Below, piece after piece: positions 1-64,000 of a DNA stretch of 64,000 nt (positions are counted from its first letter, which is position 1; each line of letters opens with the position of its first letter). The DNA comes from Eubacteriales bacterium. GTDB taxonomy: Bacteria > Bacillota > Clostridia > Oscillospirales > CAG-272. The stretch is taken from assembly GCA_041655935.1 (NCBI GenBank), contig JBBAEK010000003.1, forward strand, positions 45,030-109,029, read 5' to 3'. The notes below the pieces were generated by a model. It saw only the letters and a list, made by a program, of their open reading frames with translations. It searched no databases and was not told where the DNA came from. The translations under genes were made by a program, and so were the position numbers.

Positions 1-355
1 AGGTCTCACCCGGTTTGACACCGATGAGCTCGGAGACCTTGTTCAAAATGTCCCCCGACCCCTTCACATAGCAGGCGGTGCCCAAACACACGGCAATGGC
101 CGTCGCCCCCTTGGGGTTGAGGGTGAACATGGAGTAAAAGGACGCCACGCCGAACACCTCGGCGCTCGAGATATCCATCTCCCGTGCAATCTTTTTCTGC
201 ACCTCGGTGGGAAGGTAGCCGTAAATCTCCTGCGCCTCTTGCAGAATGGGCATGAGCGCGCCCTCGGTTCCCTTATGTTTGGCAATGGCAGCCATGAGTG
301 CCGCATCCTGCTCTGCCGTGCCTCTGAAAGCGACTGTGGTCAGCTTCTTTTTCAT
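1..355 (-). CDS. NuoE/HndA-like thioredoxin-fold [2Fe-2S] subunit of an NADH dehydrogenase/hydrogenase complex (N-terminal 118 codons only; the gene continues past the window start)
   Basis: Absent from the ORF track because it runs off the edge. Own translation from ATG at 355 (GAGGAG 9 nt upstream): MKKKLTTVAFRGTAEQDAALMAAIAKHKGTEGALMPILQEAQEIYGYLPTEVQKKIAREMDISSAEVFGVASFYSMF...CLGTACYVKGSG. This is the NuoE-type pattern. Listed ORF 64..306 is another frame. Confidence 0.7.
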   Translation of the reverse strand, partial: MKKKLTTVAFRGTAEQDAALMAAIAKHKGTEGALMPILQEAQEIYGYLPTEVQKKIAREMDISSAEVFGVASFYSMFTLNPKGATAIAVCLGTACYVKGSGDILNKVSELIGVKPGET

Positions 356-409
356 ACGATTTATCTCCTCATTGTGTTTTCATCATCAAAGAAATCTCAT
401 CCAACATCC

Positions 410-438
410 ATTATACTATACTTGTCGTGAAATGTCCA
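410..438 (-). promoter_or_regulatory. Sigma-A type promoter for the NuoE-like gene
   Basis: On the minus strand: TGGACA (433-438), 17-nt spacer, TATAAT (410-415), about 55 nt upstream of the ATG at 355. Confidence 0.45.
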
Positions 439-504
439 GTACTTTATTAAATTTTTAACAAAGGGATTCTGTGGTTTTTTTGTCGCACGATGCGGCTCAG
501 GCGG

Positions 505-547
505 CACAAAAAAGTGCCTCCCAACCGACAATGCCGGTTCGGAGGCA
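505..547 (-). terminator. Rho-independent terminator downstream of mrp
   Basis: 13-bp stem 515-527 / 535-547 (one mismatch). On the minus strand it is followed by CTTTTTTG (505-513). Confidence 0.55.
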
Positions 548-575
548 ATGGCTTTGTCAGGAAGGCGGTAGCGGC

Positions 576-1406
576 TCAAAGCAGACTTTCCAATTTCTTT
601 GCTGCCGCTTCCATGTAGTCGTTTTCCATCAGCTCGATGATGCCCTTGTCACACAGGGCCGCCAGCTTGGGGTCCAGGGGCACTCGGGCAAGGGTGGGCA
701 GGGAGTGCTTTTGGGAGAGGGCTTCCGCCCGGCCCTCGCCGAACAGGGGATGTTCGTGTCCGCAATCGGGACAAACAAAGTAACTGTAGTTTTCCACCAG
801 GCCCAGCACCGGAATATGCATCATCTGCGCCATGTGCAGCGCCTTGCCGACAATCATGGAGACCAGCTCCTGCGGACTGGTAACCAGGATGATGCCGTCC
901 AGCGGGAGGCTCTGAAAGACGGTGAGGGGGACATCACCCGTGCCCGGGGGCATATCCACAAACATGAAGTCCACCTTGCCCCAGAACACCTCTGTCCAAA
1001 ACTGTTTGACCGTGCCCGCGATGATGGGGCCCCGCCATACCACGGGGGCGTCCTCCTGCTGCATCAGCAAATTCACGCTCATCACTTCGATGCCGGTTTT
1101 AGTTTTGGGCGGGACCATGCCGAACTGACTGCCCTCTACCGTGCCGCCGGCAAGGCCGAAAATCCGCGGGATGGAAGGGCCGGTGATATCCGCGTCTAAA
1201 ATGGCGGTGCGATAGCCCCGCCGCTGCATGGTGACCGCCAACATGGAGGTAACCAGTGACTTCCCTACCCCGCCCTTGCCGCTGATGACGCCGATGACGC
1301 GGCCAATCTCGCTGCCCTCATTGGCGGGGGCCAGCAGTGAGCGGCTCGCCTCCCGGTCGGCGCATTTTTCCGCGCATTGGCTGCAGTCGTGTGTACATTC
1401 TGACAT
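576..1406 (-). CDS. mrp: Mrp/ApbC/NBP35-family ATP-binding Fe-S cluster carrier
   Basis: Deviant Walker A (ISGKGGVGKS), CPDCGH C-terminal cysteine motif, N-terminal Cys-rich segment. AAGGAG RBS upstream of ATG 1406. Confidence 0.85.
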   Translation of the reverse strand: MSECTHDCSQCAEKCADREASRSLLAPANEGSEIGRVIGVISGKGGVGKSLVTSMLAVTMQRRGYRTAILDADITGPSIPRIFGLAGGTVEGSQFGMVPPKTKTGIEVMSVNLLMQQEDAPVVWRGPIIAGTVKQFWTEVFWGKVDFMFVDMPPGTGDVPLTVFQSLPLDGIILVTSPQELVSMIVGKALHMAQMMHIPVLGLVENYSYFVCPDCGHEHPLFGEGRAEALSQKHSLPTLARVPLDPKLAALCDKGIIELMENDYMEAAAKKLESLL

Positions 1407-1469
1407 ACTGTCTCCTTCTCGACATACCTCCCCCTGCCCACGGACAGGGGGAGGCGTTTTGTATTTTTC

Positions 1470-3761
1470 TTAAGACAAAGAGGCTACCTGCAGCTCGTTG
1501 TCCCGCACAAATACCGACACGCCAAAGAGGGGTCGGTGGTGATGGGCAATGATGAGGCCGGCGATCCGGTCCTCCAGCGTCCGCTCGATATACCGCCGCA
1601 TGTTGCGCGCGCCGAACTTGATGGAGAAGGACTCGCGGGCGATGAAGTCGGGGACCTCCTCTGTCCAGGTGAGCTTCACATTCTTGCGCGAGAGCGTCTC
1701 GGAGAGCTGCCCTAACATAATCCCGGCAATCCTCGAAAAGTCCGAGAGACTGAGGGCACGGAAGGTGATAACGCTGTCAATGCGGTTGAGGAACTCGGGG
1801 CGCAGGAAGGTGAGCAGCGCCTTTTCGGTCTTTTCCTTGCCCTCCTTCGCCATATCCTCGCCAAAGCCGGAAACCCGGGTGTTGCGGTCGGAGCCGGCGT
1901 TGGTGGTCATGATGATGACGGTGTTTTCAAAGTTGACCTGCCGGCCTGAGGCGTCGGTGATTTTCCCGTCGTCCAGCACCTGCAGCAGGATGTTCAACAC
2001 ATCGGGGTGCGCCTTCTCAATCTCGTCGAAAAGAATGACGGAGTAGGGGCGGCGCCTGATTTTCTCGGTGAGCTGGCCTGCCTCGTCATAGCCCACATAG
2101 CCCGGAGGGGCGCCGATGATACGGGAGACCGAATGTTTCTCCATAAACTCGGACATATCCAGGCGAATGAGGGTCTCGGGTTGTTTGAACAGGTCCTGTG
2201 CCAGCACCTTGACCAGCTCGGTTTTGCCCACGCCGGTAGGGCCTGCAAAAATCATGGAGATGGGGCTGCGGCGGTAGGACACGCCGGCGCGCTTGCGCTT
2301 GATGGCACGCGCAATGGCGTCCACTGCCTCGTCCTGCCCGACAATGTGGGTTTTGATGCGCTCCGCCAAGGTGTCAAGCTGGGCGAACTCGCTGCGGCTG
2401 ATGTCGGTGGCGGGAATGCCCGTCCAGATCTCTATCACCTGCGCCAGGTCGTCCACGGTCAGCGCGACCTGTTCACAGTGCGCCACCAGTTCGGCATGCC
2501 GCTTGGAAAGCTGATCTTCCCTGACCTTCAGGTCCGCCAGCTCCCGGTAGAACTTATCGGTGTCGGCATCGCCGGCAAGGGAGGCGATCTTGCCCTCCAT
2601 GGCGACTCTTTCCTCCCGCACATCCGCCAACTGCCTTTCCACCCGCCGCTTTTCGTTGATCTCAAGGGTGGACAGCGACACATGCGCCGCCGCCTCGTCT
2701 AACAGGTCGATGGCCTTGTCGGGCAGAAAACGGTCGGTGATATACCGCTCCGACAGGTAGGCTGCCTCATACAGCACCTCGTCGGGAATGCGGATCTGGT
2801 GGTAGTCCTCATAGTAGCCCTTGATGCCGAGCAGCATCTGCTCGGTTTCCTGCACCGAGGGTTCATTGACCATGACGGGCTGAAAGCGGCGCTCGAGCGC
2901 GCTGTCTTTTTCAATATGTTTGCGGTACTCCTTGAGGGTGGTCGCGCCAATCACCTGAATCTCGCCCCGGGACAGGGCGGGCTTTAAGATATTGGCGGCG
3001 TTCATGCTGCCCTCGGCGTCGCCCGCACCCACAATGTTGTGCACCTCGTCAATGACCAAAATGATGTTGCCTGCCGCCTTTACCTCATTGATCAGGCCCA
3101 GCACCCGAGACTCAAACTGGCCTCTGAACTGAGTGCCCGCCACCAGTGCCGTCAGATCCACCAAATGGATCTCACAGTCCGCCAGCTTTTCGGGCACCTG
3201 CCCATTGACAATGCGCAGGGCGAGGGCTTCTGCAATGGCGGTCTTACCCACGCCGGGCTCCCCGATCAGGCAGGGGTTGTTTTTCTGCCGTCTGCACAAA
3301 ATCTGAGTCACCCGCTCCAGTTCCCTGTCGCGGCCAATAATTCTGTCCAGCTTGCCCTCGGCGGCTTTCTGGGTGAGGTCCTGGCAATAGGTGGTCAGAA
3401 ACTTGCGCTTTTGCGATTTGTCATCGGGTTTGGTCTTCTTGTTTTTGCTGTTTCGCTTGGAGCTGACATAGTCGCTGAAAATCTTGGGAAGCTCAATGGC
3501 GGGGGCGCCGCCCTCCTCCTCGTCGTCGTCCTTGGAGTCGGGCAAAGACTCGCTGAGCATGGCCCGCATCTCATTGGCCGCGTTATCCAAATCCTCCTCG
3601 GAAATGCCGATTTTGGACAGCATGTCATTGACAGGCTTAATACCGAGCTGACGGGCGCATTGCAGACAAAGCCCCTCATTGTACGGCTTATTATTTTCTA
3701 TGCGCGTGATAAACACAACCGCAAAGCGCTTGTGACACTTCGCACACATTTGCATATCCAT
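1470..3761 (-). CDS. clpE: Class I Clp/Hsp100 AAA+ ATPase, ClpE-like (N-terminal zinc ribbon instead of Clp_N repeats)
   Basis: Two AAA modules (GEPGVGKT and GPTGVGKT Walker A). N-terminus is CAKCHK...CLQCARQLG (CxxC-x22-CxxC), followed by an acidic/basic low-complexity linker. No Clp_N repeat. Start among M1/M3/M5 is uncertain. Confidence 0.75.
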   Translation of the reverse strand: MDMQMCAKCHKRFAVVFITRIENNKPYNEGLCLQCARQLGIKPVNDMLSKIGISEEDLDNAANEMRAMLSESLPDSKDDDEEEGGAPAIELPKIFSDYVSSKRNSKNKKTKPDDKSQKRKFLTTYCQDLTQKAAEGKLDRIIGRDRELERVTQILCRRQKNNPCLIGEPGVGKTAIAEALALRIVNGQVPEKLADCEIHLVDLTALVAGTQFRGQFESRVLGLINEVKAAGNIILVIDEVHNIVGAGDAEGSMNAANILKPALSRGEIQVIGATTLKEYRKHIEKDSALERRFQPVMVNEPSVQETEQMLLGIKGYYEDYHQIRIPDEVLYEAAYLSERYITDRFLPDKAIDLLDEAAAHVSLSTLEINEKRRVERQLADVREERVAMEGKIASLAGDADTDKFYRELADLKVREDQLSKRHAELVAHCEQVALTVDDLAQVIEIWTGIPATDISRSEFAQLDTLAERIKTHIVGQDEAVDAIARAIKRKRAGVSYRRSPISMIFAGPTGVGKTELVKVLAQDLFKQPETLIRLDMSEFMEKHSVSRIIGAPPGYVGYDEAGQLTEKIRRRPYSVILFDEIEKAHPDVLNILLQVLDDGKITDASGRQVNFENTVIIMTTNAGSDRNTRVSGFGEDMAKEGKEKTEKALLTFLRPEFLNRIDSVITFRALSLSDFSRIAGIMLGQLSETLSRKNVKLTWTEEVPDFIARESFSIKFGARNMRRYIERTLEDRIAGLIIAHHHRPLFGVSVFVRDNELQVASLS

Positions 3762-3804
3762 TCAAATACTCACTAACTTTCAAATAATAGGGGTGGGAGG
3801 TCCC

Positions 3805-4509
3805 TCAAAAAGACAAAATCCATTTCAGGGGGTCAAACTGGTACACATAGCGCGCTATGTAGGTTTTGGTGATGTCGAAGTCGGCAAGAAAGGCGATGTC
3901 GGAGCCGCCGGCAAGACCGATGCCGAACACAAGCAGCTTGCAGGCGATCCAGGCAAACACGGCGTAAAAAGCCAGGCCAAAGACGGCACCGAGTATTTTG
4001 TTGACCTGCTTGAGTCCGGGAAGCTGAAAGAGCTTGTCAATGATGAAGCCCAGGATGCGAATGACAATCAAGCCGACAAAATACAGCGCAATGAATGCCG
4101 CCACAATGGCGAGTGCCCGCGCGATGGGGTCGGTGGCGGCGTCCAGAAAGGTGTCAATGGCATTTTGCCCGGACGAGAGCGCCTCATCCGCCATGGCGTT
4201 CAGTTCGGCGCCAAATAGCCCTGCCAAACCCTTGATGACGGTGGGGACCTGCCCGACCAGCTCCTCGGAGGTGTTGATGCCGACGCTCTCCCCGATGTAG
4301 TCCCGCAGCAGTCCCTTGAGCGGCTCGGCAATCAGATACTGAAAGCGCTCGCCCAGCGGTTTCGCCAAAAAGAAGGCGCAGACCAGCGATGCCACCCGTC
4401 TCAAATGATGAAAAACAAGTTTAATAAAACCGCGTCTGATGCCGATCAGCAAGCCAAACACGACAAAGGCGACCATTAAGACATCCAGCACTAATTGAGA
4501 CCAAATCAT
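3805..4509 (-). CDS. cvpA: CvpA-family integral membrane protein
   Basis: Multi-pass hydrophobic protein (MIWSQLVLDVLMVAFVVFGLLIGIRRGF...), typical CvpA N-terminus. Start re-picked to ATG 4509, with AGAGGTG RBS 5 nt upstream. Confidence 0.6.
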   Translation of the reverse strand: MIWSQLVLDVLMVAFVVFGLLIGIRRGFIKLVFHHLRRVASLVCAFFLAKPLGERFQYLIAEPLKGLLRDYIGESVGINTSEELVGQVPTVIKGLAGLFGAELNAMADEALSSGQNAIDTFLDAATDPIARALAIVAAFIALYFVGLIVIRILGFIIDKLFQLPGLKQVNKILGAVFGLAFYAVFAWIACKLLVFGIGLAGGSDIAFLADFDITKTYIARYVYQFDPLKWILSF

Positions 4510-4568
4510 ACCGCACCTCTTTCTCACGAATTGTGTGTTCAAACGGGCAAATACGGTCTTCCGATTGT

Positions 4569-4597
4569 ATTATACAACAGATTTTGGGGGCTGTCAA
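4569..4597 (-). promoter_or_regulatory. Consensus sigma-A promoter driving cvpA and the ClpE-like gene
   Basis: Minus strand: TTGACA (4592-4597), exact 17-nt spacer, TATAAT (4569-4574). Confidence 0.6.
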
Positions 4598-4608
4598 CCG
4601 AGCGGCAC

Positions 4609-5406
4609 TTAATAATTGTAGAGAATTTTCCCGCGTGCCATCGCCATGGTGTGCACCTCTCCGACCAGCAGCAAATGGCGGCCGAAAAAGGCCAGGCAAA
4701 GGGGGCGCGCCTCTGGGACGACGACCCTCGCCAGCTGTCCCTGGCTGCGGGTATCCACCCAGACCGTCTCGGTGAACGCCGCCCCCTCGAGCACCGCCCT
4801 GCCCGTCACCGCCAAGGTGCGGCCTTCGGAGGAGAGGGCAAGATGGGTGAGCGGGGTGTCGGTTTGGTAACTCATCGTCAGCCTGCCCGACCGTCCGTAC
4901 ACCTGTACGGCTGAGGCATGCGTGGGGTCGTCGGTGAGGACGGCACACGCGCCCGTGTCGGCGGCGCAAAGGGCATACACCGCCCCCTCTGTCTCTACAT
5001 GCCGGACGAGCCGGCGGCGACTGTACACCGAAAAGGCAGGCGTCCCTGTCTCATACAGGTAAAAATAATCTCCCGACAGGACAAGATGGGCTTGGTGGTA
5101 GGGGGTGTCAAAGGTTGCCTCCGGCTCACCGCTGCTACCGTACAGGGTGAGTTGGCCTGCGTCAAAAGAAAGGGTGAGACTGCCAAAGGGCAGCGTAAAA
5201 GTCGCACCCTCGGCATGGGTTTGCCCCTGCTCTGCGAGCAGACGCGTCCGCATGTTTTCATAGAAGCGCGGGCGGTACCACCGCACCCCTGCCAAAACCG
5301 TCCGCGGCAGGGCGTACAGCACGCAACAGAGCAGCAGGCAAATAGACAGCCCGCGGCATGCCGCTTTTGTGAAGGCGGCTATTTTGCTTCGTGTCGACTC
5401 TCCCAT
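4609..5406 (-). CDS. Hypothetical membrane-anchored protein (one N-terminal TM helix, beta-rich ectodomain)
   Basis: N-terminal hydrophobic segment GLSICLLLCCVLYALP, then repeated beta-strand-like blocks. No motif I recognise. Start chosen at the second ATG (5406) for RBS spacing. Confidence 0.5.
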   Translation of the reverse strand: MGESTRSKIAAFTKAACRGLSICLLLCCVLYALPRTVLAGVRWYRPRFYENMRTRLLAEQGQTHAEGATFTLPFGSLTLSFDAGQLTLYGSSGEPEATFDTPYHQAHLVLSGDYFYLYETGTPAFSVYSRRRLVRHVETEGAVYALCAADTGACAVLTDDPTHASAVQVYGRSGRLTMSYQTDTPLTHLALSSEGRTLAVTGRAVLEGAAFTETVWVDTRSQGQLARVVVPEARPLCLAFFGRHLLLVGEVHTMAMARGKILYNY

Positions 5407-5419
5407 GACGGTCATCTCC

Positions 5420-8400
5420 TCATTGCAGTGCCACCGCCGCCTCCCCCAGCAACTCTTTCAGGGCGGCCAGTAAATCGGCGGTCGGCCGGATCATGTACCC
5501 TGCCGCCAGCGAATACCTGTGCGTCAGGCTGTCAAAGAAGACCACCGGCACCCTGCCCGGATGCCCCGACAGCAACTGCAGCGTTTGCTGACAGAGGGGG
5601 GAGGTCAGGGAGGGCAGCTTGAGATAGAGCTTCTGCTCGCCTGCCCTCTCCTGCGGGGCGGAGGCGGTGGAGACGGGGGCAACGGCGGGGTGGTTGCCGT
5701 CTACCCGCCCGCGCGGGGCGGGCGAAGCCGCCGGTTTTGTTCCCGTGACGGCGTTGGTGAGCAGCGGCAGTACCCGGCTCACCATCACCTTCACCTTTTC
5801 GCCCTCCCGAACCGAGAGGTTTCCCTCCACGCACAGGGCGGCGTCCACTTCCAGCAGCGGGGCGTAGCGGTCATACTGCGCGGGGAAAACAATGAGCTCG
5901 ATGTCGCCGCTTTTGTCCATCAGGGTCAAAAACGCCATTACCCCCCCTTTTTTGGTGTGTTTGACCGACTTGGCGGTAATCATGCCGCAGAGGGTGACGG
6001 CCTGTCGGTCGGCATACTCGTCCAGCGCCTCCCCGGTTTCCTCATGGAAAGCGGCAGTCAGAGTAGCAATTCTGTCATGGGGGATGGTGTCAAGGTGCCG
6101 GCTGTAGCTGTCCAGTAGGTGCCCCGAGAAGTACATGCCGGTGGCCTCCTTCTCAAAGGTCAACAGCTCCTTGACGGTGTATTCGGGGATTTGCGGATAC
6201 TCGATGGTCGGCAAGTGCGCCGCTGCCGTCTCCTCAGTGCTGAAAAAGTCCATCTGCCCCGTCAGGTTGGCGCGCGCACGGGCCTGGGCGTCGGCGATGA
6301 CCCGCTCGTACACCGCCATCAGACGGCTCCGGTACACCCCCAGGCTGTCAAAGGCACCGCACTTGATGAGTGCCTCAATCTGCCGCTTGTTCAGGTCGGT
6401 TTTTGCCATACGCTCCACAAAATCCTCAAAGCCGGCAAAGGGGCGATGGGTGCGCTCGGCGATCATCGCCTCGATGAACTGCCGTCCCACGTTTTTGACG
6501 GCAAGCAGGCTGAAGCGAATCCCGCCGTCTGCCACCGAAAAGTGCAGCCCGCTTTGGTTGACATCGGGCGGCAGCAGTTTCACGCCGAACTTGCCCAGGT
6601 CGGCGGTCTGCTGACTGGACAGCAATGCCGCGACATACTGGGCGGGGTAATGGCACTTCATGTAGGCGGTGCGGTAGGCAATCATGGCATAGGCGGTGGA
6701 GTGGCTCTTGTTGAAGGCATACTTCGCAAAACCCGCCATATCGTCAAAGATGCGGCCCGCGCTCTCCCGGTCAATGCCGCCCGCGACAGCCCCCTCAATG
6801 AATGCCCCCCGCTCCGCCTCCATGGCCTCTGCTTTCTTTTTGGACATGGCGCGGCGCACCAGGTCGGCCCGGGCATAGGAATAGCCCGCCAGCCGCCTGA
6901 AAATCTGCATGACCTGCTCCTGGTAGACAATGCAGCCGTAGGTATTGCTTAAAATATCCTCTAAGGCGGGGGTCGCATACACAATGGGTTCCGCCCCGGT
7001 TTTGCGGGCGATGAAGGTATGGATGGACTCCATCGGTCCCGGTCGGTACAGGGCAATGCAGGCGATGATGTCCTCTAATCTGCTGGGTTTTAACTGCTGT
7101 AATACCTGCTTCATGCCGGCAGACTCAAGCTGAAACACGCCGTCGGTGTCGGCTGCGGACAGCAGTCCATAGGTATCGGGGTCGGTGAAAGGGACCTTGG
7201 AGAGCAGAAAATCCGGCTCCCGCTCACGCACCGACCGTTCCGCCTCGGCCAGCACGGTCAGGTAGCGCAGTCCCAAAAAGTCGAACTTGACCAGCCCTAA
7301 ATCGGCAATGGTGTTCATGTCATAGGCGGTGACGCGCAGCCCGTTGTTCACCGACAGGGGGACATACTCCCACAGCGGGCGCTCGGTGATGAGCAGGCCG
7401 GCGGCGTGGGTGGAGGCGTGGCGAGGCATGCCCTCAAGGGCGGCGGCGACATCGATGAGCTCCTTGATGTCGTCCGAGCTGTCATACAGAGCCCGGAACC
7501 CCTTGTCCTGCAATGCGTCGGCAATGGTGATGCCGAGGACACCCGGGACGGCCTTTGCCACCCGGTCCACCTGCGCGTAGGGCATGCCCAGCGCGCGTCC
7601 GACATCCCGCACGGCGGCCTTGGCCGCCATGGTACCGAAAGTGATGATCTGGGCGACATGCTCCTCCCCGTACTTCTCGCGCACGTACTCCATCACCCTG
7701 TCGCGCTGTTCGTAACAAAAATCGATGTCAAAGTCGGGCAGAGAGATGCGCTCGGGGTTGAGAAAGCGTTCAAACAGCAACTCATACGCCAGGGAGTCCA
7801 CGTCGGTGATGGACAGGCAGTAGGCGACCAGACTGCCCGCCCCCGAGCCTCGTCCCGGGCCGACGGCGATGCCGTTTCGTTTGGCAAACCGCACAAAGTC
7901 CTGCACAATGAGAAAATACTCGTTAAATCCCATTTGGTCAATGACCGACAGCTCATGGCGCAGGCGTTCTATGTAGGCGGACCTGGGGTGTTTGCCGTCA
8001 AAGGTGATGTGCCCCTCCCGCACTTTCTCCTCAAAGCCCGTCATGGTATAGTCGATGAGTGTCTGCGCATGGGTTTTGCCCTTTTCGGGGGGGAAGGTGG
8101 GCAGGTAGAAGGTGCCGAAAGTGAAGGAGAACTGACAGCGATCGGCGATTTTGACGGTATTGGCCAGCGCGTCCTTGTCCGCGCCGAACAGTGCCGCCAT
8201 CTCCGCGGTGCTTTTCAGGTAGTACTCGTCGGTTTCAAAGCCGATGGGGCGACCGTCGGTGATGACATTGTTGGTCTGAATACACATCAGGATGGCTTGG
8301 GTGCGGGCATCCTCTTTTTTCAGGTAGTGCACGTCGTTGGTGGCCACCAGCGGGATGCCGGTCTGCGCCGCAATCATGCGGATGCCGCCGCAGACACGGT

Positions 8401-8959
8401 CATCGTCCGCCATCTTGTGGTGCTGCAGTTCCAGATAAAAGCGGTCACGCCCGAACAGCTCGGAGAGCTGTTTGGCGTAGCGAACAGCCTCCTGCATGTC
8501 CCCCGCCAAAATCATGGACGGGATATAGCCTGCCATGCACGCCGACAGCGCAATGAGTCCCTCGTGGTACTCCGTGAGCAACTCGAGGTCAATGCGGGGC
8601 TTGCTGTAAAACCCCTCAATATAGCCGAGCGAGACCAGCTTGCACAGGTTTTTGTAGCCCGTCTCGTTTTCAACCAGCAACACCAGGTGATACCCGGCGG
8701 CGTCCGCGCGCCCTTCCTTCAGATGGCGGGAGCGGGGCGCGACATAGACCTCACAACCGATGATGGGCTTGACCCCCGCCTCCGTGCAGGCACGCCAAAA
8801 AGCCACCGCCCCATACAGGGAACCGTGGTCGGTGAGGGCGACAGCGCTTTGTCCCGCCGCTTTGACCGCCGCCGCTATGTCTCTCAGGCGGCAGGCGCCG
8901 TCCAGCAGGCTGTACTCGCTGTGTAGGTGCAGGTGGACGAATGCTTGGTTGTTGTTCAT
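5420..8959 (-). CDS. dnaE: DNA polymerase III alpha subunit, DnaE type
   Basis: PHP domain start FVHLHLHSEYSLLDG, polymerase core, OB fold and C-terminal tail; 1179 aa. Confidence 0.95.
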   Translation of the reverse strand: MNNNQAFVHLHLHSEYSLLDGACRLRDIAAAVKAAGQSAVALTDHGSLYGAVAFWRACTEAGVKPIIGCEVYVAPRSRHLKEGRADAAGYHLVLLVENETGYKNLCKLVSLGYIEGFYSKPRIDLELLTEYHEGLIALSACMAGYIPSMILAGDMQEAVRYAKQLSELFGRDRFYLELQHHKMADDDRVCGGIRMIAAQTGIPLVATNDVHYLKKEDARTQAILMCIQTNNVITDGRPIGFETDEYYLKSTAEMAALFGADKDALANTVKIADRCQFSFTFGTFYLPTFPPEKGKTHAQTLIDYTMTGFEEKVREGHITFDGKHPRSAYIERLRHELSVIDQMGFNEYFLIVQDFVRFAKRNGIAVGPGRGSGAGSLVAYCLSITDVDSLAYELLFERFLNPERISLPDFDIDFCYEQRDRVMEYVREKYGEEHVAQIITFGTMAAKAAVRDVGRALGMPYAQVDRVAKAVPGVLGITIADALQDKGFRALYDSSDDIKELIDVAAALEGMPRHASTHAAGLLITERPLWEYVPLSVNNGLRVTAYDMNTIADLGLVKFDFLGLRYLTVLAEAERSVREREPDFLLSKVPFTDPDTYGLLSAADTDGVFQLESAGMKQVLQQLKPSRLEDIIACIALYRPGPMESIHTFIARKTGAEPIVYATPALEDILSNTYGCIVYQEQVMQIFRRLAGYSYARADLVRRAMSKKKAEAMEAERGAFIEGAVAGGIDRESAGRIFDDMAGFAKYAFNKSHSTAYAMIAYRTAYMKCHYPAQYVAALLSSQQTADLGKFGVKLLPPDVNQSGLHFSVADGGIRFSLLAVKNVGRQFIEAMIAERTHRPFAGFEDFVERMAKTDLNKRQIEALIKCGAFDSLGVYRSRLMAVYERVIADAQARARANLTGQMDFFSTEETAAAHLPTIEYPQIPEYTVKELLTFEKEATGMYFSGHLLDSYSRHLDTIPHDRIATLTAAFHEETGEALDEYADRQAVTLCGMITAKSVKHTKKGGVMAFLTLMDKSGDIELIVFPAQYDRYAPLLEVDAALCVEGNLSVREGEKVKVMVSRVLPLLTNAVTGTKPAASPAPRGRVDGNHPAVAPVSTASAPQERAGEQKLYLKLPSLTSPLCQQTLQLLSGHPGRVPVVFFDSLTHRYSLAAGYMIRPTADLLAALKELLGEAAVALQ

Positions 8960-8960
8960 C

Positions 8961-9878
8961 TTACTTTTCTTCGCTCAGCAATTGGTGGGCTTGTTTCATG
9001 ATTTTATACAGGCGGTGGTTAAGCCCCGACTTGGTGAGGGAGGGGGTCATGAGCGCCGCCAGTTGCCCCAGCGACAGGTCCCGGTGCTGCAGGCGCAGCA
9101 GGGCGGTCTCCTTTAACTCGGGGGGCAGGAGAGACAGTTTATGCTCGGCAATCAGCCGCTCAATGACCTCAATCTGCTTCATGGAGGCGGACACGGCGCG
9201 GGTGATGTTGTTGGTCTCGCAGTTGGTGACCCGGTTGGCATTGTTACGGAACTCCCGTTCAATCTTGGCATCCATCAGGCCAAATGCCGCCTGGTTCAGC
9301 CCCACCAGCACAAAAAAATCCTCCAAAGACCCGCTGTCCTTGAAATAGAGCAACTGTTCGCCCCGCCGGGTGATGCGTTTGGGAAACAGGCGGCAACTGT
9401 GCAAAAAGGCTTCGATGGCAAGCAGCCTGTCCCCGCAGGAAAACTCCAAATGGTAGGTGAGGGCTGGGTCGGAGACCCGCCCGCACGCCAAAAAAACGCC
9501 TTGCAAAAATGCGCCCTTGCAGCCGTTGCAATGCGCGGTGTCGGGCAGGGTTTGCCCGAGGGCTTCTATGTACCGCCGGGCGGAAGGAGCGGACAAGGTG
9601 AGGGTGTAGGCGGCACGGCCCTGCCCGGAACGCACCAGGGTAGGCTCGGTGCCATACAGGTCCCGCACCAGTGCGCGGACAAACTCCGCCTGCGTAGTGC
9701 CTGACAGAGGCAACCGCACCCCCTCATCGGTGCTTGTCCCCCGCGCCAGCAACATGCCGTGGAGCAACGAGCGTTTACAGCACTTGGACTTCCACTCTCT
9801 TTGGCAGAGGCTGTTTTTGATGGTTTGTGTGAACGAGATGGAGACTCCCTCCTTTGCCGTGTCCTTGATGTGCGACAA
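8961..9878 (-). CDS. whiA: DNA-binding protein WhiA
   Basis: Degenerate LAGLIDADG-like core plus C-terminal HTH (NRVTNCETNNITRAVSASMKQIEVIERL...SLGQLAALMTPSLTKSGLNHRL). TTG start at 9878 with a weak RBS. Confidence 0.88.
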   Translation of the reverse strand: MSHIKDTAKEGVSISFTQTIKNSLCQREWKSKCCKRSLLHGMLLARGTSTDEGVRLPLSGTTQAEFVRALVRDLYGTEPTLVRSGQGRAAYTLTLSAPSARRYIEALGQTLPDTAHCNGCKGAFLQGVFLACGRVSDPALTYHLEFSCGDRLLAIEAFLHSCRLFPKRITRRGEQLLYFKDSGSLEDFFVLVGLNQAAFGLMDAKIEREFRNNANRVTNCETNNITRAVSASMKQIEVIERLIAEHKLSLLPPELKETALLRLQHRDLSLGQLAALMTPSLTKSGLNHRLYKIMKQAHQLLSEEK

Positions 9879-9907
9879 TCCTGCAACCGTTCGCCGCCAA
9901 AACTGTC

Positions 9908-10807
9908 TTACAAAAGGCGAATTTCAAATTCCAGCAGCACGCCGAAGGTTGCCATCACTTTTTCTTTGACCAGATCCACCAGTGCCCGCACGTCCGCGGC
10001 CGTGGCGCCGCCGCGGTTGATGATGAAACCGGCGTGTTTTTCGGATACCTGCGCCCCCCCGACCGACATGCCCCGCAGGCCCGCCGCGTCAATCAGTCGG
10101 CTGGCATAGTCGCCCACCGGTCGCTTGAACACGCTGCCCGCGCTCGAACATTCGAGGGGCTGTTTCTGCTCCCGCCGCGCCAGTACCTCCGCCATCCTTG
10201 CCTGGATGGCCGCCCGCTCCCCGTGCTGCAAGGCAAAGGCGGCCTGCAAGACGACATACCCTTTCTCCATGAACACGCTGTGGCGGTAGGCAAAGTGGCA
10301 ATCCTCCCGCAACAGGCGGCGGACGGTGCCGGTGTCCGGGTCATAGATATCGGCATAGAGCAAAATATCCTTGATTTCCGTCTGGAAGGCTCCTGCGTTC
10401 ATATAAACGCCGCCCCCCACCGTTCCGGGGATGCCGTACAGCGGCTCCATGCCGGACAGGCAGCCCCGCGCGGCTTCCTCCGCCGTCTGCATGAGGGGTG
10501 CGCCGCAATCCGCCACCAGCAGGTTGCCGAAGCGGCGGACAGCGCGCAAGTGTCGGGTGACAATCACCGCGCCGTCATACCCCTGGTCGGAAGCTAAGAT
10601 ATTGGTGCCGCCGCCCAAAATGCAGAAGGGTACCTGAAAGTCCTGCACGGCATGCAGCAGCAAGAGCAGTTGCAAAATATCGGCAGGGTACACCACGGCG
10701 GCAGCCGCGCCGCCGATATGAAAGCTGGTCAGGCGCGCAAGAGGTACCCCGCACTCAAACGAAAGGGTTTGCTCTGCCTGTAAAAATGTCAAAAAATCGC
10801 TTTCCAT
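9908..10807 (-). CDS. murB: UDP-N-acetylenolpyruvoylglucosamine reductase
   Basis: FAD-binding GGGTNIL, GIPGTVGGGVYMNAGAF, SAGSVFKRP and C-terminal MurB motifs. Confidence 0.92.
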   Translation of the reverse strand: MESDFLTFLQAEQTLSFECGVPLARLTSFHIGGAAAAVVYPADILQLLLLLHAVQDFQVPFCILGGGTNILASDQGYDGAVIVTRHLRAVRRFGNLLVADCGAPLMQTAEEAARGCLSGMEPLYGIPGTVGGGVYMNAGAFQTEIKDILLYADIYDPDTGTVRRLLREDCHFAYRHSVFMEKGYVVLQAAFALQHGERAAIQARMAEVLARREQKQPLECSSAGSVFKRPVGDYASRLIDAAGLRGMSVGGAQVSEKHAGFIINRGGATAADVRALVDLVKEKVMATFGVLLEFEIRLL

Positions 10808-10909
10808 GCTTGATACCGCCGAATACTGGTTTGCCGCCGATGGCGAGCCTGATACAGTATATGACGGTGGGCGCGGATTTATGACAGAAGAGCGGCGCGG
10901 CGGGCGATG

Positions 10910-12598
10910 TTACACCCGGCGATCCGCCAACATTTCAAGGGCGGCTGCCCGTTGGGCGTCGGTCACATGGATGCCGCCGATGATGCGGGAGAGCTCGTCC
11001 ACACGCCCCTGCTCGGTCAGTTCGGTCAGGGTGGTGTGGGTGCGCTGTCCCTGCTCCTGCTTGCTGATGAGCAGGTGTGTGTCCGCCAAAGAGGCGACCT
11101 GCGCGGAATGCGTGACGCAGAGCAGCTGCACGGAGCGCGATAAATCCAACAGCTTGAGGCCGACCTTGCGGGTGGTCTTGCCGGAGATGCCCGTGTCAAT
11201 CTCATCAAAAATGAGGGTGGGAGTGTCGTCTGCCGCCGCGGTGACATGTTTGAGCGCCAGCAGGATTCTGGACAGCTCGCCGCCCGAGGCGATTTTGGAG
11301 AGCGGACGCAACTCCTCCCCCTTATTGGCACTGATCAGGCACTCCACCGCATCGCACCCATGCTCGGAAAACTTGGATTGCCCGTTTTCTGACAGAGGGG
11401 TGACGGTGATGAGCAGGCGGACATTTTCCATATCCAAATACCGCAGGGTGTCCACCACCGCCGCAGAAAGGGCGCGGGCGGCCCGCTGCCGGCTCTCGTG
11501 CAGCCGCTCGGCGGCGGCCGACAGCTCTGTCTCCAGTGCCTGTTTGCGAGCGGTCAGCTCACCGATACGCTCGTCCGCATGGCGCAACTGCTCCAGCTGT
11601 TCGGCGGCGCGGGTGCGGAAGGCAAGAATGTCGGCGACCGTTTCGCCATACTTGCGCTTCAGCTTCTCGATGGCGGCCAGGCGCGCCTGTATCCGGTCAA
11701 TGGCCTCAGTGGGATCTTCCTCAATATCTTCCGTATATTTCGAGACGCGCTCGGCAATATCCTCGATGCGATACAGGCAGTCGCGCAGGGTCTCCACCAT
11801 ATCCGGCGCCTCCTCCACCACATCGGTCAGGGATACCAGCGCGGCGATGCTGCGGTCAATGGTGTAGGCGGCACTTGCTTTTTCCGCCCCCTTCAAAGCC
11901 CGCCAGACAAAGTCGGTCTGCCGCGCCAGGCGTTCGCTGTTCCGAAGCCGCTTTTCCTTGGCGGCCAGCGCCACATCCTCCCCGGCGCGCAGGGAGAGCG
12001 CGTCAATGTCCTTGATCTGGTAGGACAGCATGTCGGTCATACGGATGCGGTCGCTCTCGCTCTCGGTAGTCTGGCGAAGTTCTGCCGATACTTTTGTGTA
12101 GGATTTGTACAGTTGCTGGTACGCTTGCAACAACTCCTGATTCTTGGCGTATCCGTCCAGCAGGCGGCGGTAGGCGACGGGGTCGCGCAACTGCAACTGG
12201 TCTGTCTGCCCCACAATGCCGATCAGATACTTGGCCGCTTCCTTGAGGGTGGCGGCCGTGGCGGGGACACCGCTCACCTTGATGCGGGACTTGCCGTCCT
12301 CCGACAGGCGGCGGCTGACCAGCAGGCACCCGTCCTCGTCGGGGGTGATGTCCAGCTCTGCCAGATGCGCCAGAACAGGCGGCGAAAAGCCGCCGAACAG
12401 GCCGCTGACAAACGCCTCCTGCTCGCCGTGACGGATGAGGCTTTTGTCTGCCTTCTCCCCCAGCAAAAGTCCGATGCTGTCAATCAAAATGGACTTGCCT
12501 GCCCCTGTCTCACCGGTCAGGACGGTGAAACCTTTCGAAAAATCAATGTCCAGCCGGGCGATCAGCGCGACATTTTCAATATGCAAAGACAACAGCAT
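10910..12598 (-). CDS. recN: DNA repair protein RecN
   Basis: MLLSLHIENVALI...GETGAGKS Walker A, long coiled coil, C-terminal ASGGELSRILLALK signature. The listed ORF is 81 codons too long; true ATG is at 12598 with a GGGAGG RBS. Confidence 0.92.
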   Translation of the reverse strand: MLLSLHIENVALIARLDIDFSKGFTVLTGETGAGKSILIDSIGLLLGEKADKSLIRHGEQEAFVSGLFGGFSPPVLAHLAELDITPDEDGCLLVSRRLSEDGKSRIKVSGVPATAATLKEAAKYLIGIVGQTDQLQLRDPVAYRRLLDGYAKNQELLQAYQQLYKSYTKVSAELRQTTESESDRIRMTDMLSYQIKDIDALSLRAGEDVALAAKEKRLRNSERLARQTDFVWRALKGAEKASAAYTIDRSIAALVSLTDVVEEAPDMVETLRDCLYRIEDIAERVSKYTEDIEEDPTEAIDRIQARLAAIEKLKRKYGETVADILAFRTRAAEQLEQLRHADERIGELTARKQALETELSAAAERLHESRQRAARALSAAVVDTLRYLDMENVRLLITVTPLSENGQSKFSEHGCDAVECLISANKGEELRPLSKIASGGELSRILLALKHVTAAADDTPTLIFDEIDTGISGKTTRKVGLKLLDLSRSVQLLCVTHSAQVASLADTHLLISKQEQGQRTHTTLTELTEQGRVDELSRIIGGIHVTDAQRAAALEMLADRRV

Positions 12599-12677
12599 GT
12601 CTACACCTCCCTTCCCTGTTCCTTGGTGATAGCGGCCTGTCGCCGGTTCTGCCTTGGCGAGACCGCTCTCTTTCGGC

Positions 12678-13130
12678 TTACAGCGTCCGGATGAGGGTGC
12701 GCAGCTTGTCGCACAGCTCAGCCGCCGCCTCGGGGGTGTTGACAACCACCAAAATAGCGTCGTCCCCTGCCACGCAACCGATGATCTCCTCCACCGGCAG
12801 CGAGTCGATGCAGGTCGCCACTGCCTGCGCCATGCCGGCATAGGTTTTGACCACCAGCAAATTGGAGGCGTGGTCCACCTTGGTGATGGACTCGGTCAGG
12901 GCACTGTTGAATTTGGGCAGGACGAAATCCGACTTGCCCGCGACCACGTACTTATAGCCGCCGCTGGCGGTCATACCCTTCAGCAACTTCAGCTCCCTGA
13001 TGTCCCTGGAAATGGTGGCTTGGGTCACGAAGAAATCGGCTTCCTTGAGCTTTTCAAGCAACTCCTCTTGGGTTTCAATGTTGTGCTTTTCAATGATCTC
13101 AAGGATTTTTTCTTGTCTGGCTGATTTCAT
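12678..13130 (-). CDS. argR: Arginine repressor ArgR/AhrC
   Basis: MKSARQEKILEII...QEELLEKL...VTQATISRDIRELKL winged helix and C-terminal oligomerisation domain (GCVAGDDAILVV). ATG 13130 with GAGGAG RBS. Confidence 0.9.
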   Translation of the reverse strand: MKSARQEKILEIIEKHNIETQEELLEKLKEADFFVTQATISRDIRELKLLKGMTASGGYKYVVAGKSDFVLPKFNSALTESITKVDHASNLLVVKTYAGMAQAVATCIDSLPVEEIIGCVAGDDAILVVVNTPEAAAELCDKLRTLIRTL

Positions 13131-13155
13131 GGGGTGTTTCTCCTCATTCAAAATA

Positions 13156-14019
13156 TTACTCTGGTTTGATGATATCTGCAGCGTCCATTTTTCGGCGCAG
13201 GGTGTTGAGCATACAGTCCGGGGTGAACGCCAGCATTTTCAGGCGTTTGGGGTGCAGGGTGAGCCGGGCGGTCTCGTCCGGCAACAGGGGGCCAAAAGGT
13301 CTGCCGTCCACCCAGATAAACATGCTCTGTGCGCGGGTGGAGGTGTTCTTCACGCAGATGACGGCGGCAGGGTTAAACAAAATCGAGCGGTTAAAAAAGG
13401 AATGCGGGCAAATGGGGGTGACGCAGATGGTCTCCACCGACGCGTCCACAAGCGGGCCGCCCGCCGAAAGTGAGTAGGCGCTGGAGCCTGCCGAGGTGGC
13501 GACAATCACGCCGTCGGCACGGTAGCTCACGGCGTTGCCGCAGTTGTCGGAGAGCCGGAACTCGGCGATGCCGAAATTGTCCTCCCGACAAATGACCACG
13601 TCGTTGACCGCCGGCCGGTCGCAGGTGCGCAAGCCCCCCGCGCCGTCGATGGCCAGCGAGAGCATGGTGCGCTCGCGAATCTCATACTCCCCGCTCGCCA
13701 GTCTGCCGAGCACCGAAAGGTTGCCGGTTTCCACGGTTGCCAGGTACCCCAGCCGCCCGAGATTGATGCCGCAAATCGGGACATCGAGGGCCATGGCGGT
13801 GGGCGCCATGTCCAGCACCGTGCCATCCCCGCCAATCACCAGAATCAGGTCGGTGTCGGGGGGCGGGGACTGACAAGGTACGCTGGATGCAGGCGGGGGG
13901 AGCTCCCCCTCGACGACATACACGGTCATGCCGAGGGAGGACAGCCGTGCCGCCACTTCGCCGGCGATGCGATACCCCTCGTCTTTCAGTGGGTTGGAGT
14001 CTAACAGAACGGACTTCAT
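13156..14019 (-). CDS. nadK: NAD(+) kinase
   Basis: GGDGT motif (LILVIGGDGTVL), NLGRLGYL, ADGVIVATSAGSSAYSLSAGGP. ATG 14019 with GAGGAG RBS; 4-nt overlap with the tlyA stop. Confidence 0.9.
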   Translation of the reverse strand: MKSVLLDSNPLKDEGYRIAGEVAARLSSLGMTVYVVEGELPPPASSVPCQSPPPDTDLILVIGGDGTVLDMAPTAMALDVPICGINLGRLGYLATVETGNLSVLGRLASGEYEIRERTMLSLAIDGAGGLRTCDRPAVNDVVICREDNFGIAEFRLSDNCGNAVSYRADGVIVATSAGSSAYSLSAGGPLVDASVETICVTPICPHSFFNRSILFNPAAVICVKNTSTRAQSMFIWVDGRPFGPLLPDETARLTLHPKRLKMLAFTPDCMLNTLRRKMDAADIIKPE

Positions 14020-14774
14020 GGTTGCTCCTCTCTTTGAGGTTGCTTTTGGTTGTGACAATACATGAGATATTCTCGGTTGCCGTCCCCGCCGGTAAGGGGG
14101 GAATCAATGACGCGGATATCTGAAAAGCCGCACAGGGCGGCGGCAGCTTTCACTTTTTCCACGGCAGAGCGCCGGGCTGCCTCGTCCCTGACAATCCCCT
14201 TTTTGGAGAGATGCGCCCTGCCGAGTTCAAACTGCGGTTTGATGAGGGTGACGATCGCAGCGGAGGGCGCGGCCACGGCGGCAATGCGCGGCAGCAGATA
14301 GGTCTGAGAGATGAAGGAGACATCCATCACCACCAGCGAGGGGGCGGACGGGAAGTCGTCGGGCTGCATGTAGCGGGCGTTATAGTTTTCATAGACCCTC
14401 ACCCGACTGTCCCCGCGAAGCGCCTCCGCCAACTGACCGCTACCCGCGTCCACGGCGTACACCATGGCGGCCCCGTGTTGGAGCAGGCAATCGGTAAAGC
14501 CGCCGCTGGAAGCGCCGATATCCAGACAGGTCTTCCCCGCCGCGGATACGGAAAAGACTTCCAGCGCGTGCGCCAGCTTGAACCCGCCCCGGCTGACATA
14601 GCGACCGCCGGTACGGTCTACCGTGACGGTGGGCGGCACGGCGGGGTCCACCTCATGGGCGGGTTTGTCTACCACCTGCCCGTTGAGCGAGACGAAAGAG
14701 GAGAGAATCAGTTCCTTGGCCTCGCTGCGGCTTTTCGCCCACCCTGTCTGGTGCAAAAACCGGTCCAGCCGCAT
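14016..14774 (-). CDS. tlyA: TlyA-family rRNA 2'-O-methyltransferase (S4 domain + FtsJ-like)
   Basis: MRLDRFL...S4 domain, VSRGGFKL, SAM motif LDIGASSGGFTDCLL. Confidence 0.88.
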   Translation of the reverse strand: MRLDRFLHQTGWAKSRSEAKELILSSFVSLNGQVVDKPAHEVDPAVPPTVTVDRTGGRYVSRGGFKLAHALEVFSVSAAGKTCLDIGASSGGFTDCLLQHGAAMVYAVDAGSGQLAEALRGDSRVRVYENYNARYMQPDDFPSAPSLVVMDVSFISQTYLLPRIAAVAAPSAAIVTLIKPQFELGRAHLSKKGIVRDEAARRSAVEKVKAAAALCGFSDIRVIDSPLTGGDGNREYLMYCHNQKQPQREEQP

Positions 14775-14775
14775 C

Positions 14776-15243
14776 TCAGGCTACCAGCAACGGGTACACC
14801 ACGCCGACCGCAACCCCCACGAGCGCCCCCATCACGACCTGCGAGGGCGTGTGGCCGACCAGTTCCTTGAAGGCTTTGGTTCGGAATTCATGGTTGGGGC
14901 TGAACATGTCGGCAAGGATCATATTGAGGGCTTTTGCCTGTTCGCCGGTCTCCCGGCGGACGCCCGCGGCATCATACATCACAATCATCGCCAGCACGGC
15001 GGCAATGGCAAACTGGGGAGAGTCAAAACCGCCCTGAATCATGGCAATGGAGGCGGCCAGCGCGCATACGGTGGCGGCGTGAGAGCTGGGCATCCCGCCC
15101 GATGCCACAAAGTTGGCAAGGCTGAAGGCCTTCCAGGTGCGGTCCTTGATGCAGACAATGATCATTTTGATCAGCTCGGCAAAAAACCAAGCTATGGCGG
15201 CGGAAATCAGGGGGGCATTTTGGATCAGTTGAATCAGTTTCAT
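14776..15243 (-). CDS. Divergent PAP2 (DUF212/YuiD-like) membrane protein
   Basis: GGMPSSHAATV motif, 4 TM segments, 155 aa. Confidence 0.78.
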   Translation of the reverse strand: MKLIQLIQNAPLISAAIAWFFAELIKMIIVCIKDRTWKAFSLANFVASGGMPSSHAATVCALAASIAMIQGGFDSPQFAIAAVLAMIVMYDAAGVRRETGEQAKALNMILADMFSPNHEFRTKAFKELVGHTPSQVVMGALVGVAVGVVYPLLVA

Positions 15244-15252
15244 GCTTCCTCG

Positions 15253-16134
15253 CTACTTGTTGCGGTGTAATAGCCGGTGCGCCAAATCGTAGAGCACTCC
15301 GTGGTTAGGGTAAGGCAACAGGCAGGCCTGTGCCTGCTCGGTGAGCTGCCTGGCATACGCAAAGGCATCCTCGGGCCGGTCGTAATAGGCGACAATGGTG
15401 CGCTTCCCTGCCTTTTTGTCCTGAGCGGTGTCCTTGCCCATCAGGGCGGCCTCGCCGTACACGTCCAGCAGGTCGTCCACGATCTGGAAGGCAAGCCCGA
15501 TGTGTCGCGCGTAAGTCACCATGTGTTCGGTGGCGGCGGCATCGGTCACACCGGCGGCCAGCAGTCCCAGCCGGACGGCGGCGCACATCATGGCACCCGT
15601 CTTTTTCTCATGCATTTTGAGCAGGCCGGGCAGCGTTATTTGGCCTGTCATATCCATCACCTGCCCGCCAATCATGGCACGGGCGTCGGCGGCGTCGGTG
15701 AGCACGGCGATGGCCGCCAGTGCCCGTTCCGGCGGGAGCGGGGCATGAGACAGCAAGGCAAATGCCGCCGTCAAGAGCCCGTCACCCGCCAGCAATGCCA
15801 CCGCCTCGCCATAGACCTTGTGGTTGGTGGGCTTGCCCCGCCGGAAATCGTCGTTGTCCATCAAGGGCAGGTCGTCATGGATGAGGGAGTAGGTATGCAC
15901 CATCTCCAGCGCGGTGCCAAAGAGGAGCGCCTGCTCCTCGTCCCCTCCAAACATCTCGCACACAGACAGGCACAGAAAAGGGCGGATGCGCTTGCCGCCC
16001 GCCAGCGCACTGTAACGCATGGCGTCGAAAATCAGTCGGGTGTCGGGGTCGTCGGAGGTAAGGTATCGGTCCAGACACTGTGTGACTGCCTCGGCGACCT
16101 GCTCTAATTTTTGCGCAATACGGTCTTTTTCCAT
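15253..16134 (-). CDS. ispA: Polyprenyl (farnesyl/geranylgeranyl) diphosphate synthase
   Basis: First DDxxD (LIHDDLPLMDNDDFRRG) and second DDxxD (FQIVDDLLD) motifs. Confidence 0.87.
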   Translation of the reverse strand: MEKDRIAQKLEQVAEAVTQCLDRYLTSDDPDTRLIFDAMRYSALAGGKRIRPFLCLSVCEMFGGDEEQALLFGTALEMVHTYSLIHDDLPLMDNDDFRRGKPTNHKVYGEAVALLAGDGLLTAAFALLSHAPLPPERALAAIAVLTDAADARAMIGGQVMDMTGQITLPGLLKMHEKKTGAMMCAAVRLGLLAAGVTDAAATEHMVTYARHIGLAFQIVDDLLDVYGEAALMGKDTAQDKKAGKRTIVAYYDRPEDAFAYARQLTEQAQACLLPYPNHGVLYDLAHRLLHRNK

Positions 16135-16135
16135 C

Positions 16136-16360
16136 TTACTGAAAGGGGACCTCCGTCATCCCGTCCTGCCCCTGTACCAGCTTGGCGACCCTGGCCTCCG
16201 CCCGGGAGAGTTGTTCATTGCAAAAACTGACCAGCGAAATGCCCTCCTCAAAAAGCTTGAGGGAATCCTCCAGGGCGGTTTTGCCATCGCCAAGGAGCTT
16301 CACCACCTCGCCGAGGCGTTTCATGGCGGCTTCAAATGATAGGCTTTGTTGTTCTGACAT
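16136..16360 (-). CDS. xseB: Exodeoxyribonuclease VII small subunit
   Basis: MSEQQSLSFEAAMKRLGEVVKLL...LEDSLKLFEEG pattern. Start trimmed to ATG 16360, abutting the xseA stop at 16362. Confidence 0.85.
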   Translation of the reverse strand: MSEQQSLSFEAAMKRLGEVVKLLGDGKTALEDSLKLFEEGISLVSFCNEQLSRAEARVAKLVQGQDGMTEVPFQ

Positions 16361-16361
16361 A

Positions 16362-17594
16362 TTACTCTCCTCTGTGGGGTTTGGTGACGCGGGCAGGCAG
16401 TGAGCCGTCGGCAAAAGTGAGGGTCAGCTGCTCCTGCGCGCGGGCCTGTGCGGCGCTGACCACCGAATGCCCCGCCTCGTCCCGCACCAGCGCATACCCG
16501 CGGGCTAACACCGACAGGGGGCTGAGACCGTCCAGACGGGCGGCGAGGGTGGCGAGGGCGCTCTTGTGCTCTGCCAGTGTGCGCTCCCCCGCGCGGCACA
16601 GGGCCTCTGTGAGATAGGCCAGCGCTTGCTTTTGGTCACGGAACAGGCGATGCGTGCTGGTCAGGGCTGACTGGGCGGCTGCCTGCTCCAGCTGCTCCCG
16701 ATAGGCGGCAAGGCGGGCGGTCACTTGGTGCGTCAGGCTGCTTTTGACCGTCGAAAGGTAACGGAACAGCTCCATACGGTCGGGTGTGGCCGCCTCGGCG
16801 GCGGCGGAAGGGGTGGGGGCGCGGAAGTCGGCGACAAAGTCGCACAGGGTATAGTCGGTCTCATGCCCGACGGCGGAAATGACCGGGATGGCGGAGGCCG
16901 CAATGGCGCGCACCAGTCCCTCGTGGTTAAACGCCCACAGGTCCTCCATGGAGCCGCCGCCCCGTCCGATGATGAGGAGGTCGACCGCACGGGTTTGGTT
17001 AAAGTACCGGATCCCTGCCATGAGCTGAGGGGGGGCATCCTCTCCCTGCACCAACGCAGGGTAGAGCACAATCCGCGCCAAGAGGTAACGGCGGGTCAGC
17101 ACGCGGACAATGTCCGCAATGGCGGCGCCGGAGTCGGAAGTGACCACGCCGATTGCGGTGGGATAGCGGGGCAACGGCTTTTTGCGGGACTCGTCAAAGA
17201 GCCCCTCCGCCGCCAGCTTGGCGCGCAGTTGCTCATACGCCACAAAGAGCGCCCCCACGCCGTCCGGCTCCAGCGCCCTGACATACAGTTGATACTGACC
17301 GTCCCGCACATAAACGCCGATGGTGCCGCGCGCAACCAGTTTCATGCCGTTTTCAGGCACGAAAAGCAGACGCGCGGCATCTGAGCGGAACATCACGCAA
17401 CGGAGCAGCGCGCCCTCGTCCTTGAGGGAAAAATACAGGTGCCCCGAGCGATGACGGGTGAAGCCCGACAGCTCGCCCCGCACGGCCGCCTGGCCAAGCA
17501 GTTGGTTGGACTCCAGCAGGGTTTTGATATACTCGCTGAGCTGGGAGACCGACAGGATCTCCGCAGGACGGGGTTGAGCGGACAAAGAATTCAT
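16362..17594 (-). CDS. xseA: Exodeoxyribonuclease VII large subunit
   Basis: N-terminal OB fold (SVSQLSEYIKTLLE...VRGELSGF), catalytic core (IGRGGGSMEDLWAFN), C-terminal coiled coil. Confidence 0.9.
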   Translation of the reverse strand: MNSLSAQPRPAEILSVSQLSEYIKTLLESNQLLGQAAVRGELSGFTRHRSGHLYFSLKDEGALLRCVMFRSDAARLLFVPENGMKLVARGTIGVYVRDGQYQLYVRALEPDGVGALFVAYEQLRAKLAAEGLFDESRKKPLPRYPTAIGVVTSDSGAAIADIVRVLTRRYLLARIVLYPALVQGEDAPPQLMAGIRYFNQTRAVDLLIIGRGGGSMEDLWAFNHEGLVRAIAASAIPVISAVGHETDYTLCDFVADFRAPTPSAAAEAATPDRMELFRYLSTVKSSLTHQVTARLAAYREQLEQAAAQSALTSTHRLFRDQKQALAYLTEALCRAGERTLAEHKSALATLAARLDGLSPLSVLARGYALVRDEAGHSVVSAAQARAQEQLTLTFADGSLPARVTKPHRGE

Positions 17595-18550
17595 AGGTGC
17601 CCCTCCGCTTCTGTTTGATACCTCTGCGCCGCCAATAGCGCGATGCCCACCGCGTTGTCGGAGGACAGGTCGGGTTCGGCAAAAAAGGCGTCATAGCGGC
17701 GGCTGAGTTCCCCCCGAATGAGGCGGTTGCCCATCACGCCGCCGGCGAACAGCAGGGGCATGACGCCATAGGCAGCCGTGAACGCCTCGCTCATGACCAG
17801 CAGCGCCCGCTCCACCACGGCAAGGACAAAGGCGGCGACGAGCGGGACATGGCCGGTTTGGTCATACAGTTGTTTGGCTTTGTTCTCCAGTCCGGAAAGG
17901 TTGACATAGCAGCCCCGGTGACTGATGCTCACCGCAGGCACCGGGTCACGGTTTTGCGCCGCCGCCCGCTCCAGCGCCGCCCCGCAGGGGAAAGGCAGCC
18001 CCATATACACGCCCGCGCGATCGAGCAGCTGCCCGGCGCTGATGTCCAGCGTGCCACCGACGAGCTCGCCGGCAAAGTGGCCGTCCGCATAGGAGGCGCG
18101 CAACAGCTCGGTGGTACCGCCTGAAATATGAAAAGCCCCAAAGGGCCTGTGAAGCAATGTCTCTGCTCGGGCGGAATGAATGGCAGCCATCAGGTGGCCG
18201 CATTGGTGAGAAAAATGAAAGAGCGGCAGTCGGGCGGTGGCGGCGGCTGCCGCGGCGGCGGAAACACCCGCTAAAAAACAGGGCATATAGGAACCCGCCC
18301 GGTCTCTGGGTTTATCGGAGACACCCACGGCGAGGAGAGTAGCATCGGTCAAGTACTCGCCGAGGTCAGCAAAAAGCAGGGGGAGGGACTTGGTGTGGGC
18401 GAACAGCGCGTCGGACTGGCGCAGGCCGCAACTGCCGTCGGGCACGGGTAAGGGGCGCTTGCAGCCCGCAAGTACTTCCCCTTGCGGGCTGACCAGTGCG
18501 ACCGAGGTGGTATAGTTGCTGGTGTCGATGCCCAAAATGCAGTGCTTCAT
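17591..18550 (-). CDS. TsaD/Kae1-like ASKHA-fold protein (glycoprotease/peptidase M22 family paralogue)
   Basis: ILGIDTSNYTTSVAL start, HQCGH (HxxGH-like metal motif), GGTTEL, GGVMGN near the C-terminus. 4-nt overlaps with both neighbours. Confidence 0.6.
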   Translation of the reverse strand: MKHCILGIDTSNYTTSVALVSPQGEVLAGCKRPLPVPDGSCGLRQSDALFAHTKSLPLLFADLGEYLTDATLLAVGVSDKPRDRAGSYMPCFLAGVSAAAAAAATARLPLFHFSHQCGHLMAAIHSARAETLLHRPFGAFHISGGTTELLRASYADGHFAGELVGGTLDISAGQLLDRAGVYMGLPFPCGAALERAAAQNRDPVPAVSISHRGCYVNLSGLENKAKQLYDQTGHVPLVAAFVLAVVERALLVMSEAFTAAYGVMPLLFAGGVMGNRLIRGELSRRYDAFFAEPDLSSDNAVGIALLAAQRYQTEAEGHL

Positions 18551-18957
18551 GGGAGCTCTGCCGCGCGCGGATCGTCCTTGGCGGCATTCAAGAGGCCGTT
18601 GACAAAGCCGTAGGCTTTCTCGTCGTCGTACTTCTTGGATAGCTCCACCGCCTCGTTGAGTGAGACCCGCAACGGAATCTCGGGCAAGTAAAACATTTCA
18701 AAAAGAGCGATCTTGATGAGCGCACGGGAAACGGGTGAGATACGGGTGCGCTTCCAGCCGACCGCATAGGTATCAATGGCGGTGTGCAACTCGTCGAGGT
18801 GCTCCCCCACGCCCGCCAGCAGCACCCGCGTGTAGGGGGCGCCCTGCTCATCCTGCGGCAGGGAGGACTCGTATATTTGCAGGGGGGTGAATTCTTGGTT
18901 GAATTCCCAGGCAAACATCGCAAGAAAGGCGGCTTCTCTGGATTCTCTTCTATTCAT
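18547..18957 (-). CDS. nusB: Transcription antitermination factor NusB
   Basis: MNRRESREAAFLAMF..., IDRAILRI-like segment (VSRALIKIALFEM), 136 aa. Confidence 0.9.
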   Translation of the reverse strand: MNRRESREAAFLAMFAWEFNQEFTPLQIYESSLPQDEQGAPYTRVLLAGVGEHLDELHTAIDTYAVGWKRTRISPVSRALIKIALFEMFYLPEIPLRVSLNEAVELSKKYDDEKAYGFVNGLLNAAKDDPRAAELP

Positions 18958-19220
18958 GTTTGGTTGTTTCCTTTGGCTGTGAGGGGGTGTCTGTCTCGTG
19001 GGGGCATAGGATGAGCTTGCCTGTGATAGGCAAAATCAACGCCGTCCGAACCGCGCCCCGCCGCTTTTCCTTGGCGGTTGGGAGGGGTTCGGTGGACAGT
19101 AATTATTATACATTTTTAATTCATGTTTGTCAACTTGTTACATTAAATAATTTCATTGACAGGATGAAAAGCCAAGGGGGCGCACAAAATAGAAATAAGC
19201 ATTTTTGACGAGGTTAGAAC

Positions 19221-20222
19221 ATGAAGCGTTTCTTAGCGTTGGTGGTCGGCTTCTGCTTGCTGGTGGCCCCCTGCTCTTTTTTTTGCGCCGCCACGGAAGA
19301 CTGTGATGAAAACCCTGATGAGGCCAGCTATATCAAGTGGGTGGACTTTGGCGTGTCCGCCAAGGCGCTCGCCGATACGGCGGCGGCGGATATTGCGCTG
19401 CACGAGAGCGACAGACCGCTTAGCTGGATTGAGATGCTGGCGTATTTAGCCGCGCGATATGGGGGCAAATTCGCTTCGTATCAAAAGGCAGACCTGACGG
19501 CCTACCTGGAGAAACGAAAAACCGAAACCCCCGAGACGCTGGTGAAAAACCGGAAACTGTATGATTATTACTATGAGGCGTATGAGGCGATTTTGAGCGG
19601 CCTGTTGGGGCCCTACTGGCTGGAGACGCTCGACGAGGCGGGTCATGCCCACCTGGAGCGTCAATACGGGGTCAAGGCCTTTCACCCCATTGCCCGGGGG
19701 TACTCGTTCAGTGAATACGACGATTTCGGCAACGCGCGCAACTACGGCTACCGCCGCAACCATCTCGGACACGATATGATGGGTTCCGTGGGGACACCGA
19801 TTATCGCGGTGGAAAGCGGCGTGGTGGAGGCGCTTGGCTGGAATCGGTTTGGCGGCTGGCGGGTGGGGATCCGCTCTTTTGACGGCAAGCGCTACTATTA
19901 CTATGCACACATGCGCAAAGGGCATCCCTATGCGGACATGTACGAGGGCAAAGTGGTGTCTGCGGGTGAGGTCATCGGTTACTTAGGCATGACCGGTTAC
20001 AGCAGTAAAAAGGATGTCAACAACATCAATGTGCCGCACCTGCATATCGGACTGCAACTGATTTTCAACCCCAAGCAAAAGGAAGGGGTCAACCAGGTAT
20101 GGGTGGATTTCCTGCCCCTGTCCTCCTTTTTATCCAAGTACCGCAACAAGGCGTATCAAAAACCGGACGGGAGCGATTTCACGGCAAAAACACGGGTGAT
20201 TGACCTGAATATGCCCGACTGA
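19221..20222 (+). CDS. Secreted M23-family metallopeptidase
   Basis: Signal peptide (MKRFLALVVGFCLLVAPCSFFCA). HxxxD (HLGHDM) and HxH (PHLHIG) LytM-type motifs. Confidence 0.85.
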   Translation: MKRFLALVVGFCLLVAPCSFFCAATEDCDENPDEASYIKWVDFGVSAKALADTAAADIALHESDRPLSWIEMLAYLAARYGGKFASYQKADLTAYLEKRKTETPETLVKNRKLYDYYYEAYEAILSGLLGPYWLETLDEAGHAHLERQYGVKAFHPIARGYSFSEYDDFGNARNYGYRRNHLGHDMMGSVGTPIIAVESGVVEALGWNRFGGWRVGIRSFDGKRYYYYAHMRKGHPYADMYEGKVVSAGEVIGYLGMTGYSSKKDVNNINVPHLHIGLQLIFNPKQKEGVNQVWVDFLPLSSFLSKYRNKAYQKPDGSDFTAKTRVIDLNMPD

Positions 20223-20300
20223 GGAGCAGAATTTTTCTCTTCTTTCTTGCTTTTTGAGCCGGCATATGGTATGCTGTTGCCATCAAAACGGAGGCTTGGC

Positions 20301-20738
20301 ATGAAAAGAATTGTCGCAGTTCTGAAAAACACCTGTCTGTTTTCGACCGTAGTGTTGCTGTTTTTTTATTCGTTTATGGCATTCTCTGAGCTGTCCGACC
20401 AGCTCTCACTCAACGCGAAGCAGTTCCTGGTGATTCTCCTTTTTGCGTTTGTCATTGCCGTTGCCAATGAATTGCTCGCTCTCTCTCCCCTGCCCCGCGC
20501 CCTTGGCGTGCTGCTGCACTACCTGGTGCTTGCCACCGCCTATTTTGTCCTTTTCCTGCTCTCGGGCAATATTAAGGTGCAGGGACCTGCCACCATCTTT
20601 GTGCACCTCGTGCTGTTCAGCCTGCTGTACGCCCTGTGCCGCGGGATTGGCTGGCTGTTTCGCAGACTGTCGGGTGATACGAAGCCCGCCGAAAAATCCG
20701 ACGAAAGCCGGGATGAGTACCGGCAGCGCTTTCAGTAA
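20301..20738 (+). CDS. Hypothetical 4-TM membrane protein
   Basis: ATG 20301 with GGAGG RBS. Four hydrophobic segments, no recognisable motif. Confidence 0.5.
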   Translation: MKRIVAVLKNTCLFSTVVLLFFYSFMAFSELSDQLSLNAKQFLVILLFAFVIAVANELLALSPLPRALGVLLHYLVLATAYFVLFLLSGNIKVQGPATIFVHLVLFSLLYALCRGIGWLFRRLSGDTKPAEKSDESRDEYRQRFQ

Positions 20739-20806
20739 TCCCTCTCCGACACGCTCCCCGTCCGCCGTCTCGGTTGCCCCGGGGAAAAAGCGCCCGCTTC
20801 TTTCCG

Positions 20807-20843
20807 CCGCCTGCTTGGGTATAAGCCCCTGCGGGCGGTTTTT
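20807..20843 (+). terminator. Rho-independent terminator
   Basis: Stem 20807-20814 / 20831-20838 (one G-T pair), followed by TTTTT. Confidence 0.4.
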
Positions 20844-20892
20844 CACTCTCAACAGAGATGGTCCGGGCCACCCCGATGTGAGCGGTTTCTGC

Positions 20893-20921
20893 TTGACAAA
20901 AAGGGCTCTCTGTGCTATGAT
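20893..20921 (+). promoter_or_regulatory. Sigma-A promoter of tRNA-Leu
   Basis: TTGACA (20893-20898), 17 nt, TATGAT (20916-20921), 10 nt before the tRNA 5' end. Confidence 0.6.
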
Positions 20922-20930
20922 GATGGACAT

Positions 20931-21013
<83 letters not shown>

Positions 21014-21079
21014 GAAGTCAGCGAAAATGACACTCTCATAACGAACAAACTTGTGTTCAGTGGATGTCGGGAGGTTTTG

Positions 21080-22222
21080 ATGTTCGCAATCAAAAACGGG
21101 AAAATCATTCTAAAGGACACCATCGTCCATCACAAGGCATTGCTGTATTCGGATAAAATCGAGGGGATTGTTGATGAAAATGACATTCCCGAGGGCTGTG
21201 AAATCATGGATGCCAAAGGGGGCTATGTGGCCCCAGGATTGATTGATTTGCATGTGCACGGCTATCTTGGCAAGGATGTGTGCGATGCCGACGAGGAAAG
21301 CATCAGGGTCATTTCCAAAGGTATTCTCGCCAACGGTATCACAGGATACCTTGCCACCACCATGACGGTTGATCTGCGCACCATACAAAAGTCACTGGAT
21401 GTTTGCCGTTCGCTGATGCATGAAAGCCTTGACTGGGACGGCGCCAGAATTCTCGGTGTGCATGCCGAAGGGCCGTTCATCTCCGCCTCCAAAAAGGGCG
21501 CGCAGGACCCAACGTATATCCTGAAACCGAATGCGGAATTTGTGAGGAAAAATGCGGATGTCATCAGGATTATTACCCTGGCGCCCGAAGAGGATACCGA
21601 GGATTTTGAGGCGATCCGAGAGATAGCCGGAAACACGGATGTAGTGGTGTCCATGGGACACACCTCCGCTGATTATGCAACTGCAATCAAGAGTATTGAC
21701 GCAGGGGTGAAACATGCGACTCACCTCTTTAATGCCATGTCGCCGCTGTCTCATCGGGCCCCCGGCGTGGTGGGCGCGGCACTGAACCGCGATATCAGCT
21801 GTGAGCTGATTGTCGACACTTTCCATGTTGACGCAAGTCTTTACAATATGGTTTACAAACTAAAGGGCAGAAAACTCTGCTTTATTACCGACTGTCTCCC
21901 TGCGGGAGGACTGCCCGAAGGAGAATACATGCTCGGCGGAGCCAAGGTCATTTATCGCGGTGTCGTTTGTCGTTTGGAGGACGGCACGATTGCGGGTAGC
22001 GTGCTTCACTTAAATCAGGGCATCTGGAATGCCTATCAGCACTCCGATATTCCGCTGTACGAATGTGTCAACTGTGCCTCTCTGAATCCTGCCACCACAC
22101 TTGGGATTCAACACAAAAAGGGCTCGCTGGAAGTGGGAAAAGACGCCGATATAATCATTTTAGATGAAGAATTCAATGTAAAAAATACGATTATCGGAGG
22201 GAAAATCAAGTATGAAGCTTAA
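21080..22222 (+). CDS. nagA: N-acetylglucosamine-6-phosphate deacetylase
   Basis: GLIDLHVHG metal motif, HAEGPF, MGHTSA, THLFNAM. The listed ORF start overlaps the tRNA; true ATG is 21080 with a GGGAGG RBS. Confidence 0.9.
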   Translation: MFAIKNGKIILKDTIVHHKALLYSDKIEGIVDENDIPEGCEIMDAKGGYVAPGLIDLHVHGYLGKDVCDADEESIRVISKGILANGITGYLATTMTVDLRTIQKSLDVCRSLMHESLDWDGARILGVHAEGPFISASKKGAQDPTYILKPNAEFVRKNADVIRIITLAPEEDTEDFEAIREIAGNTDVVVSMGHTSADYATAIKSIDAGVKHATHLFNAMSPLSHRAPGVVGAALNRDISCELIVDTFHVDASLYNMVYKLKGRKLCFITDCLPAGGLPEGEYMLGGAKVIYRGVVCRLEDGTIAGSVLHLNQGIWNAYQHSDIPLYECVNCASLNPATTLGIQHKKGSLEVGKDADIIILDEEFNVKNTIIGGKIKYEA

Positions 22223-23588
22223 AGTCAAAACGGCACTCGATACAGGCTTTATGCCCATGGCGCTCGTTTGCAGAGAAATGAGAGAGGGTACGAAAGAGAA
22301 CGGTCAAGACGTCCTGTTTTGTGTCGAAAGAAACCAGGGGTATCAAACCGTCTACAAAACAAGAATTTACAAGGACGGCACGGGGCACGACCAGGAAAAC
22401 TGCCGCTTCGCAGACAGAATTGTCAAAACGCTGCTTTGGTCGGCCGGCGGGTATCGGATCACCATCGTAGGCAGCGATGTCGTTTATCAGTACATCAAAA
22501 GCACTTTCTGTTACGGCGGCGCCAGAGAATTCGACGTTCGCTTTATGGAAAGAGTGTATGAGGATAAGTTTGAAGTCCTTTCCTCCGACCATGCGCACGC
22601 ACCCGAAAACAAATCCTCCGCCGCACCCGTAGGGCGGCACCTTGACGGTTGCCGCATAGGCTTTGATGCGGGCGGGTCCGACAGAAAAGTGTCTGCCGTG
22701 ATTGACGGTGAGTGCGTCTTTTCCGAGGAGGTTGTCTGGTTCCCGAAGATCAACTCCGACCCGAACTATCATTATGAGGGGATCCTGAACGCCTTCAAAA
22801 CCGCGGCCTCTCATCTGCCGAGGGTCGATGCGATCGGTGTGTCCAGTGCCGGTATCTATATTGACAACAAAATCATGGCGGCCTCGCTTTTCTTGCAAGT
22901 CAGCGATGAAGATTTCGCGAAGACAGTCAAAACCATGTATATAGACATCGCGCGCGAAATCGGCGACGACATTCCGCTCTTAGTGGCCAATGACGGCGAT
23001 GTGACGGCTCTTGCCGGTGCGATGAACCTGAATGAGAACGGCGTTTTAGGCATTGCCATGGGTACGTCCGAGGCGGCGGGCTATATCGATATGGACGGCA
23101 ACCTGACGGGCGGGCTGAATGAGCTTGCGTTTACTCCGTGTGACATCGGTGAAAATGCGCCGCTTGACGAATGGTCCGGGGACTATGGTTGCGGTGGGAA
23201 GTATTTCTCTCAGGACGGCGTCATTTTCCTGGCTCCCTATGCGCACATTGAGCTTGACGAAAACCTCTCCCCGGCCGAAAAGCTGAAGGCCGTACAAAAA
23301 TTGATGGCGCAGGGCGACCAAAGAGCCAGAGATATTTATGAAACGATCGGCGCCTATTTCGGCTACGCCATCGCATATTACAGCGAGTTCTATGACATCA
23401 AGCATGTGTTGGTGATGGGACGAGTCACCTCCGGCGAAGGCGGTGTGATCCTTTTGGCAAAAGCACAGGAAGTGCTCGATACAGAGTTCCCCGAGCTTGC
23501 AAAGAAAATTCAGCTGAACATTCCCGATGAAAAGGCAAGACGTGTCGGTCAGAGCGTGGCTGCCGCCAGTTTGCCGGAAATTAAGTAG
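22212..23588 (+). CDS. Atypical ROK-like ASKHA sugar kinase with an extra N-terminal region of about 150 aa
   Basis: RIGFDAGGSDRK (phosphate-1), LLVANDGDVTALAGA, GIAMGTSEAAGYID (phosphate-2/ROK-like), but no CxCGxxGC zinc motif. Start overlaps the nagA stop by 11 nt. Confidence 0.55.
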   Translation: MKLKVKTALDTGFMPMALVCREMREGTKENGQDVLFCVERNQGYQTVYKTRIYKDGTGHDQENCRFADRIVKTLLWSAGGYRITIVGSDVVYQYIKSTFCYGGAREFDVRFMERVYEDKFEVLSSDHAHAPENKSSAAPVGRHLDGCRIGFDAGGSDRKVSAVIDGECVFSEEVVWFPKINSDPNYHYEGILNAFKTAASHLPRVDAIGVSSAGIYIDNKIMAASLFLQVSDEDFAKTVKTMYIDIAREIGDDIPLLVANDGDVTALAGAMNLNENGVLGIAMGTSEAAGYIDMDGNLTGGLNELAFTPCDIGENAPLDEWSGDYGCGGKYFSQDGVIFLAPYAHIELDENLSPAEKLKAVQKLMAQGDQRARDIYETIGAYFGYAIAYYSEFYDIKHVLVMGRVTSGEGGVILLAKAQEVLDTEFPELAKKIQLNIPDEKARRVGQSVAAASLPEIK

Positions 23589-23654
23589 GTTTTCGCCATC
23601 TGACTGATCATGGCTCGAAAGAAGCTGCGAATCGTAGGTTGCGGGTAGCCATCA

Positions 23655-24149
23655 ATGAAAAAACTGTATTTGGTCGGCGGCACTATGGGTGTCGGGAAAA
23701 CAACGGTGTGTCAGCAACTGAAACGCAAATTGGACCGCAGTGTTTTTCTGGACGGGGACTGGTGCCGGGACGCGCATCCCTTTCAGGTCACCGAAGAAAC
23801 GAAATATATGGTCATGCGGAATATCTGCTTTTTGCTGAATCAGTTTATTCGCTGCTCCGCCTATGACCATATCGTCTTTTGCTGGGTCATGCATGAACAG
23901 TCCATCATTGACACCATCCTGAACAGCCTTGACCTGACCCAGTGCGAAGTGCGGTCGATTTCCTTGCTCTGTGATGAAAAGGACCTGCGCGCACGGCTGC
24001 AACAGGATATCAACGCCGGCAAAAGAACGCCGGACGTGATCGGCAGAAGTCTTGCCCGAGTTCCGCTGTACCGTCAGTTAAAAACGCTCAAGGTCGATAC
24101 CACCGGCAAGACCGTGCGCGAAATTGCTGACGAACTGGTTCGCATCTAA
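23655..24149 (+). CDS. Small P-loop NTPase/kinase-like protein (AAA_18/shikimate-kinase-like fold)
   Basis: Walker A GGTMGVGKTT at the N-terminus; 164 aa; no further motif recognised. Confidence 0.55.
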   Translation: MKKLYLVGGTMGVGKTTVCQQLKRKLDRSVFLDGDWCRDAHPFQVTEETKYMVMRNICFLLNQFIRCSAYDHIVFCWVMHEQSIIDTILNSLDLTQCEVRSISLLCDEKDLRARLQQDINAGKRTPDVIGRSLARVPLYRQLKTLKVDTTGKTVREIADELVRI

Positions 24150-24334
24150 CTTCCTGTTTTTGAATTCATACCGTTTTTATGGACGGCTTTGTCAAGTGGG
24201 TATGGGGCCTCCCCTTCCCTGCACCAAAACCGACGAGCAAAAGCGGGCTCCCGCGGTCATGCCGTTTTGGCCGCTGGAGCCCGTTTTATTTTTTGGGGAT
24301 ACACTGTCCCCTGCAACATTTTCTTGAAAACGTC

Positions 24335-24363
24335 TTGACAAAACACCGTCGGTTTGGTATACT
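24335..24363 (+). promoter_or_regulatory. Sigma-A promoter (extended -10) of the tRNA-Arg/tRNA-His pair
   Basis: TTGACA (24335-24340), 17 nt, TGGTATACT (24355-24363). Confidence 0.6.
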
Positions 24364-24382
24364 GAATACCGCTGTTGTGTTT

Positions 24383-24459
24383 GTACCTTTAGCTCAGTCG
24401 GATAGAGCAACTGCCTTCTAAGCAGTAGGTCGGGGGTTCGAATCCCTCAAGGTACGCCA
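24383..24459 (+). tRNA. tRNA-Arg (anticodon TCT), CCA encoded
   Basis: Acceptor GTACCTT/AAGGTAC. Anticodon loop CTTCTAA. T arm GGGGG-TTCGAAT-CCCTC. Confidence 0.9.
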
Positions 24460-24466
24460 TCATGAC

Positions 24467-24544
24467 GGAGGATGTAGCTCAGATGGTGGTAGCGTCAGGT
24501 TGTGGCCCTGAAGGTCGTGGGTTCGAGTCCCATCATTCTCCCCA
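24467..24544 (+). tRNA. tRNA-His (anticodon GTG) with genomically encoded G-1, CCA encoded
   Basis: Extra 5' G (24467) opposite discriminator C. Acceptor GAGGATG/CATTCTC. Anticodon arm TCAGG-TTGTGGC-CCTGA. Confidence 0.9.
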
Positions 24545-24552
24545 GAAAAAAA

Positions 24553-24583
24553 CCGGTTGGAAAAATCCAGCCGGTCTTTTTTT
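24553..24583. terminator. Bidirectional rho-independent terminator between tRNA-His (+) and clpC (-)
   Basis: Stem CCGGTTGG (24553-24560) / CCAGCCGG (24567-24574), flanked by an A-run upstream and a T-run downstream. Confidence 0.6.
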
Positions 24584-24608
24584 GTTCTTGAAACGCTGCG
24601 GGGCAAAG

Positions 24609-27083
24609 TTACTGAGGCTGTGCCAACGGCTCGGGCTTGGGTTCGGCGGTGTAGACCACTTTCCCGTCCTTGACGGACGCCAGCACCTCGGCGCCGGGGT
24701 GGATGCTGCCGCGCAGCATCTCGCCGGAAAAACTGTCCTCGACCATGTGGACAATGGCGCGGCGGAGCGGGCGGGCACCGTAGACAGGGTCAAAGCCCTG
24801 CTCTGTCACCAAATCAATGACCGACTCGTCAAAGGTCACGGTGATGCCCAGCTCGGAAATCCGCTTTTGCACCTCGGAGAGCATGTTTTTCGCAATGGCG
24901 TTGATGTGCGCCCTCTGCAGCTTGCGGAAGATGATGATCTCATCCAGACGGTTCAGGAATTCGGGGCGGAAGGTATTTTTCAGGGCGTCGGTCACCGCCT
25001 TGGCAGCCTTTTTCTCGGTTTCCTCCGCGGTCGTGTCGGGCGTCGAGAAGCCCAGTGTTTTCGGCTCGGCAATGCTGCCCGCCCCCACGTTGGAGGTCAT
25101 GATGAGCACCGTGTTTTTGAAGTCCACCCGCCGTCCCTGTGAGTCGGTCAGGATGCCGTCCTCAAAAATTTGCAGCAGGATGTTGAAGACATCGGGGTGC
25201 GCCTTTTCTATCTCGTCAAACAGCACGACCGAGTAGGGCTTGCGGCGGATGCGCTCGGTGAGCTGTCCGCCCTCCTCAAACCCGACATAGCCGGGCGGGG
25301 AGCCGATCAGCTTGGAGACGCTGTGCTTTTCCATATATTCAGACATATCCACACGCACCATGGCGTTTTCATCCCCGAACATCACGGCGGCGAGCGCCTT
25401 GGTCAGCTCGGTTTTGCCCACACCGGTGGGGCCTAAGAAGATGAAGGAACCGATGGGGCGGCGGGGATCCTTCAGACCCATTCTGCCGCGCTTGATGGCC
25501 TGCGCCAGCTTTTCCACCGCCTCGTCCTGGCCGATGATGCGCTCTTTCAGAATGCTGTCCAGGTTGGCAAGGCGCATGCCCTCCTCCTCCGCCAGTTTCT
25601 TGACGGGGATACCTGTCCACAGCGTCACCACCTCGGCAATGTCGTCGGCGGTCACCGTCCCCTCGATGCGCTCGGAGCGGGCATTCCAGTCGTTCTTTTT
25701 CGTCTCATATTCGGCGCGCAGCGCTTTCTCCTTGTCGCGAAGCCGGGCGGCATCCTCGAAGTTTTGCGCCTTGATGGCCTCCTCTTTTTCCCGCTCTGCC
25801 GCCTTAATGGCTTCCTCCAACTTGCGCACACCATCGGGAGAGGTGCAGTGCTGGATACGCAGTTTGGCGGCGGCCTCGTCCACCAGATCGATGGCCTTGT
25901 CGGGCAGGTAGCGGTCGTTGATGTAGCGGTGGGACAACTTGACCGACGCCTCGATGGCCTCGTCGGAAATTTTCAGCTTGTGGTGCGCCTCGTACTTGTC
26001 GCGCAGGCCGTAGAGGATTTTGATGGCCTCCTCGGGGGTGGGCTCGCCCACCATGACCGACTGGAAACGCCGCTCGAGTGCCGCGTCCTTTTCAATGTGC
26101 TTGCGGTATTCGCTGATGGTGGTGGCACCGATGACCTGCATCTCGCCGCGCGCCAGAGCCGGCTTGAGGATATTGGCGGCGTCCACCGCTCCCTCGGCCG
26201 CACCTGCGCCCACAATGGTATGAATTTCGTCAATGAACAGAATGATGGCGGGGTTTTTGACCACCTCCTCCATCACGCCTTTCAGGCGTTCCTCAAACTC
26301 GCCCCTGTACTTGGCGCCGGCGATCATCGCCGAGATGTCCAGCGTGACGATGAGCTTATCCTTGAGCAGGTCGGGGATGTTGCCGTCAACAATGCGCTGC
26401 GCCAGCCCCTCTACCACCGCCGTCTTGCCCACACCGGGCTCGCCGATGAGGCAGGGGTTGTTCTTGGTGCGGCGGCACAGGATCTGGATGAGGCGGGAGG
26501 TCTCCTCCTCACGGCCGATGATGGGGTCGATTTTCCCCCGACGCGCCGCGTCGGTCAGGTCACGGCCATAGTTGCCGAGGTTGGGCATGTCTGCCAGCGC
26601 CGCCGACTTGACGCGCTCGCTCCCCGTGTTCTGCTCCGCGCTGCCGGCATTGGTGGCGAGGAAAGTGGTCAGCTCGTTCCTCACCTCGCCGACATTGACC
26701 CCGAGCGAGTTCAGCAGTTTGACCGCCACACAGTCCCGCTCCTCCAAAATCGCCAGGAGCAGGTGCTCGGTGCCGATATAGCCCGAGGTGTTCTGCATGG
26801 ACAGGGCGGCGGAGCCCTCGATGATTTTTTTGGTGCGGGGGGTCATGTCGGTGGGGGAGATGTTGGTTTTGGTGCCCACACCGGTGATGCGGGCAATCGC
26901 CTCTTTGATTTTATTGACACTCACCCCGCGCGCCTCCAGCAGGCGGGAGGCGGTGCTGTCCGACTCCTCCGCCAACCCCAGCAAAATATGTTCGCTGCCG
27001 ATGTAGGTATGCCCGAACTCACTGGCGGCGCTCAAAGCGCGGTTCAGCGCATGTTGCGCTTTGGGTGTAAAACGATTGGTCAT
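24609..27083 (-). CDS. clpC: ATP-dependent Clp protease ATP-binding subunit ClpC
   Basis: Two Clp_N repeats ([13 protein letters not shown].. / [12 protein letters not shown]..), two AAA modules, UVR-like motif ([15 protein letters not shown]). AAGGAGG RBS. Confidence 0.93.
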
Positions 27084-27179
27084 GAGATGATACCTCCTTG
27101 ATACGATGATAAGGCAGTCGCTTTGACTGCGTCAAACGTCCCCTTTGCAGCGGGCAAAGCTCACCAAAAGTGAGCATGT

Positions 27180-28205
27180 TTAGGGCGTTATCATTTTTCG
27201 GATGATTTGCGCCCGCGTGATGTCCCGCTGCATCTCGTCGGGCAACTTGTCGTCGGTGCGTCCGGACTGTTGCAGGGAGACGGTGGCGGGCATGGCCTCA
27301 AAAATCATTTTGTCCAATTTCACCAAATCCATATCGGTGCTCATCCCCAGCGCCAGCCCCAAGCGCAGGTCGGCGTAGAGCGGGATGCACTCACCGGAGG
27401 AGACCATCTCCGCATGGCGCAGCACTCCCTCCGCCCGTGCGGCGCGGTCCTTCAGCCGGATCTGCATAGGCTTGTCAAACGAGGCGCGGAGCTTGCGCTC
27501 CTGCTCGGCTATCTGCCGCACAATATCAATGACTTTGCGCAGGGTGTTGTCCTCGGTGATGCCCATGGTTTCCTGGTTTGAAATCTGGTACAGACTGCCC
27601 GACGCCCGCGACCCCTCGCCGCCCATGCCCCGAATCACCAACCCCACCTTTTGCAATTGGGTGCTGAGTGCTTCCATACGGTTCAGCAGGGTAAAGGCAG
27701 GTAAAAACATCATGACCGACACACGCATCCCCGTCCCTAAATTGGTCGGGCAATGGGTGAGGTAGCCCCACTTTTCATCAAAAGCAAAGGGGAGCTTGCG
27801 GCTGAGCATGGCCTCGGTTTCACTGACGGTTTTATAACACTCCCTGAGGGAGAGGCCGCCGGAGAGGCACTGGATGCGCAGGTGGTCCTCCTCGCAAATC
27901 ATCAGGGACAGCCCGGTTTGGTCTTGTAATACCAGGGCGTGCGGCGATTTTTTGACCGCAAACTCGCGGCTGATATAGTGCCGCTCGTAGTAGGAGAGCG
28001 CCTCTATGTCATTGATTTTGGACATATCAATGAATTTGTATGCATCCCCTGCCGGGAAGGCATCTCTTACGGCGGCAATGATCTCCTTGGCCTGCTCGGG
28101 CGACAGCTTCCCCTCAAAGGGAAAGTCCTCGAGGTTTCGTGCCAGCCGTACACGGCTGCTGACAAACACGTCCTTTTCCGGACCGCTGTGATCATACCAC
28201 GACAT
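27180..28205 (-). CDS. mcsB: Protein arginine kinase McsB
   Basis: Phosphagen-kinase-like core (SSRVRLARNL, CPTNLGTGMRVSVM). True ATG at 28205 (GGAGGTG RBS); the listed ORF is 62 codons too long. Confidence 0.9.
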   Translation of the reverse strand: MSWYDHSGPEKDVFVSSRVRLARNLEDFPFEGKLSPEQAKEIIAAVRDAFPAGDAYKFIDMSKINDIEALSYYERHYISREFAVKKSPHALVLQDQTGLSLMICEEDHLRIQCLSGGLSLRECYKTVSETEAMLSRKLPFAFDEKWGYLTHCPTNLGTGMRVSVMMFLPAFTLLNRMEALSTQLQKVGLVIRGMGGEGSRASGSLYQISNQETMGITEDNTLRKVIDIVRQIAEQERKLRASFDKPMQIRLKDRAARAEGVLRHAEMVSSGECIPLYADLRLGLALGMSTDMDLVKLDKMIFEAMPATVSLQQSGRTDDKLPDEMQRDITRAQIIRKMITP

Positions 28206-28206
28206 G

Positions 28207-28737
28207 TCATTCACCTCCGCTTTCCATGGTGCGTATCTGATCGCGCAACACGGCTGCTTTTTCATAATTTTCTTCTTTGATGGCTTCCTCCAGCTCTTTG
28301 CGAAGTTGGGTGAGCTTCTGTTTTGCCTTTTTGCTCTCGGAGGCACTCTCGGGCAGCTTGCCGACATGCGTCCGCCCACCGTGAATGGCATTGACGGTCG
28401 GGGTCAGCTCCTCCCTGAACGCCTCGTAGCAGTGCGGACAGCCGACACGGCCGGCCTTGGCAATGTCGGAAAAACGCATACCGCAGACATCGCATCGCAC
28501 CTCATGCGGCATCATTTTGGGCTGGTTGGCAAACAGAGAGGTAAAAATCCCCTCGTCGGTTAAAGCAAAGGGGAACGCAGACTGCTGGTACCACTGGGAC
28601 ACCGCGTCCTGAAACTCCCCGCTGTTTTGCAGCTCTTTGAGACACGCCGGACAAAGGGCGTATTTTTTCACTGCCCCGTTGATATTTTCCTCATAAAAGA
28701 AGGAGGCGGGGTTCTTTTGACAATGTTGGCACACCAT
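28207..28737 (-). CDS. mcsA: McsA, activator of McsB (zinc fingers + UVR motif)
   Basis: CQHCQ...CPACLKEL and CDVCG...CPHCYEAF zinc motifs. C-terminal UVR-like EENYEKAAVLRDQI. ATG 28737 with AAGGAG RBS. Confidence 0.85.
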   Translation of the reverse strand: MVCQHCQKNPASFFYEENINGAVKKYALCPACLKELQNSGEFQDAVSQWYQQSAFPFALTDEGIFTSLFANQPKMMPHEVRCDVCGMRFSDIAKAGRVGCPHCYEAFREELTPTVNAIHGGRTHVGKLPESASESKKAKQKLTQLRKELEEAIKEENYEKAAVLRDQIRTMESGGE

Positions 28738-28828
28738 AGCAAACTCCTTTCTCAATCATTCCTCTATAGACGCACAACTGTTTGATGAGACCGAAAATGG
28801 TGGGGCGGCACCGCCCTGCCCCCCGCGC

Positions 28829-29284
28829 TTAGCGCATCAGGGCGAGCATCATCTGTCTCATGAGCGACGCCCGCACCATATCCCGCAGCGCCTTGTCGGG
28901 GATGTCCGCCAGTGCGGTGTTTGACAGAGGGGCGCTCAGCACCCCGGCGACAGACGGCTCGACCACCCGCCTGTCCGCTAAACTGCGGAGAAAGGCATAG
29001 GCCTCCGCCTCGCTGAGAGAGTCCCCCACCGCCTGGAAAAAATGCATCAGGCATTCGTTCACGTGCATTTGCTTGCGCACGATGCGAATGTACCCGCCGC
29101 CGCCTCGCTGGCTCTCCACGATATACCCCTGCTGGGGGGTGAAACGCGACGTGATGACATAGCTAATCTGGCTGGGCGCACAGCCCAGTTCCTCTGCCAT
29201 ATCGTTGCGCTTGAGTTCAAGCACGCCTTGATTTTGCTCCAGCATCGTATGAATCAGTTTGGCAATGTAATCAGCAATCGACAC
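28829..29284 (-). CDS. ctsR: Class III stress-gene repressor CtsR
   Basis: SIADYIAKLIHTML...ELKRNDMAEELGCAPSQISYVITSRFTPQQGYIVESQRGGGGYIRI. GTG start. Confidence 0.9.
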   Translation of the reverse strand: MSIADYIAKLIHTMLEQNQGVLELKRNDMAEELGCAPSQISYVITSRFTPQQGYIVESQRGGGGYIRIVRKQMHVNECLMHFFQAVGDSLSEAEAYAFLRSLADRRVVEPSVAGVLSAPLSNTALADIPDKALRDMVRASLMRQMMLALMR

Positions 29285-29313
29285 GTGTTTTTACCTTCTT
29301 TGTTGTTGGCTTC

Positions 29314-29359
29314 ATTATACATTAAAAGTCAAAGAAAGTCAAAGTCAAAGAAAGTCAAA
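29314..29359 (-). promoter_or_regulatory. ctsR operon promoter overlapped by two tandem CtsR operators
   Basis: AGTCAAAGAAAGTCAAA occurs twice (29327-29343 and 29343-29359) and matches the RGTCAAA-NAN-RGTCAAA consensus exactly. On the minus strand: TTGACT (29337-29342), 17 nt, TATAAT (29314-29319). Confidence 0.8.
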
Positions 29360-29360
29360 T

Positions 29361-29404
29361 AAAAACGGGCATAACCAAGTACACTTAATTATGCCCGAAA
29401 AAAA
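29361..29404 (-). terminator. Terminator downstream of the peptidoglycan-binding gene cluster
   Basis: Stem CGGGCATAA (29366-29374) / TTATGCCCG (29389-29397), with A/T runs on both sides. Confidence 0.5.
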
Positions 29405-29505
29405 GGTGGTTTCCTCTCAAAATCATGGTTTTTCTTGATTTTTCAAAATCGGGGGCGCGCATTGGAAGGGCACGCCCACCGCCCTGTCTCCACAAGCCCC
29501 CGGCA

Positions 29506-30066
29506 CTATGGCACAGGGGGGGCGGTGCGCGCCCTCGCCTCCGCCATTTTGAAGCGGGTGTGCAGGTCGCGGTGGATACGATTCCATGTCTCCATATCCA
29601 CGACGCCGCTCGCCTCCATGAGGTACGCCTTCTGCAACTGGCGCACGGCGTCGGCGGTGGTGTACTGGTAGATGCCGCTGATGGGTTGCAGGGGCAAGTC
29701 CGGGTAGTATGTGCGCAGCTCATTCAGCGCGGCGCGCAGGATGATCACCGGATACCCCCGACTGCCCAGCGTCAGTGGGAAGGCACTCTTTGGCACCGTG
29801 GGCTGCGCGCTCATGAGCCGCCTCTCCTTGCATTCCGCATACCTTTGATACAGACGCTGCCAGGTGTGGTAATCCACCTCGCCTGTCTGCGGCAAATGTT
29901 CGAGCAACTGAAAGCAGCGTACCGCCTCTCGGGTTTCTTCCCCATAGATGCCGTCGGGGTAGAGGACGGGGATGCGCTCGCTCTCGCAATGCAGTTCGTA
30001 GAGGAATTCCTGCACCAGACAGACGGCGTTGGCGGGGTCAAGGATATCATAAAACTGTTCGTGCAT
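29506..30066 (-). CDS. Peptidoglycan-binding protein (two PG_binding_1-like repeats, no signal peptide)
   Basis: Repeats ...DGIYGEETREAVRCFQ...GEVDYHTWQRL and ...SGIYQYTTADAVRQLQ...GVVDMETWNRI. Confidence 0.72.
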   Translation of the reverse strand: MHEQFYDILDPANAVCLVQEFLYELHCESERIPVLYPDGIYGEETREAVRCFQLLEHLPQTGEVDYHTWQRLYQRYAECKERRLMSAQPTVPKSAFPLTLGSRGYPVIILRAALNELRTYYPDLPLQPISGIYQYTTADAVRQLQKAYLMEASGVVDMETWNRIHRDLHTRFKMAEARARTAPPVP

Positions 30067-30077
30067 CTCACACCTCC

Positions 30078-31475
30078 TTAAGAGATGGTATTGCCGGGGA
30101 ATTGGCCGGTGGATGCCTGGCTGCCCCGGAACAAATCGTCATAAATTCTGGTCAGCGAATGCCACAGCGCCGCATCCACCACCCCCGGCGTGCCCGCCAG
30201 CCCAAACGTGTTCTGAAAGGCCTCCACCGCGCCCTGCGTCTGGTTGCCAAAGTAACCGGTGGCGGGAATGGTGGGAATCTCGGGGTAAATGCGCGCGATG
30301 TAGTTCAGGTAATTTTGCAGCAGCAGGACATCCGCTCCTTCCATGCCAAACCGCAGCACATTGCCCGGAAAGGGCACCACCACGCCCTCCCGATACGCCA
30401 GAGGAACGGTGGTCAGCAGACTCAGATATACCTGGTAGATTCTGTCCCAGGTCGCCTCATTGACCACGCCTGTGACAGGCAGTCCGTACAAAGCCTGAAA
30501 ATCCTTGACGCTCTGGGTGGTGTTCGGGCCAAAAGAACCGTCAATGTCAAGGGGACGAACGGCGGACAGAAACTGTGCAATGTAGGACAGGTAGTATTGC
30601 AGCACGATCACATCCAAGCCCGCGTCACCCTCCCGCAGTGTTCTGGTGAACTGGCGGGGCAAGTCCTCAATCAGCAGTCCCTCGGAGCCCAGATCCCCGA
30701 GCCGTTTGACCGCGTTATAGATATAGAGGATGCGGTACCAGGTCGCATCGCCGACAATGCCGTCCGGAGTCAGCCCGAAAATCTCCTGAAAGGCAGTGAC
30801 CGCCGCCTTGGTGGCAGGGCCATAGAGGCCGTCCACGGGATTGATTTTCGGGATGGCGGGGTAGTTGTTGGAGATGCGGTTTAAGCGAATTTGCACCGTG
30901 CGCACCGGGTCTCCCCGGCTGCCGACGGTCAGCGGGGCGATGGGCGTGGACTCCAGCAGCCCCTGCACCGGCGCATCTCTGACCAGCTCGATGTTGTCTC
31001 CGTAATATCGTGTCAGAATATCATAGGGCCCCAGCCCCTGGTTTGCCAGCTCGGTGGTGCCCCACTGGGAGAGCCCTTCGCATGCCACCTCTACCCCGTC
31101 GCAATACAGGGCAAACAAAGGCTCGACAAATTGCTGCCGCTTGATGTAGTCCGAAAAAATTTCGTCCACGATCTGAGAGATGTTATCGTAAATCTGACGC
31201 CCATGCACATACGCCTGGTCAATGCTGGTGTCATTGGTGATTTGAAAGGGGTACCCTTGGCTGGTGTAAAACTCGGTATACACCCGGTTGAGCGCCACGG
31301 AATTTTGCGCTAAAATATTGGCGCGGATGGCAGCCTCCGGCCAGGTCGGAAAGATCTCGCTGGAGGCGACATTCTTGATATAGTCAATGTAGGGGATGGT
31401 GACATTCGGCGCGTCGCTGTCCGGCGGGCCTAAATGAACGGTGATAAATTCCGGAATGTACGGTAAAGCCGGCAT
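30078..31475 (-). CDS. SpoIID/LytB-like domain protein with three C-terminal PG_binding_1 repeats (no signal peptide)
   Basis: The N-terminal half resembles SpoIID (VASSEIFPTWPEAAIRANILAQNSVALNRVY ... GLSQWGTTELANQGLGPYDILTRYYG). Three repeats of G..G..V..LQ..L..I...DG.FG..T..AV..FQ..FGL...G.V....W..I follow. Confidence 0.72.
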   Translation of the reverse strand: MPALPYIPEFITVHLGPPDSDAPNVTIPYIDYIKNVASSEIFPTWPEAAIRANILAQNSVALNRVYTEFYTSQGYPFQITNDTSIDQAYVHGRQIYDNISQIVDEIFSDYIKRQQFVEPLFALYCDGVEVACEGLSQWGTTELANQGLGPYDILTRYYGDNIELVRDAPVQGLLESTPIAPLTVGSRGDPVRTVQIRLNRISNNYPAIPKINPVDGLYGPATKAAVTAFQEIFGLTPDGIVGDATWYRILYIYNAVKRLGDLGSEGLLIEDLPRQFTRTLREGDAGLDVIVLQYYLSYIAQFLSAVRPLDIDGSFGPNTTQSVKDFQALYGLPVTGVVNEATWDRIYQVYLSLLTTVPLAYREGVVVPFPGNVLRFGMEGADVLLLQNYLNYIARIYPEIPTIPATGYFGNQTQGAVEAFQNTFGLAGTPGVVDAALWHSLTRIYDDLFRGSQASTGQFPGNTIS

Positions 31476-31535
31476 AATTTCGCCCTCGCTCTTCGGTATA
31501 ACTGACGTCAGGAGATAGACCGTCTCTTTCTTTTG

Positions 31536-31922
31536 TCACGACCCCGGTTCAAATACTTCGGTGGGGACCATGTTGGCGAACTGAATGGAGGTGATGTCAC
31601 TGAACACCGGAATGTCAATTTTTTCTTCCAAGCGGTAGCCTTCCTTGAAGATGGACACATTGTATTTGGCATAGGGAGAGGGGTTCCCGGGCGTCAAAGA
31701 CAGCTCCTTGGGGGGTGTCGGCAGGGGAATTTTATCGGTTTTCCCGCTTTGGTCGGTTCTGAGGACGAGGTGGATATCCGAGTTTTGTGGGTCAACACCG
31801 TTAATGGTGACAACCGCGTCGATGACAGGGAACGCCCCTCCTGCCGATACGGCCTGCACAATCATGAAACCGGTGCTGTTGTAAGGCTGCAATTGATTCA
31901 CAAGTGATGCTCTCCTTTTCAT
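31536..31922 (-). CDS. Small beta-sandwich protein (carboxypeptidase-regulatory-like domain)
   Basis: Pattern GFMIVQAVSAGGAFPVIDAVVTING...TDQSGKTDKIPLP...YNVSIFKEGY resembles CarboxypepD_reg. First gene of the 3-gene cluster. Confidence 0.45.
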   Translation of the reverse strand: MKRRASLVNQLQPYNSTGFMIVQAVSAGGAFPVIDAVVTINGVDPQNSDIHLVLRTDQSGKTDKIPLPTPPKELSLTPGNPSPYAKYNVSIFKEGYRLEEKIDIPVFSDITSIQFANMVPTEVFEPGS

Positions 31923-32022
31923 GTGGTGTGGGATGGCAGAAAGGCACAGTACATCCTATGACGCTCCGCTCAAATTGATACCTGTCGAGGGGGCCGGCGA
32001 CAGCTTTTTGTCCTCCTTGCTC

Positions 32023-32050
32023 TTGACTTCTCGGACGGGTGTGCTATAAT
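32023..32050 (+). promoter_or_regulatory. Sigma-A promoter (extended -10) of thuA-prs
   Basis: TTGACT (32023-32028), 16 nt, TGCTATAAT (32042-32050). Confidence 0.5.
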
Positions 32051-32082
32051 AGAAGTGCAAGCTGGGGATAGAGGTGGTTTTG

Positions 32083-32811
32083 ATGAAAATCAGGGTGACA
32101 ATCTGGAATGAGTTTCTCCACGAGCAACGAGCCCCGGAAGTGAAGGCCCTGTACCCAAGCGGCATTCACGGGTACCTGCAGTCGGTTTTGGCAGACTGTC
32201 CGGACATGGAAGTGCGCCTGGCCGATTTGAGCGAGCCGGACTGCGGACTGCCTGAGGAAGTACTCGCCGCAACCGATGTCCTGCTCTGGTGGGGACATAT
32301 GGCACACCAGCAAGTGTCTGATACGGTGGTCGAGCGGGTGCGTGCCAGGGTGCTGGCAGGCATGGGCTTTCTTCCGCTCCACTCGGCTCACCACAGCAAA
32401 CCCTTCCGACAGATTGTCGGCGCCACCGGCAACCTCCGCTGGGGCAGAGAGCAACGGGCGATTGTGTGGAACCTGATGCCCTCCCACCCCATCGCCGCCG
32501 GCATCCCTTCCCACTTTGAGCTGTTCGAGGAAATGTACGGGGAGCCGTTTTTCATCCCCCCACCCGACGAGCTGATTTTCGCCACCTGGTTTGAGGACGG
32601 AAACCTGCTCCGGGGCGGGGCGACTTTTCGTCGGGGGCTGGGGCGCATTTTCTACTTCCATCCCGGCCATGAAAGCTGCCGTTCCTTCTTTGACCCTCAT
32701 GTGCAGCAGATTATCAAAAACGGCATCCGTTGGGCTGCCCCTACCCGCATGGGCGCGGACATTCAGGATCTGTGTATTCATCAGAAAACACCGGTAGTAC
32801 AAAATCAATGA
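32083..32811 (+). CDS. ThuA-domain (trehalose-utilisation-like, class I glutamine amidotransferase-like fold) protein
   Basis: MKIRVTIWNEF.HE...DVLLWWGHMAH..V...HSAHHSKPF...YGEPF.IP...FYFHPGHE, the ThuA family pattern. ATG 32083 with GAGGTGG RBS. Confidence 0.8.
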   Translation: MKIRVTIWNEFLHEQRAPEVKALYPSGIHGYLQSVLADCPDMEVRLADLSEPDCGLPEEVLAATDVLLWWGHMAHQQVSDTVVERVRARVLAGMGFLPLHSAHHSKPFRQIVGATGNLRWGREQRAIVWNLMPSHPIAAGIPSHFELFEEMYGEPFFIPPPDELIFATWFEDGNLLRGGATFRRGLGRIFYFHPGHESCRSFFDPHVQQIIKNGIRWAAPTRMGADIQDLCIHQKTPVVQNQ

Positions 32812-32826
32812 AGCAGGGAGAAAAAC

Positions 32827-33951
32827 ATGAGCGCAGAGATTTTTGGAGAACTCAGTGTCATCGGTATGCAGGGTTGCGAAGATTTTGTCTCGCAAGTGGA
32901 CGCCTTCTTACAGGAATGGCGCCGCCATAACAGCGATGGAACCTTTATCTCCGACGCGGCGTGCCCCCGGTTCGGCACCGGCGAGGCGAAGGGGATCCTC
33001 CGCGACTCCCAGCGCGGCAAGGACATTTACATTATCTGCGACTGCTTTAACCACGGGGTCACGTACAACATGTACGGCAAGACCGTGCCCATGAGTCCTG
33101 ACGACCACTTCCAGGATCTGAAGCGCATTATCGGCGCCATTGCCGGCAAGGCGCGGCGAATTTCGGTCATTATGCCCATGTTATACGAGGGCAGACAACA
33201 CAAACGCTCGGGCAGAGAGTCGCTGGACTGCGCCCTCGCCCTGCAGGAACTGATGAATATGGGCGTCGCCAACCTGCTCACCTTTGACGCCCACGACCCC
33301 CGCGTACAGAACGCCATCCCGCTGGGCGGCTTTGACAACTGCCGGTCCAGCTATCAGATGCTCAAGGCCATGGTACGCGAGTACCCGGATATCAAAATCG
33401 AGCCCGACGAGATGGTCATCATCTCCCCCGACGAGGGCGGTATGAGCAAGTGTATGTACTACTCATCCATCTTGGGACTCGACCTCGGCATGTTCTACAA
33501 GCGCCGCAACTATTCGGTGATTATCAACGGCAAGAACCCCATTGAGGCGCACGAGTACTTGGGCAGAGATGTCAAGGGGAAAGATGTGGTCGTGGTGGAC
33601 GACATGATCTCCTCCGGCGACTCGATTCTGGACGTGGCACAGCAACTCAAGGAGAAGGGTGCCCGCCGTATTTTCGTCTTTGCCACTTTCGGCCTGTTCT
33701 GCAATGGGCTTGACAATATGGACAAGGCGTTTGCCGACGGCATCATCACCCGCATTTTCACCACCAACCTGATTTACCGCACCCCCGAGCTACTCTCACG
33801 GGAATGGTATGTCGAGGTCAACATGTGCAAGTTTGTCGCCTACATCATCGACACCCTGAACCATGACCAGACCACCAGCGGGCTGTTAGACCAGTCCAAA
33901 CGCATCCGCAAGCTGCTCACCGAACACCGAGCCAAACAGCAAGCGAAATAA
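32827..33951 (+). CDS. prs: Ribose-phosphate pyrophosphokinase family protein (long form)
   Basis: Prs core motifs MPMLYEGRQHKR, TFDAHDPRVQN, PRPP-binding loop VVVVDDMISSGDS. Has N- and C-terminal extensions relative to classical Prs. Confidence 0.82.
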   Translation: MSAEIFGELSVIGMQGCEDFVSQVDAFLQEWRRHNSDGTFISDAACPRFGTGEAKGILRDSQRGKDIYIICDCFNHGVTYNMYGKTVPMSPDDHFQDLKRIIGAIAGKARRISVIMPMLYEGRQHKRSGRESLDCALALQELMNMGVANLLTFDAHDPRVQNAIPLGGFDNCRSSYQMLKAMVREYPDIKIEPDEMVIISPDEGGMSKCMYYSSILGLDLGMFYKRRNYSVIINGKNPIEAHEYLGRDVKGKDVVVVDDMISSGDSILDVAQQLKEKGARRIFVFATFGLFCNGLDNMDKAFADGIITRIFTTNLIYRTPELLSREWYVEVNMCKFVAYIIDTLNHDQTTSGLLDQSKRIRKLLTEHRAKQQAK

Positions 33952-33987
33952 CGGGCGAGTCGCTGTCGCCTGCAACACTGCGTGAAA

Positions 33988-34024
33988 ACTCCCCTTGCGC
34001 CGCTGCGGCGCAAGGGGAGTTTTC
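33988..34024 (+). terminator. Rho-independent terminator after prs
   Basis: 15-bp perfect stem 33988-34002 / 34006-34020, followed by TTTC. Confidence 0.6.
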
Positions 34025-34099
34025 TGTGGACGGGCACCAGGCATCACCACGCTTGCACTGCCGCGGCGCATCCGCACGGCCACAGGGCACGGTGAAGTC

Positions 34100-34789
34100 T
34101 TAAATCAGAATTTCAAACTTATACCCCACACCCCAGACGGTCTTCAGGGTCCATTTGTTGGAGGCCCCCTCCAGCTTTTCACGCAGACGCTTGACATGCA
34201 CATCCACGGTTCTCGAGTCCCCTAAGTAGTCAAAGCCCCAGACCTTGTCCAGCAACTGGTCGCGGGTGAAAACGCGGTTGCAGTTGGAGGCTAAAAAATA
34301 GAGTAGCTCCAGCTCTTTGGGCGGGATGTCCACCGGCTTGCCTTTGAGCTTCAGCTCGTACTTTTGCAGGCTGATTTCAATGTTCTCAAACTTCACTACC
34401 TCGTTGTCATTGCTCTTGCTGTGCGCATGATAGCGGCGCAGGACCGCCTTGATGCGGGCGGACAGCTCCTTCATGTCAAAGGGCTTGACGATGAAGTCGT
34501 CTGCCCCGAGTTCCAGCCCCAGCACCTTGTCAAAAACCTCGCCCTTCGCGGTGATCATGATGACTGGTTTGGGGGAGATTTCCCGGATTTCCCGGCAGAC
34601 CTGCCAGCCGTCCTTCTTAGGCATCATAATGTCCAGCAGGACCAAATCGGGCTCATAGATTTTGAAAAAGTGGACCCCCTCGGCCCCATCAGCGGCGGTG
34701 ATGACCTTGTAGCCCTTGTTATCAAAATAAATGCGCAGCAACTCACAAATGTTGGGGTCGTCGTCTACCACCAGCAGTTTGGTATCCAT
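34100..34789 (-). CDS. OmpR/PhoB-family response regulator (no cognate kinase adjacent)
   Basis: Receiver LLVVDDD...LVLLDIMMP.KDG...ITAKG. Winged-helix output domain (RTVDVHVKRLREKL...WGVGYKF). True ATG at 34789 (GAGGTGG RBS); the listed ORF is 59 codons too long. Confidence 0.9.
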   Translation of the reverse strand: MDTKLLVVDDDPNICELLRIYFDNKGYKVITAADGAEGVHFFKIYEPDLVLLDIMMPKKDGWQVCREIREISPKPVIMITAKGEVFDKVLGLELGADDFIVKPFDMKELSARIKAVLRRYHAHSKSNDNEVVKFENIEISLQKYELKLKGKPVDIPPKELELLYFLASNCNRVFTRDQLLDKVWGFDYLGDSRTVDVHVKRLREKLEGASNKWTLKTVWGVGYKFEILI

Positions 34790-34933
34790 ATGCGCCACCT
34801 CACTTTCTTGATTTTCTTTAATTGTGAAATTTGTTATTTTATAAACTATGTTCATTATATACCCATTTCGGCACAAAGTCAAGTCTTTTTTTGCAAATCG
34901 GAGCATGATTTCCTGCAACTTTTGCTGTGTCAA

Positions 34934-34962
34934 TTGACAATCCCCTGAAATCTTGGTATAAT
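34934..34962 (+). promoter_or_regulatory. Sigma-A promoter (extended -10) of asnA
   Basis: TTGACA (34934-34939), 17 nt, TGGTATAAT (34954-34962). Confidence 0.6.
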
Positions 34963-35008
34963 CCATACAAACCCAGGCACCCGCAAGCGGTGCAGCTTAG
35001 GAGAGCAT

Positions 35009-36016
35009 ATGCAGGGACTGATTATACCGGACGGGTACCGTTCAACATTGCCGCTCAGAGAGACGCAAAAGGCGATCAAGCTCATCAAGGATACCGTACA
35101 ACACCAGTTGGCGGAGGCGCTGCACCTTGACCGCATCACCGCCCCCATTGTGGTACATGCCAACAGCGGCATCAACGACGACCTGAACGGCGTGGAGCGC
35201 AAGGTGTCCTTTTCAGTGCGGGCGCTGGGCAGTGACGCCGAGATTGTGCAGTCGCTGGCCAAGTGGAAGCGGCAGGCGCTGTGGCGGTACGGCTACCGGG
35301 CGGGCGAGGGCATTTACACCGATATGAACGCCATCCGCCGCGACGACGACATGGACAACCTGCATTCTGTTTTTGTTGACCAGTGGGACTGGGAGCTGGT
35401 GATTGAAGCACACCAGCGCACCCCCGAATTCCTGCAGGGGGTGGTCCAGCAGATTGTCTCCGCCTTTGTCCGCACACAGCAGCAACTGCAGGCGGCGTAT
35501 CCCGTCCTGACACATACGCTGAAAGAGCCGGTCTACTTCATCACCTCGCAGGAGTTAGAGGACGCCTACCCCGACCTCTCTCCCAAAGAGCGGGAGCATG
35601 AGATCACGCGCCTGCATCGCACGGTGTTTATCCGGCAAATCGGCGCCCCGCTCAAAAGCGGCATCCCGCACGACGGCAGAGCACCGGACTATGACGACTG
35701 GGCGCTCAACGGCGATATTTTGTTCTGGAGTGAGGTGCTGCAGCAACCCATGGAAATCAGTTCCATGGGCATTCGGGTAGACAGCCGCTCGCTCGAGGCG
35801 CAGCTGCGTGCCAGAGGGTGCGAGGATCGCTTGCGGTACGACTATCATCGCGGGATCCTCGAAGGTGCACTCCCGCTCACCATCGGCGGCGGCATCGGTC
35901 AGTCCCGCCTCTGCATGTTGCTCCTCCAAAAGGCGCATATCGGCGAGGTCCAGGTATCGGTCTGGGATAAGGAAATGGTCAACCTGTGCAAACAGCACAA
36001 CATCTTTATTCTGTAA
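35009..36016 (+). CDS. asnA: Aspartate--ammonia ligase (asparagine synthetase A)
   Basis: Class II aaRS-like AsnA pattern: TQKAIKLIKD...RITAPIVV...GINDDLNGVERKVSF...DQWDWE...GGGIGQSRLCMLLL. Confidence 0.9.
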   Translation: MQGLIIPDGYRSTLPLRETQKAIKLIKDTVQHQLAEALHLDRITAPIVVHANSGINDDLNGVERKVSFSVRALGSDAEIVQSLAKWKRQALWRYGYRAGEGIYTDMNAIRRDDDMDNLHSVFVDQWDWELVIEAHQRTPEFLQGVVQQIVSAFVRTQQQLQAAYPVLTHTLKEPVYFITSQELEDAYPDLSPKEREHEITRLHRTVFIRQIGAPLKSGIPHDGRAPDYDDWALNGDILFWSEVLQQPMEISSMGIRVDSRSLEAQLRARGCEDRLRYDYHRGILEGALPLTIGGGIGQSRLCMLLLQKAHIGEVQVSVWDKEMVNLCKQHNIFIL

Positions 36017-36044
36017 CATCCCCCACGCTCGTAAAGAAAAGGGA

Positions 36045-36088
36045 TTGGGCACTGTATGCCTCACGGCATACAGTGCCCAAGTTGTTTT
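36045..36088 (+). terminator. Rho-independent terminator after asnA
   Basis: 16-bp perfect stem 36045-36060 / 36065-36080, then GTTGTTTT. Confidence 0.65.
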
Positions 36089-36179
36089 GATCGAATACGC
36101 TGAATCAACGGTGAGGATGTACCCATCATCCCTGCCATATGCGGCGGCGATTGCCGGCGGCAGACGGCGGGTGTTCCCT

Positions 36180-37133
36180 TCAGTCAACAAAGAGGACGCA
36201 CAGGGGCGCGGGCGCTTTGAGGGTTTGAGCGGTCCCGGTGATACGGCCGTCCGCAAGGGTGAAGGCGGTGATGTTATCGCTTTTTTCATTGGTACACAAA
36301 AGCAGCCTGCCACTTAGGTGAAAGTCCCGGGGCGAGTCGCCCCCGCAGGGGTGCTTTTGCAGCAGTTGCAGAGCGGCTTGGCGCACCCGGTACACATACA
36401 GGGCGTTTTCTTCCCGCACGCTGACATACAAATACCGTCCGTCCTCCGAGCGCCGGATGGCGGCGCCGTTCGCCCGTGGGTGCGTACAGGGCACTGTCTC
36501 GGTGAGAAGATGAGAAAGCCCGCCCGCCTCGTAGCGAAAAACGCTGACAGAGGGAACCAGTTCATTCACCGCATAGACATACTCCCCGCCAGCCGAAAAG
36601 ACAAAGTGCCGTATCCCATAGCCTGCAGGGACCTTGGCCGAGCCTTTGACATGCATCTCGCGGTCAAGGACATAAAGCGTATCGGTGCCAAGGTCGGTGG
36701 CAAGCACATAGGCGCCGTCGGGGCTGAAGCCGACACAGTGCGTATGGGGTGCCTCCTGCCTGTCGGGACGACAGCCCTGCCCGCTCAGGCGCAGCTCTTG
36801 GCTCTCCCCCCGCACGATATTGCCGCTGAGGTAGTTGACAATGTAGCGCTCGCCGCTTTGCACCGCCAGGTGGCAGGCGACCTGTCCCTTAGTGGAGCGC
36901 AGTGCGGAGGGGTTCCGAAACGCAGGGTCTACCGTGAACACGCCGCTGTCGGCCGAGCCGGCGAAGGGGGCGTTCAGCAGTACATGCAGCAAGCCCTCCG
37001 CGTACACGGCATACATGGGCTCCGGGCAAGGAAAGTATCCTGTCTCCTGCAACTGTCCGGTCGGTAAAAGGGTGTACCGATAAAGTCCCCCGCCCGCAGC
37101 CACCGGGGCGCAGGCTGATACAAAAATATCCAT
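36180..37133 (-). CDS. Lactonase-like 7-bladed beta-propeller protein (6-phosphogluconolactonase/YbhE family)
   Basis: Repeated blade-like segments (P.H..FSPDG.Y.....DLGTD.L.VY..., RHFVFS..G.YVY..NEL...V.VF). Family call is by pattern only. Confidence 0.55.
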   Translation of the reverse strand: MDIFVSACAPVAAGGGLYRYTLLPTGQLQETGYFPCPEPMYAVYAEGLLHVLLNAPFAGSADSGVFTVDPAFRNPSALRSTKGQVACHLAVQSGERYIVNYLSGNIVRGESQELRLSGQGCRPDRQEAPHTHCVGFSPDGAYVLATDLGTDTLYVLDREMHVKGSAKVPAGYGIRHFVFSAGGEYVYAVNELVPSVSVFRYEAGGLSHLLTETVPCTHPRANGAAIRRSEDGRYLYVSVREENALYVYRVRQAALQLLQKHPCGGDSPRDFHLSGRLLLCTNEKSDNITAFTLADGRITGTAQTLKAPAPLCVLFVD

Positions 37134-37204
37134 GCTTGATTCCTTTGCGGCATTTTTCCTGCCGCTTTCCGGCCTTGCCGTGTGTGGGCACCCCGTTTAT
37201 GTGA

Positions 37205-37450
37205 TTATTTGCAGATTAACTTCACGCCCTCCACGGCCACCACGGTGACCATATCCCCCGGCTCGAAAGTAAGCCCTTCCGAGACCGAACGGGCAGCCCA
37301 CTCCTGCCCCCGAATTTTCACCGCGCCGCAGCCGGACAGGTTGTCAATCCGCTCGCTGACCGTCACCCGCTCGCCGACAATGGCTTCCACGCCGGTACCG
37401 GCGTGTTTCGGGCGGAAAAGACCGGTCAGACGAAGTAATATATTTCGCAT
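37205..37450 (-). CDS. NfeD-like OB-fold domain protein (soluble C-terminal domain only)
   Basis: GERVTV...GAVKIRGQEWAARS...FEPGDMVTVVAVEGVKL matches the NfeD C-terminal domain pattern. ATG 37450 chosen; the upstream extension in the track looks spurious. Confidence 0.45.
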   Translation of the reverse strand: MRNILLRLTGLFRPKHAGTGVEAIVGERVTVSERIDNLSGCGAVKIRGQEWAARSVSEGLTFEPGDMVTVVAVEGVKLICK

Positions 37451-37599
37451 AGTCGCACCTTTTGTCGTGTATGTTTTGCTCATTATAGCATGAAATAAAA
37501 ACAATGTAAAGGACTTAGGGGTAAAAGGGCAGAAAAGTGCATATACATAAACTGTGAGAGTGGACAAACCCGCTGTTTTCACCTTTTTAGCGATTATAC

Positions 37600-37628
37600 T
37601 TGACAAAACGACAGTTTTGAATTAAAAT
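37600..37628 (+). promoter_or_regulatory. Sigma-A promoter of the stand-alone carrier protein gene
   Basis: TTGACA (37600-37605), 17 nt, TAAAAT (37623-37628). Confidence 0.55.
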
Positions 37629-37707
37629 GAATACTTGTAGTGCAAAGCTCGTCCGGTTGCGGATGAGCTGCTGAACAAATCCATCATGTATATTTGGAGG
37701 AATTTCC

Positions 37708-37932
37708 ATGTTTGAAAAGGTAAAAAAATTGTTGATTGACGAGCTGAACGTCGAGCCCGGCAAGGTGACGCTGCAAGCGGAACTCGCAAACGACCTGGGG
37801 GTCAACTCGCTGGAACTGGCGGATTTGATTTTACTTTGTGAGGAAAAATTCAACATCATCATTGACGACGAGGACCTGCACACATTTATCACTGTGGGGG
37901 ATGTCGTCAAGTATCTGGAAAAGGTTGCCTAA
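37708..37932 (+). CDS. Acyl carrier protein-like 4'-phosphopantetheine carrier (stand-alone)
   Basis: 74 aa. DLGVNSLELADLILLCEEKF aligns to the ACP helix II motif DLGADSLD..EL...LEE.F, with the Ser conserved and D replaced by N. GGAGG RBS. Confidence 0.78.
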   Translation: MFEKVKKLLIDELNVEPGKVTLQAELANDLGVNSLELADLILLCEEKFNIIIDDEDLHTFITVGDVVKYLEKVA

Positions 37933-38040
37933 CCCGCACCCTACATAGAGGCGGCGTGACCTACCCTGCCTCTTGCATCGCGACGACAAAAAGAGAACCT
38001 GTGCTCACTCGGTTTGCCGAATCAGCACAGGTTTCGTATA

Positions 38041-38406
38041 CTATAAGCACACCACAACGATGTGTCGGTTGCCGGCATTCCAGTCGGGGTCGGTGCTCAC
38101 AAAGGGAAACTTGTCCTGCACATACCGACTGGCCTCATCCTGTGGTCCGAAGGACTCACCCGGGATGAAAAACTGGATGCGTCCCTCCTTTTTCAGCCGG
38201 CGCAGATACCGGAGCATCGCATTTTGCAGCGACGAACTCCCTGCTCCGCCCTCCGCGGGACATACCATTTTGAGCAAATGGCCGCCGCGGGCGCGGACAG
38301 AAGCAATAAAAAAAGATGTTTGTTTCAGGGCAGATTTGGCAGTGACGCCGCCGGGCGTCCCGTCCGGGGCACTGCCCACAGCCACAGCATACATACGCTC
38401 ATCCAT
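38041..38406 (-). CDS. Hypothetical protein (possible Smr-like domain)
   Basis: AGGAGG RBS 8 nt upstream of ATG 38406. Balanced composition, unlike the overlapping + strand ORFs. Weak resemblance to Smr (GGHLLKMV....GG.GSSSL.NAMLRYL). Confidence 0.5.
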   Translation of the reverse strand: MDERMYAVAVGSAPDGTPGGVTAKSALKQTSFFIASVRARGGHLLKMVCPAEGGAGSSSLQNAMLRYLRRLKKEGRIQFFIPGESFGPQDEASRYVQDKFPFVSTDPDWNAGNRHIVVVCL

Positions 38407-38530
38407 GGTTTTCGTCCTCCTGTTTACATGATAGCAGACAAAGCCGGAAATGTAAAGGGTGCGGGAGAAAACAACTCAAAAGATGCCCCCGGTGTGAGGG
38501 GCCTGTGATTGTGTGAGAAGGGAGGGTGGG

Positions 38531-39691
38531 ATGACCCGACTGTTGATTGCTTTGTTTGTGCGCGACCGCACAAACACCAGGGAGGCGGCGGTTCGCCGCA
38601 GGTACGGCACTTTGGCGGGTGTGGTGGGCCTTGTGGTCAATGTGTTGCTCTTTGCCGGCAAGTTTGCGGTGGGGACTGTCACGGGCTCGATTGCCATCGG
38701 AGCAGATGCCTTCAACAACCTCTCCGACGCGGGTACCTCGCTGGTCTCTTTGTTGAGTTTCAAGCTTTCCACCAAACCGCCCGACCGCGACCACCCGTTC
38801 GGACACGGGCGTATCGAGCAGGTGACCTCCCTGTTGGTCTCGGTGCTGGTGATCGGGGTGGGGGGCAAGTTGCTGTTTGACTCTGTCGCCAAAATGATCA
38901 CGCCCACACAAACCACCTTCAGCCTGTGGTCGCTGCTGGTACTGTCGGTCTCTATAGCCGCCAAGCTCTGGCTGGCGCTGTTCTACCGCACCATCGGCCG
39001 CACGATTGACTCCGCCGTACTGCGCGCCACCACCCTCGACAGCCTGACCGACATGCTCGCCACGGCAGGGGTACTGCTCTCCGGCGTCCTCTTGCGCTTG
39101 ACCGGCTTTGACAGCGACGCGTACATGGGGCTGCTGGTTGCGGGGCTGATTGTTGTGGCAGGAGTCAAGCTGTTCAGAGAAACACAAAGCCACCTGCTGG
39201 GAACCGCCCCTGTCAAGGAAGTGGTGCGGAGCATTGAGGCGATTGTCGCGCAATACCCACAGGTGCTGGGTATCCACGACCTGATCATACACAACTATGG
39301 GCCGGGGCAGGTCATCGCTTCCCTGCACGCGGAGGTGGACGGTGCCGCCGATGTTTTTGACTCCCACGACACCATCGACGCCATTGAAAAGCGCTTGTTT
39401 CGGGAGCTCGCCGTGCGGTGTACCATTCATATGGACCCGGTGGTCACCGACAATGCGTGGGTAGACTCCCTGCGGGACACGGTGGCGGAGCTGACGGCGG
39501 AGGTGGAGGAGGGCCTGGGCATCCATGACTTCCGCTTGGTACAGGGGGATGTCCATCCCGCCCTCATTTTTGAGATTAACGCGCCCTTTGAGCTGCCCCT
39601 GACCGACGACGCCATCAAGGAAGCGGTGGAACACAAAATCATGGAGCTCTACCCCGCCTACCAAACGTTCATCTCCATCGACCGTATCTAA
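38531..39691 (+). CDS. Cation diffusion facilitator (CDF) family metal efflux transporter
   Basis: TM2 and TM5 metal-site motifs (AIGADAFNNLSD ... LDSLTDMLAT), HPFGHGR loop, cytoplasmic C-terminal domain. ATG 38531 with GGAGGG RBS. Confidence 0.88.
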   Translation: MTRLLIALFVRDRTNTREAAVRRRYGTLAGVVGLVVNVLLFAGKFAVGTVTGSIAIGADAFNNLSDAGTSLVSLLSFKLSTKPPDRDHPFGHGRIEQVTSLLVSVLVIGVGGKLLFDSVAKMITPTQTTFSLWSLLVLSVSIAAKLWLALFYRTIGRTIDSAVLRATTLDSLTDMLATAGVLLSGVLLRLTGFDSDAYMGLLVAGLIVVAGVKLFRETQSHLLGTAPVKEVVRSIEAIVAQYPQVLGIHDLIIHNYGPGQVIASLHAEVDGAADVFDSHDTIDAIEKRLFRELAVRCTIHMDPVVTDNAWVDSLRDTVAELTAEVEEGLGIHDFRLVQGDVHPALIFEINAPFELPLTDDAIKEAVEHKIMELYPAYQTFISIDRI

Positions 39692-39714
39692 AACTTATTT
39701 CGAGAAGCAAAAGA

Positions 39715-39757
39715 CGCGTGCGTCTGTGTAGCCCCGGGGCTTTCACAGACGCACGCG
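39715..39757. terminator. Long inverted repeat between convergent genes (probable terminator, at least for the minus-strand gene)
   Basis: 14-bp perfect arms 39715-39728 / 39744-39757. The loop contains the palindrome GCCCCGGGGC. The T-run is present only on the minus strand. Confidence 0.45.
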
Positions 39758-39777
39758 CTGCATAGACGGTAGCGGAG

Positions 39778-40227
39778 TCACTCCTGCTCGCTGTGGTCGG
39801 CAGAGCAATCGCACGTGCCGCCGCAGCAGTCGCCGCCGCAACCGGCCTCCCACTCCAGCTTCTGACCGCAATGCGGGCAGGAGAGCTCATCGGGATCCAG
39901 GCTGGAGTCGTCAAAACAAACTACCTTGCCACAGGAGGGACAGGTGGCTTCGAAAAAGTCCACCTCGTCGTACTCGTCGTCCTGCGCGTCCTCCTCGTCC
40001 TCTGTATCATCATAGAACTCGTTTTCGAGCAGTGCCAGATCGTCGTCGATTTCCTCCACATAGTCGTTGACTTCCTGTATCTTCTCTTTCAGGGTCGTCA
40101 GCTCTTGCGCAAAGAGCGAGACGGTGTCCAGCATGGCGGTGAACAGCTTGCCCTCGGGGGTGGTTTTGTCTATGTCAAGACCTTCAAATAAGCCTTGCAG
40201 ATAGGCTGCCTTTTCGTTTGGTTTCAT
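39778..40227 (-). CDS. Acidic zinc-ribbon protein with a C-terminal Cys-rich tail
   Basis: True ATG 40227 (GGGAGGG RBS). Helical N-domain, poly-acidic linker, CPSCG...CPHCG zinc ribbon, then GCGGDCCGGTCDC tail. Confidence 0.6.
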   Translation of the reverse strand: MKPNEKAAYLQGLFEGLDIDKTTPEGKLFTAMLDTVSLFAQELTTLKEKIQEVNDYVEEIDDDLALLENEFYDDTEDEEDAQDDEYDEVDFFEATCPSCGKVVCFDDSSLDPDELSCPHCGQKLEWEAGCGGDCCGGTCDCSADHSEQE

Positions 40228-40394
40228 GTGTTTCCCTCCCAGTATTTTTGATAAGGCCCCCCGCTCGGGGCGGTGAATACCACGCTTGCCGGCAGGAGAC
40301 GGCTTGCAGCGGCAGAATGGTACAAGGATGCTTTGGATACGGTCCCCCCGCACACAGCAAACCCCTGCCGGATGTTTGCCTCGGGAGCTAAGGA

Positions 40395-40961
40395 TTAGGC
40401 GCGCTCGAGGTAGGAGCCGCCTTCGCGGGTGTCGATTCTGATGAGGTCGCCCTCATTGATGAAGATGGGCACTTTGATGGTGGCGCCGGTTTCCAGCGTG
40501 GCACTCTTTTGCACGTTGGTGGCGGTGTTGCCGCGCACGCCCGGCTCGGTTTCCACGACCTTCAGGGTAACAAAAGTGGGAGGCTCGATCTGAAAGACCT
40601 CGCCCTTCCAGGAGGAAATCTTGCACATCGTCTCTTCCTTCACAAAGCGGAAGTTGTCCCCCAGCTTGTCGGCGGAAATGGGCTGCTGGTCATACGTCTC
40701 CATATCCATAAAGAAATACAGCTCGCCGTCCTTATAGACATACTGCATCTCTTTTCTTTCGATATACGCCTGTTCAAATTTCGCTGTGGGGTTGAAGGAA
40801 GTCTCCACCACCGAACCGGTGATGACATTTTTCATCTTGGTGCGGACAAATGCCGCGCCCTTGCCGGGCTTGACATGCTGGAATTCCACAATCTGCATCA
40901 GACTGCCTTCGTACTCAAATGTGATGCCGTTTCTGAAGTCGCCCGCGGATATTGTTGCCAT
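40395..40961 (-). CDS. efp: Translation elongation factor P
   Basis: [19 protein letters not shown]...[21 protein letters not shown], 188 aa from ATG 40961. Confidence 0.93.
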
Positions 40962-41174
40962 AAAACACACCTGTCTCTCAGCGGTCACGTTCGGTTTGTC
41001 GGAGAAAGCAGCCTGTCCACCCGCTGCATAGACAGTTTCCCCAAAAGAGCAGCACTCTGCTCATGTATCATTATTTTACTACAAAATCCCTCTGTTTGCA
41101 ATAGAAATTGAAAAGAATTTCAGTCGCCTCTCCAGCAATTCGGCAAAAATACGCCAAACCTTCAAAAAGCGCAC

Positions 41175-42245
41175 TCAGAACAGCTCGATCAGCTCCTTGC
41201 TGCTTTGCGTGAAATTCTTCACCCCGTCTTCGGTGATGAGTACCATGTCCTCGATGCGGCAGCCGTACCGTCCCGGCAGGTAAATGCCGGGTTCCACCGT
41301 GACGACATGGCCGGGCTCGAGTAGTACGTCCCGGGCGCTGGCGGCCAGCCGGGGGGACTCGTGAATGTACAGCCCCACACCGTGCCCTAAACTATGCCCA
41401 AAGCTCCCCGGGTAGGGGGAGGCGTCAATGATGTCACGGGCGGCCTTGTCGGCGGTGTAGCCGTCAATGCCTGCCTGCAGGATGGACAATCCCGCCTGCT
41501 GTGCCGCCAGTACGGTGCGGTATACCGCCCGCATCTCGGCGTCTGCCCGCCCGATGACCACGGTTCTGGTCATGTCCGCGCAGTACCCCTCGTACACCGC
41601 GCCGAAGTCCATGGTCAGAAAACCCGCCTGCAGCGGAAGATCGCGGGGCTTGCCGTGCGGCAGGGCGCTGGCCGTCCCGGAGACGGCGATGATATCAAAT
41701 GCCGCCCGCTCCGCCCCGTTTTGCCGCATGAAAAACTCCAGCTCCAGCGCCACCTCCCGCTCGGTCATCTCCGGCCGCAAGACGGACAGGATATGGGTGA
41801 ACGCACGGTCGGTGATGGCCTGGGCGCGGGCGATATGCGCAAGCTCCGACTCATCCTTCACCATGCGGAGCGCGGCAACCAGCTTGCTCGCCGCCACCAG
41901 CGTAAAAGCGCTGTATTGACGGCACAGCAGCTCATGGGCGTCCACGGTCAATGTATCGCTCTCAAAGCCCACATTGCGCACCCCTGCCCCCTGCAGTACC
42001 TCGATGACATACCCTACCCTGTCGGCGGGCATCGCCACGGTGAAGGCGGGATCTGCCTGCGCGCACGCCTCCTCATAGTAGCGGAAGTCGGTGAGCATAT
42101 ACGCCCCCTCTCCGGTGACAACGACCAGCCCGCTGGTGCTCTCATAGGACAACAGGTAGCGCTGGTTCAGCTCGGAGGTGACCAAGAGGGCATCCAGGCC
42201 TGCCGCCCGCATGGCCTCTCTGACTTTTTGCAGTTTCAGACTCAT
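41175..42245 (-). CDS. pepP: M24-family Xaa-Pro aminopeptidase/dipeptidase
   Basis: Creatinase-like N-domain plus the pita-bread metal ligands (DFGAVYEGYCADMTRT, HSLGHGVGL.IHE, VTVEPGIY, RIED). Confidence 0.85.
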   Translation of the reverse strand: MSLKLQKVREAMRAAGLDALLVTSELNQRYLLSYESTSGLVVVTGEGAYMLTDFRYYEEACAQADPAFTVAMPADRVGYVIEVLQGAGVRNVGFESDTLTVDAHELLCRQYSAFTLVAASKLVAALRMVKDESELAHIARAQAITDRAFTHILSVLRPEMTEREVALELEFFMRQNGAERAAFDIIAVSGTASALPHGKPRDLPLQAGFLTMDFGAVYEGYCADMTRTVVIGRADAEMRAVYRTVLAAQQAGLSILQAGIDGYTADKAARDIIDASPYPGSFGHSLGHGVGLYIHESPRLAASARDVLLEPGHVVTVEPGIYLPGRYGCRIEDMVLITEDGVKNFTQSSKELIELF

Positions 42246-43108
42246 ACGGCGGCAATCCTTTCATAGTAAGTTTTCATAGCCAGCGCGTCCTCCGCCATGC
42301 TGCCGGCCGACTCGCAGATGATGGTGGGGGTCAGGTTTTCGCGGCAGATCGTTTCCATCAGCGGTTCAAAATCCGGCCCGTAGGTTTTGTCCGCAAAGGT
42401 CAGGTGCCGCTTTTCCCCCGCCCCTGTCCACTCCAGGCGGGAAAAGTGACAGTGCAGGTTGCGGGCCACCGAGTCGCCAAGCTGACTGCCAATGCGGTCA
42501 AACACCCGCCTGTAGTCGTCGCCATCAAGGAAAGCAGTGCCGCCCTCCCGCGCATGCATATGCCCAAAGTCCACCACAGGTACCAGCCGCGGGTCTATGA
42601 CGCACAGCTTCAGCACCTCGTCCAGGGTGCCCAGCTGATTGACCTTGCCCATGGTCTCCAGCCCGATGCTCACCCCGCCCGTGTCCAGCTTCGCCAGCGT
42701 CTGACAGAGGGTGTCCGCCGCCAATGCCATGGCTTCCTCCCGGCTGATTTTGGCGGCGCTGCCGGTGTGCACCACAATCACCCGGGCACCCAGCAGTTTG
42801 GCAGCCCACAGGCTTTTCTCAATATAGTCGATGCTTTTCAGGCGTTTGTCGGGCTCCACGCCCGACAGGGAAATATAGTAGGGGGCGTGCAGGGACAGGT
42901 GAATGCCCCGCGTCGCGGCGGCCGCCCCGATCTCCCGCAGGGTCGCCTCGCCCGCCGTGATGCCGCTGCCCCCCTGATATTCATACGCATTGAGCCCAAG
43001 GGACGCCAGGAAGGCGGGCGCATCCACCGTCCGCTTAAAACCGGCGGCGTAGAAACTCTCGCTGTTGCCGGCCGGACCGAACCAGGGACTCTTTCTGTTA
43101 CTTTCCAT
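42242..43108 (-). CDS. AP endonuclease family 2 (endonuclease IV-like) TIM-barrel protein
   Basis: HLSLHAPYYISL, VIVVHTGS, GLETMG, DFGHMHA resemble the Nfo metal-binding motifs. ATG 43108 overlaps the yqeG stop. Confidence 0.6.
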   Translation of the reverse strand: MESNRKSPWFGPAGNSESFYAAGFKRTVDAPAFLASLGLNAYEYQGGSGITAGEATLREIGAAAATRGIHLSLHAPYYISLSGVEPDKRLKSIDYIEKSLWAAKLLGARVIVVHTGSAAKISREEAMALAADTLCQTLAKLDTGGVSIGLETMGKVNQLGTLDEVLKLCVIDPRLVPVVDFGHMHAREGGTAFLDGDDYRRVFDRIGSQLGDSVARNLHCHFSRLEWTGAGEKRHLTFADKTYGPDFEPLMETICRENLTPTIICESAGSMAEDALAMKTYYERIAAV

Positions 43109-43613
43109 GTTTTTTCTTCTCTTCCCTTTTGTGATAGGCTGCCAGGATGGGGCGCTCAAACAGCCGCTTGAGGCGTGTGAAGCAGTCGGTCTTGTCCTTG
43201 AGCGGCGAGACCAGAATGGTGCGCACCCCTGCCCACTTCCCCGCCAACACGTCGGTAAAAATCTGGTCACCCATCACCGCCGTGTTCTCGCGGTGGCTCT
43301 CAAGGACACGCATGGCTTCCTTCATGGAGCGGATAAACGGCTTTTTGCTGGCGGCAAAAATCGGGATGGCAAGCTTTCGGTTGAAGAGCTCTACCCGCGC
43401 CGCCTTGTTGTTGGAGACAAAGGCGGTACGCACCCCCGCCTCATGCAGTCCGGCAAACCAAGCCAGCACCTCGTCCGACGGCTCGGCGTCCTCATAGCGC
43501 GCGATGGTGTTGTCCAGGTCCAGCACCAGCGCCCGCACCCCCAGCGCCGCCAAAAAGTCGGGTGTGACCTCTCTGAAATGCTCAAAATAATAGTCGGGCT
43601 GTAAAAAACTCAT
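43098..43613 (-). CDS. yqeG: YqeG-family HAD-IIIA phosphatase
   Basis: LVLDLDNT (DxDxT), SNN, GDQIFTD. True ATG at 43613; the listed 285-aa ORF extends spuriously across the tRNA-Gly gene. Confidence 0.8.
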   Translation of the reverse strand: MSFLQPDYYFEHFREVTPDFLAALGVRALVLDLDNTIARYEDAEPSDEVLAWFAGLHEAGVRTAFVSNNKAARVELFNRKLAIPIFAASKKPFIRSMKEAMRVLESHRENTAVMGDQIFTDVLAGKWAGVRTILVSPLKDKTDCFTRLKRLFERPILAAYHKREEKKKHGK

Positions 43614-43811
43614 GATCCGCCATCCCTTGCTTGGAGTTGTTGTGTCCATTGTACCACATTCTTCCCTCCTGCACAAGGCTTTTGTTGGTTTCCTCCTGCC
43701 TCGCCCGGGTGAAAAAGTCATGCCGTCGCAGGTAGCCTTCCGCCGTCCACTCTGCGGAAAAAGCGGCTTTGCGCCGACGGAAAAGAATTTTCTTTTTTTA
43801 GCGGTTCGGGC

Positions 43812-43840
43812 TTGACAAAGAAATGCGCTTGTATTATAAT
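43812..43840 (+). promoter_or_regulatory. Perfect consensus sigma-A promoter of the tRNA-Gly/tRNA-Arg pair
   Basis: TTGACA (43812-43817), 17 nt, TATAAT (43835-43840). Confidence 0.65.
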
Positions 43841-43918
43841 ATAAAAGCTGCTGAAGAATCGAGGTACCATTGAAAGGACTGCTTTTTCGGTACGCACGGG
43901 TCAAACTGCTGAACGAAC

Positions 43919-43992
<74 letters not shown>

Positions 43993-44003
43993 AGCAGCCA
44001 TAT

Positions 44004-44079
44004 GCGCCCTTAGCTCAGTGGATAGAGTTCCCGGCTACGAACCGGTAGGTCGCAAGTTCGAATCCTGCAGGGCGCGCCA
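44004..44079 (+). tRNA. tRNA-Arg (anticodon ACG), CCA encoded
   Basis: Acceptor GCGCCCT/AGGGCGC. Anticodon loop CTACGAA. T loop TTCGAAT. Confidence 0.9.
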
Positions 44080-44088
44080 TAAAAGAAA

Positions 44089-44122
44089 CGTCTTTTGTCT
44101 ACCAAGACAAGAGGCGTTTTTT
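44089..44122 (+). terminator. Rho-independent terminator of the tRNA pair
   Basis: 12-bp stem 44089-44100 / 44105-44116 (two G-T pairs), then TTTTTT. Confidence 0.6.
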
Positions 44123-44173
44123 CTTGCTTTTCAGGGCAAATATGCGAAAAATCGGGCAAAAATAAGGGAAAAT

Positions 44174-44216
44174 GGGCTTCGGAACGGTCGATCGGCTGTT
44201 CCGGAGCCCGTTTTTT
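44174..44216 (+). terminator. Second, orphan rho-independent terminator (no upstream ORF)
   Basis: 12-bp stem GGGCTTCGGAAC (44174-44185) / GTTCCGGAGCCC (44198-44209), then GTTTTTT. Confidence 0.5.
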
Positions 44217-44258
44217 GTTTGCAGCAGGCAGAAAACGCGGCAAAAATGCTGGTACACT

Positions 44259-44294
44259 TTTGGGTAGTCTTTACGCCTGCAAAGACTACCCAAA
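44259..44294. repeat. Perfect 14-bp inverted repeat with 8-bp spacer at the left island border
   Basis: TTTGGGTAGTCTTT-ACGCCTGC-AAAGACTACCCAAA, read directly. Confidence 0.9.
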
Positions 44295-44402
44295 GAAGTT
44301 GCCCCACTCGGATTTGAACCTTCCTCCGAAGAAAATTTACAAAGAAAAATTCAGAAGTAACGAAAAAGTGTATGCTAACCCCTTCCATTTTTCGACGATA
44401 TG

Positions 44403-44411
44403 TGCTATACT
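44403..44411 (+). promoter_or_regulatory. Extended -10 promoter element upstream of the WYL regulator operon
   Basis: TGCTATACT (44403-44411), 35 nt before ATG 44446 (GGAGG RBS 44436-44440). The -35 is poor (TTCCAT). Confidence 0.4.
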
Positions 44412-44445
44412 ATAAGGTGAATATTTGTAGTTTACGGAGGCGGCC

Positions 44446-45474
44446 ATGGGAAATGAAAGCTCACAAAAAATAAAATTACTTAAACTCATGGAGATGCTAC
44501 GCCGCGAGACCGATGAACAACATCCGATGCGCCGCAAAGAAATATGCGAACGTCTGGAAGCGATGGGTATCAGCTGCGACATCCGCACGTTGTCAAAAGA
44601 CATGAAGGCACTCAACGATTATGGCTTCGAGGTAATGAGTTATTTCGTTGACCACGAAAAATGCTACTATGTGCCGGAAGATAATTTCTCGGATGCAGAG
44701 CTCAAGATTTTGATCGACGCAATTCAGGCAGCGAGCTTCATAACCGATAAGAAAACGGCGGAACTCATCGATAAGGTCGCGGCGCTTGGCGGCAGCCACA
44801 AAGCAGAGCTGCTGAAGGACAATATGGTTTGCTTCAACACGCGGAAGCACCACAACGAAATGATCTATTACGCGGTCGATCGCATTGAAACAGCGATAAA
44901 GGCGAACAAGAAGATCATCTTCTATTATTATGATCTGGATGAGAACGGACAGAAGCACTATCGCCGCGATAAGCACCACTATCAAGCAGAGCCGGTTGCG
45001 TTGGTATTTCACGAAGACAACTACTACCTCGTTTCGTATTTTCCGCAAAAGGATTGCACCGTGAATTATCGGCTTGATCGCATGGAACAGGTCGAAGTCA
45101 AGGACGAGGACATTTCGGATAAAGCAAAAGAACTGCGCAGCAGCATTGCCGGATACACAGAATCGGCGTTCAAAATGTACGGCGGGGATCCACTCGACGT
45201 GACGCTGCAGTTCGAGGACAAATTGATAGGTGTCGTCTACGATAAATTCGGCGAGGACACAAAGATGCTTCGCATCAACGATACGACGATCATCGCGGCC
45301 GTGAAGGTACAGGTCAGTCCGACGTTCTGGGGCTGGATGTTCCAGTTCGGCGGAAAGATGACGATCAACTCGCCGGATGAACTGAAAGAGGAATACAAGA
45401 AGCAGGTAGAGGCTTTGCTTTTCAAAGGAGACAATTTAGTTCCGTTTTACAATAATGAAAGGACAAAAGAATGA
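44446..45474 (+). CDS. wHTH-WYL-WCX transcriptional regulator (BrxR/CapW-like architecture)
   Basis: N-terminal HTH (KEICERLEAMGISCDIRTLSKDMKALNDYGF). WYL core (IIFYYYDLDENG...AEPVALVFHEDNYYLVSYF...NYRLDRM). C-terminal extension domain of about 100 aa. Confidence 0.8.
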   Translation: MGNESSQKIKLLKLMEMLRRETDEQHPMRRKEICERLEAMGISCDIRTLSKDMKALNDYGFEVMSYFVDHEKCYYVPEDNFSDAELKILIDAIQAASFITDKKTAELIDKVAALGGSHKAELLKDNMVCFNTRKHHNEMIYYAVDRIETAIKANKKIIFYYYDLDENGQKHYRRDKHHYQAEPVALVFHEDNYYLVSYFPQKDCTVNYRLDRMEQVEVKDEDISDKAKELRSSIAGYTESAFKMYGGDPLDVTLQFEDKLIGVVYDKFGEDTKMLRINDTTIIAAVKVQVSPTFWGWMFQFGGKMTINSPDELKEEYKKQVEALLFKGDNLVPFYNNERTKE

Positions 45475-46928
45475 AAACGATGCAAAAAAGTATTACGACA
45501 GAAAAAGAGAATGGTCGTTTTTACACACCAATCTTTATTGTTGATAATATTCTTGATTTGGCTGGGTATTATGGTGCGAAAATACTAAAAAAGCACGTGA
45601 TTGATAATAGCTGTGGCGATGGAGCATTTTTGACTCAAATTGTTCGTAGATATTGCACAGAAGCAATTAGTCAAGGGTATAGTATTGATGATTTAAGATC
45701 AGATTTGGCAACATATATACACGGAATAGAATTAGAAATAGTTGAGCAGAAAAAATGCATAGAAAACATTAGTCGCGTAGCGGAACAGTTCGATGTATTT
45801 GAGGTTGAATGGAATATTCTTTGTGGAGACGCATTAGCGATAAAAAGTTTTGATGGGAAAATGGATTATGTTTTAGGTAATCCGCCGTATGTTCGTGTGC
45901 ATAATTTGGGAGACTCGTTCGATGAAATAAAGAAGTTTTCTTTTGCACAGAACGGGATGACAGATCTTTTTATCGTGTTTTATGAGCTTGGGATCAAAAT
46001 GCTGAACGAAACCGGAACGCTCGGATATATTACCCCGAGTTCATACTTCAATAGTATTGCGGGTGCATACATGCGGAAGTATTTGGCGCAAGAAAAGCTT
46101 CTCACGACGGTTGTTGATTTGAGACACTTTCAAGCATTTGATGCCACTACGTACACTGCAATTACAATACTAAAAAAAGGTGAAGAAAATCAAAGCGTAG
46201 ATTATTACCGTTTTGACGAAAAGAACAGGGTTCCGTATTATGTGGAAACTGTAGAGCCAGACGATTATCAAATAGCCGGTAATTATTATTTTGCAAAGAA
46301 AGAGGAATTGCATCTTCTACACAAAATTCTTTTCAACTTGGGGAAAAGTGACGTAGCGGTTAAGAACGGATATGCAACGCTTTGTGATGGCGTTTTTATT
46401 AACGAATTCGATTTTCAATCAAAATATATTATTCCCGTGATAAAGTCTTCAAAAGGGGTAGAGCAGAGGATTTTCTATCCGTATGATCATAAGGGAAATT
46501 TAATTTTGGAAGACGAGTTACAAAAAGATGAAAAACTGTATCGTTATCTTGTGGATAACAAAGCTCAATTAACTAAGCGTAGTAATGAAAAAGATGCAGC
46601 AGTTTACTGGTATGCATTTGGACGTAGCCAAGCAATTAGTGATACATACAAAAACAAACTGGCAATTAATTCTTTGCTTCGTTCAAAAGAGGACTTTAAG
46701 TTTACGGAGGCACCGCCCGGAACGGGAGTCTATGGTGGATTGTATATTGTAAGCGATACCATTAACATGAAAGAAATTATTGCGGTGTTGAAAACGGATG
46801 AGTTTATATCATATATAGAGTTATTAGGAAAATATAAAAGTGGTGGTTATTATACTTTTTCATCAAAAGACGTAAAAGCATATCTTGATTACAAATTTTC
46901 ATACGACGGAGGAATATTTTCATGTTAA
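45471..46928 (+). CDS. Gamma-class N6-adenine DNA methyltransferase (Eco57I/TaqI-like catalytic domain + C-terminal target-recognition domain)
   Basis: Motif X GRFYTP, motif [13 protein letters not shown], motif [11 protein letters not shown], then about 250 aa of TRD. ATGA start/stop overlap with the WYL gene. Confidence 0.85.
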
Positions 46929-47653
46929 ACAATCAACAATTTTTGGAAGTAGTAAGGGAGTCATTTAAGACTTATCTGAGTGTAGACACATCAAGAAGCA
47001 CAGCAAAACTCAAAAGCTTACACGGGCATATAGCAAGGGATATAAAGGAGCTCTTTGGTCCCGAATATACAGTGCTGGCACAAGGAATTGGAAACGATAA
47101 AGAAGGAAGCATCCAAGGAAGGTATTACCCTAAAAATGTTGACATAACGGTGAGCAAGCGCGGAAAACCGGTTGCGGGTTATGCTGTAAAGTTTGTCATG
47201 AGAAATTATTCTCAAAATAGCAACAACTATTTTGAAAACATGCTTGGGGAGACTGCGAATATTAGGTCGAATTCGATCCCGTATTTTCAGATTTTTATTA
47301 TTTTCGAGCAAGTGCCATATTATAAAAACGGTGGCGCTTTTCAGAAATACGATGTGTTGACCGAACATAATTTGGATAAGTATTTTGCGCTTTCAAAAGA
47401 CGATCCGGCTTCGTATTTTCACACGCCGGATAAAACGCTTATTGTCATACTGCATTTGAAAGAAAAAAGTCCAGCATACAGCTTTATTGATTCCAAAGAT
47501 TATGCAGATTATTACAATAGCGTAATAAACGATACTGATTTAATGCGTTACTCGACAAAAATTCGTGATACATTTGATGACAGCGTTGTTCTGAATGATT
47601 ATGAAAAGTTTATTAAAAAAACATATTTTATAGCAGAGGGTAAAACAAAATAA
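46922..47653 (+). CDS. Uncharacterised 243-aa protein, positional candidate for the cognate restriction endonuclease
   Basis: ATG overlaps the methyltransferase stop (ATGTTAA). Only a weak PD-(D/E)xK-like trace (NVDITV-x11-YAVKF, followed by ENMLGE). No family recognised by eye. Confidence 0.4.
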
Positions 47654-47664
47654 GACATAACATA

Positions 47665-47699
47665 AAAATGCCTCGCACCAGAACGGTACGAGGCATTTT
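47665..47699. terminator. Bidirectional terminator between the operon (+) and the SLOG gene (-)
   Basis: 11-bp perfect stem AAAATGCCTCG (47665-47675) / CGAGGCATTTT (47689-47699). Confidence 0.6.
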
Positions 47700-47708
47700 G
47701 CGTTACAG

Positions 47709-48215
47709 TTAGAATTTGAGGACATGGCGCACGGCGACACCGTGCTTCTCGGCGTACACGATCGTATTGCGCGTTCCGCCAGATTCGCCATTATATGCAG
47801 CGATCACACGAGCGGAGTGATCGACCATCCACTCGTTGCGGATTTGGAAGCAGGCACGGCTGTAAGACGGGCAGATGTACCGGACGAGATCCGCAGCGGC
47901 AAGGATGTTGTTATAACGGCGCTGCCAATCCGGCGACCATGAACGCTCGAATCCTTCATACGGGCTTGCGCAGATCAGGTGGAGAGGGCGGCCAGCCGCT
48001 TTCAGCTCGAGCACAATTTCCGCTGCCCAGATGTCAACGCCTCGAGCCATGCCGGTGATGAAAGTAATAAAGCCATCATCGGCGGCAACAATGATCTCAC
48101 GACGCAGCGCGGCGATCACTTCTTTTTCGGGAACATTCAGTTTTTCGGGACGATGCCCGGTAAAGCAGCAACGATGCTGCAGGAGTTCGGCTTCTGATGC
48201 AGGCACAGCGAACAC
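47709..48215 (-). CDS. SLOG-superfamily DUF1273 (YpsA/YoqJ-like) protein
   Basis: Diagnostic CFTGHRPEKL N-terminal motif, GMARGVDIWAAE, GGTRNT near the C-terminus. GTG start at 48215 or 48206. Confidence 0.7.
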   Translation of the reverse strand: MFAVPASEAELLQHRCCFTGHRPEKLNVPEKEVIAALRREIIVAADDGFITFITGMARGVDIWAAEIVLELKAAGRPLHLICASPYEGFERSWSPDWQRRYNNILAAADLVRYICPSYSRACFQIRNEWMVDHSARVIAAYNGESGGTRNTIVYAEKHGVAVRHVLKF

Positions 48216-48324
48216 CTCCTGTCAAGATAATAATCGTGTTCTATAACGGCGCGGAATACACCCGCGCATACTCGAACGGGCAGCCCGGAAACAAGCCCGG
48301 TTGGAACAAGAAGGAGGAAGCATA

Positions 48325-49962
48325 ATGGCAACGGCAACAACGGCAAGACGAATCGTGCGTGAGATCCCGCGTATCAACCTCTTCGATACGACAGCGACGC
48401 AGACACAAAGACGGTTGCTTCAGGTAGCAGCATACGCGCGAGTATCGACCGAAAAGGAAGAACAGGAAGACAATTTCGAGCGGCAGGTTGAGCACTACAC
48501 GCAGATGATCGCCAGCAACAAAGACTGGGAGAAGGTTGACATCTATGCAGACCCCGGCATCAGCGGCACGAGAGCAGAAAAACGACCGAACTTCATGCGC
48601 ATGATAAACGACTGCCGCGCGGGCAAGATCGAAAAGGTGCTCGTCAAGAGCATCAGCCGATTCGCCAGAAATACGGTCGACGCGCTGCAGTACATACGCG
48701 AACTCAAAGACCTCGGCATCAGCGTGTACTTCGAGAGTGAGAACATCGATACACTGACGCCCGGCGGCGAGGTGCTCATCACGATCCTTGCAGCGATGGC
48801 CGAGCAGGAATCGCGGACGATCAGTACGAACATCAAGTGGGCATGGCAGCGGAAATTCCAGAACGGCGAAATCATCCTGAACACCGGACTGATGCTCGGA
48901 TATAAGAAAAACGGAAAAGACGAAAACTGTCTGACGGTCTACGTAATCGACGAGGCGGAGGCCGAGATCGTGCGGCGAATATACAGAGAGTTCATCGAAG
49001 GGATAACGGTGACGCGAATCTGCAAAAGACTCGAGGCGGACGGAATCCTTACGCCGCTCGGGAAAACGCACTGGCAGCACAACGTGGTCGAAAGCATCCT
49101 GACAAACGAAAAATACACGGGCAACGCCATCCTCGGAAAGACATATAAACCGGATGTCCTGACAAAACACCGGAAGAAGAATGACGGCGAAAAAGCACCG
49201 ATGTACTACGTAGAAAATACGCATCCGGCGATCATCGACAAAGAGATGTTCGAGATGGCGCAGGCGGAAATGAAGAACCGGCGTGAAGCAGGAACGAGGG
49301 CTGTCGGAAACAGCCGCTTCACCAGCAAGTACCCGTTCAGCGGGCTGCTGGTATGCGGTGAGTGCGGAGCAATGTTACGCAGACAGGTACGCACGATGGG
49401 TACCGGCGAACGGGTAGCAAGCTGGGGCTGCAGTTACAGAATCGTGAACGGGCGAGCGGCATGCGACAGTCACCATGTGCGTGAGGACGTCATGGAAAAG
49501 ACCTACGCAGCCGCGATCAAGCAGATGGCGGACAACGCAGCAGAGGTCATCGAGGCAGTGCGGGAAGGGACGCAGCTGGCGATGCAGCCGGACAATGCAG
49601 AGGAGCGCGAGGTGGTCGAACAGGAAATCATCGAGCTGCAGGAGACGGCGCTCACACTCCACAAGAACAAGCAAAGCGGACTCATCGCGGCAGAGGCATA
49701 CGATACGGAGATCCGCGCATGCAGCGAGCGAATGAAAGAGCTCGAAGCGCGGCAGGCCGAGATGAAAACGGCAGCAACCAGATACGCCGAAGTCAAGACA
49801 TGGATCGACGCCTTCGAGCAGGGACTGCAGGACGGCAGCATAGCGGAAACGGACGACGCCGGATTGATGAAGACACTGGTAGAACGCATCACCGTGAACA
49901 GCGACGGAATCGAGGTCGAGTTCAAATGCGGAGCCCGCGTGCAGCAGAAATATGTCAGATAA
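48325..49962 (+). CDS. Large serine recombinase (resolvase catalytic domain + recombinase domain + zinc ribbon + coiled coil)
   Basis: AAYARVSTEKE catalytic Ser, SRFARN, GY..NG...L.IDE.EAEIVRRIY, CGECGAMLRR...WGC zinc motif. ATG 48325 with GAAGGAGGA RBS. Confidence 0.9.
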   Translation: MATATTARRIVREIPRINLFDTTATQTQRRLLQVAAYARVSTEKEEQEDNFERQVEHYTQMIASNKDWEKVDIYADPGISGTRAEKRPNFMRMINDCRAGKIEKVLVKSISRFARNTVDALQYIRELKDLGISVYFESENIDTLTPGGEVLITILAAMAEQESRTISTNIKWAWQRKFQNGEIILNTGLMLGYKKNGKDENCLTVYVIDEAEAEIVRRIYREFIEGITVTRICKRLEADGILTPLGKTHWQHNVVESILTNEKYTGNAILGKTYKPDVLTKHRKKNDGEKAPMYYVENTHPAIIDKEMFEMAQAEMKNRREAGTRAVGNSRFTSKYPFSGLLVCGECGAMLRRQVRTMGTGERVASWGCSYRIVNGRAACDSHHVREDVMEKTYAAAIKQMADNAAEVIEAVREGTQLAMQPDNAEEREVVEQEIIELQETALTLHKNKQSGLIAAEAYDTEIRACSERMKELEARQAEMKTAATRYAEVKTWIDAFEQGLQDGSIAETDDAGLMKTLVERITVNSDGIEVEFKCGARVQQKYVR

Positions 49963-49966
49963 GAGG

Positions 49967-50010
49967 AAGCCCTCGGCAACCGGCAGCAGTCGGAAGCCGA
50001 GGGCTTTTTT
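49967..50010 (+). terminator. Rho-independent terminator after the recombinase gene
   Basis: Stem AAGCCCTCGG (49967-49976) / CCGAGGGCTT (49997-50006), then TTTTTT. Confidence 0.65.
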
Positions 50011-50034
50011 GCGTCCCGTGCAGGCGGTTTTCAG

Positions 50035-50085
50035 ATGTATCTTTTGGGTAGTCTTACCTCCGAAATGTATCTTTTGGGTAGTCTT
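50035..50085 (+). repeat. Two perfect 21-nt direct repeats (30-nt period) at the right island border
   Basis: ATGTATCTTTTGGGTAGTCTT at 50035-50055 and 50065-50085. They share CTTTTGGGTAGTCTT with 44257-44271. Confidence 0.9.
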
Positions 50086-50090
50086 TGACA

Positions 50091-50128
50091 AGAAAAAGCA
50101 GAGGTTTGTTTAACAACAAATCTCTGCT
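50091..50128 (-). terminator. Rho-independent terminator of the DUF1638 gene (host side of the island junction)
   Basis: 14-bp stem 50097-50110 / 50115-50128 (one G-T pair). On the minus strand it is followed by TTTTTC. Confidence 0.55.
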
Positions 50129-50227
50129 TTATTATTGAAATCCACCCTTGCAACCGGGCGAAATCGCTTCACGGTGAAATCCCGCTTCGCGGTGAGAAAG
50201 CCGCCTCGACGGCGGGTGAGCGGGGGG

Positions 50228-50986
50228 TCAGGAGGGATCGGCGGGCGGGCAGGCTTGGCAGGACAGGATATCGGGGCCGTTTGAGGGCCGGATAGTCTCG
50301 CCCGGCGGTACCACCAAAAAGCGGTCCGGATCCCACTGCCCCGCCAGCATATCCGCCAGCAGTCGGGAGCTGCCGGTCAATCGCTCAAACTGCCAGTGCA
50401 GGAAATCGGCACATGCCTCGGTGTACGCCGCCGCGCTCTCAAAGGGCAGCTCTTTCCATTCAATGTATTTGCAGTGTTGGTATCTGGTGAGCCAGCTTTG
50501 TTCTTCTGCCAGAAGATAAGTGGCGTTATCTTCTCCGTATTGCTCGCAATACTCCTTGAAAAGCTGGTCGTATCTTTCCTTTGAGGGCATGGGGGCGTTT
50601 TCCAGCCAGCCCTTTGAGTACCAGTAAATGCCGCCGTGGCAGGCGTCAAAGTAGTCCCGGTAGCGCTCCTTGCTGCCCAAAAGCAGCGTGATGCAGTCGT
50701 GTGCCCTCGGGACAACCAGCGTATGCCGTGCGGAGTGCAACCCCACAATGCCGTTGCTGCATAGCCCGTAGCCCAGCAGAATGGCGTCGAAGTACATCTC
50801 CTTGCTATGGGTGTCGCACTCTGCATCAATGGCGTCAATTTCCGCCTGCAGCAACTCGCGCAAACGCGCGGGGGTGTTGTGAAACCCCTGTCTTAGGTAG
50901 GTGATGTCAATGAAGTTGTCACTTTGGGCGCACAGATGCGAGCATTCCCTTTGCAGGACCTTGCAGGCGAGTAATTTATAATTCAT
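50228..50986 (-). CDS. DUF1638 domain protein
   Basis: MNYKLLACKVLQRE...ILLGYGLC.NG.VGL...VVPRAHDCITLLLGS pattern typical of DUF1638. ATG 50986. Confidence 0.65.
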   Translation of the reverse strand: MNYKLLACKVLQRECSHLCAQSDNFIDITYLRQGFHNTPARLRELLQAEIDAIDAECDTHSKEMYFDAILLGYGLCSNGIVGLHSARHTLVVPRAHDCITLLLGSKERYRDYFDACHGGIYWYSKGWLENAPMPSKERYDQLFKEYCEQYGEDNATYLLAEEQSWLTRYQHCKYIEWKELPFESAAAYTEACADFLHWQFERLTGSSRLLADMLAGQWDPDRFLVVPPGETIRPSNGPDILSCQACPPADPS

Positions 50987-51107
50987 AGAGGACCTCAAGG
51001 ACAGGCGCACTGCGGACAGTGTAAAAAAACCTGTTCTTTTTGTTTGTTTTATGCTATACTAAGGTAACAAGCGGTGTCGGGAAAAGGACGAAAGCGAGGT
51101 GGGGTGA

Positions 51108-52367
51108 TTGAATACGCCAAACGAAGCAAAAAGGCTAACCCAGACCATTCACGAGCAGATGGAGTACTTTTCGATGGCCACAGGGATCCCCTGTTGCAGC
51201 ATCCCTCAGGACGAGACGGGGTACCGGGCGCGGCAGAACTGCCGGTTCTGCCAAACAGTCTGTGAGCTTGCCGGGCAATCGGTGGCGTGTCAGCGGACGC
51301 TGCGTTACGCCGCCTACCAAGCCGAGCGCTTTGGCGGCAAATATATTTTTTACTGTCCGATGGGACTGGTGCATTTCGCCTCTCCCGTCTATACCGACGG
51401 CGCGATTGTGGCACTGGCCATCGGCGGACCTGTGCTGCTCATTGACCGTGAGGAGTACCTCTCCGAAGATGTGATGCAAAAGTACCGGCTGGACGAAGCA
51501 CACAAAGAACGCCTGCGCGCGGAGATGAGCCACATACCGGAACTGTCCCCCGAGCGGGTGACCGCCCTGTCAGAGATGCTCTTTTCGGTGTGCGCCTTCA
51601 TCAGCGGTGCGGCGCAACTGCAGTACATCGGTGATGAGGAAACGGTGGGGCGCGATATGGAAAAGTATCTCGACTACATCAACACCATGGGCAGTGACAA
51701 CGCCGCCCCCTCCTACCCGATCGAAAAGGAACGGGAGCTCCTCGCACTCATTGCCTTAGGCGAAAAGGAAGAATCCATCCGGATCCTGGACGAGATTTTG
51801 CGCCACATTATCAACAGCTCCAACAAGGATTTTGAACGGGTGAAAGCAAGGATTTTGGAGCTGGTCGTGCTGCTGTCCCGGGCGGCGCTGGAGGGTGGGG
51901 CGGATCTGGAGCAGATTTTCGGTCTGAACTACAAATTTCTCGACCAGATCAACCACTACCAGACGGTGGAAGGACTGGCAAGCTGGCTGTCGGGCATCAT
52001 GGTCCGTTTCACCGACTGTGTCTTTACCATCAAAAATGTCAAGCACATGGATACCATCTACAAGGCGGTGGACTATATCAAGCGCCACTACCGCGAAAAA
52101 ATCACGCTGGAGGATGTCGCCAAGGCGGTCTACCTGAGCCCCGCTTACTTTTCCAAAGTGTTCAAAGAGGGCATGAGCGTCAGCTTCAGCCAATACCTCA
52201 ACCAAGTCCGGATTGAAAACAGCAAACGATACCTCATGAACAAGGAGCTGGACATGATTCAAATCGCGGAGATGCTGGGGTTTGAGGACCAGAGCTATTT
52301 TTCCAAAGTTTTCAAGAAAATCACGGGGGTCACCCCGAGCAGGTACCGTCAGCGGCACAGAGGGTAG
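51108..52367 (+). CDS. AraC-family transcriptional regulator with N-terminal PocR sensory domain
   Basis: PocR-like Cys-rich sensor (CRFCQ...C.LAGQSVAC...YIFYCPMGLVHFASPV). C-terminal double HTH (YLSPAYFSKVFK...GFEDQSYFSKVFKK). TTG start with GAGGTGGGG RBS. Confidence 0.85.
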   Translation: MNTPNEAKRLTQTIHEQMEYFSMATGIPCCSIPQDETGYRARQNCRFCQTVCELAGQSVACQRTLRYAAYQAERFGGKYIFYCPMGLVHFASPVYTDGAIVALAIGGPVLLIDREEYLSEDVMQKYRLDEAHKERLRAEMSHIPELSPERVTALSEMLFSVCAFISGAAQLQYIGDEETVGRDMEKYLDYINTMGSDNAAPSYPIEKERELLALIALGEKEESIRILDEILRHIINSSNKDFERVKARILELVVLLSRAALEGGADLEQIFGLNYKFLDQINHYQTVEGLASWLSGIMVRFTDCVFTIKNVKHMDTIYKAVDYIKRHYREKITLEDVAKAVYLSPAYFSKVFKEGMSVSFSQYLNQVRIENSKRYLMNKELDMIQIAEMLGFEDQSYFSKVFKKITGVTPSRYRQRHRG

Positions 52368-52375
52368 GTCCGTGC

Positions 52376-53008
52376 TTACAGGCTTTCCAAGAAGCCCTTG
52401 AGCCGGGACGCCAGCAGGGCGTGCCCCTTGCTGTTGGGGTGCAGGCCGTCCGGCATGTACTGCTTCCGGTTAGTGGGCACATTGGGCTGCATTCCGCTGG
52501 TGCGGTACAGGTCCAGCACGGGAATGGCGTACGCCTCCGCCACCTCCTTGATGATGTCTGCATAGGCGGAGAGGGGGAGATTGTTGCCCTTGCTCGGCTT
52601 GTGGTCATCCAGCCGATGCAGGGGGGTCATGAAGACAATGGTGGCAAGAGGGTACTTGACCATGAGGCCCTCCATGAGCAGGTGCAGCGCGCCGTAAAAG
52701 GTGCACTCAGTGCGGTCCTCAAAGCTGCCGATGGGGGCGTCTCCGTGCCCGTAGTCATTGGTGCCGCCAAAGACCACCACCACATCTGCCTGCTCGTCCA
52801 TCCCCTTGTAGCGGTCAACAAAGGGAAACCCCAGGTCGAGAGGGCTGTTTTGCCGAGCGATGCGGGAGCCGCTCACCCCGTAATTGCGCGCCTCTTTTAA
52901 GTGCAGCTCGCGCTTGAGGCAGCTGACATACGAGCGGGCGGGCAGTGCCCCGAAACCAAAGGTGATGCTGTCGCCTAAAAAGTTGATCGAAAGTCCTTCG
53001 CAGTTCAT
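52376..53008 (-). CDS. SGNH/GDSL-family hydrolase
   Basis: Block I FLGDSIT, block III GGTND, block V DGLHPN. ATG 53008 with AGGAGGGG RBS. Confidence 0.8.
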   Translation of the reverse strand: MNCEGLSINFLGDSITFGFGALPARSYVSCLKRELHLKEARNYGVSGSRIARQNSPLDLGFPFVDRYKGMDEQADVVVVFGGTNDYGHGDAPIGSFEDRTECTFYGALHLLMEGLMVKYPLATIVFMTPLHRLDDHKPSKGNNLPLSAYADIIKEVAEAYAIPVLDLYRTSGMQPNVPTNRKQYMPDGLHPNSKGHALLASRLKGFLESL

Positions 53009-53065
53009 ATTCCCCTCCTGAAAAGCAGACGCAGCCATAGGATGTGTCTGCTTTTGGTTTGCTTT

Positions 53066-55468
53066 TTATTTCACGACAATATTGAGGATTTTATTGGGCA
53101 CCCATATTTCCTTGACCACCGTCTTGCCCTGCATGGCGGCGCTGACGCGTGTGTCTGCCAGGGCCTGCGCCAGCACGCTTTCCTTGGCGGCGTCCACGGG
53201 CAGTGCCAGCACGGCGCGCACTTTGCCGTTGACCTGTACCGCCACCTCCACCGTGTCATCCACGGTTTTCGCCTCGTCATGCGTCGGCCACGGGGCCAGC
53301 GATACATACCCCCGGTTGCCGAGTGCCTCCCAGACCTCCTCGGCAATATGGGGCGCAAAGGGGGAGAGCAGGCGCGCGAACACCGACAGGTCAGCCGCAC
53401 CCACGCTGCCGTGGTCGTAAATCTCGTTGAGCAGGGTCATCATGGCGGCAATCGCCGTATTGAACTTCATCTCGGCAATGTCGGCGGTGACCTTCTTGAT
53501 GGTTTTATGCAGGCTCTTTTCCAGCCGGGCGCTCGTCCCTGCCCCGCCTGTCATCTCGGTCAGTGCGGCAAACCGCTCAAGAAATCTCTTGCAGCCCTTG
53601 ATGCTCTGGGGGTTCCACGGGGCGGACTTTTCAAAGTCGCCGATGAACATTTCATACAGACGCAAGGTGTCGGCGCCATACTCGGCGACAATGTCGTCAG
53701 GGTTGACCACGTTGCCTCTGGTCTTGGACATCTTCTCGCCGTTTCCCCCCAAAATCATGCCGTGGGAGGTGCGTTTGAGGTACGGCTCTTTCGTGGGCAA
53801 CACGCCGAGGTCAAAGAGGAACTTCGCCCAGAAGCGGGAGTAGAGCAGGTGCAGTGTGGTGTGCTCCATGCCGCCGTTGTACCAGTCCACCGGCATCCAG
53901 TACGCCAGCGCTTCCTTGGAGGCAACCTCGCGGTCGTTGTGGGGGTCGCAGTAGCGCATGAAGTACCAGGAGGAGCCTGCCCACTGGGGCATGGTGTCGG
54001 TTTCACGCTTGGCCGCGCCGCCACAGCGCGGGCAGGCGCAGTTGACCCAGTCGGTCACGAGCGACAGCGGCGACTCGCCCGTATCGGTGGGCTCGTAAGC
54101 AGACAGTTCGGGCAGGGTCAGGGGCAGCTCTGCCTCCGGCACCGGCACAAAGCCGCAAGCGGGACAGTTGACCAGCGGAATGGGCTCGCCCCAGTACCGC
54201 TGCCTGGAGAACACCCAGTCACGGAGTTTGAAGTTGACCTTCTCCTGCCCGATGCCCTCGCTTTGCAAAAAGTCAATCATCTTTTGCTTTGCCGCAGGCA
54301 CGGCCAGGCCGTTGAGAAAGCCGGAGCTGACCAGCACGCCGTTTGCCGTGTCGGTATAGGCAGCCTGCTTTACGTCTCCGCCCGCGACCACCTCCACAAT
54401 GGGAAGATCAAACTTCCGGGCAAACTCCCAGTCGCGTTCATCATGTGCCGGCACCGCCATGATGGCACCGGTGCCGTACCCTACCAGCACATAGTCGGAG
54501 ATGAAAATGGGCATCTGCTCGCCGCTGGCGGGGTTGACGGCATACACGCCGTCCAGGCGCACTCCGCTCTTGTCCTTGGCAAGCTCGGTGCGCTCAAAGT
54601 CCGACTTCTTGCTCGCCTCCGTGCGGTAGGCTCGGACGGCATCGAGGTTCTTTAATTGCCCCTCCCACTTGGCAAGCAGGGGATGTTCGGGCGCCATGAC
54701 CATATATGTAGCGCCGAACAGGGTATCGGGACGGGTCGTAAAGACGGTCAGACTGTCGCCGGTATTGGTACGGAAAGTGATCTCCGCGCCGATGGAACGG
54801 CCGATCCAGTTGGTCTGCTGGGTCTTGACCTTTTCGATGAAGTCCACCTCCGCCAAGTCGTCAATCAGGCGGTCGGCGTAGGCGGTAATTTTCAGCATCC
54901 ACTGCTCTTTTTCCTTGTGGATGACCTCACCCTTGCAGCGTTCGCAGCCGCCGTCCACCACTTCCTCATTGGCCAGCACCACTTTGCAGCTGGTGCAGAA
55001 GTTGACCGCCATTTTCTTCTTATACGCCAGCCCCGCCTCAAACAGCTTGAGGAAAATCCACTGGGTCCACTTGTAGTATGCGGGGTCGGTGGTGTTGATT
55101 TCACGGCTCCAGTCAAAGGACAGCCCCAAGGCCTGCAGTTGCTTCTTGAAGCGGGCGACATTTTTTTCCGTCACTGTTTTGGGGTGGATTTTATGCTGCA
55201 TGGCGTAGTTTTCGGTGGGCAGGCCAAAGGCGTCCCAGCCCATGGCATACAGCACATTGTACCCCTGCATCCGCTTCTGGCGCGCCACAATGTCAAGCGC
55301 TGTATAGGGGCGGGGATGCCCCACGTGCAGTCCCTGCCCCGACGGATAGGGAAACTCCACCAAGGGGTAGTACTTGGGTTTTGTATAGTCGTTGGCAGCC
55401 GCAAAGACATGGTCGCGTTCCCATCTGCCCTGCCATTTTGCTTCGATGGTTTGAAAATCGTGTTTCAT
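53066..55468 (-). CDS. leuS: Leucine--tRNA ligase
   Basis: HIGH motif (GLHVGHPRPY), KMSKS motif (EKMSKTRGN), CP1 editing domain; 800 aa. Confidence 0.95.
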   Translation of the reverse strand: MKHDFQTIEAKWQGRWERDHVFAAANDYTKPKYYPLVEFPYPSGQGLHVGHPRPYTALDIVARQKRMQGYNVLYAMGWDAFGLPTENYAMQHKIHPKTVTEKNVARFKKQLQALGLSFDWSREINTTDPAYYKWTQWIFLKLFEAGLAYKKKMAVNFCTSCKVVLANEEVVDGGCERCKGEVIHKEKEQWMLKITAYADRLIDDLAEVDFIEKVKTQQTNWIGRSIGAEITFRTNTGDSLTVFTTRPDTLFGATYMVMAPEHPLLAKWEGQLKNLDAVRAYRTEASKKSDFERTELAKDKSGVRLDGVYAVNPASGEQMPIFISDYVLVGYGTGAIMAVPAHDERDWEFARKFDLPIVEVVAGGDVKQAAYTDTANGVLVSSGFLNGLAVPAAKQKMIDFLQSEGIGQEKVNFKLRDWVFSRQRYWGEPIPLVNCPACGFVPVPEAELPLTLPELSAYEPTDTGESPLSLVTDWVNCACPRCGGAAKRETDTMPQWAGSSWYFMRYCDPHNDREVASKEALAYWMPVDWYNGGMEHTTLHLLYSRFWAKFLFDLGVLPTKEPYLKRTSHGMILGGNGEKMSKTRGNVVNPDDIVAEYGADTLRLYEMFIGDFEKSAPWNPQSIKGCKRFLERFAALTEMTGGAGTSARLEKSLHKTIKKVTADIAEMKFNTAIAAMMTLLNEIYDHGSVGAADLSVFARLLSPFAPHIAEEVWEALGNRGYVSLAPWPTHDEAKTVDDTVEVAVQVNGKVRAVLALPVDAAKESVLAQALADTRVSAAMQGKTVVKEIWVPNKILNIVVK

Positions 55469-55899
55469 GACTCTTTTTCCTCTGTTTCTCTTGCGTTGTT
55501 TGTTTGTATGTCCTGTAGCAGGTGGTGAATGCCGACCTGTAGCTCAGCGCCGAGCAGCCGTTCCAGCCGGTAGTAATCCCGGGAAGCACTGTCAAACAGA
55601 TGTACCAGCGCAGAGCCAAAGTCAAGCAGAATCCATGACGCGCCCTCTCGCCCCTCCACGCGGTCGGCGTTGACCTGGTGCAGGCTCATTTCATAGAGCA
55701 GCTCATCGGCAAGGGCCTTGACATGGGTGGATGAGCGCCCGGTCCCAATGACATAGTAGTCGGCGATGATGGTCACATCCCGCACCAGATACAGCTCTAA
55801 CTTCTCCGCCTTTTTCCGGTCCAGAATCGACACCATGCGCTCCGCTAAGGTCTGGGGGCCGGCGCCTTGCAGGTTGGCGTGTGCTTGTGTTTCTTGCAT
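55465..55899 (-). CDS. rsfS: Ribosome silencing factor RsfS
   Basis: DRKKAEKLELYLVRDVTIIADYYVIGTGRSSTHVKALADEL...WILLDFGSALVHLF. 4-nt overlap with the leuS start. Confidence 0.85.
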   Translation of the reverse strand: MQETQAHANLQGAGPQTLAERMVSILDRKKAEKLELYLVRDVTIIADYYVIGTGRSSTHVKALADELLYEMSLHQVNADRVEGREGASWILLDFGSALVHLFDSASRDYYRLERLLGAELQVGIHHLLQDIQTNNARETEEKES

Positions 55900-55913
55900 C
55901 GTTGTCTCTCCGT

Positions 55914-56945
55914 CTATCCTTTTGTTTTGATATGCATGTCTTGCAGCTCTTCTTTGGTGAAAATATGGTAGGGCATCTGTTGCCGCTCGTAGACCTGCCG
56001 CATCGATACGCTCCCCGGTCTCACCAGGGCACGCCGGGGGTCAAAGTCAGCCGCGCGGTAAGTGTCCGGACGGGGGCTGAAATAGCGCCCCAGCAGCTCT
56101 GCGGACGCCGCCCGATTGGCGGCGTAGTAGGAAATCTGCCGCTCTGTCACTGCCTCTCCCGGCAGGTTCATGAACGTGAGCTTGGTGTGCCGGTAGTCCT
56201 TGAGAAAATGCGCCAGATAGGTCAGCGCCTCGCTCGCCCCCACGTCGGTCACCATATGCTCCCGCATCTCGGTGAAAACGACGCCCATCACGCTGATGTT
56301 CATCTCCCCGGCCTTGTCAAGCAAAGCGGCGATGAGCAGCTTTTGCGCGTCTATGCGGCCAAGGTCCCCCTCCGCGTACCCCCGGCGAAAACGGACAAAC
56401 TGCTCCGCCATGCGGCCGTTTAATGTCTGTTTTCCCGCCTTCAGCGCCACCGTGCGCTGCCGCGCCTCGTCCCAATAGCTCATATCAAAGGGGAGGGTCA
56501 CCTCCACCCCGCCCATGCGGTCAATCATCTGCACAAAGTCCTGCAGTGAAACGGCTATATAGTGGTCAATCGGCACGCCGAAGGTCTCACAGATCGTGCG
56601 TTGCAGGAGACTCATGGCTTCCCGCTTGCCTTGCAGGGAATCCTCTCGCGCGGCGCAGGCGGCGGCAAACACCGCGTTGATCTTATGGGGATACGGGGCA
56701 GAGCTGAGATAGGTATCACGGGGAATTTGCATGACGCTGACCGTATGGGCCGCCGCGTCATAGGAGACCAGGGCGAGCACATCGGTGTTGCAGGCCGCCT
56801 CGTCATACCCGGCAATCAGGAAATTGTGCAGCTTTTTTTCGGCCTGCGGGGGAGTTTCCGCCGATAGACAGCCGCAACCGGCGAAAATCAGCAAAAAAAT
56901 CGCGAGCAATAAGAGGGGCAGGGTCAACCATCGCTTGTGTTTCAT
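55914..56945 (-). CDS. LytR-CpsA-Psr (LCP) family cell-wall glycopolymer transferase
   Basis: N-terminal TM anchor, then NFLIAGYDEA...TDVLALVSYD....V.VMQIPRDTY. ATG 56945 with GGAGG RBS. Confidence 0.8.
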   Translation of the reverse strand: MKHKRWLTLPLLLLAIFLLIFAGCGCLSAETPPQAEKKLHNFLIAGYDEAACNTDVLALVSYDAAAHTVSVMQIPRDTYLSSAPYPHKINAVFAAACAAREDSLQGKREAMSLLQRTICETFGVPIDHYIAVSLQDFVQMIDRMGGVEVTLPFDMSYWDEARQRTVALKAGKQTLNGRMAEQFVRFRRGYAEGDLGRIDAQKLLIAALLDKAGEMNISVMGVVFTEMREHMVTDVGASEALTYLAHFLKDYRHTKLTFMNLPGEAVTERQISYYAANRAASAELLGRYFSPRPDTYRAADFDPRRALVRPGSVSMRQVYERQQMPYHIFTKEELQDMHIKTKG

Positions 56946-57012
56946 AGGGCCTCCGTTACAACCAGTGTATACGGAGTAGTATCGCCCATGAAAGCGGGGG
57001 CTATGCGACATC

Positions 57013-57621
57013 TCAGCGCAACGCTTCAATGGCGGCGATACTTTGCGGGGCGATGGGCAGCCCCTGTGACAGCAGGTAGTCCCTGGTATGGCACAGCGCG
57101 TCGGCTACCGCTTGGGTGAGAATGGCCTCCCGCTCGTGTGCCTGCGCGCCGGGCAGGGCCTGGTGCAGGTACGCACGAACCTGCCGGCAGGCGGGGTGTT
57201 CCCTGCCCGGCTCGGTATAGTCGGCGATAAACAGCAGTTGATCAAAGAGGGACATCTCCGGGTCGCCGGTGGTGTGTTTGGCGATCGCCCCGGCAATCTC
57301 GTCGTCCACCAGCAGCGGGTACTGCCGGGCGGACAGTTTGGCGGCTGTCTTGGCATGAAGGACGGCGGGGGAGGCAAGGTCGGCGGGGGTCAGCGGGATT
57401 TGCAGGTGGCGGCAGAGCCGGCGCTGCTCGGAGGCAGACTGTGGCCGGGTGAGGTCGTGTAGCAGGGCGGCGACGCGCAGGCGGTCCGGGTCTGTGCCCG
57501 GAAAGTGGTTGCCGAGCCAAAGGATCTCCGCCTCCACCCCCAGCGTATGGGTGAAGCGCTCCCTATCCAGGGCGGCTTCCATATCCTCGCGCAGACGCTT
57601 TAGGGCTTCGGGGGGGATCAT
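57013..57621 (-). CDS. yqeK: HD-domain bis(5'-nucleosyl)-tetraphosphatase YqeK
   Basis: RFTHTLGV, LLHDLTR, HAKTAA, HTTG motifs. Confidence 0.85.
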   Translation of the reverse strand: MIPPEALKRLREDMEAALDRERFTHTLGVEAEILWLGNHFPGTDPDRLRVAALLHDLTRPQSASEQRRLCRHLQIPLTPADLASPAVLHAKTAAKLSARQYPLLVDDEIAGAIAKHTTGDPEMSLFDQLLFIADYTEPGREHPACRQVRAYLHQALPGAQAHEREAILTQAVADALCHTRDYLLSQGLPIAPQSIAAIEALR

Positions 57622-58226
57622 TGGTACAGCCTCTGTTCTTTGATATAAGCCGCCACCGACACGTCCAAAAGCTCCGACACCGGCCGCCCCTTTCGTATCT
57701 GCTCCCGCACGAAGGCGGAGGAAAGCGTGAGTACCTCCCCGTCCAGCACCTCAACTTCTGCCCCATATCGCGCCCGGTACTGCCGGTTTTTCTCCCGAAT
57801 GGCATGGGTAAGCTCCGGGTCGGATTCCCGCCGCACCAGCACCAATGTCGCCAGGGCAAACAGTCTCTCCGGTTGGCGCCACCGGTCCAGCGTGAGCATC
57901 ATATCGGTGCCGCACAGCACAAACAGGCGTCTGCCCGGTGCCGCCAGCGCCGCCAAAGTATCACAGGTATAGCTGATGCCGGCCCTGTCCAGCTCCATGC
58001 GGCTGACCTCGGTGCGGGGCAAGGCGGAAAAAGCCAGCCGGCACATGGCAAACCGCTGTTCGGCTGTCACGCCGTCTTGCTGGTCTTTGTGCGGGGGGAT
58101 CCCGGCGGGGATGACCAGCAGCCGGTCAAGGGACAGCCCTTCCAGGAAGCGCCGTGCCGCATGCACATGACCCAGGTGCGGGGGGGAGAAAGTACCGCCG
58201 TAAATCCCAAGGCGAATCTCATTCAT
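57618..58226 (-). CDS. nadD: Nicotinate-nucleotide adenylyltransferase
   Basis: GIYGGTFSPPHLGHV (HxGH) and C-terminal ISSAFVREQI (ISSTxxR-like). ATG 58226. Confidence 0.9.
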   Translation of the reverse strand: MNEIRLGIYGGTFSPPHLGHVHAARRFLEGLSLDRLLVIPAGIPPHKDQQDGVTAEQRFAMCRLAFSALPRTEVSRMELDRAGISYTCDTLAALAAPGRRLFVLCGTDMMLTLDRWRQPERLFALATLVLVRRESDPELTHAIREKNRQYRARYGAEVEVLDGEVLTLSSAFVREQIRKGRPVSELLDVSVAAYIKEQRLYQ

Positions 58227-58512
58227 CGAAAAAGATCCTTTTCTTTTTGCTCGACTCTCGGTACAGGACAAAAGTGGCGCCGGTCACCGTCACCACCTCC
58301 GCCCCGGTGGCCCGGGCGAGCATATCCGCCGCCTGGGCGGCGGTACTGTCGCTGTTGCCCAGCACCCTGACCTTGATGAGTTCCCGTGCCTCCAACGCAT
58401 GGCCGATCTGCAGGCAGCTTTCCTCCGAAATGCCGCCCTTGCCGATCTGAAAAATCGGCTCCGTATGGCTCGCCATCCCGCGCAGTTTTGCACGCTGTTT
58501 GCTGGTCAGCAT
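58219..58512 (-). CDS. yhbY: YhbY-family (CRM domain) RNA-binding protein
   Basis: LTSKQRAKLRGMA....PIFQIGKGGI......QI..ALEARELIKV. Confidence 0.85.
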   Translation of the reverse strand: MLTSKQRAKLRGMASHTEPIFQIGKGGISEESCLQIGHALEARELIKVRVLGNSDSTAAQAADMLARATGAEVVTVTGATFVLYRESSKKKRIFFDE

Positions 58513-59129
58513 AGATGCTCCTTATCTCTTTGCCCCAGGGCGGCGATCAGTGCGGCGGTTGCCCTGCCCCGGTGGCTGATATTGTTTTTTTCCTCTCCCG
58601 TCAACTGGGCAAAGGTGCGGCCCAGTGCCGGCACATAGAACAGCGGGTCATAGCCAAAGCCCCCCTGCCCTTGCGGTTGTCGGGTGATGCGCCCCTCGCA
58701 ACTGCCCCGCACGGTGAAAAAAGTACCGTCCGGATAGACGCAGGCGATGGCGCAGACAAAACGGGCGCTTCGCTGCGGGGCCGGCACATCCGAGAGGCGG
58801 GCGAGCAGCAGCGCGTTGTTGGCCGCATCGTCTGCACGGTTCGGGTCGGCATAGCGCGCGGAGTGCACGCCGGGCGCGCCGTGCAGGACGTCCACCTCCA
58901 GCCCCGAGTCGTCGGCGACGGACAGGTAGCCCTCCCGGGCGACCGCCTGGGCTTTGATGAGGGCGTTTTCCTCAAAGGTGGCGCCGTTTTCCGCAATCTC
59001 CCCGTGAAAGCCGATGTCGGAGAGGGAGTATACCTCAAAGCGCGCCCGTGTGACGGGGTCCCCGGCAAGCAGTGCCCTGAATTCCCTGACCTTATGGTCG
59101 TTATGGGTAGCCAGCAATAGTTTTGTCAT
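58506..59129 (-). CDS. rdgB: Non-canonical purine NTP pyrophosphatase (RdgB/HAM1 family)
   Basis: LATHNDHKVREF, ENG.TFEENAL.KA, DDSGLEVD.L.GAPGV.SAR, FGYDP.F. Confidence 0.88.
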   Translation of the reverse strand: MTKLLLATHNDHKVREFRALLAGDPVTRARFEVYSLSDIGFHGEIAENGATFEENALIKAQAVAREGYLSVADDSGLEVDVLHGAPGVHSARYADPNRADDAANNALLLARLSDVPAPQRSARFVCAIACVYPDGTFFTVRGSCEGRITRQPQGQGGFGYDPLFYVPALGRTFAQLTGEEKNNISHRGRATAALIAALGQRDKEHLC

Positions 59130-60031
59130 TCGAATAATGCCTTTGTGAATTCTTCCCCGTCAAAGGGCTGCATGTCGTCAATCGCCTCGCCCACACCAAT
59201 GAACTTCACCGGGATCTGCAGCTCTTTTTTGATGGACAGTACAATCCCGCCCTTGGCGGTGCCGTCCAGCTTGGTCAGCACGATGCCTGTGATGTTGGCG
59301 GCTTCCTTGAACTCCTTGGCTTGCAGGATGGCGTTCTGACCGGTGGTGGCGTCGAGTACCAGCAGATTTTCACGGTCGGCGGCTGGCAGCTCGCGGCTGA
59401 TGACCCGGTTGATTTTCGAAAGCTCGTCCATCAGGTTCTTCTTATTGTGGAGCCGACCGGCGGTATCCACAATAAGCACGTCGGCCTTCTTGCTTTTGGC
59501 GGACACGATGGCATCAAACACCACGGCGGCAGGGTCAGCCCCCTGCCCCTGGCGCACCAGCTCTACCTCGGCGCGCTCGCACCAAACAGAGAGCTGCTCG
59601 GCGGCGGCGGCGCGGAAGGTGTCGGCGGCGGCAACCATCACTTTTTTATGCTGCTTTTTGAGCTGGGAGGCAATCTTGCCGATTGAGGTGGTCTTGCCCA
59701 CCCCATTGACCCCAATCACCAGAATCACCGAGGGGACGGTATCCAGCTTCAGGGACACCCCCTCCCCGATCATCTCCCGCAAAATCCGGAACAACAGCTC
59801 CTTGACCTTTTTCGGGTCGGTGGTGCGGGTGTCCTTCACCTGCTGGCGCAGCCTCACCAAAATCTCCTCGGTGGCGCTGACCCCGACATCCGCGCCGATG
59901 AGCAGCTCCTCCAACTCGTCAAACAAATCCTCATCAATGCGGACGAAAGCCTTGAACAAATCGTCAAGCTTGCCAAAGATGGCGTTCTTGGTTTTTTTGA
60001 GGCCTGCCTTCAGTTTCTCAAAGAATGTCAT
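59126..60031 (-). CDS. ftsY: Signal recognition particle receptor FtsY
   Basis: NG domain with GVNGVGKTTSIGK, DTAGR, TKLDGTAKGG. ATG 60031 with AAGGAG RBS. Confidence 0.92.
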   Translation of the reverse strand: MTFFEKLKAGLKKTKNAIFGKLDDLFKAFVRIDEDLFDELEELLIGADVGVSATEEILVRLRQQVKDTRTTDPKKVKELLFRILREMIGEGVSLKLDTVPSVILVIGVNGVGKTTSIGKIASQLKKQHKKVMVAAADTFRAAAAEQLSVWCERAEVELVRQGQGADPAAVVFDAIVSAKSKKADVLIVDTAGRLHNKKNLMDELSKINRVISRELPAADRENLLVLDATTGQNAILQAKEFKEAANITGIVLTKLDGTAKGGIVLSIKKELQIPVKFIGVGEAIDDMQPFDGEEFTKALFE

Positions 60032-63000
60032 CAAACATCTCCTTATGCTTGCTTTCGATCTCATCCACATGGATGCCGATCACTTTGGATATGCCCTTTT
60101 CCGGCATGGTCACACCGTAGAGCCGGTTGGCCACCTCCATGGTGCCGCGGCGGTGAGTAATCAGGATGAACTGGGTTTGCTGGCAGAACCGCTTGATATA
60201 GTCGCCAAAGCGCGCCACATTGACCTCGTCCAGCGCCGCCTCAATTTCGTCCAGGATGCAAAAAGGTGTGGGATTCACCTTCAGGATGGCGAAAAAGAGC
60301 GCAATGGCGACAAAGGCTTGCTCGCCGCCCGAGAGCAGCGACAGGTTCTTGATGATCTTGCCCGGAGGGGCGACTTTGATTTCAATGCCGCAGGTGAGGA
60401 CATCCTCCGGGTCGGTCAACAGCAACTCTGCCTGCCCGCCCCCGAACAGCTCCCGGAAAACGATGGCAAAATGCCGGTTGATTTGCTCAAAGGCATGTAG
60501 GAAGTTGACCTTCATCTCGTTTTCCAGGCGGCTGATGATCCCGAGCAGCTCGTCCCGGGAGGTTTTCAGGTCGGTGAGCTGCAGGTGTAGGGCGTCATAA
60601 CGCTCCTTGACCTCTCGGTACTCCTCCACGGCGTTGGGGTTCACCCCGCCCAAATTCTTGATTTTCCCGCGGCAGGAGTTGAGCAGCGCGGCAACCTCGC
60701 CCCTGTTCTCGGGGGTCACGGGCGGGTAGTCCAGTGCCACCGCCTGCTCATAGGTCAGCTCATAGTCCTCGTAAATATGCGAGCCCAGGCGGTCCTGGTT
60801 GGCGCGCAGTTGTTCCAGCTTGGCTTCATTGGTGGTGTGCAGACGGAAGCAAAGCTCTTTTTCATTGGTTTTTGCCTTGATTTTGGCGCGCAGCTCCCCG
60901 GTGCGTTTCTCATAGTCAAGCAGGTCGGACTCCAGCTCGCTTCTGTCCGAGTGCAGGGTGTCTATTCGGGTGCGTACCGCTTCCTTTTCCCGCTCGCTCT
61001 GCAAAATCAGGTCTTGCAGCTGCTCAATCTTTTGCCGCCATGCGGCGATGCGTTTCTGCTGCTCGGCATTGTCCGACTCAAAGCTCTCGGAGCGGGTGTG
61101 CAGACTGTTCATCATCTCACCCGCCGCCTCGATATCCTTGGCCAGCTCGGTGATGCGCAGGAACACCTGGTTGGCCGACTCTCCCAAAGACAGCCGACGG
61201 TCGTCGCAGGCATTGCGCTCAATCGCCTGTTGCTGGCGGTGCTGCCTGAGAAGCGCTTTCTGCCCCTCCAGCACGCTGAGCTTCTCCGACAGACTTTGCA
61301 GCTCGACTCCGCTCCGCTCCTGAGAGCTTTGCAGCGCCTCATAATCCTGCCTGAGCTTGACCAACAGGTTCTGGTTGGCGTCCAGCTTGGCGGTGGCGGC
61401 ATCCAGTGCGGCGAACTGGGCGCGGGACATGGTCAGCAGCAGCTCTTTGGTCTGCTCGGCGTCCCGCTCTTCCTGCCTGACTTGGTTGATTTGCGTGTTC
61501 AGGCGGCCGATTTGCGCCTTGAGGGTGTCGATACGGCCGGCGATTTCCTTGGCCTGCTCCAAAATTTGGTTAATCTCAGCCCCGCGGGACAGGATACCGC
61601 TCCCCTGTTGGTTGGTCGCGCCGCCGGTCATGGAACCACCCACATTGAGGGTCTGCCCGTCCAGTGTGACGATTTTCACCCGTTGCTTCAGGGCTTTGGA
61701 TGCGGCAATGGCATTGTCAAGGTTATCAAATATCACCGTACGCAACAGCAGCCACTCCACAATGGGACGGTGCCGAGCCGAACAGCTCACCAGTTTGTCC
61801 GCGCGGCTGATATAGCCGCGGTAGCGCGCCGCCGCCCGAATCTCCTCGGTTTCCGGCGCCGAGCGGATGGCAGAGACGGGCAGAAAAGTACAGCGGCCGG
61901 CACGGGCCCCTTTGAGGGCTTCAATGGCCTCCTTGCCCGTCTCCTCCGTGTCCACCACGATGTGCTGGATGGCCGAGCCCAGCGCCGTTTCAATGGCGGT
62001 GACATACGCGGGCTGAATGCTGATGATCTTAGAGATCGGCCCCTCGATGTTCCCGCGGAACGCCCGCCGTTCCGCCTGCTGCATGACAAAGCGCACACCC
62101 GCATAGTAGCCCTCAAAGTGCTCCTCCATACGGCGCAGGGCATGGCTGCGCTCCAGCAGTGTGTCATGGTTCACACGGTACTCGTTGAGCTGGGCGGAGA
62201 GCGCCTCTTGCTCTTTTGTCAGGCTTTGCACCTCGGTCGCCGCCGCCTGTATTTTCCCCTCACAGTCGGTCAGCTTGGTTTTGAAACCGGCAACGCTTTG
62301 CTCGCAACGCGCCACCTCGGCTTGCAGGGCGCTGCTTGTCTGCTCGTATTGACTGATATCGGTCTCGAGCGAACTTTTTTTGCCCTCGCCCTCGGCGGAC
62401 GCCCCCTTGATGACATCCACCCGTACCTTGTAGTCGACCGCCTCGCTCTCGATTTGGTCCAGCTCCTGCTGTGACTTTTCGAGTGCCCGGTCAAACGCCT
62501 CCACCTCACGCAAGCGTTGCTGCTGTTCGGCGAGCAGTCGTTCCCGCTCGGCCTCCAGCCCCTCTTTTTGCAGCAGGGTGGCGGCGATTTTGTCGGCGTA
62601 TGCCTGCCGTTCTTTGGACAGGGCGTCTTTGCCGCCCCGATTGGAGAGTAGCTGCTCCTCTGCCCGTGCCACCAGCTCCTCATGGTGACGAATCTCATTT
62701 TCGGTGAGCTGGATGCGGTTGTCAATGGCGTGCAGCTCTTCTTTGGTGCGGGTGATGCTGTTGACCATCTCCTCGCTGCGAATGCGCCCCGAAAAGGTCT
62801 GTTTTTCGAGGGCGTCGGCCTGCCGCTCAAGGCTCTCCATGTTCTCGGTGATGATCTCGAGCTGGTGGGCGGAGAGCTGGACCGCTTCCTCGGTTTTGAC
62901 AATGTCACGGTGCAGCTTTTTTGTGTCGTACAGCCACAGGGAGATGTCCGCCCGCTTTTTTTCCTCCATCAATACGCTGTATTTCCGTGCCTTCTCCGCC

Positions 63001-63629
63001 TCTTTTTCCAGCGGTGCCAAGCGCTTGGCGAGCTCGTCAAAAATGTCCTGCTCGCGCACCATGTTCGCCTCGGTCGCCGCCAGCTTGCGCTCGCTTTCCT
63101 GCTTGCGGTGCCGGTACTTGGCGATGCCTGCCGCCTCCTCAAAGAAGTTGCGGCGTTCCTCACTTTTCTTGGAGATAATCTCGGCGATTTTCCCCTGCCC
63201 GATGATGGAGTAGCCCTCCCGCCCCACGCCGGTGTTCATGAACATCTCAAAGATGTCCCGCAGTCGGCAGGGCTTGCGGTTGATCTGATACTCACTGTTT
63301 CCGGAGCGAAAGTAGCGGCGGGAGACGGTGATTTCGTCGTAGGGGGAATCAATCCGGTTGTCCTTTTCCGAATTGTCAAAGGTCACCGAGACCTCCGCGA
63401 ACCCCATCGGCCGCTTGCTGTCGGCGCCCCCAAAAATCACGTCCTCCATTTTACTGCCGCGCAGGTTACGACTGGATAGCTCACCCAGCACCCAACGCAT
63501 GGCGTCCGAAATATTGGATTTGCCGCTGCCGTTGGGTCCCACAATGACGGTGGCGCCTCGGTCAAAGTGCAGCACCGTCCGATTGGGAAACGACTTGAAT
63601 CCGTGTAGCTCCAGCGACTTCAGATACAT
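60018..63629 (-). CDS. smc: Chromosome segregation protein SMC
   Basis: MYLKSLELHGFKSF...GPNGSGKSN Walker A, long coiled coils, hinge, LSGGEQAFVAIALFFA signature, Walker B ILDEIEAALD. Confidence 0.95.
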   Translation of the reverse strand: MYLKSLELHGFKSFPNRTVLHFDRGATVIVGPNGSGKSNISDAMRWVLGELSSRNLRGSKMEDVIFGGADSKRPMGFAEVSVTFDNSEKDNRIDSPYDEITVSRRYFRSGNSEYQINRKPCRLRDIFEMFMNTGVGREGYSIIGQGKIAEIISKKSEERRNFFEEAAGIAKYRHRKQESERKLAATEANMVREQDIFDELAKRLAPLEKEAEKARKYSVLMEEKKRADISLWLYDTKKLHRDIVKTEEAVQLSAHQLEIITENMESLERQADALEKQTFSGRIRSEEMVNSITRTKEELHAIDNRIQLTENEIRHHEELVARAEEQLLSNRGGKDALSKERQAYADKIAATLLQKEGLEAERERLLAEQQQRLREVEAFDRALEKSQQELDQIESEAVDYKVRVDVIKGASAEGEGKKSSLETDISQYEQTSSALQAEVARCEQSVAGFKTKLTDCEGKIQAAATEVQSLTKEQEALSAQLNEYRVNHDTLLERSHALRRMEEHFEGYYAGVRFVMQQAERRAFRGNIEGPISKIISIQPAYVTAIETALGSAIQHIVVDTEETGKEAIEALKGARAGRCTFLPVSAIRSAPETEEIRAAARYRGYISRADKLVSCSARHRPIVEWLLLRTVIFDNLDNAIAASKALKQRVKIVTLDGQTLNVGGSMTGGATNQQGSGILSRGAEINQILEQAKEIAGRIDTLKAQIGRLNTQINQVRQEERDAEQTKELLLTMSRAQFAALDAATAKLDANQNLLVKLRQDYEALQSSQERSGVELQSLSEKLSVLEGQKALLRQHRQQQAIERNACDDRRLSLGESANQVFLRITELAKDIEAAGEMMNSLHTRSESFESDNAEQQKRIAAWRQKIEQLQDLILQSEREKEAVRTRIDTLHSDRSELESDLLDYEKRTGELRAKIKAKTNEKELCFRLHTTNEAKLEQLRANQDRLGSHIYEDYELTYEQAVALDYPPVTPENRGEVAALLNSCRGKIKNLGGVNPNAVEEYREVKERYDALHLQLTDLKTSRDELLGIISRLENEMKVNFLHAFEQINRHFAIVFRELFGGGQAELLLTDPEDVLTCGIEIKVAPPGKIIKNLSLLSGGEQAFVAIALFFAILKVNPTPFCILDEIEAALDEVNVARFGDYIKRFCQQTQFILITHRRGTMEVANRLYGVTMPEKGISKVIGIHVDEIESKHKEMFDDIL

Positions 63630-63758
63630 GAAAAGACTCCTCTGATGATGTTCGGTATCGGGGGTATCGTGTCTGCCGCCCGCCGGGGCGGCATGGGGTG
63701 CGGGACTGCCCCTTGCGGGGCGCCCGGTGTCTCGGATCTGGCGCGAGGACTGGCGGTG

Positions 63759-64000
63759 TCAGTCGGTGATGCCAAACAGCGAAAGCGCCTGTTGGGCTGC
63801 CAACTGCTCGGCCTCCCGCTTGGACTTGCCCGTGCCGCTCCCCACCACGTTGCTGTTGATTTTCGCCACCACCTCAAAGGTGCGCTCGTGGGCAGGGCCC
63901 TCCTCCTTGGTGACCTCGTAGGTCAGCTCCTCGCCCCCGTCCTGCTGTACCAGTTGTTGCAGGCGGCTCTTGTAGTCGATGTTTTTGGCGGCCTTGCCGG
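63759..64000 (-). CDS. rnc: Ribonuclease III, C-terminal dsRNA-binding domain only (5' part beyond the window end)
   Basis: Own translation of the minus strand: ...DYKSRLQQLVQQDGGEELTYEVTKEEGPAHERTFEVVAKINSNVVGSGTGKSKREAEQLAAQQALSLFGITD*, stop at 63759-63761. Canonical rnc-smc-ftsY order. Confidence 0.85.
   Translation of the reverse strand, partial: GKAAKNIDYKSRLQQLVQQDGGEELTYEVTKEEGPAHERTFEVVAKINSNVVGSGTGKSKREAEQLAAQQALSLFGITD

Follow-up and report, generated by a model that had tools for sequence, protein, structure and literature searches.

A restriction-modification island at a tRNA-Arg gene and the candidate half-sites of its large serine recombinase

The 64-kb stretch of DNA analysed here (the window) contains a 6-kb segment that is a mobile island with a restriction-modification (R-M) system, placed at a tRNA-Arg gene by a large serine recombinase. 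A short motif repeated within this integrative defence island is rather probably the half-site of that recombinase, one copy forming a crossover arm and the others being accessory copies, an assignment suggested by position and by covariation in two lineages. Extra half-site copies that recur in related elements would constitute a layout outside the textbook picture of large serine recombinases.

Insertion at the CCA end of tRNA-Arg

The preliminary description had proposed a mobile island next to tRNA-Gly and tRNA-Arg, bracketed by the repeats, and had suggested looking for an empty site in relatives. Such a site was found in contigs X1 and X4, from two landfill metagenomes, which represent related strains different from that of the window. 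In both contigs the tRNA-Arg gene at 44077 was joined directly to 50089 (in X4, 44041-44077 is followed by 50089-50134), with 6011 nt skipped and 2 nt (CA) assignable to either side. Therefore, the element corresponds to 44080-50088 of the plus strand, 6009 bp between two CA dinucleotides, of which that at attL (44078-44079) represents the final two bases of CCA and the other lies at attR (50089-50090). Two other contigs, L019 and L002, break off at the tRNA end, and the left end of one relative begins with CCA followed by TAAAAGAAACG. Insertion thus took place at the CCA end of tRNA-Arg(ACG) with exchange at the 2-bp core CA, which is all that the two element ends have in common.

Ends with only a dinucleotide in common are the textbook signature of a serine recombinase, so the departure from this picture and the 15-nt core shared by attL and attR that had been suspected were not borne out. 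A mobile island at this place is supported, but the repeats do not bracket it: its left junction lies in the tRNA-Arg CCA, 180 bp to the left of the left-end palindrome and unrelated to it, an outcome named beforehand as a refutation. As the empty site has no copy of the motif, a pre-existing host repeat into which the element inserted was also excluded.

The tRNA operon has a consensus promoter at 43812-43840 (12/12 in a promoter scan), and its first gene is tRNA-Gly(TCC) (43919-43992, plus strand; ARAGORN, Rfam tRNA 72 bits). The tRNA-Arg(ACG) gene (44004-44079, plus strand; ARAGORN), with an encoded CCA, is left intact by the insertion, and its 3' end contributes the B arm to the attachment site. 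The B' arm is the hairpin at 50091-50130 (plus strand, detected as an inverted repeat), into which the empty-site contig runs; previously described as a host-type terminator just outside the island, it is the native terminator of the tRNA. Its place is taken in the window by a terminator hairpin that the element itself supplies for the tRNA, the P' arm at 44083-44122 (plus strand, terminator scan), with loop TTTTGTCTACCAA. The first bases of the P' hairpin, AAAGA, mirror the TCTTT of the P arm. Every related element had this hairpin at its left end, and the stem varies among them in a compensatory manner. When half-sites were compared, the B' loop TTTGTTTAACAA and the P' loop TTTGTCTACCAA matched at 10/12 bases in the same register. 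A second intrinsic terminator (44170-44213, plus strand; 20 pairs), identified by the terminator scan and the alignment of left ends, had been taken for a host terminator just outside the island; it lies inside the element and is conserved in its WYL-type relatives.

Small cargo islands at tRNA 3' ends, with related members at different tRNAs and in tandem arrays, are also known among tyrosine-integrase islands, satellites and tycheposons. Nearly all of those islands use tyrosine integrases and duplicate a tRNA 3' stretch as direct repeats, whereas in the window a serine recombinase exchanged at CA within CCA and nothing was duplicated.

Gene content and the recombinase

From left to right, the element is composed of the attL hairpin, the second terminator, the palindrome, genes for a WYL regulator, a methyltransferase, a probable endonuclease, a YpsA/SLOG protein (minus strand) and the recombinase, and the direct repeats DR1 and DR2. 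The first gene (44446-45474, plus strand), with a likely extended -10 (TGCTATACT) at 44403-44411, encodes an HTH-WYL-WCX transcriptional regulator of BrxR-like architecture (Pfam WYL 6e-11, WCX 1.4e-5; PADLOC WYL 5e-26). Relatives of this regulator head differing defence cargos, namely GmrSD plus type I R-M, a type I shufflon, and type III plus a helicase-nuclease. It is followed by a type II N6-adenine DNA methyltransferase, Eco57I-like (45471-46928, plus strand; Pfam Eco57I 4e-23, N6_Mtase 6e-16; PADLOC MTase_II 3.7e-139), the end of whose gene is overlapped by the start of ORF243 (46922-47653, plus strand; 243 aa). ORF243 is the probable cognate restriction endonuclease. It gave no family match in Pfam, NCBIfam or PADLOC, and it is paired with the same methyltransferase in L247, where neither WYL nor recombinase is present. 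The best PDB fold matches of its AlphaFold model (pLDDT 75) were AgeI, BstEII, BspD6I, BsaWI and PspGI, all weak (E 5e-3, TM 0.31-0.38).

A hairpin terminator (47665-47699) separates ORF243 from the convergent gene of a YpsA/SLOG (DUF1273) family protein (47709-48215, minus strand; Pfam YpsA 5e-23), the former being detected by both inverted-repeat and terminator scans. A 69% identical YpsA copy occupies the same position in L022, adjoining an unrelated recombinase. The whole interval had been described as lower in GC than its flanks (57-58%), but only the R-M cassette is AT-rich: values were 35.6-35.9% for the methyltransferase gene (35.6%) and ORF243, 47% for the WYL gene and 56% for the YpsA and recombinase genes.

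The only recombinase of the element, at its right end as previously noted, is a large serine recombinase of 545 aa (48325-49962, plus strand; Pfam Resolvase 7e-38, Recombinase 3e-25, Zn_ribbon_recom 3e-13), followed by a terminator hairpin (49967-50006, plus strand) conserved in relatives. Its nearest relatives (71% identity) are encoded in prophages, next to lysis genes; among deposited phage integrases the best match reaches only 41% identity, and sequence matches in the PDB were 3G13 and the SPbeta integrase, and also the TP901-1 integrase structure. The order Resolvase-Recombinase-Zn ribbon and a C-terminal coiled-coil region are shared with the phage-type large serine integrases (phiC31, Bxb1, A118/LI, TP901-1, SPbeta SprA), as are the 2-bp crossover and attL and attR sites alike only in that dinucleotide. 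In contrast to those systems, insertion is directed to the CCA end of a tRNA gene together with the A-tract of the tRNA terminator, P' is similar to B', the P arm is tandemly duplicated, the opposite end contains a symmetric core-like site 180 bp inwards, and no directionality factor gene is evident.

SCCmec and other SCC elements are small cassettes that a large serine recombinase (Ccr) inserts in the 3' end of conserved genes, an arrangement shared with the window element. SCC cassettes bear anti-phage defences and accumulate in tandem, as does the family described here. Matches of the window recombinase to NCBIfam models (CcrB, CcrC and XisF-like) were all under their cut-offs; the best were CcrB and CcrC, far below, and with a CcrB score of 147 bits against a cut-off of 900 it is therefore not a Ccr. 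In addition, SCC targets rlmH instead of a tRNA gene, and its end repeats are shared integration-site sequence, whereas all the window repeats are inside the element.

Candidate half-sites and their recurrence in related elements

As originally reported, the motif CTTTTGGGTAGTCTT occurs at 44257, 50041 and 50071, always on the plus strand. At the left, a reverse copy completes a perfect 14-N8-14 palindrome, TTTGGGTAGTCTTT-N8-AAAGACTACCCAAA (44259-44294); at the right, the motif lies in two perfect 21-nt direct repeats (50035-50055 and 50065-50085, spacing 30 nt). All four copies are inside the element. The motif 13-mer has no others in the 64-kb window, of which it is the most repeated 13-mer, and for the motif 15-mer with up to two mismatches 0.1 occurrences would be expected there by chance.

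Among the three explanations offered beforehand, recombinase half-sites or accessory sites fitted best. We propose that TTTGGGTAGTCTT is the P-type half-site of the recombinase and that DR2, which with the following TGA (50065-50088, plus strand) makes up the P arm of attR and whose motif ends 3 nt from the crossover, would be the working arm. DR1 (plus strand), the second copy 30 nt upstream of DR2, followed by ACCT, would be an extra tandem half-site three helical turns off and a putative accessory site. The palindrome, 180 bp inside attL, may be another, made of two inverted P-type half-sites as a symmetric copy of the attP core: the core reads TCTTT-GACATA-AAAGA and the palindrome TCTTT-ACGCCTGC-AAAGA. 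Given its centre of 8 bp (N8) instead of 6 bp (N6), the palindrome probably cannot be cleaved. One point against the half-site reading is the distance of the motif from the centre, 4 nt for the palindrome as opposed to 3 nt for the P arm.

In the circular form, all these sites would lie within about 260 bp around attP, resembling the accessory sites around the crossover site of resolvase res sites. Small serine resolvases (Tn3/gamma-delta, Sin, beta) use res sites in which additional copies of the recombinase-binding motif, with altered spacing or in direct repeat, surround the crossover site at distances of up to 100-200 bp; these copies bind extra recombinase and are not cut. However, such resolvases have about 200 aa and recombine two res sites on a single molecule, and recombinase binding at the motif copies of the window is putative. 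We know of no arrangement of this kind described for large serine integrases. Speculatively, accessory sites would set the timing or direction of recombination; equally speculatively, as P' and B' are alike, attL would resemble attB and attR attP, so that the usual asymmetry blocking reversal would be weak.

The same layout (hairpin, palindrome, then DR1 and DR2 30/31 nt apart, then CA) recurs in L007, a second complete element of 8864 bp, the recombinase of which (63% identical) is the sole protein in common with the window element. Its removal in silico restored a 251-aa amidase ORF, and its ends read CA-hairpin at the left and DR1-31 nt-DR2-AGA-CA at the right. The L007 palindrome, TTTTTGTAAGTCTTT-N7-AAAGACTTA, agrees with the direct repeats of the same element, CTTTTCGTAAGTCT and CTTTTCGTAAGTTTT; the L007 motif is unlike that of the window, yet altered in parallel at all three sites. 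Tandem DR1-DR2 pairs 30-31 nt apart were detected in at least 8 independent P arms, and all P arms had the frame GTAC-TTTT.G.....CTTT..CA in common. For L021 and L022, the P' stem of each element was matched by the arms of its palindrome.

A further observation against the half-site reading comes from L042, L115, L075 and L022, where the palindrome core is unlike the P arm beside the hairpin; such arms may belong to neighbouring elements in tandem. L106 carries a tandem array, as expected if attL mimics attB, and joints in which P goes back through CA to P' were found in X2 and X28; these may be tandem junctions rather than circles.

Competing readings of the motif

An unlikely, though not negligible, alternative is that the WYL regulator uses the motif as its operator, with the palindrome as a dimer site upstream of the regulator gene and the direct repeats gating access of the recombinase, in such a way that excision would be coupled to the signal sensed by the WYL domain. 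The palindrome, the second terminator and a box, GGATTTGAACC (44310-44320), which is the reverse complement of the tRNA T-loop consensus, are present only in left ends with (or recently with) a WYL gene, the box in 15/15 such ends at a fixed distance from the palindrome and with no pairing of a T stem around it; hairpin loci leading into other genes have none of the three. In L042 and L106, moreover, the sequence of DR1 is more similar to the palindrome than that of DR2 is.

The HTH-WYL-WCX protein resembles BrxR/CapW-type regulators at the head of defence islands in being encoded first in an operon with varying cargo (PMC9122601), type II R-M in the window; here, the regulator module is fused to a recombinase att module. 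BrxR-type regulators recognise inverted repeats close to the genes that encode them, and one half-site is enough for binding (PMC9122601). However, the window protein gave no sequence match to solved BrxR structures, only to PafBC (E 4e-4), and the palindrome differs from BrxR operators in size, spacing and position. In those operators, repeats of 10-11 bp separated by 5 bp lie between the -10 and the gene (PMC9122601), whereas the 14-N8-14 palindrome precedes the likely -35 by about 115 bp. A small inverted repeat overlapping the likely -10, ACTATAA-N9-TTGTAGT, is better placed. Recognition helices and cores are also uncoupled: the helix DIRTLSKD is found in the window, L020 and L026 with different cores, one helix goes with three palindrome cores, identical N-termini in L042 and L124 likewise have different cores, and core TGCGTTTCTTT is paired with three different helices. 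Furthermore, DR2 occupies the place where the recombinase must bind. L007 retains matched sites and has no WYL gene, but this absence weighs little because the element seems to have arisen recently by deletion from a WYL-type element; in L149, an almost identical left end is accompanied by a WYL gene.

Less probable still is that only DR2 functions, as P arm, DR1 and the palindrome being role-less duplications of att arms or relics of recombination or tandem insertion. To our knowledge, characterised large serine integrases need no accessory sites, which also counts against the half-site reading, and, as with Bxb1, they use minimal sites of about 40-50 bp; the right arm of the palindrome is degenerate in several relatives, and the family is rich in tandem arrays and deletion derivatives. 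Against this, the motif copies of the window are perfect, the 30-31 nt spacing of DR1 and its ACCT tail are conserved in at least 8 divergent elements, and, despite sequence changes in both of its arms, the palindrome stays in place and two-fold symmetric. In four gut metagenomes, the DR block (50033-50090) was nearly invariant, with one variant compared to many in the neighbouring 49934-50025, and read depth over the block exceeded that over the recombinase gene.

Finally, a role of the palindrome as a nucleic-acid structure (leader RNA hairpin, processing site or DNA cruciform), with its likeness to the direct repeats secondary, is very improbable: although its 14-bp stem with an 8-nt loop is perfect, its arms change together across elements and it lies between terminator and promoter within a long conserved leader, the inner arm halves are unpaired in L020, L149 and L007, neither a T-run after it nor an Rfam match to it was found, and the recurrence of its sequence twice on one strand next to the crossover would be left unexplained.

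Boundaries of the island and its attachment sites

The motif CTTTTGGGTAGTCTT was found at positions 44257, 50041 and 50071, each time on the plus strand. A reverse copy completes the perfect palindrome TTTGGGTAGTCTTT-N8-AAAGACTACCCAAA at 44259-44294, and a perfect pair of 21-nt direct repeats occupies 50035-50055 (DR1) and 50065-50085 (DR2); these repeats, first listed in the preliminary description, were confirmed on the sequence. The 13-mer of the motif is present in four copies, with no others in the 64-kb window, of which it is the most repeated 13-mer (chance expectation about 0.1 for a 15-mer with <=2 mismatches). The exact patterns of the palindrome or of the DR pair had no match in the genome contigs or viral contigs scanned, a looser palindrome pattern retrieved only unrelated terminator hairpins from metagenome contigs, and the left end of the element had no match among deposited phages.

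The boundaries were defined with contigs of public sequencing runs containing near-identical DNA, which were compared with the region. In the landfill metagenome X4, a 151-nt contig joins 44041-44077 to 50089-50134, and in X1, also from landfill, the same empty-site joint was present at 7x depth and the island at 20x. As 2 nt (CA) can be assigned to either side of the joint 44077->50089 in both runs, the element spans 44080-50088. The CA at 44078-79 closes the CCA encoded by tRNA-Arg(ACG), and CA is found again at 50089-90. Such ends, identical over CA only, show the 2-bp signature that textbooks give for serine recombinases. The empty-site comparison proposed in the preliminary description thus provided exact junctions, which correct two of its statements: attL and attR share CA only in the X1 and X4 contigs, and not a 15-16-nt core that departs from the textbook, and the palindrome, regarded there as the left bracket of the island, sits 180 bp inside it and is unrelated to the left junction.

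The contigs with the empty site, which show 2 mismatches and, in X1, a difference of 88 bp, belong to related strains; they define attB, not ongoing excision. Because the X1 contig lacks the 88 bp at 50135-50222, this part of the window is an interstrain indel in its own right. Directly past the native tRNA terminator, positions 50133-50222 gave a sub-threshold match to the Gut-1 RNA (29.8 bits vs. a gathering score of 50).

The attB site reads ...GAATCCTGCAGGGCGCGC-CA-AGAAAAAGCAGAGGTTTGTTTAACAA... and the reconstructed attP ...ATGTATCTTTTGGGTAGTCTTACCTCCGAAATGTATCTTTTGGGTAGTCTTTGA-CA-TAAAAGAAACGTCTTTTGTCTACCAAGAC..., the core of the latter being the inverted repeat TCTTT-GACATA-AAAGA. DR2 ends 3 nt from the crossover and spans approximately positions 5-25 of the left half-site, a position from which it would be the P arm. 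The P' arm is a terminator hairpin (44083-44122) that stands in place of the native tRNA terminator, which is B' of the empty site; the two loops, aligned in the same register, agree at 10 of 12 bases. Once circularised, the element would have DR1, DR2, the core, two terminators and the palindrome within approximately 260 bp, between the recombinase and WYL genes. Joints in runs X2 and X28 at which the sequence goes back 6011 nt may be either circular excision products or tandem junctions, since tandem arrays with the same P-CA-P' junction are present at locus L106. In X1, two further joints occur in contigs of depth 28, one from 50008 to 44092 and one from 50009 back to 49969 (window 49966-50010 and 44092); they are probably due to other elements of the sample that share the terminator of the recombinase gene, or to assembly effects at the hairpin.

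The recombinase and candidate binders of the motif

The gene at 48325-49962 (plus strand) encodes a 545-aa protein with Resolvase (PF00239, 7e-38, residues 34-182), Recombinase (PF07508, 3e-25, 210-319) and Zn_ribbon_recom (PF13408, 3e-13, 337-398) domains, by which the enzyme is classified as a bona fide large serine recombinase. Its identity as a Ccr recombinase was dropped, as all three NCBIfam scores were far under the cut-off (CcrB 147 vs. 900 bits, CcrC 142 vs. 900, CcrA 65 vs. 700). The nearest relatives (71% identity) are prophage integrases at loci L163-L166, with a different att region. A 2-bp crossover, as in serine integrases, was found both at the joint in the two metagenomes and in the CA-flanked element of locus L007. 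Large serine integrases use simple att sites of about 40-50 bp without accessory DNA sites and need a separate directionality factor for excision. Extra conserved half-site copies are present here. No evident candidate for a directionality-factor gene was found in the element, whose sole unassigned small protein, YpsA/SLOG, goes with WYL-type cargo and not with the recombinase.

The element of L007 (616-9479; 8864 bp) is complete and its recombinase, 63% identical to that of the window, is the only protein common to both. It lies inside an amidase (endolysin-like) gene, in which a deletion keeping one CA restores a 251-aa ORF, and not at a tRNA; therefore, a secondary site was used. Its left end reads CA|hairpin and its right end DR1-31 nt-DR2-AGA|CA. 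Its genes include a TetR regulator, an NADH:flavin oxidoreductase-like gene and two short-chain dehydrogenases. The element probably arose recently by deletion from a WYL-type element (L149). The L007 repeats CTTTTCGTAAGTCT and CTTTTCGTAAGTTTT match the L007 palindrome TTTTTGTAAGTCTTT-N7-AAAGACTTA, so that relative to the window a different sequence is found, with parallel change at all three sites. The same repeats, adjoining a CA-hairpin, were detected in L006, a phage fragment with a recombinase 88% identical to that of L007, and at loci L021 and L022 the arms of the palindrome correspond to the P' stem of the same element. Taken together, these matches identify the palindrome as a symmetric version of the att core, lengthened at its centre.

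From its position, DR2 must be bound by the recombinase. The DR repeats also look constrained: the DR block was nearly invariant in four gut metagenomes in which the adjoining 90 nt varied, and in gut metagenomes its depth exceeded that of the recombinase gene, with different DNA upstream. The position of DR2, this apparent constraint, the recombinase being the only protein shared with L007 and the failure of the WYL recognition helix to follow the palindrome cores lead us to assign the motif, with moderate confidence, to the recombinase, one of the options of the preliminary description. Against this assignment, the P arm next to the hairpin mismatches the palindrome at several loci, where it may be part of an adjacent tandem element. 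The motif shifts register by 1 nt from the P arm to the palindrome.

An alternative put forward at the outset was that the copies are operators of the WYL protein, which resembles the BrxR family in its wHTH-WYL-WCX architecture and in heading a defence locus, although it had no sequence match to solved BrxR structures. However, the recognition helix DIRTLSKD pairs with three palindrome cores (window, L020, L026), the N-termini of L042 and L124 are identical and their cores different, and the core TGCGTTTCTTT pairs with three different WYL helices. In characterised BrxR operators, two repeats of 10-11 bp, separated by a 5-bp spacer, sit between the -10 element and the gene (PMC9122601), whereas the window palindrome has a 14-N8-14 structure and is placed about 115 bp before the likely -35 and about 150 bp upstream of the WYL start codon. 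Thus, the WYL protein is a poor candidate for the binder of the motif. The third proposal, a host repeat that preceded the insertion, is excluded because the empty site contains no motif copy.

The WYL gene's likely extended -10 (TGCTATACT, 44403-44411) overlaps at its 3' end with a small inverted repeat, ACTATAA-N9-TTGTAGT (44411-44433), that extends downstream; this repeat is a candidate operator of the WYL protein, better placed than the large palindrome. The WYL promoter region (GCGCCAATCCTATTGAAAA...GTGCTATAAT) recurs past the recombinase gene of the same element, before a Colicin-DNase/WHH toxin gene, in L024 (11711-11760) and L021 (9909-9955).

Related left ends, tandem stacking and a possible mechanism

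WYL homologues (54-97% identity) precede varied defence cargo, namely GmrSD plus type I R-M, a type I shufflon, or type III R-M plus a helicase-nuclease. Each of their left ends consists of a tRNA CCA (Val, Leu, others), the hairpin, a second terminator, a palindrome of equal geometry, the conserved box GGATTTGAAC, the promoter and the WYL gene. Scanning for the hairpin yielded more than 120 loci, almost all in Oscillospirales MAGs, with compensatory changes among the stems. A recognisable tRNA preceded the hairpin in 72 of the 136 classified loci (26 anticodon types), and in about 15 loci a P arm, not a tRNA, was found in this place; a tandem half-site pair 30-31 nt apart was present in at least 8 of the latter, the first copy usually being followed by ACCT. 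Taking every tRNA-CCA-hairpin locus as an element end proved unsafe, since the hairpin is also B' before ordinary genes (L139, L143, L136, L150). In the nearest relative of the host (LeuRS 75% identical), tRNA-Arg-CCA-AA-AAAGAAC-hairpin is the native terminator, and AAAGA, with which the hairpin starts, is the A-tract of a normal terminator (L167). For the L021/L024 element no right end was located, and P0055 and P0224 proved to be on separate contigs.

Several further features of these loci were recorded. The box GGATTTGAACC (window 44310-44320), 16 nt past the palindrome, is present in all WYL-type left ends (L019-L022, L026, L042, L070, L074, L075, L115, L124, L149, L007). Its reverse complement is the tRNA T-loop consensus, with downstream spacing like a tRNA 3' half; it is no simple tRNA remnant, as the T stem is unpaired, nor a -35 element, as no usable -10 follows. 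Rfam searches of the noncoding parts gave nothing useful. In L098, L114, L124, L130, L131, L147 and L158 only the final ~25 nt of a tRNA (T-loop remainder, acceptor strand, CCA) precede the hairpin; the upstream sequence was not tRNA-like and ARAGORN predicted no gene there. An identical 44-mer, AAAGAAGTAACTTTTGTCTACCAAAAGTTACTTCTTTTTTTATC, follows many tRNA kinds at 26 loci of different MAGs (L043, L044, L056, L059, L063, L081, L082, L087, L089, L091-L093, L102, L107, L126 and others); downstream of it, the loci read (L093, L102, L107, L126) contain short GC-rich hairpin arrays with spacers ATATCATC or GATGATAT. This 44-mer looks like a separate, widespread small mobile or repeat element.

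Elements of the island's family stack at one tRNA, as evidenced by the tandem array of L106 (491-1420). Here a tRNA-Leu precedes a remnant of 805 bp, with hairpin, terminator of the recombinase gene, GNAT acetyltransferase gene and DR1-DR2, and a WYL-type element comes next. The P-CA-P' joints of X2 and X28 may likewise be tandem junctions.

The element inserted at the tRNA CCA with crossover at CA, bringing its own terminator hairpin. DR2 is probably the P arm, and DR1 and the palindrome are putative accessory recombinase sites. The closest analogue of this layout is the res site of resolvases, whose non-cleaved subsites have altered spacing and, in Sin, lie in direct repeat; comparable features here would be the N6 core, the N8 palindrome and the direct repeat at 30 nt. 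More speculatively, the likeness of P' to B' would make attL resemble attB and attR resemble attP, which would permit tandem insertion and weaken the usual block to reversal, and the accessory sites could supply control of recombination.

Generalising from this, a large serine recombinase lineage of uncultured Oscillospirales, their phages and defence islands might possess a compound att (a tandemly duplicated P arm plus an internal, symmetric, uncleavable core mimic acting like resolvase accessory sites), target the tRNA CCA end plus the terminator A-tract and, by a P' mimicking B', leave an attL usable again as attB, perhaps allowing reversible, factor-independent recombination regulated by accessory sites; we regard this generalisation as tentative and rather doubtful. 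If true, reuse of attL would explain how cargo cassettes accumulate in tandem at tRNA genes; should the extra copies be inert, the island would be a serine-recombinase defence island of the ordinary kind.

Genome engineering prizes large serine integrases as tools because they are thought to need only two short sites, and one protein factor for reversal. A natural lineage with conserved accessory half-sites and substrate-like product sites would show another control of direction, and would offer enzymes landing at tRNA-terminator junctions. Functionally, the island comes closest to SCC cassettes, which also combine a serine recombinase with defence cargo and stack in tandem. Among the open-access PubMed Central and bioRxiv papers searched, none was found to describe this arrangement of att sites or serine integrases that target the CCA end of tRNAs. 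The island itself is an ordinary kind of element; its conserved compound att site is a novel variant. The family identified comprises small islands by which restriction and other defence cassettes are shuttled between gut and landfill Clostridia and stacked at tRNA genes.

Cargo genes and surroundings of the island

The HTH-WYL-WCX regulator (44446-45474, plus strand; WYL and WCX domains) is followed on the same strand by a type II N6-adenine methyltransferase (45471-46928; PADLOC MTase_II, 3.7e-139, covering 477 of 485 residues), whose translation contains an NPPY motif, as expected for the N6-adenine catalytic motif of a type II R-M enzyme. The start of the next gene (46922-47653, plus strand) overlaps the end of the methyltransferase gene, and its 243-aa product, ORF243, had no family match in profile searches (Pfam, NCBIfam, PADLOC). 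Its AlphaFold model (pLDDT 75) gave AgeI, BstEII, BspD6I, BsaWI and PspGI as best PDB folds, with weak scores (E 5e-3, TM 0.31-0.38). Because the best folds are restriction endonucleases and the scores are weak, ORF243 is labelled a probable restriction endonuclease. The YpsA/SLOG gene (47709-48215; Pfam YpsA) is on the minus strand.

At locus L247 (1032-3214) of another genome, a methyltransferase and 243-aa gene pair with 93% protein and 85% DNA identity is present without WYL, YpsA or recombinase; the R-M cassette moves independently of the island. The low GC described for the whole island holds for the R-M pair (36%), but not for the WYL gene (47%) nor for YpsA and the recombinase (56%, flank-like). 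Locus L019 matches 44077-45395 at 95% with different cargo beyond, and L247 matches 45409-47654 at 85%, a pattern that identifies the island as a mosaic.

The search with the flanking DUF1638 protein gave no other context. Comparison of window 50228-53038 with loci L170, L171, L177 and L200 revealed that in these relatives the HAD hydrolase, TIM-barrel and Xaa-Pro peptidase genes come directly after LeuRS; between LeuRS and those genes, the window has the tRNA pair, the island and the DUF1638, PocR/AraC and GDSL genes. The interval around the island is, as a whole, a variable hot spot.

Follow-up and report, generated by a model that had tools for sequence, protein, structure and literature searches.

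Does the three-gene unit near the middle of the window (the whole 64,000-nucleotide stretch of DNA analysed here) represent a new, sensor-gated and methylation-linked kind of defence system, or a known kind of restriction-modification (R-M) pair behind a regulator gene? The initial annotation had favoured the former, reading a WYL-domain regulator (cistron 1), an N6-adenine methyltransferase (cistron 2, hereafter M) and an unclassifiable protein (cistron 3, hereafter X) as one dedicated operon. Our analysis argues instead that a mobile type II R-M cassette, made up of M and X and probably directed at CTNNAG, was probably inserted into the 3' end of a WYL gene, and that it would now be transcribed mainly from the WYL promoter and modulated by the WYL protein.

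Results

Layout of the locus

Re-reading of the sequence confirmed three overlapping open reading frames on the same strand (Table 1), with ATGA at 45471-45474 shared by cistrons 1 and 2, and ATGTTAA at 46922-46928 shared by cistrons 2 and 3. GGAGG lies 5 nt 5' of the WYL ATG, and the extended -10 element claimed at 44403 is present; since an element of this type (TGnTATAAT/TATACT) recurs at that position ahead of most WYL homologues on other contigs, it is more than a chance match. The description of one AT-rich unit proved inaccurate, as the WYL gene has a GC content of 47% (GC3 0.62) versus 36% for M and X (GC3 0.32-0.36), in a host genome of 57-58% GC. The hairpin described as a bidirectional terminator is real, but, judged by its T-runs, it acts chiefly for the convergent YpsA gene. 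C-protein control of the R-M genes was dropped as a candidate, because no small HTH C-protein frame lies between 44080 and 47700 and cistron 1 has Pfam matches to WYL and WCX only.

Table 1 Features of the locus (window coordinates).
Feature	Position	Strand	Remarks
tRNA-Gly	43919-43992		5' of tRNA-Arg(ACG)
tRNA-Arg(ACG)	44004-44079	+	ARAGORN, Rfam; left neighbour of the low-GC segment
Two terminator-like hairpins	44083-44213	+	44083-44122 and 44170-44213; immediately 3' of the tRNA; conserved 5' of many WYL homologues
Perfect inverted repeat	44259-44294		TTTGGGTAGTCTTT-N8-AAAGACTACCCAAA; some 110 bp before the -10 element; putative protein-binding site
WYL promoter	44383-44411	+	weak -35-like TTCCAT (44383-44388); extended -10 TGCTATACT (44403-44411)
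wHTH-WYL-WCX regulator (cistron 1)	44446-45474	+	342 aa; residues 1 to about 325 native, 327-342 non-native tail
Recombination junction	45396-45423		homologous to WYL locus L081 up to 45395 and to the WYL-less cassette of locus L001 from 45409
M-X cassette	45409-47654	+	DNA homology, 85% to L001; 62-bp leader, M and X; 36% GC
Weak promoter-like element	45428-45456	+	GAGACA-17-AATAAT in the retained leader; 9/12 consensus positions, consensus match alone
M (cistron 2)	45471-46928	+	485 aa; gamma-class N6-adenine DNA methyltransferase; C-terminal target-recognition domain; probable target CTNNAG
X (cistron 3)	46922-47653	+	243 aa; probable PD-(D/E)XK type II restriction endonuclease; conserved E61, D74, K90, E105, E110
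Hairpin terminator	47665-47699		15-16 bp stem; common to convergent X and YpsA; beyond the cassette homology
YpsA/SLOG-family gene	47709-48215	-	Pfam YpsA, 5e-23; resident island gene, outside the operon
Large serine recombinase	48301-49962	+	Resolvase, Recombinase and Zn ribbon; probable island mobility gene
Two direct copies of ATGTATCTTTTGGGTAGTCTT	50035-50085	+	30 bp apart; carry the 13-mer of the inverted repeat

An Rfam search of 43000-51000 returned nothing beyond the two tRNAs, and the window's housekeeping flanks share essentially no synteny with related loci. The perfect inverted repeat was found only in the window and in locus L081, whose WYL protein is 97% identical; its 13-mer recurs at 50043 and 50073, within the two ATGTATCTTTTGGGTAGTCTT copies, which possibly delimit the island on its right. 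This 13-mer, TTTGGGTAGTCTT, is a candidate WYL operator that cannot be generalised to WYL homologues, being confined to the window and its 97% relative. Elsewhere, WYL homologues lie about 350-430 bp past a tRNA gene of varying identity, and truncated serine-recombinase homologues directly follow the WYL gene at other loci.

M and X form a probable type II restriction-modification cassette

The assignment of cistron 2 to the gamma-class N6-adenine methyltransferases with a target-recognition domain was borne out by Pfam matches (Eco57I, 4e-23; N6_Mtase, 6e-16), by a full-length PADLOC match (MTase_II, 3.7e-139) and by the SAM-binding and NPPY motifs, the order X-I-IV and GNPPY being visible in the translation. 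The closest solved structures cover only the catalytic domain of M. Relatives of X and M bear only the names "hypothetical protein" or "N-6 DNA methylase" and no REBASE-type name, so no published specificity could be attached by homology.

Cistron 3 had been left without a placeable motif, and our sequence searches agree: X had no match in Pfam, NCBIfam, PADLOC, PHROGs or PDB sequences, fifty diverse members of its family gave nothing consistent against the same collections, and tblastn found no match in plasmid and phage collections. Its AlphaFold2 (AF2) model (pLDDT 95.9) was more informative. The top seven Foldseek matches in the PDB were all restriction or PD-(D/E)XK nucleases, albeit weak ones (TM-scores 0.24-0.36, E-values 5e-3 to 3e-2), and the structural matches among viral proteins reached E=3e-12 (TM 0.69/0.76) and included a "Restriction endonuclease" at 2e-8. 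Residues E61, D74, K90, E105 and E110 reach 90% conservation or more among the fifty diverse members; at the acidic position of the canonical (D/E)xK triad the family has A, V or I. Together with the pairing with M and the CTNNAG depletion described below, the model indicates that X is very probably an ordinary type II restriction endonuclease of the PD-(D/E)XK class, with the five conserved residues as its putative catalytic centre. Clustering at 90% identity divides the X family into at least 2,400 clusters.

Of 80 related genome loci, drawn from Clostridia, Saccharibacteria, Bacteroidales, Victivallales, Opitutales and Kiritimatiellota, 77 have M as the immediate upstream neighbour of X, and the other three are cut by contig ends. 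The identities of M and X co-vary (r=0.91, n=71), and the two frames typically overlap by 4-14 nt. Natural M::X fusion proteins also exist; one of them, P0135, shows 45% identity to M and 46% to X. WYL genes were found at none of the 80 loci, and a WYL partner sought by tblastn, phmmer and Pfam among 105 open reading frames upstream of the cassettes was likewise absent. Relatives of the cassette are thus in substance normally found without WYL genes (80/80 loci), the circumstance under which the initial annotation had itself foreseen an ordinary R-M pair. M-X is a widespread two-gene R-M cassette, usually without a WYL gene.

The genomes that carry M-X are under restriction pressure on CTNNAG. 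The seven most depleted of 2080 hexamer classes in cassette-bearing loci are all CTNNAG, with a pooled observed/expected ratio of 0.37 versus 0.83 in controls, and this depletion is unique among 16 abNNb'a' families. Per-locus medians were 0.11 for cassette loci and 0.72 for controls (p=1.4e-15), several cassette loci had no CTNNAG site in 14 kb, and the M-X cassettes themselves scored 0.22. The window's own cassette holds one site against 6.9 expected; its host is not purged of CTNNAG (0.71), so that the window copy is only putatively active. A modified CTNN6mAG motif has been reported in Barnesiella, a genus represented among the M-X loci (L057 and L072), and M.Eco57I is a gamma-class methyltransferase with CTNNAG specificity (PMC3874165). 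Site depletion and literature together indicate CTNNAG as the probable target of M. M would methylate the adenine of CTNNAG and X would cut the unmethylated motif, with the conserved start/stop overlap coupling synthesis of the restriction enzyme to that of the methyltransferase.

Two other roles for X were weighed. A methyl-dependent (type IV) nuclease was ruled out, as X is coupled or fused to M and the genomes avoid the unmethylated motif. The proposal that WYL, M and X form a dedicated three-part, sensor-gated system of a new methylation-linked kind, with X as an unconventional effector, draws on the overlap of all three frames and on the lack of any X match in the five sequence collections. 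We consider it highly improbable, since the triad, whose conservation was to be judged by a neighbourhood census, occurred at 0/80 cassette loci and 0/82 WYL-homologue loci, which largely refutes it. In addition, X has a nuclease-like fold and is strictly paired and sometimes fused with M in an ordinary M-then-R order, carriers are purged of one palindromic motif as with a classical type II enzyme, and the WYL/M junction is a recent chimera (see below).

The WYL regulator and its homologues

The profile search suggested for cistron 1 detected a WYL domain (Pfam 6e-11; PADLOC WYL 5e-26) followed by WCX (1.4e-5), which is complete to residue 325. Pfam gave no HTH match for cistron 1; the AF2 model, of moderate quality (pLDDT 68, pTM 0.36), has an N-terminal winged helix (helix-helix-helix-strand-strand), in line with the proposed wHTH, WYL and C-terminal extension. 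All 31 significant Foldseek matches were wHTH-WYL-WCX regulators, among which DriD (2e-12) and PafBC (3e-12) scored better than BrxR (4e-6) and CapW (5e-6). A profile search of solved structures returned only DriD (2e-4) and PafBC (9e-3), with which a conserved RLDRM stretch of the WYL domain can be aligned. The RWHVR motif, conserved in the WYL domain of BrxR/CapW repressors (PMC11662680), is not present in cistron 1, where the equivalent strand reads EDNYYLVSY, as it does in the homologues. The label "BrxR/CapW-type" is therefore valid at the level of architecture but not of nearest kinship. Judged from the models, regulation by the WYL protein may be of either sign, with the activators DriD and PafBC nearer than the repressors BrxR and CapW.

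Defence-associated WYL regulators upstream of defence genes have been described (PMC9122601, PMC11662680, PMC13622015), including 13,508 daWYL proteins in a 2026 preprint (PMC13622015), and type I, type IV restriction and other systems have been reported behind BrxR (PMC9122601). The WYL homologues examined here follow this pattern. Those with at least 54% identity precede varied defence cargo: type I HsdM at 12/45 loci, and also GmrSD, HNH/WHH nucleases, helicases, ResIII and Cas3-like proteins. At 34 of 55 homologue loci a same-strand frame starts within 150 bp of the WYL stop, and same-strand defence genes stand consistently at -29 to +100 bp. M or X occurred at none of 82 WYL-homologue loci, and L081 has GmrSD and a type I R-M system where the window has M-X. 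The earlier view of cistron 1 as a regulator gene heading a unit whose remaining genes form a defence system is upheld to this extent.

The WYL/M junction is a product of insertion

Homology to the WYL gene of L081 and homology to the WYL-less cassette of L001 meet within the last WYL codons (Table 1), where the GC content also shifts. By their sequence, M-X and the WYL gene differ in origin. Homologous WYL proteins are 325-333 aa long; residues 327-342 of the window protein (45424-45471) are read from the cassette leader and have an AF2 pLDDT below 50. With the breakpoint so placed, insertion itself accounts for the 16-residue tail and for the ATGA overlap, and the translational coupling of WYL and M noted in the initial annotation is explained in the same way. 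An assembly chimera was excluded by the identical junction in L164, an independent Logan assembly from an independent sample. The arrangement was seen in one lineage only.

We propose that recombination placed the cassette in the final codons of a WYL gene resident in a small tRNA-adjacent island with a serine recombinase, in which the slot downstream of the WYL gene holds different defence cargo in related strains. Such an event would have removed the WYL stop codon, added the disordered tail and created the ATGA overlap, leaving the cassette just 62 bp of its own leader.

Transcriptional control of the captured cassette

Because only 62 bp of leader were kept, control of M-X transcription by the WYL promoter is predicted to be likely. 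Other M-X cassettes have strong promoters of their own (TTGACA/TGnTATAAT) further upstream, which are missing in the window; no terminator separates WYL from M, and the frames overlap. On this view most M-X transcripts would start at the conserved WYL promoter, whose activity the WYL protein may modulate if the analogy with ssDNA-sensing WYL regulators holds. Such control would have to be leaky, since a type II R-M system needs continuous methylase, and would amount to tuning or boosting instead of an on/off switch.

These same promoter and junction features bear on a rival explanation, by which the cassette came to lie behind WYL accidentally at a site prone to recombination, M-X is expressed constitutively through unregulated read-through or a leader promoter, and the WYL protein exerts no meaningful control. 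The absence of WYL from all 80 other cassette loci and the single-lineage occurrence agree with it; the promoter-like element in the leader could provide basal transcription that frees M-X from WYL, R-M logic demands basal M expression whatever WYL does, and the non-native tail might impair the regulator. We nevertheless regard accident as rather unlikely. The relatives' strong promoters are gone, nothing terminates transcription ahead of M, the WCX domain is intact, and the consistent presence of defence genes behind WYL homologues argues that this slot is a regulated position.

The kinship of cistron 1 raises a further alternative, in which the WYL protein is a DriD/PafBC-like activator that turns on M-X, or another target bearing TTTGGGTAGTCTT, only upon ssDNA accumulation. 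DriD and PafBC are the closest solved relatives by profile and fold, the WYL motif is NYYLV where CapW/BrxR repressors have RWHVR (PMC11662680), and a perfect inverted repeat lies about 110 bp ahead of the -10, where an activator site would be more usual. On the other side, a type II R-M system that is off by default would be expected to lose methylation and self-restrict when induced, the good extended -10 should make the WYL promoter active alone, and the fold model is moderate. In many homologue loci, moreover, a GGTATAACTATACC-type palindrome follows the -10 by 6-7 nt, a repressor-like position; the window counterpart, GTGAATATTTGTAG, is not palindromic. We consider strict activation unlikely, and favour leaky modulation of the captured cassette from the WYL promoter.

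Discussion

X represents a "dark" restriction endonuclease family and hence an annotation gap, affecting gut Clostridia, Bacteroidales and Saccharibacteria. As PADLOC matches M and has no X model, such tools probably score M-X as lone methyltransferases; an X-family profile would close the gap. We know of no characterised prototype restriction endonuclease for CTNNAG, and the predicted specificity, together with near-total loss of the motif in many host loci, might yield a new reagent. A published method uses a five-enzyme mixture to cover part of CTNNAG.

The locus is also a natural experiment in modular capture, in which near-identical WYL genes head either GmrSD with a type I R-M system or a promoter-less type II R-M system, with the breakpoint placed within about 30 bp. 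It is suited to asking whether WYL regulators impose inducibility on captured cargo, and how a type II R-M system tolerates such control. The fuller proposal, that X is the first of a large type II endonuclease family so far without a model in Pfam, NCBIfam or PADLOC, whose members cut CTNNAG, placed here under the promoter of an ssDNA-sensing WYL protein from an uncharacterised daWYL clade, is tentative and somewhat doubtful as a whole. If true, it would render a classical type II R-M system damage- or infection-inducible.

Set beside known systems, WYL-M-X is no new defence type, but a known kind of WYL regulator joined to a type II R-M system. With BrxR, CapW and WYL-DE ("daWYL") the window shares the wHTH-WYL-WCX architecture and the same-strand position upstream of defence genes; it differs from daWYL regulators in the rank of DriD/PafBC, in NYYLV for RWHVR, in its two-gene type II cargo and in its chimeric C-terminus. 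DriD and PafBC, ssDNA-activated WYL activators, are the best profile and Foldseek matches of the window WYL, but they control DNA-damage regulons, whereas the window WYL has the genomic context of a defence regulator.

M shares with the gamma-class monomers M.TaqI, M.PstI and M.Eco57I the X-I-IV order, a C-terminal recognition domain and the Eco57I and N6_Mtase Pfam matches. M.Eco57I has the same CTNNAG target as proposed for M, and pairs with a large type IIG enzyme, whereas M pairs with a 243-aa stand-alone nuclease. C-protein-controlled type II systems likewise have R-M genes that follow the gene of a DNA-binding regulator within one operon; the window, however, has no small HTH C-protein or C-box, its regulator is a 342-aa ligand-sensing WYL protein foreign to the cassette, M precedes R, and the cassette itself sets the timing. 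Defence-island hot spots with exchangeable cargo are a general concept, and as in these, a conserved anchor gene (WYL) and a recombinase border a stretch that has different contents in close relatives; the window is distinguished by a breakpoint that falls within the last codons of the anchor gene itself.

Gene arrangement in the window

The sequence-level elements that the initial annotation described for the three genes (open reading frames, overlaps, TGCTATACT and hairpin) were all borne out in the window, with GGAGG lying immediately 5' of the ATG of cistron 1. The WYL domain proposed for this cistron (hereafter WYL) was recovered by Pfam (WYL, 6e-11; WCX, 1.4e-5) and PADLOC (WYL, 5e-26), and cistron 2 (M) was confirmed as a methyltransferase by Pfam (Eco57I/N6_Mtase) and, over its entire length, by the PADLOC type II MTase model (3.7e-139); its closest solved structures are adenine-specific MTases, M.BseCI among them. 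Base composition, however, contradicts the view of the genes as a single compositional unit: WYL has a GC content of 47% (GC3 0.62), whereas M and cistron 3, the partner protein X, both have 36% (GC3 0.32 and 0.36, respectively), in a surrounding genome of 57–58%. Between the M-X pair with its leader (the cassette) and a serine recombinase gene lies a YpsA/SLOG-family gene, which converges on X and uses the same terminator; PADLOC yields only a marginal ShosA-like match for it (E = 0.01).

Features of the locus (window coordinates)
Feature	Position	Strand	Remark
tRNA-Gly counterpart	43924-43992		by comparison with locus L008
Possible insertion	43993-50092		relative to L008 genome
tRNA-Arg and conserved hairpin	44004-44122		hairpin AAACCTCTTTTGTCT-ACCA-AGACAAGAGAGGTTT, directly after the tRNA
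Homology to L081	44077-45395		94.7% (DNA)
TTTGGGTAGTCTT, inverted repeat	44259-44294		perfect; upstream of WYL
TGCTATACT	44403-44411
Cistron 1, WYL	44446-45474	+	342 aa
L081-to-L001 switch	~45396-45423		short microhomology
Homology to L001	45409-47654		85% (DNA)
WYL/M overlap	45471-45474		ATGA
Cistron 2, M	45471-46928	+	485 aa
M/X overlap	46922-46928		ATGTTAA
Cistron 3, X	46922-47653	+	243 aa
Hairpin	47665-47699		stem 15–16 bp
YpsA/SLOG-family gene	47709-48215	-
TTTGGGTAGTCTT, direct copies	50043-50055, 50073-50085		just past recombinase gene
L008-like stretch	50093-50218		homologue directly follows tRNA-Gly in L008

Three-way alignment with L081, a locus carrying a close WYL relative, and L001, a cassette locus without WYL, placed a switch from one to the other in a short microhomology. 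The native WYL stop is lost, so that the ORF continues for 16 codons (K327-E342, predicted to be disordered) into the cassette leader and ends at a TGA overlapping the M start. An assembly artefact at this junction was ruled out, because the junction recurs unchanged in an independent assembly (SRR8449813, L164), again with these YpsA and serine-recombinase genes behind it. M-X has been chimerically joined to WYL in the window; this cleanly mapped cargo swap, by which a promoter-less type II R-M came to lie downstream of a ligand-sensing regulator, is worth follow-up.

M and X form a conserved module

At E≤1e-3, a 90%-clustered collection yields 2,435 members of the X family (591 clusters at 50% identity), and all their public names are 'hypothetical protein'. 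When one genome per species was scanned, 379 loci were found; among the best 80 of these, an M homologue adjoins the X start within a few bases on the same strand in 77, at 41–88% identity to the window M from end to end, C-terminal recognition domain included; in the remaining three the contig breaks off <160 bp before X. These 80 loci come from Clostridia, Saccharibacteria, Bacteroidales, Victivallales, Opitutales and Kiritimatiellota. Identities to the window M and X co-vary across loci (r = 0.91, n = 71), and the end of M and the beginning of X mostly share 4–14 nt (4 nt in 20 loci; 7 nt, as in the window, in 13). Single polypeptides combining methyltransferase and X domain (M::R fusions) were also observed: P0135 (697 aa; residues 4–462 45% identical to M, 466–689 46% identical to X), P0188 (788 aa), P0214 (794 aa) and P0499 (728 aa, exactly the length of M plus X).

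The initial annotation had raised a conserved WYL-M-X triad, which the neighbourhood census contradicts: a WYL gene was found upstream of the cassette in 0/80 loci (tblastn, phmmer, and Pfam on 105 upstream ORFs), where the neighbours are mixed housekeeping or integrase genes, and M or X in 0/82 WYL-homologue loci. M-X is a conserved, mobile and autonomous module, ordinarily unlinked to WYL; the WYL-M-X arrangement is genuine but not conserved as a three-gene system.

The predicted fold of X resembles restriction endonucleases

An AlphaFold model of X, built from 50 diverse members, reached a pLDDT of 95.9 and a pTM of 0.92. Its seven best PDB fold matches (R.BspD6I small subunit, BsaWI, BstEII, AF1548, BbvCI, EcoT38I and BsmI) are all restriction or PD-(D/E)XK nucleases, the top four with probabilities of 0.93–0.99, at weak E-values (5e-3 to 3e-2) and TM-scores (0.24–0.36). 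Among predicted viral structures, the top match had E = 3e-12 (TM 0.69/0.76), and the second was a Synechococcus phage S-CAM7 'Restriction endonuclease' (2e-8). Residues E61, D74, K90, E105 and E110 are conserved at ≥90%; in the model, D74 and K90 lie on neighbouring strands with E105/E110 in the next helix, a layout that would suit a PD-(D/E)XK site with its second acid supplied by the helix. Foldseek viral matches also include A0A076FM80 (Aureococcus anophagefferens virus, AaV) and A0A1C9C5K1 (Heterosigma akashiwo virus 01). X-like folds are thus present in giant viruses for which CTNNAG-type MTases or methylation are reported (PMC12700378), and which may therefore encode related R-M pairs.

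CTNNAG is depleted around M-X cassettes

R-M systems exert selection against their own target sites; we therefore compared hexamer frequencies between the flanks of 80 cassette loci plus the window, cassettes excluded, and 82 WYL-homologue loci without M-X. The seven of 2,080 hexamer classes with the strongest depletion relative to the controls, and nine of the top eleven, were all CTNNAG. Pooled observed/expected values (order-4 Markov) were 0.37 in cassette loci vs 0.83 in controls, with all fifteen remaining abNNb'a' families between 0.81 and 1.01, and per-locus density relative to mononucleotide expectation had a median of 0.11 (n = 72) vs 0.72 (n = 62; Mann-Whitney p = 1.4e-15). Five loci (L003, L046, L051, L062, L080) contain no CTNNAG in ~14 kb where ~50–55 are expected, and other flanks have 0–1 per ~14 kb where ~55 are expected. 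Around many cassettes, loss of this 4-base-specific motif far exceeds usual R-M site avoidance, and the purge is itself evidence for DNA cleavage by X.

The cassettes themselves hold 102 CTNNAG sites vs 463 expected, with none in 23/72. The window cassette has 1 vs 6.9 expected and the native WYL part 3 vs 3.6, but the window host outside the cassette is unpurged, with a control-like ratio of 0.71, indicating an old cassette whose residence in this host is recent.

The literature fits this motif: M.Eco57I is a gamma-class MTase with degenerate CTNNAG specificity (PMC3874165), CTNN6mAG has been described in Barnesiella intestinihominis (bioRxiv 10.1101/2022.11.07.515285), whose genus contributes two cassette loci (L057 and L072), and further reports of the motif concern Mycoplasma dispar (PMC6385981) and AaV (PMC12700378). 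Together with the depletion, these reports lead us to interpret M-X as a type II R-M specific for CTNNAG, and we infer that M methylates CTNNAG and X cuts it when unmethylated. Cistron 3 had been called unplaceable, which holds for Pfam, NCBIfam, PADLOC, PHROGs and PDB sequences, none of which gave a match, but fold, pairing with M and CTNNAG purge point to an endonuclease. X is probably an endonuclease family without an existing model and with CTNNAG specificity; this, together with the striking genomic footprint, makes it worth follow-up.

Promoters and possible regulation

Most other cassettes have a strong TTGACA...TGnTATAAT promoter 35–60 bp upstream of M; in the window, only 62 bp of leader remain, containing a weak match (GAGACA-17-AATAAT). 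Homologue loci share the WYL promoter in both sequence and placement. M-X is thus probably now transcribed mainly from the WYL promoter, which the WYL protein would modulate upon sensing ssDNA. Strict off/on switching would be fatal with a type II R-M, because methylation would decay and subsequent induction would cut host DNA; leaky control that boosts expression is therefore expected, with basal M-X arising by read-through and perhaps also from the leader element.

Evidence points both ways on whether WYL is a BrxR-like repressor or a DriD-like activator: many homologue loci have a palindrome right after the -10, which speaks for repression, but the equivalent window sequence is not palindromic, while a perfect inverted repeat farther upstream and the DriD/PafBC affinity of WYL speak for activation.

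In L016, L017 and L018, a perfect palindrome, TGCACCTATATAGGTGCA, lies ~40 bp upstream of M, between a strong promoter and the M start, and small ORFs are close by; these cassettes may thus have their own operator or controller arrangement.

Island setting

The 13-mer TTTGGGTAGTCTT occurs four times in 64 kb. The copies bracket the WYL...recombinase segment, are common to the window and L081 only, and could be sites for the recombinase or a regulator, or mark the end of the island. Often, a WYL homologue is preceded at ~350–430 bp by a tRNA gene (Arg, Gly, Glu, Val, Trp, Leu or Gln; L084, L086, L096, L097, L105, L107, L112, L116, L122, L133, L135, L159, L161), with the conserved hairpin directly 3' of the tRNA, a setting that suggests a family of tRNA-adjacent islands. 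At several loci (L083 1558-2448; L116 8000-8764; L117, L119, L122, L097, L086), WYL is directly followed by only the C-terminal part, from residue ~258–298, of a homologue of the window's serine recombinase; cargo and recombinase 5' half appear to have been deleted together. In L008 (1432-1631), a distant Eubacteriales MAG, tRNA-Gly directly precedes the homologue of a stretch beyond the window's recombinase, which hints that the intervening tRNA-Arg, WYL, M-X, YpsA and recombinase could be an insertion relative to that genome. The same MAG has its own M-X cassette ~750 bp farther on.

Relation to known systems

We retrieved 3,045 WYL homologues at E≤1e-3, the best 120 being 311–341 aa long (nearly all 325–333 aa). 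An ORF of ≥150 aa starts ≤150 bp after the WYL stop in 34/55 non-redundant loci, several overlapping it, and the defence cargo is varied, in most cases co-directional with WYL and only a short distance away. First-downstream proteins (n = 45) include 12 type I HsdM, 4 Eco57I-type MTases, 4 HNH/WHH/colicin-DNase nucleases, 3 ResIII/DEAD helicases, 3 dynamin-like GTPases, 2 GmrSD and 2 Cas3-like proteins; GmrSD and type I R-M follow the 97%-identical WYL of L081 (P0270), and type I R-M the 83%-identical WYL of L082. WYL homologues head exchangeable defence cargo, the published pattern of defence-associated WYL (daWYL) regulators. Genes for BrxR homologues are found alongside BREX, type IV restriction (17.6%), type I restriction (16.2%), CRISPR-Cas and other systems (PMC9122601), and CapW/BrxR are associated with R-M systems, ssDNA releasing CapW from DNA (PMC11662680).

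The 'BrxR/CapW-type' label given to cistron 1 stands as regards defence-gene context and WYL plus WCX domains, but not as regards kinship. PDB profile search returned only DriD (2e-4) and PafBC (9e-3), and Foldseek, with a moderate model (pLDDT 68), ranked DriD (2e-12) and PafBC (3e-12) above BrxR (4e-6) and CapW (5e-6); furthermore, the WYL strand reads NYYLV where BrxR/CapW have RWHVR. The window WYL is not a close relative of BrxR/CapW, which make up just 12.5% of the 13,508 daWYL proteins (47 structural clusters) in a 2026 preprint (PMC13622015). Rather than the new methylation-linked defence type initially envisaged, M-X is a type II R-M, and the locus belongs to two known kinds, the type II R-M system and the daWYL-headed defence locus.
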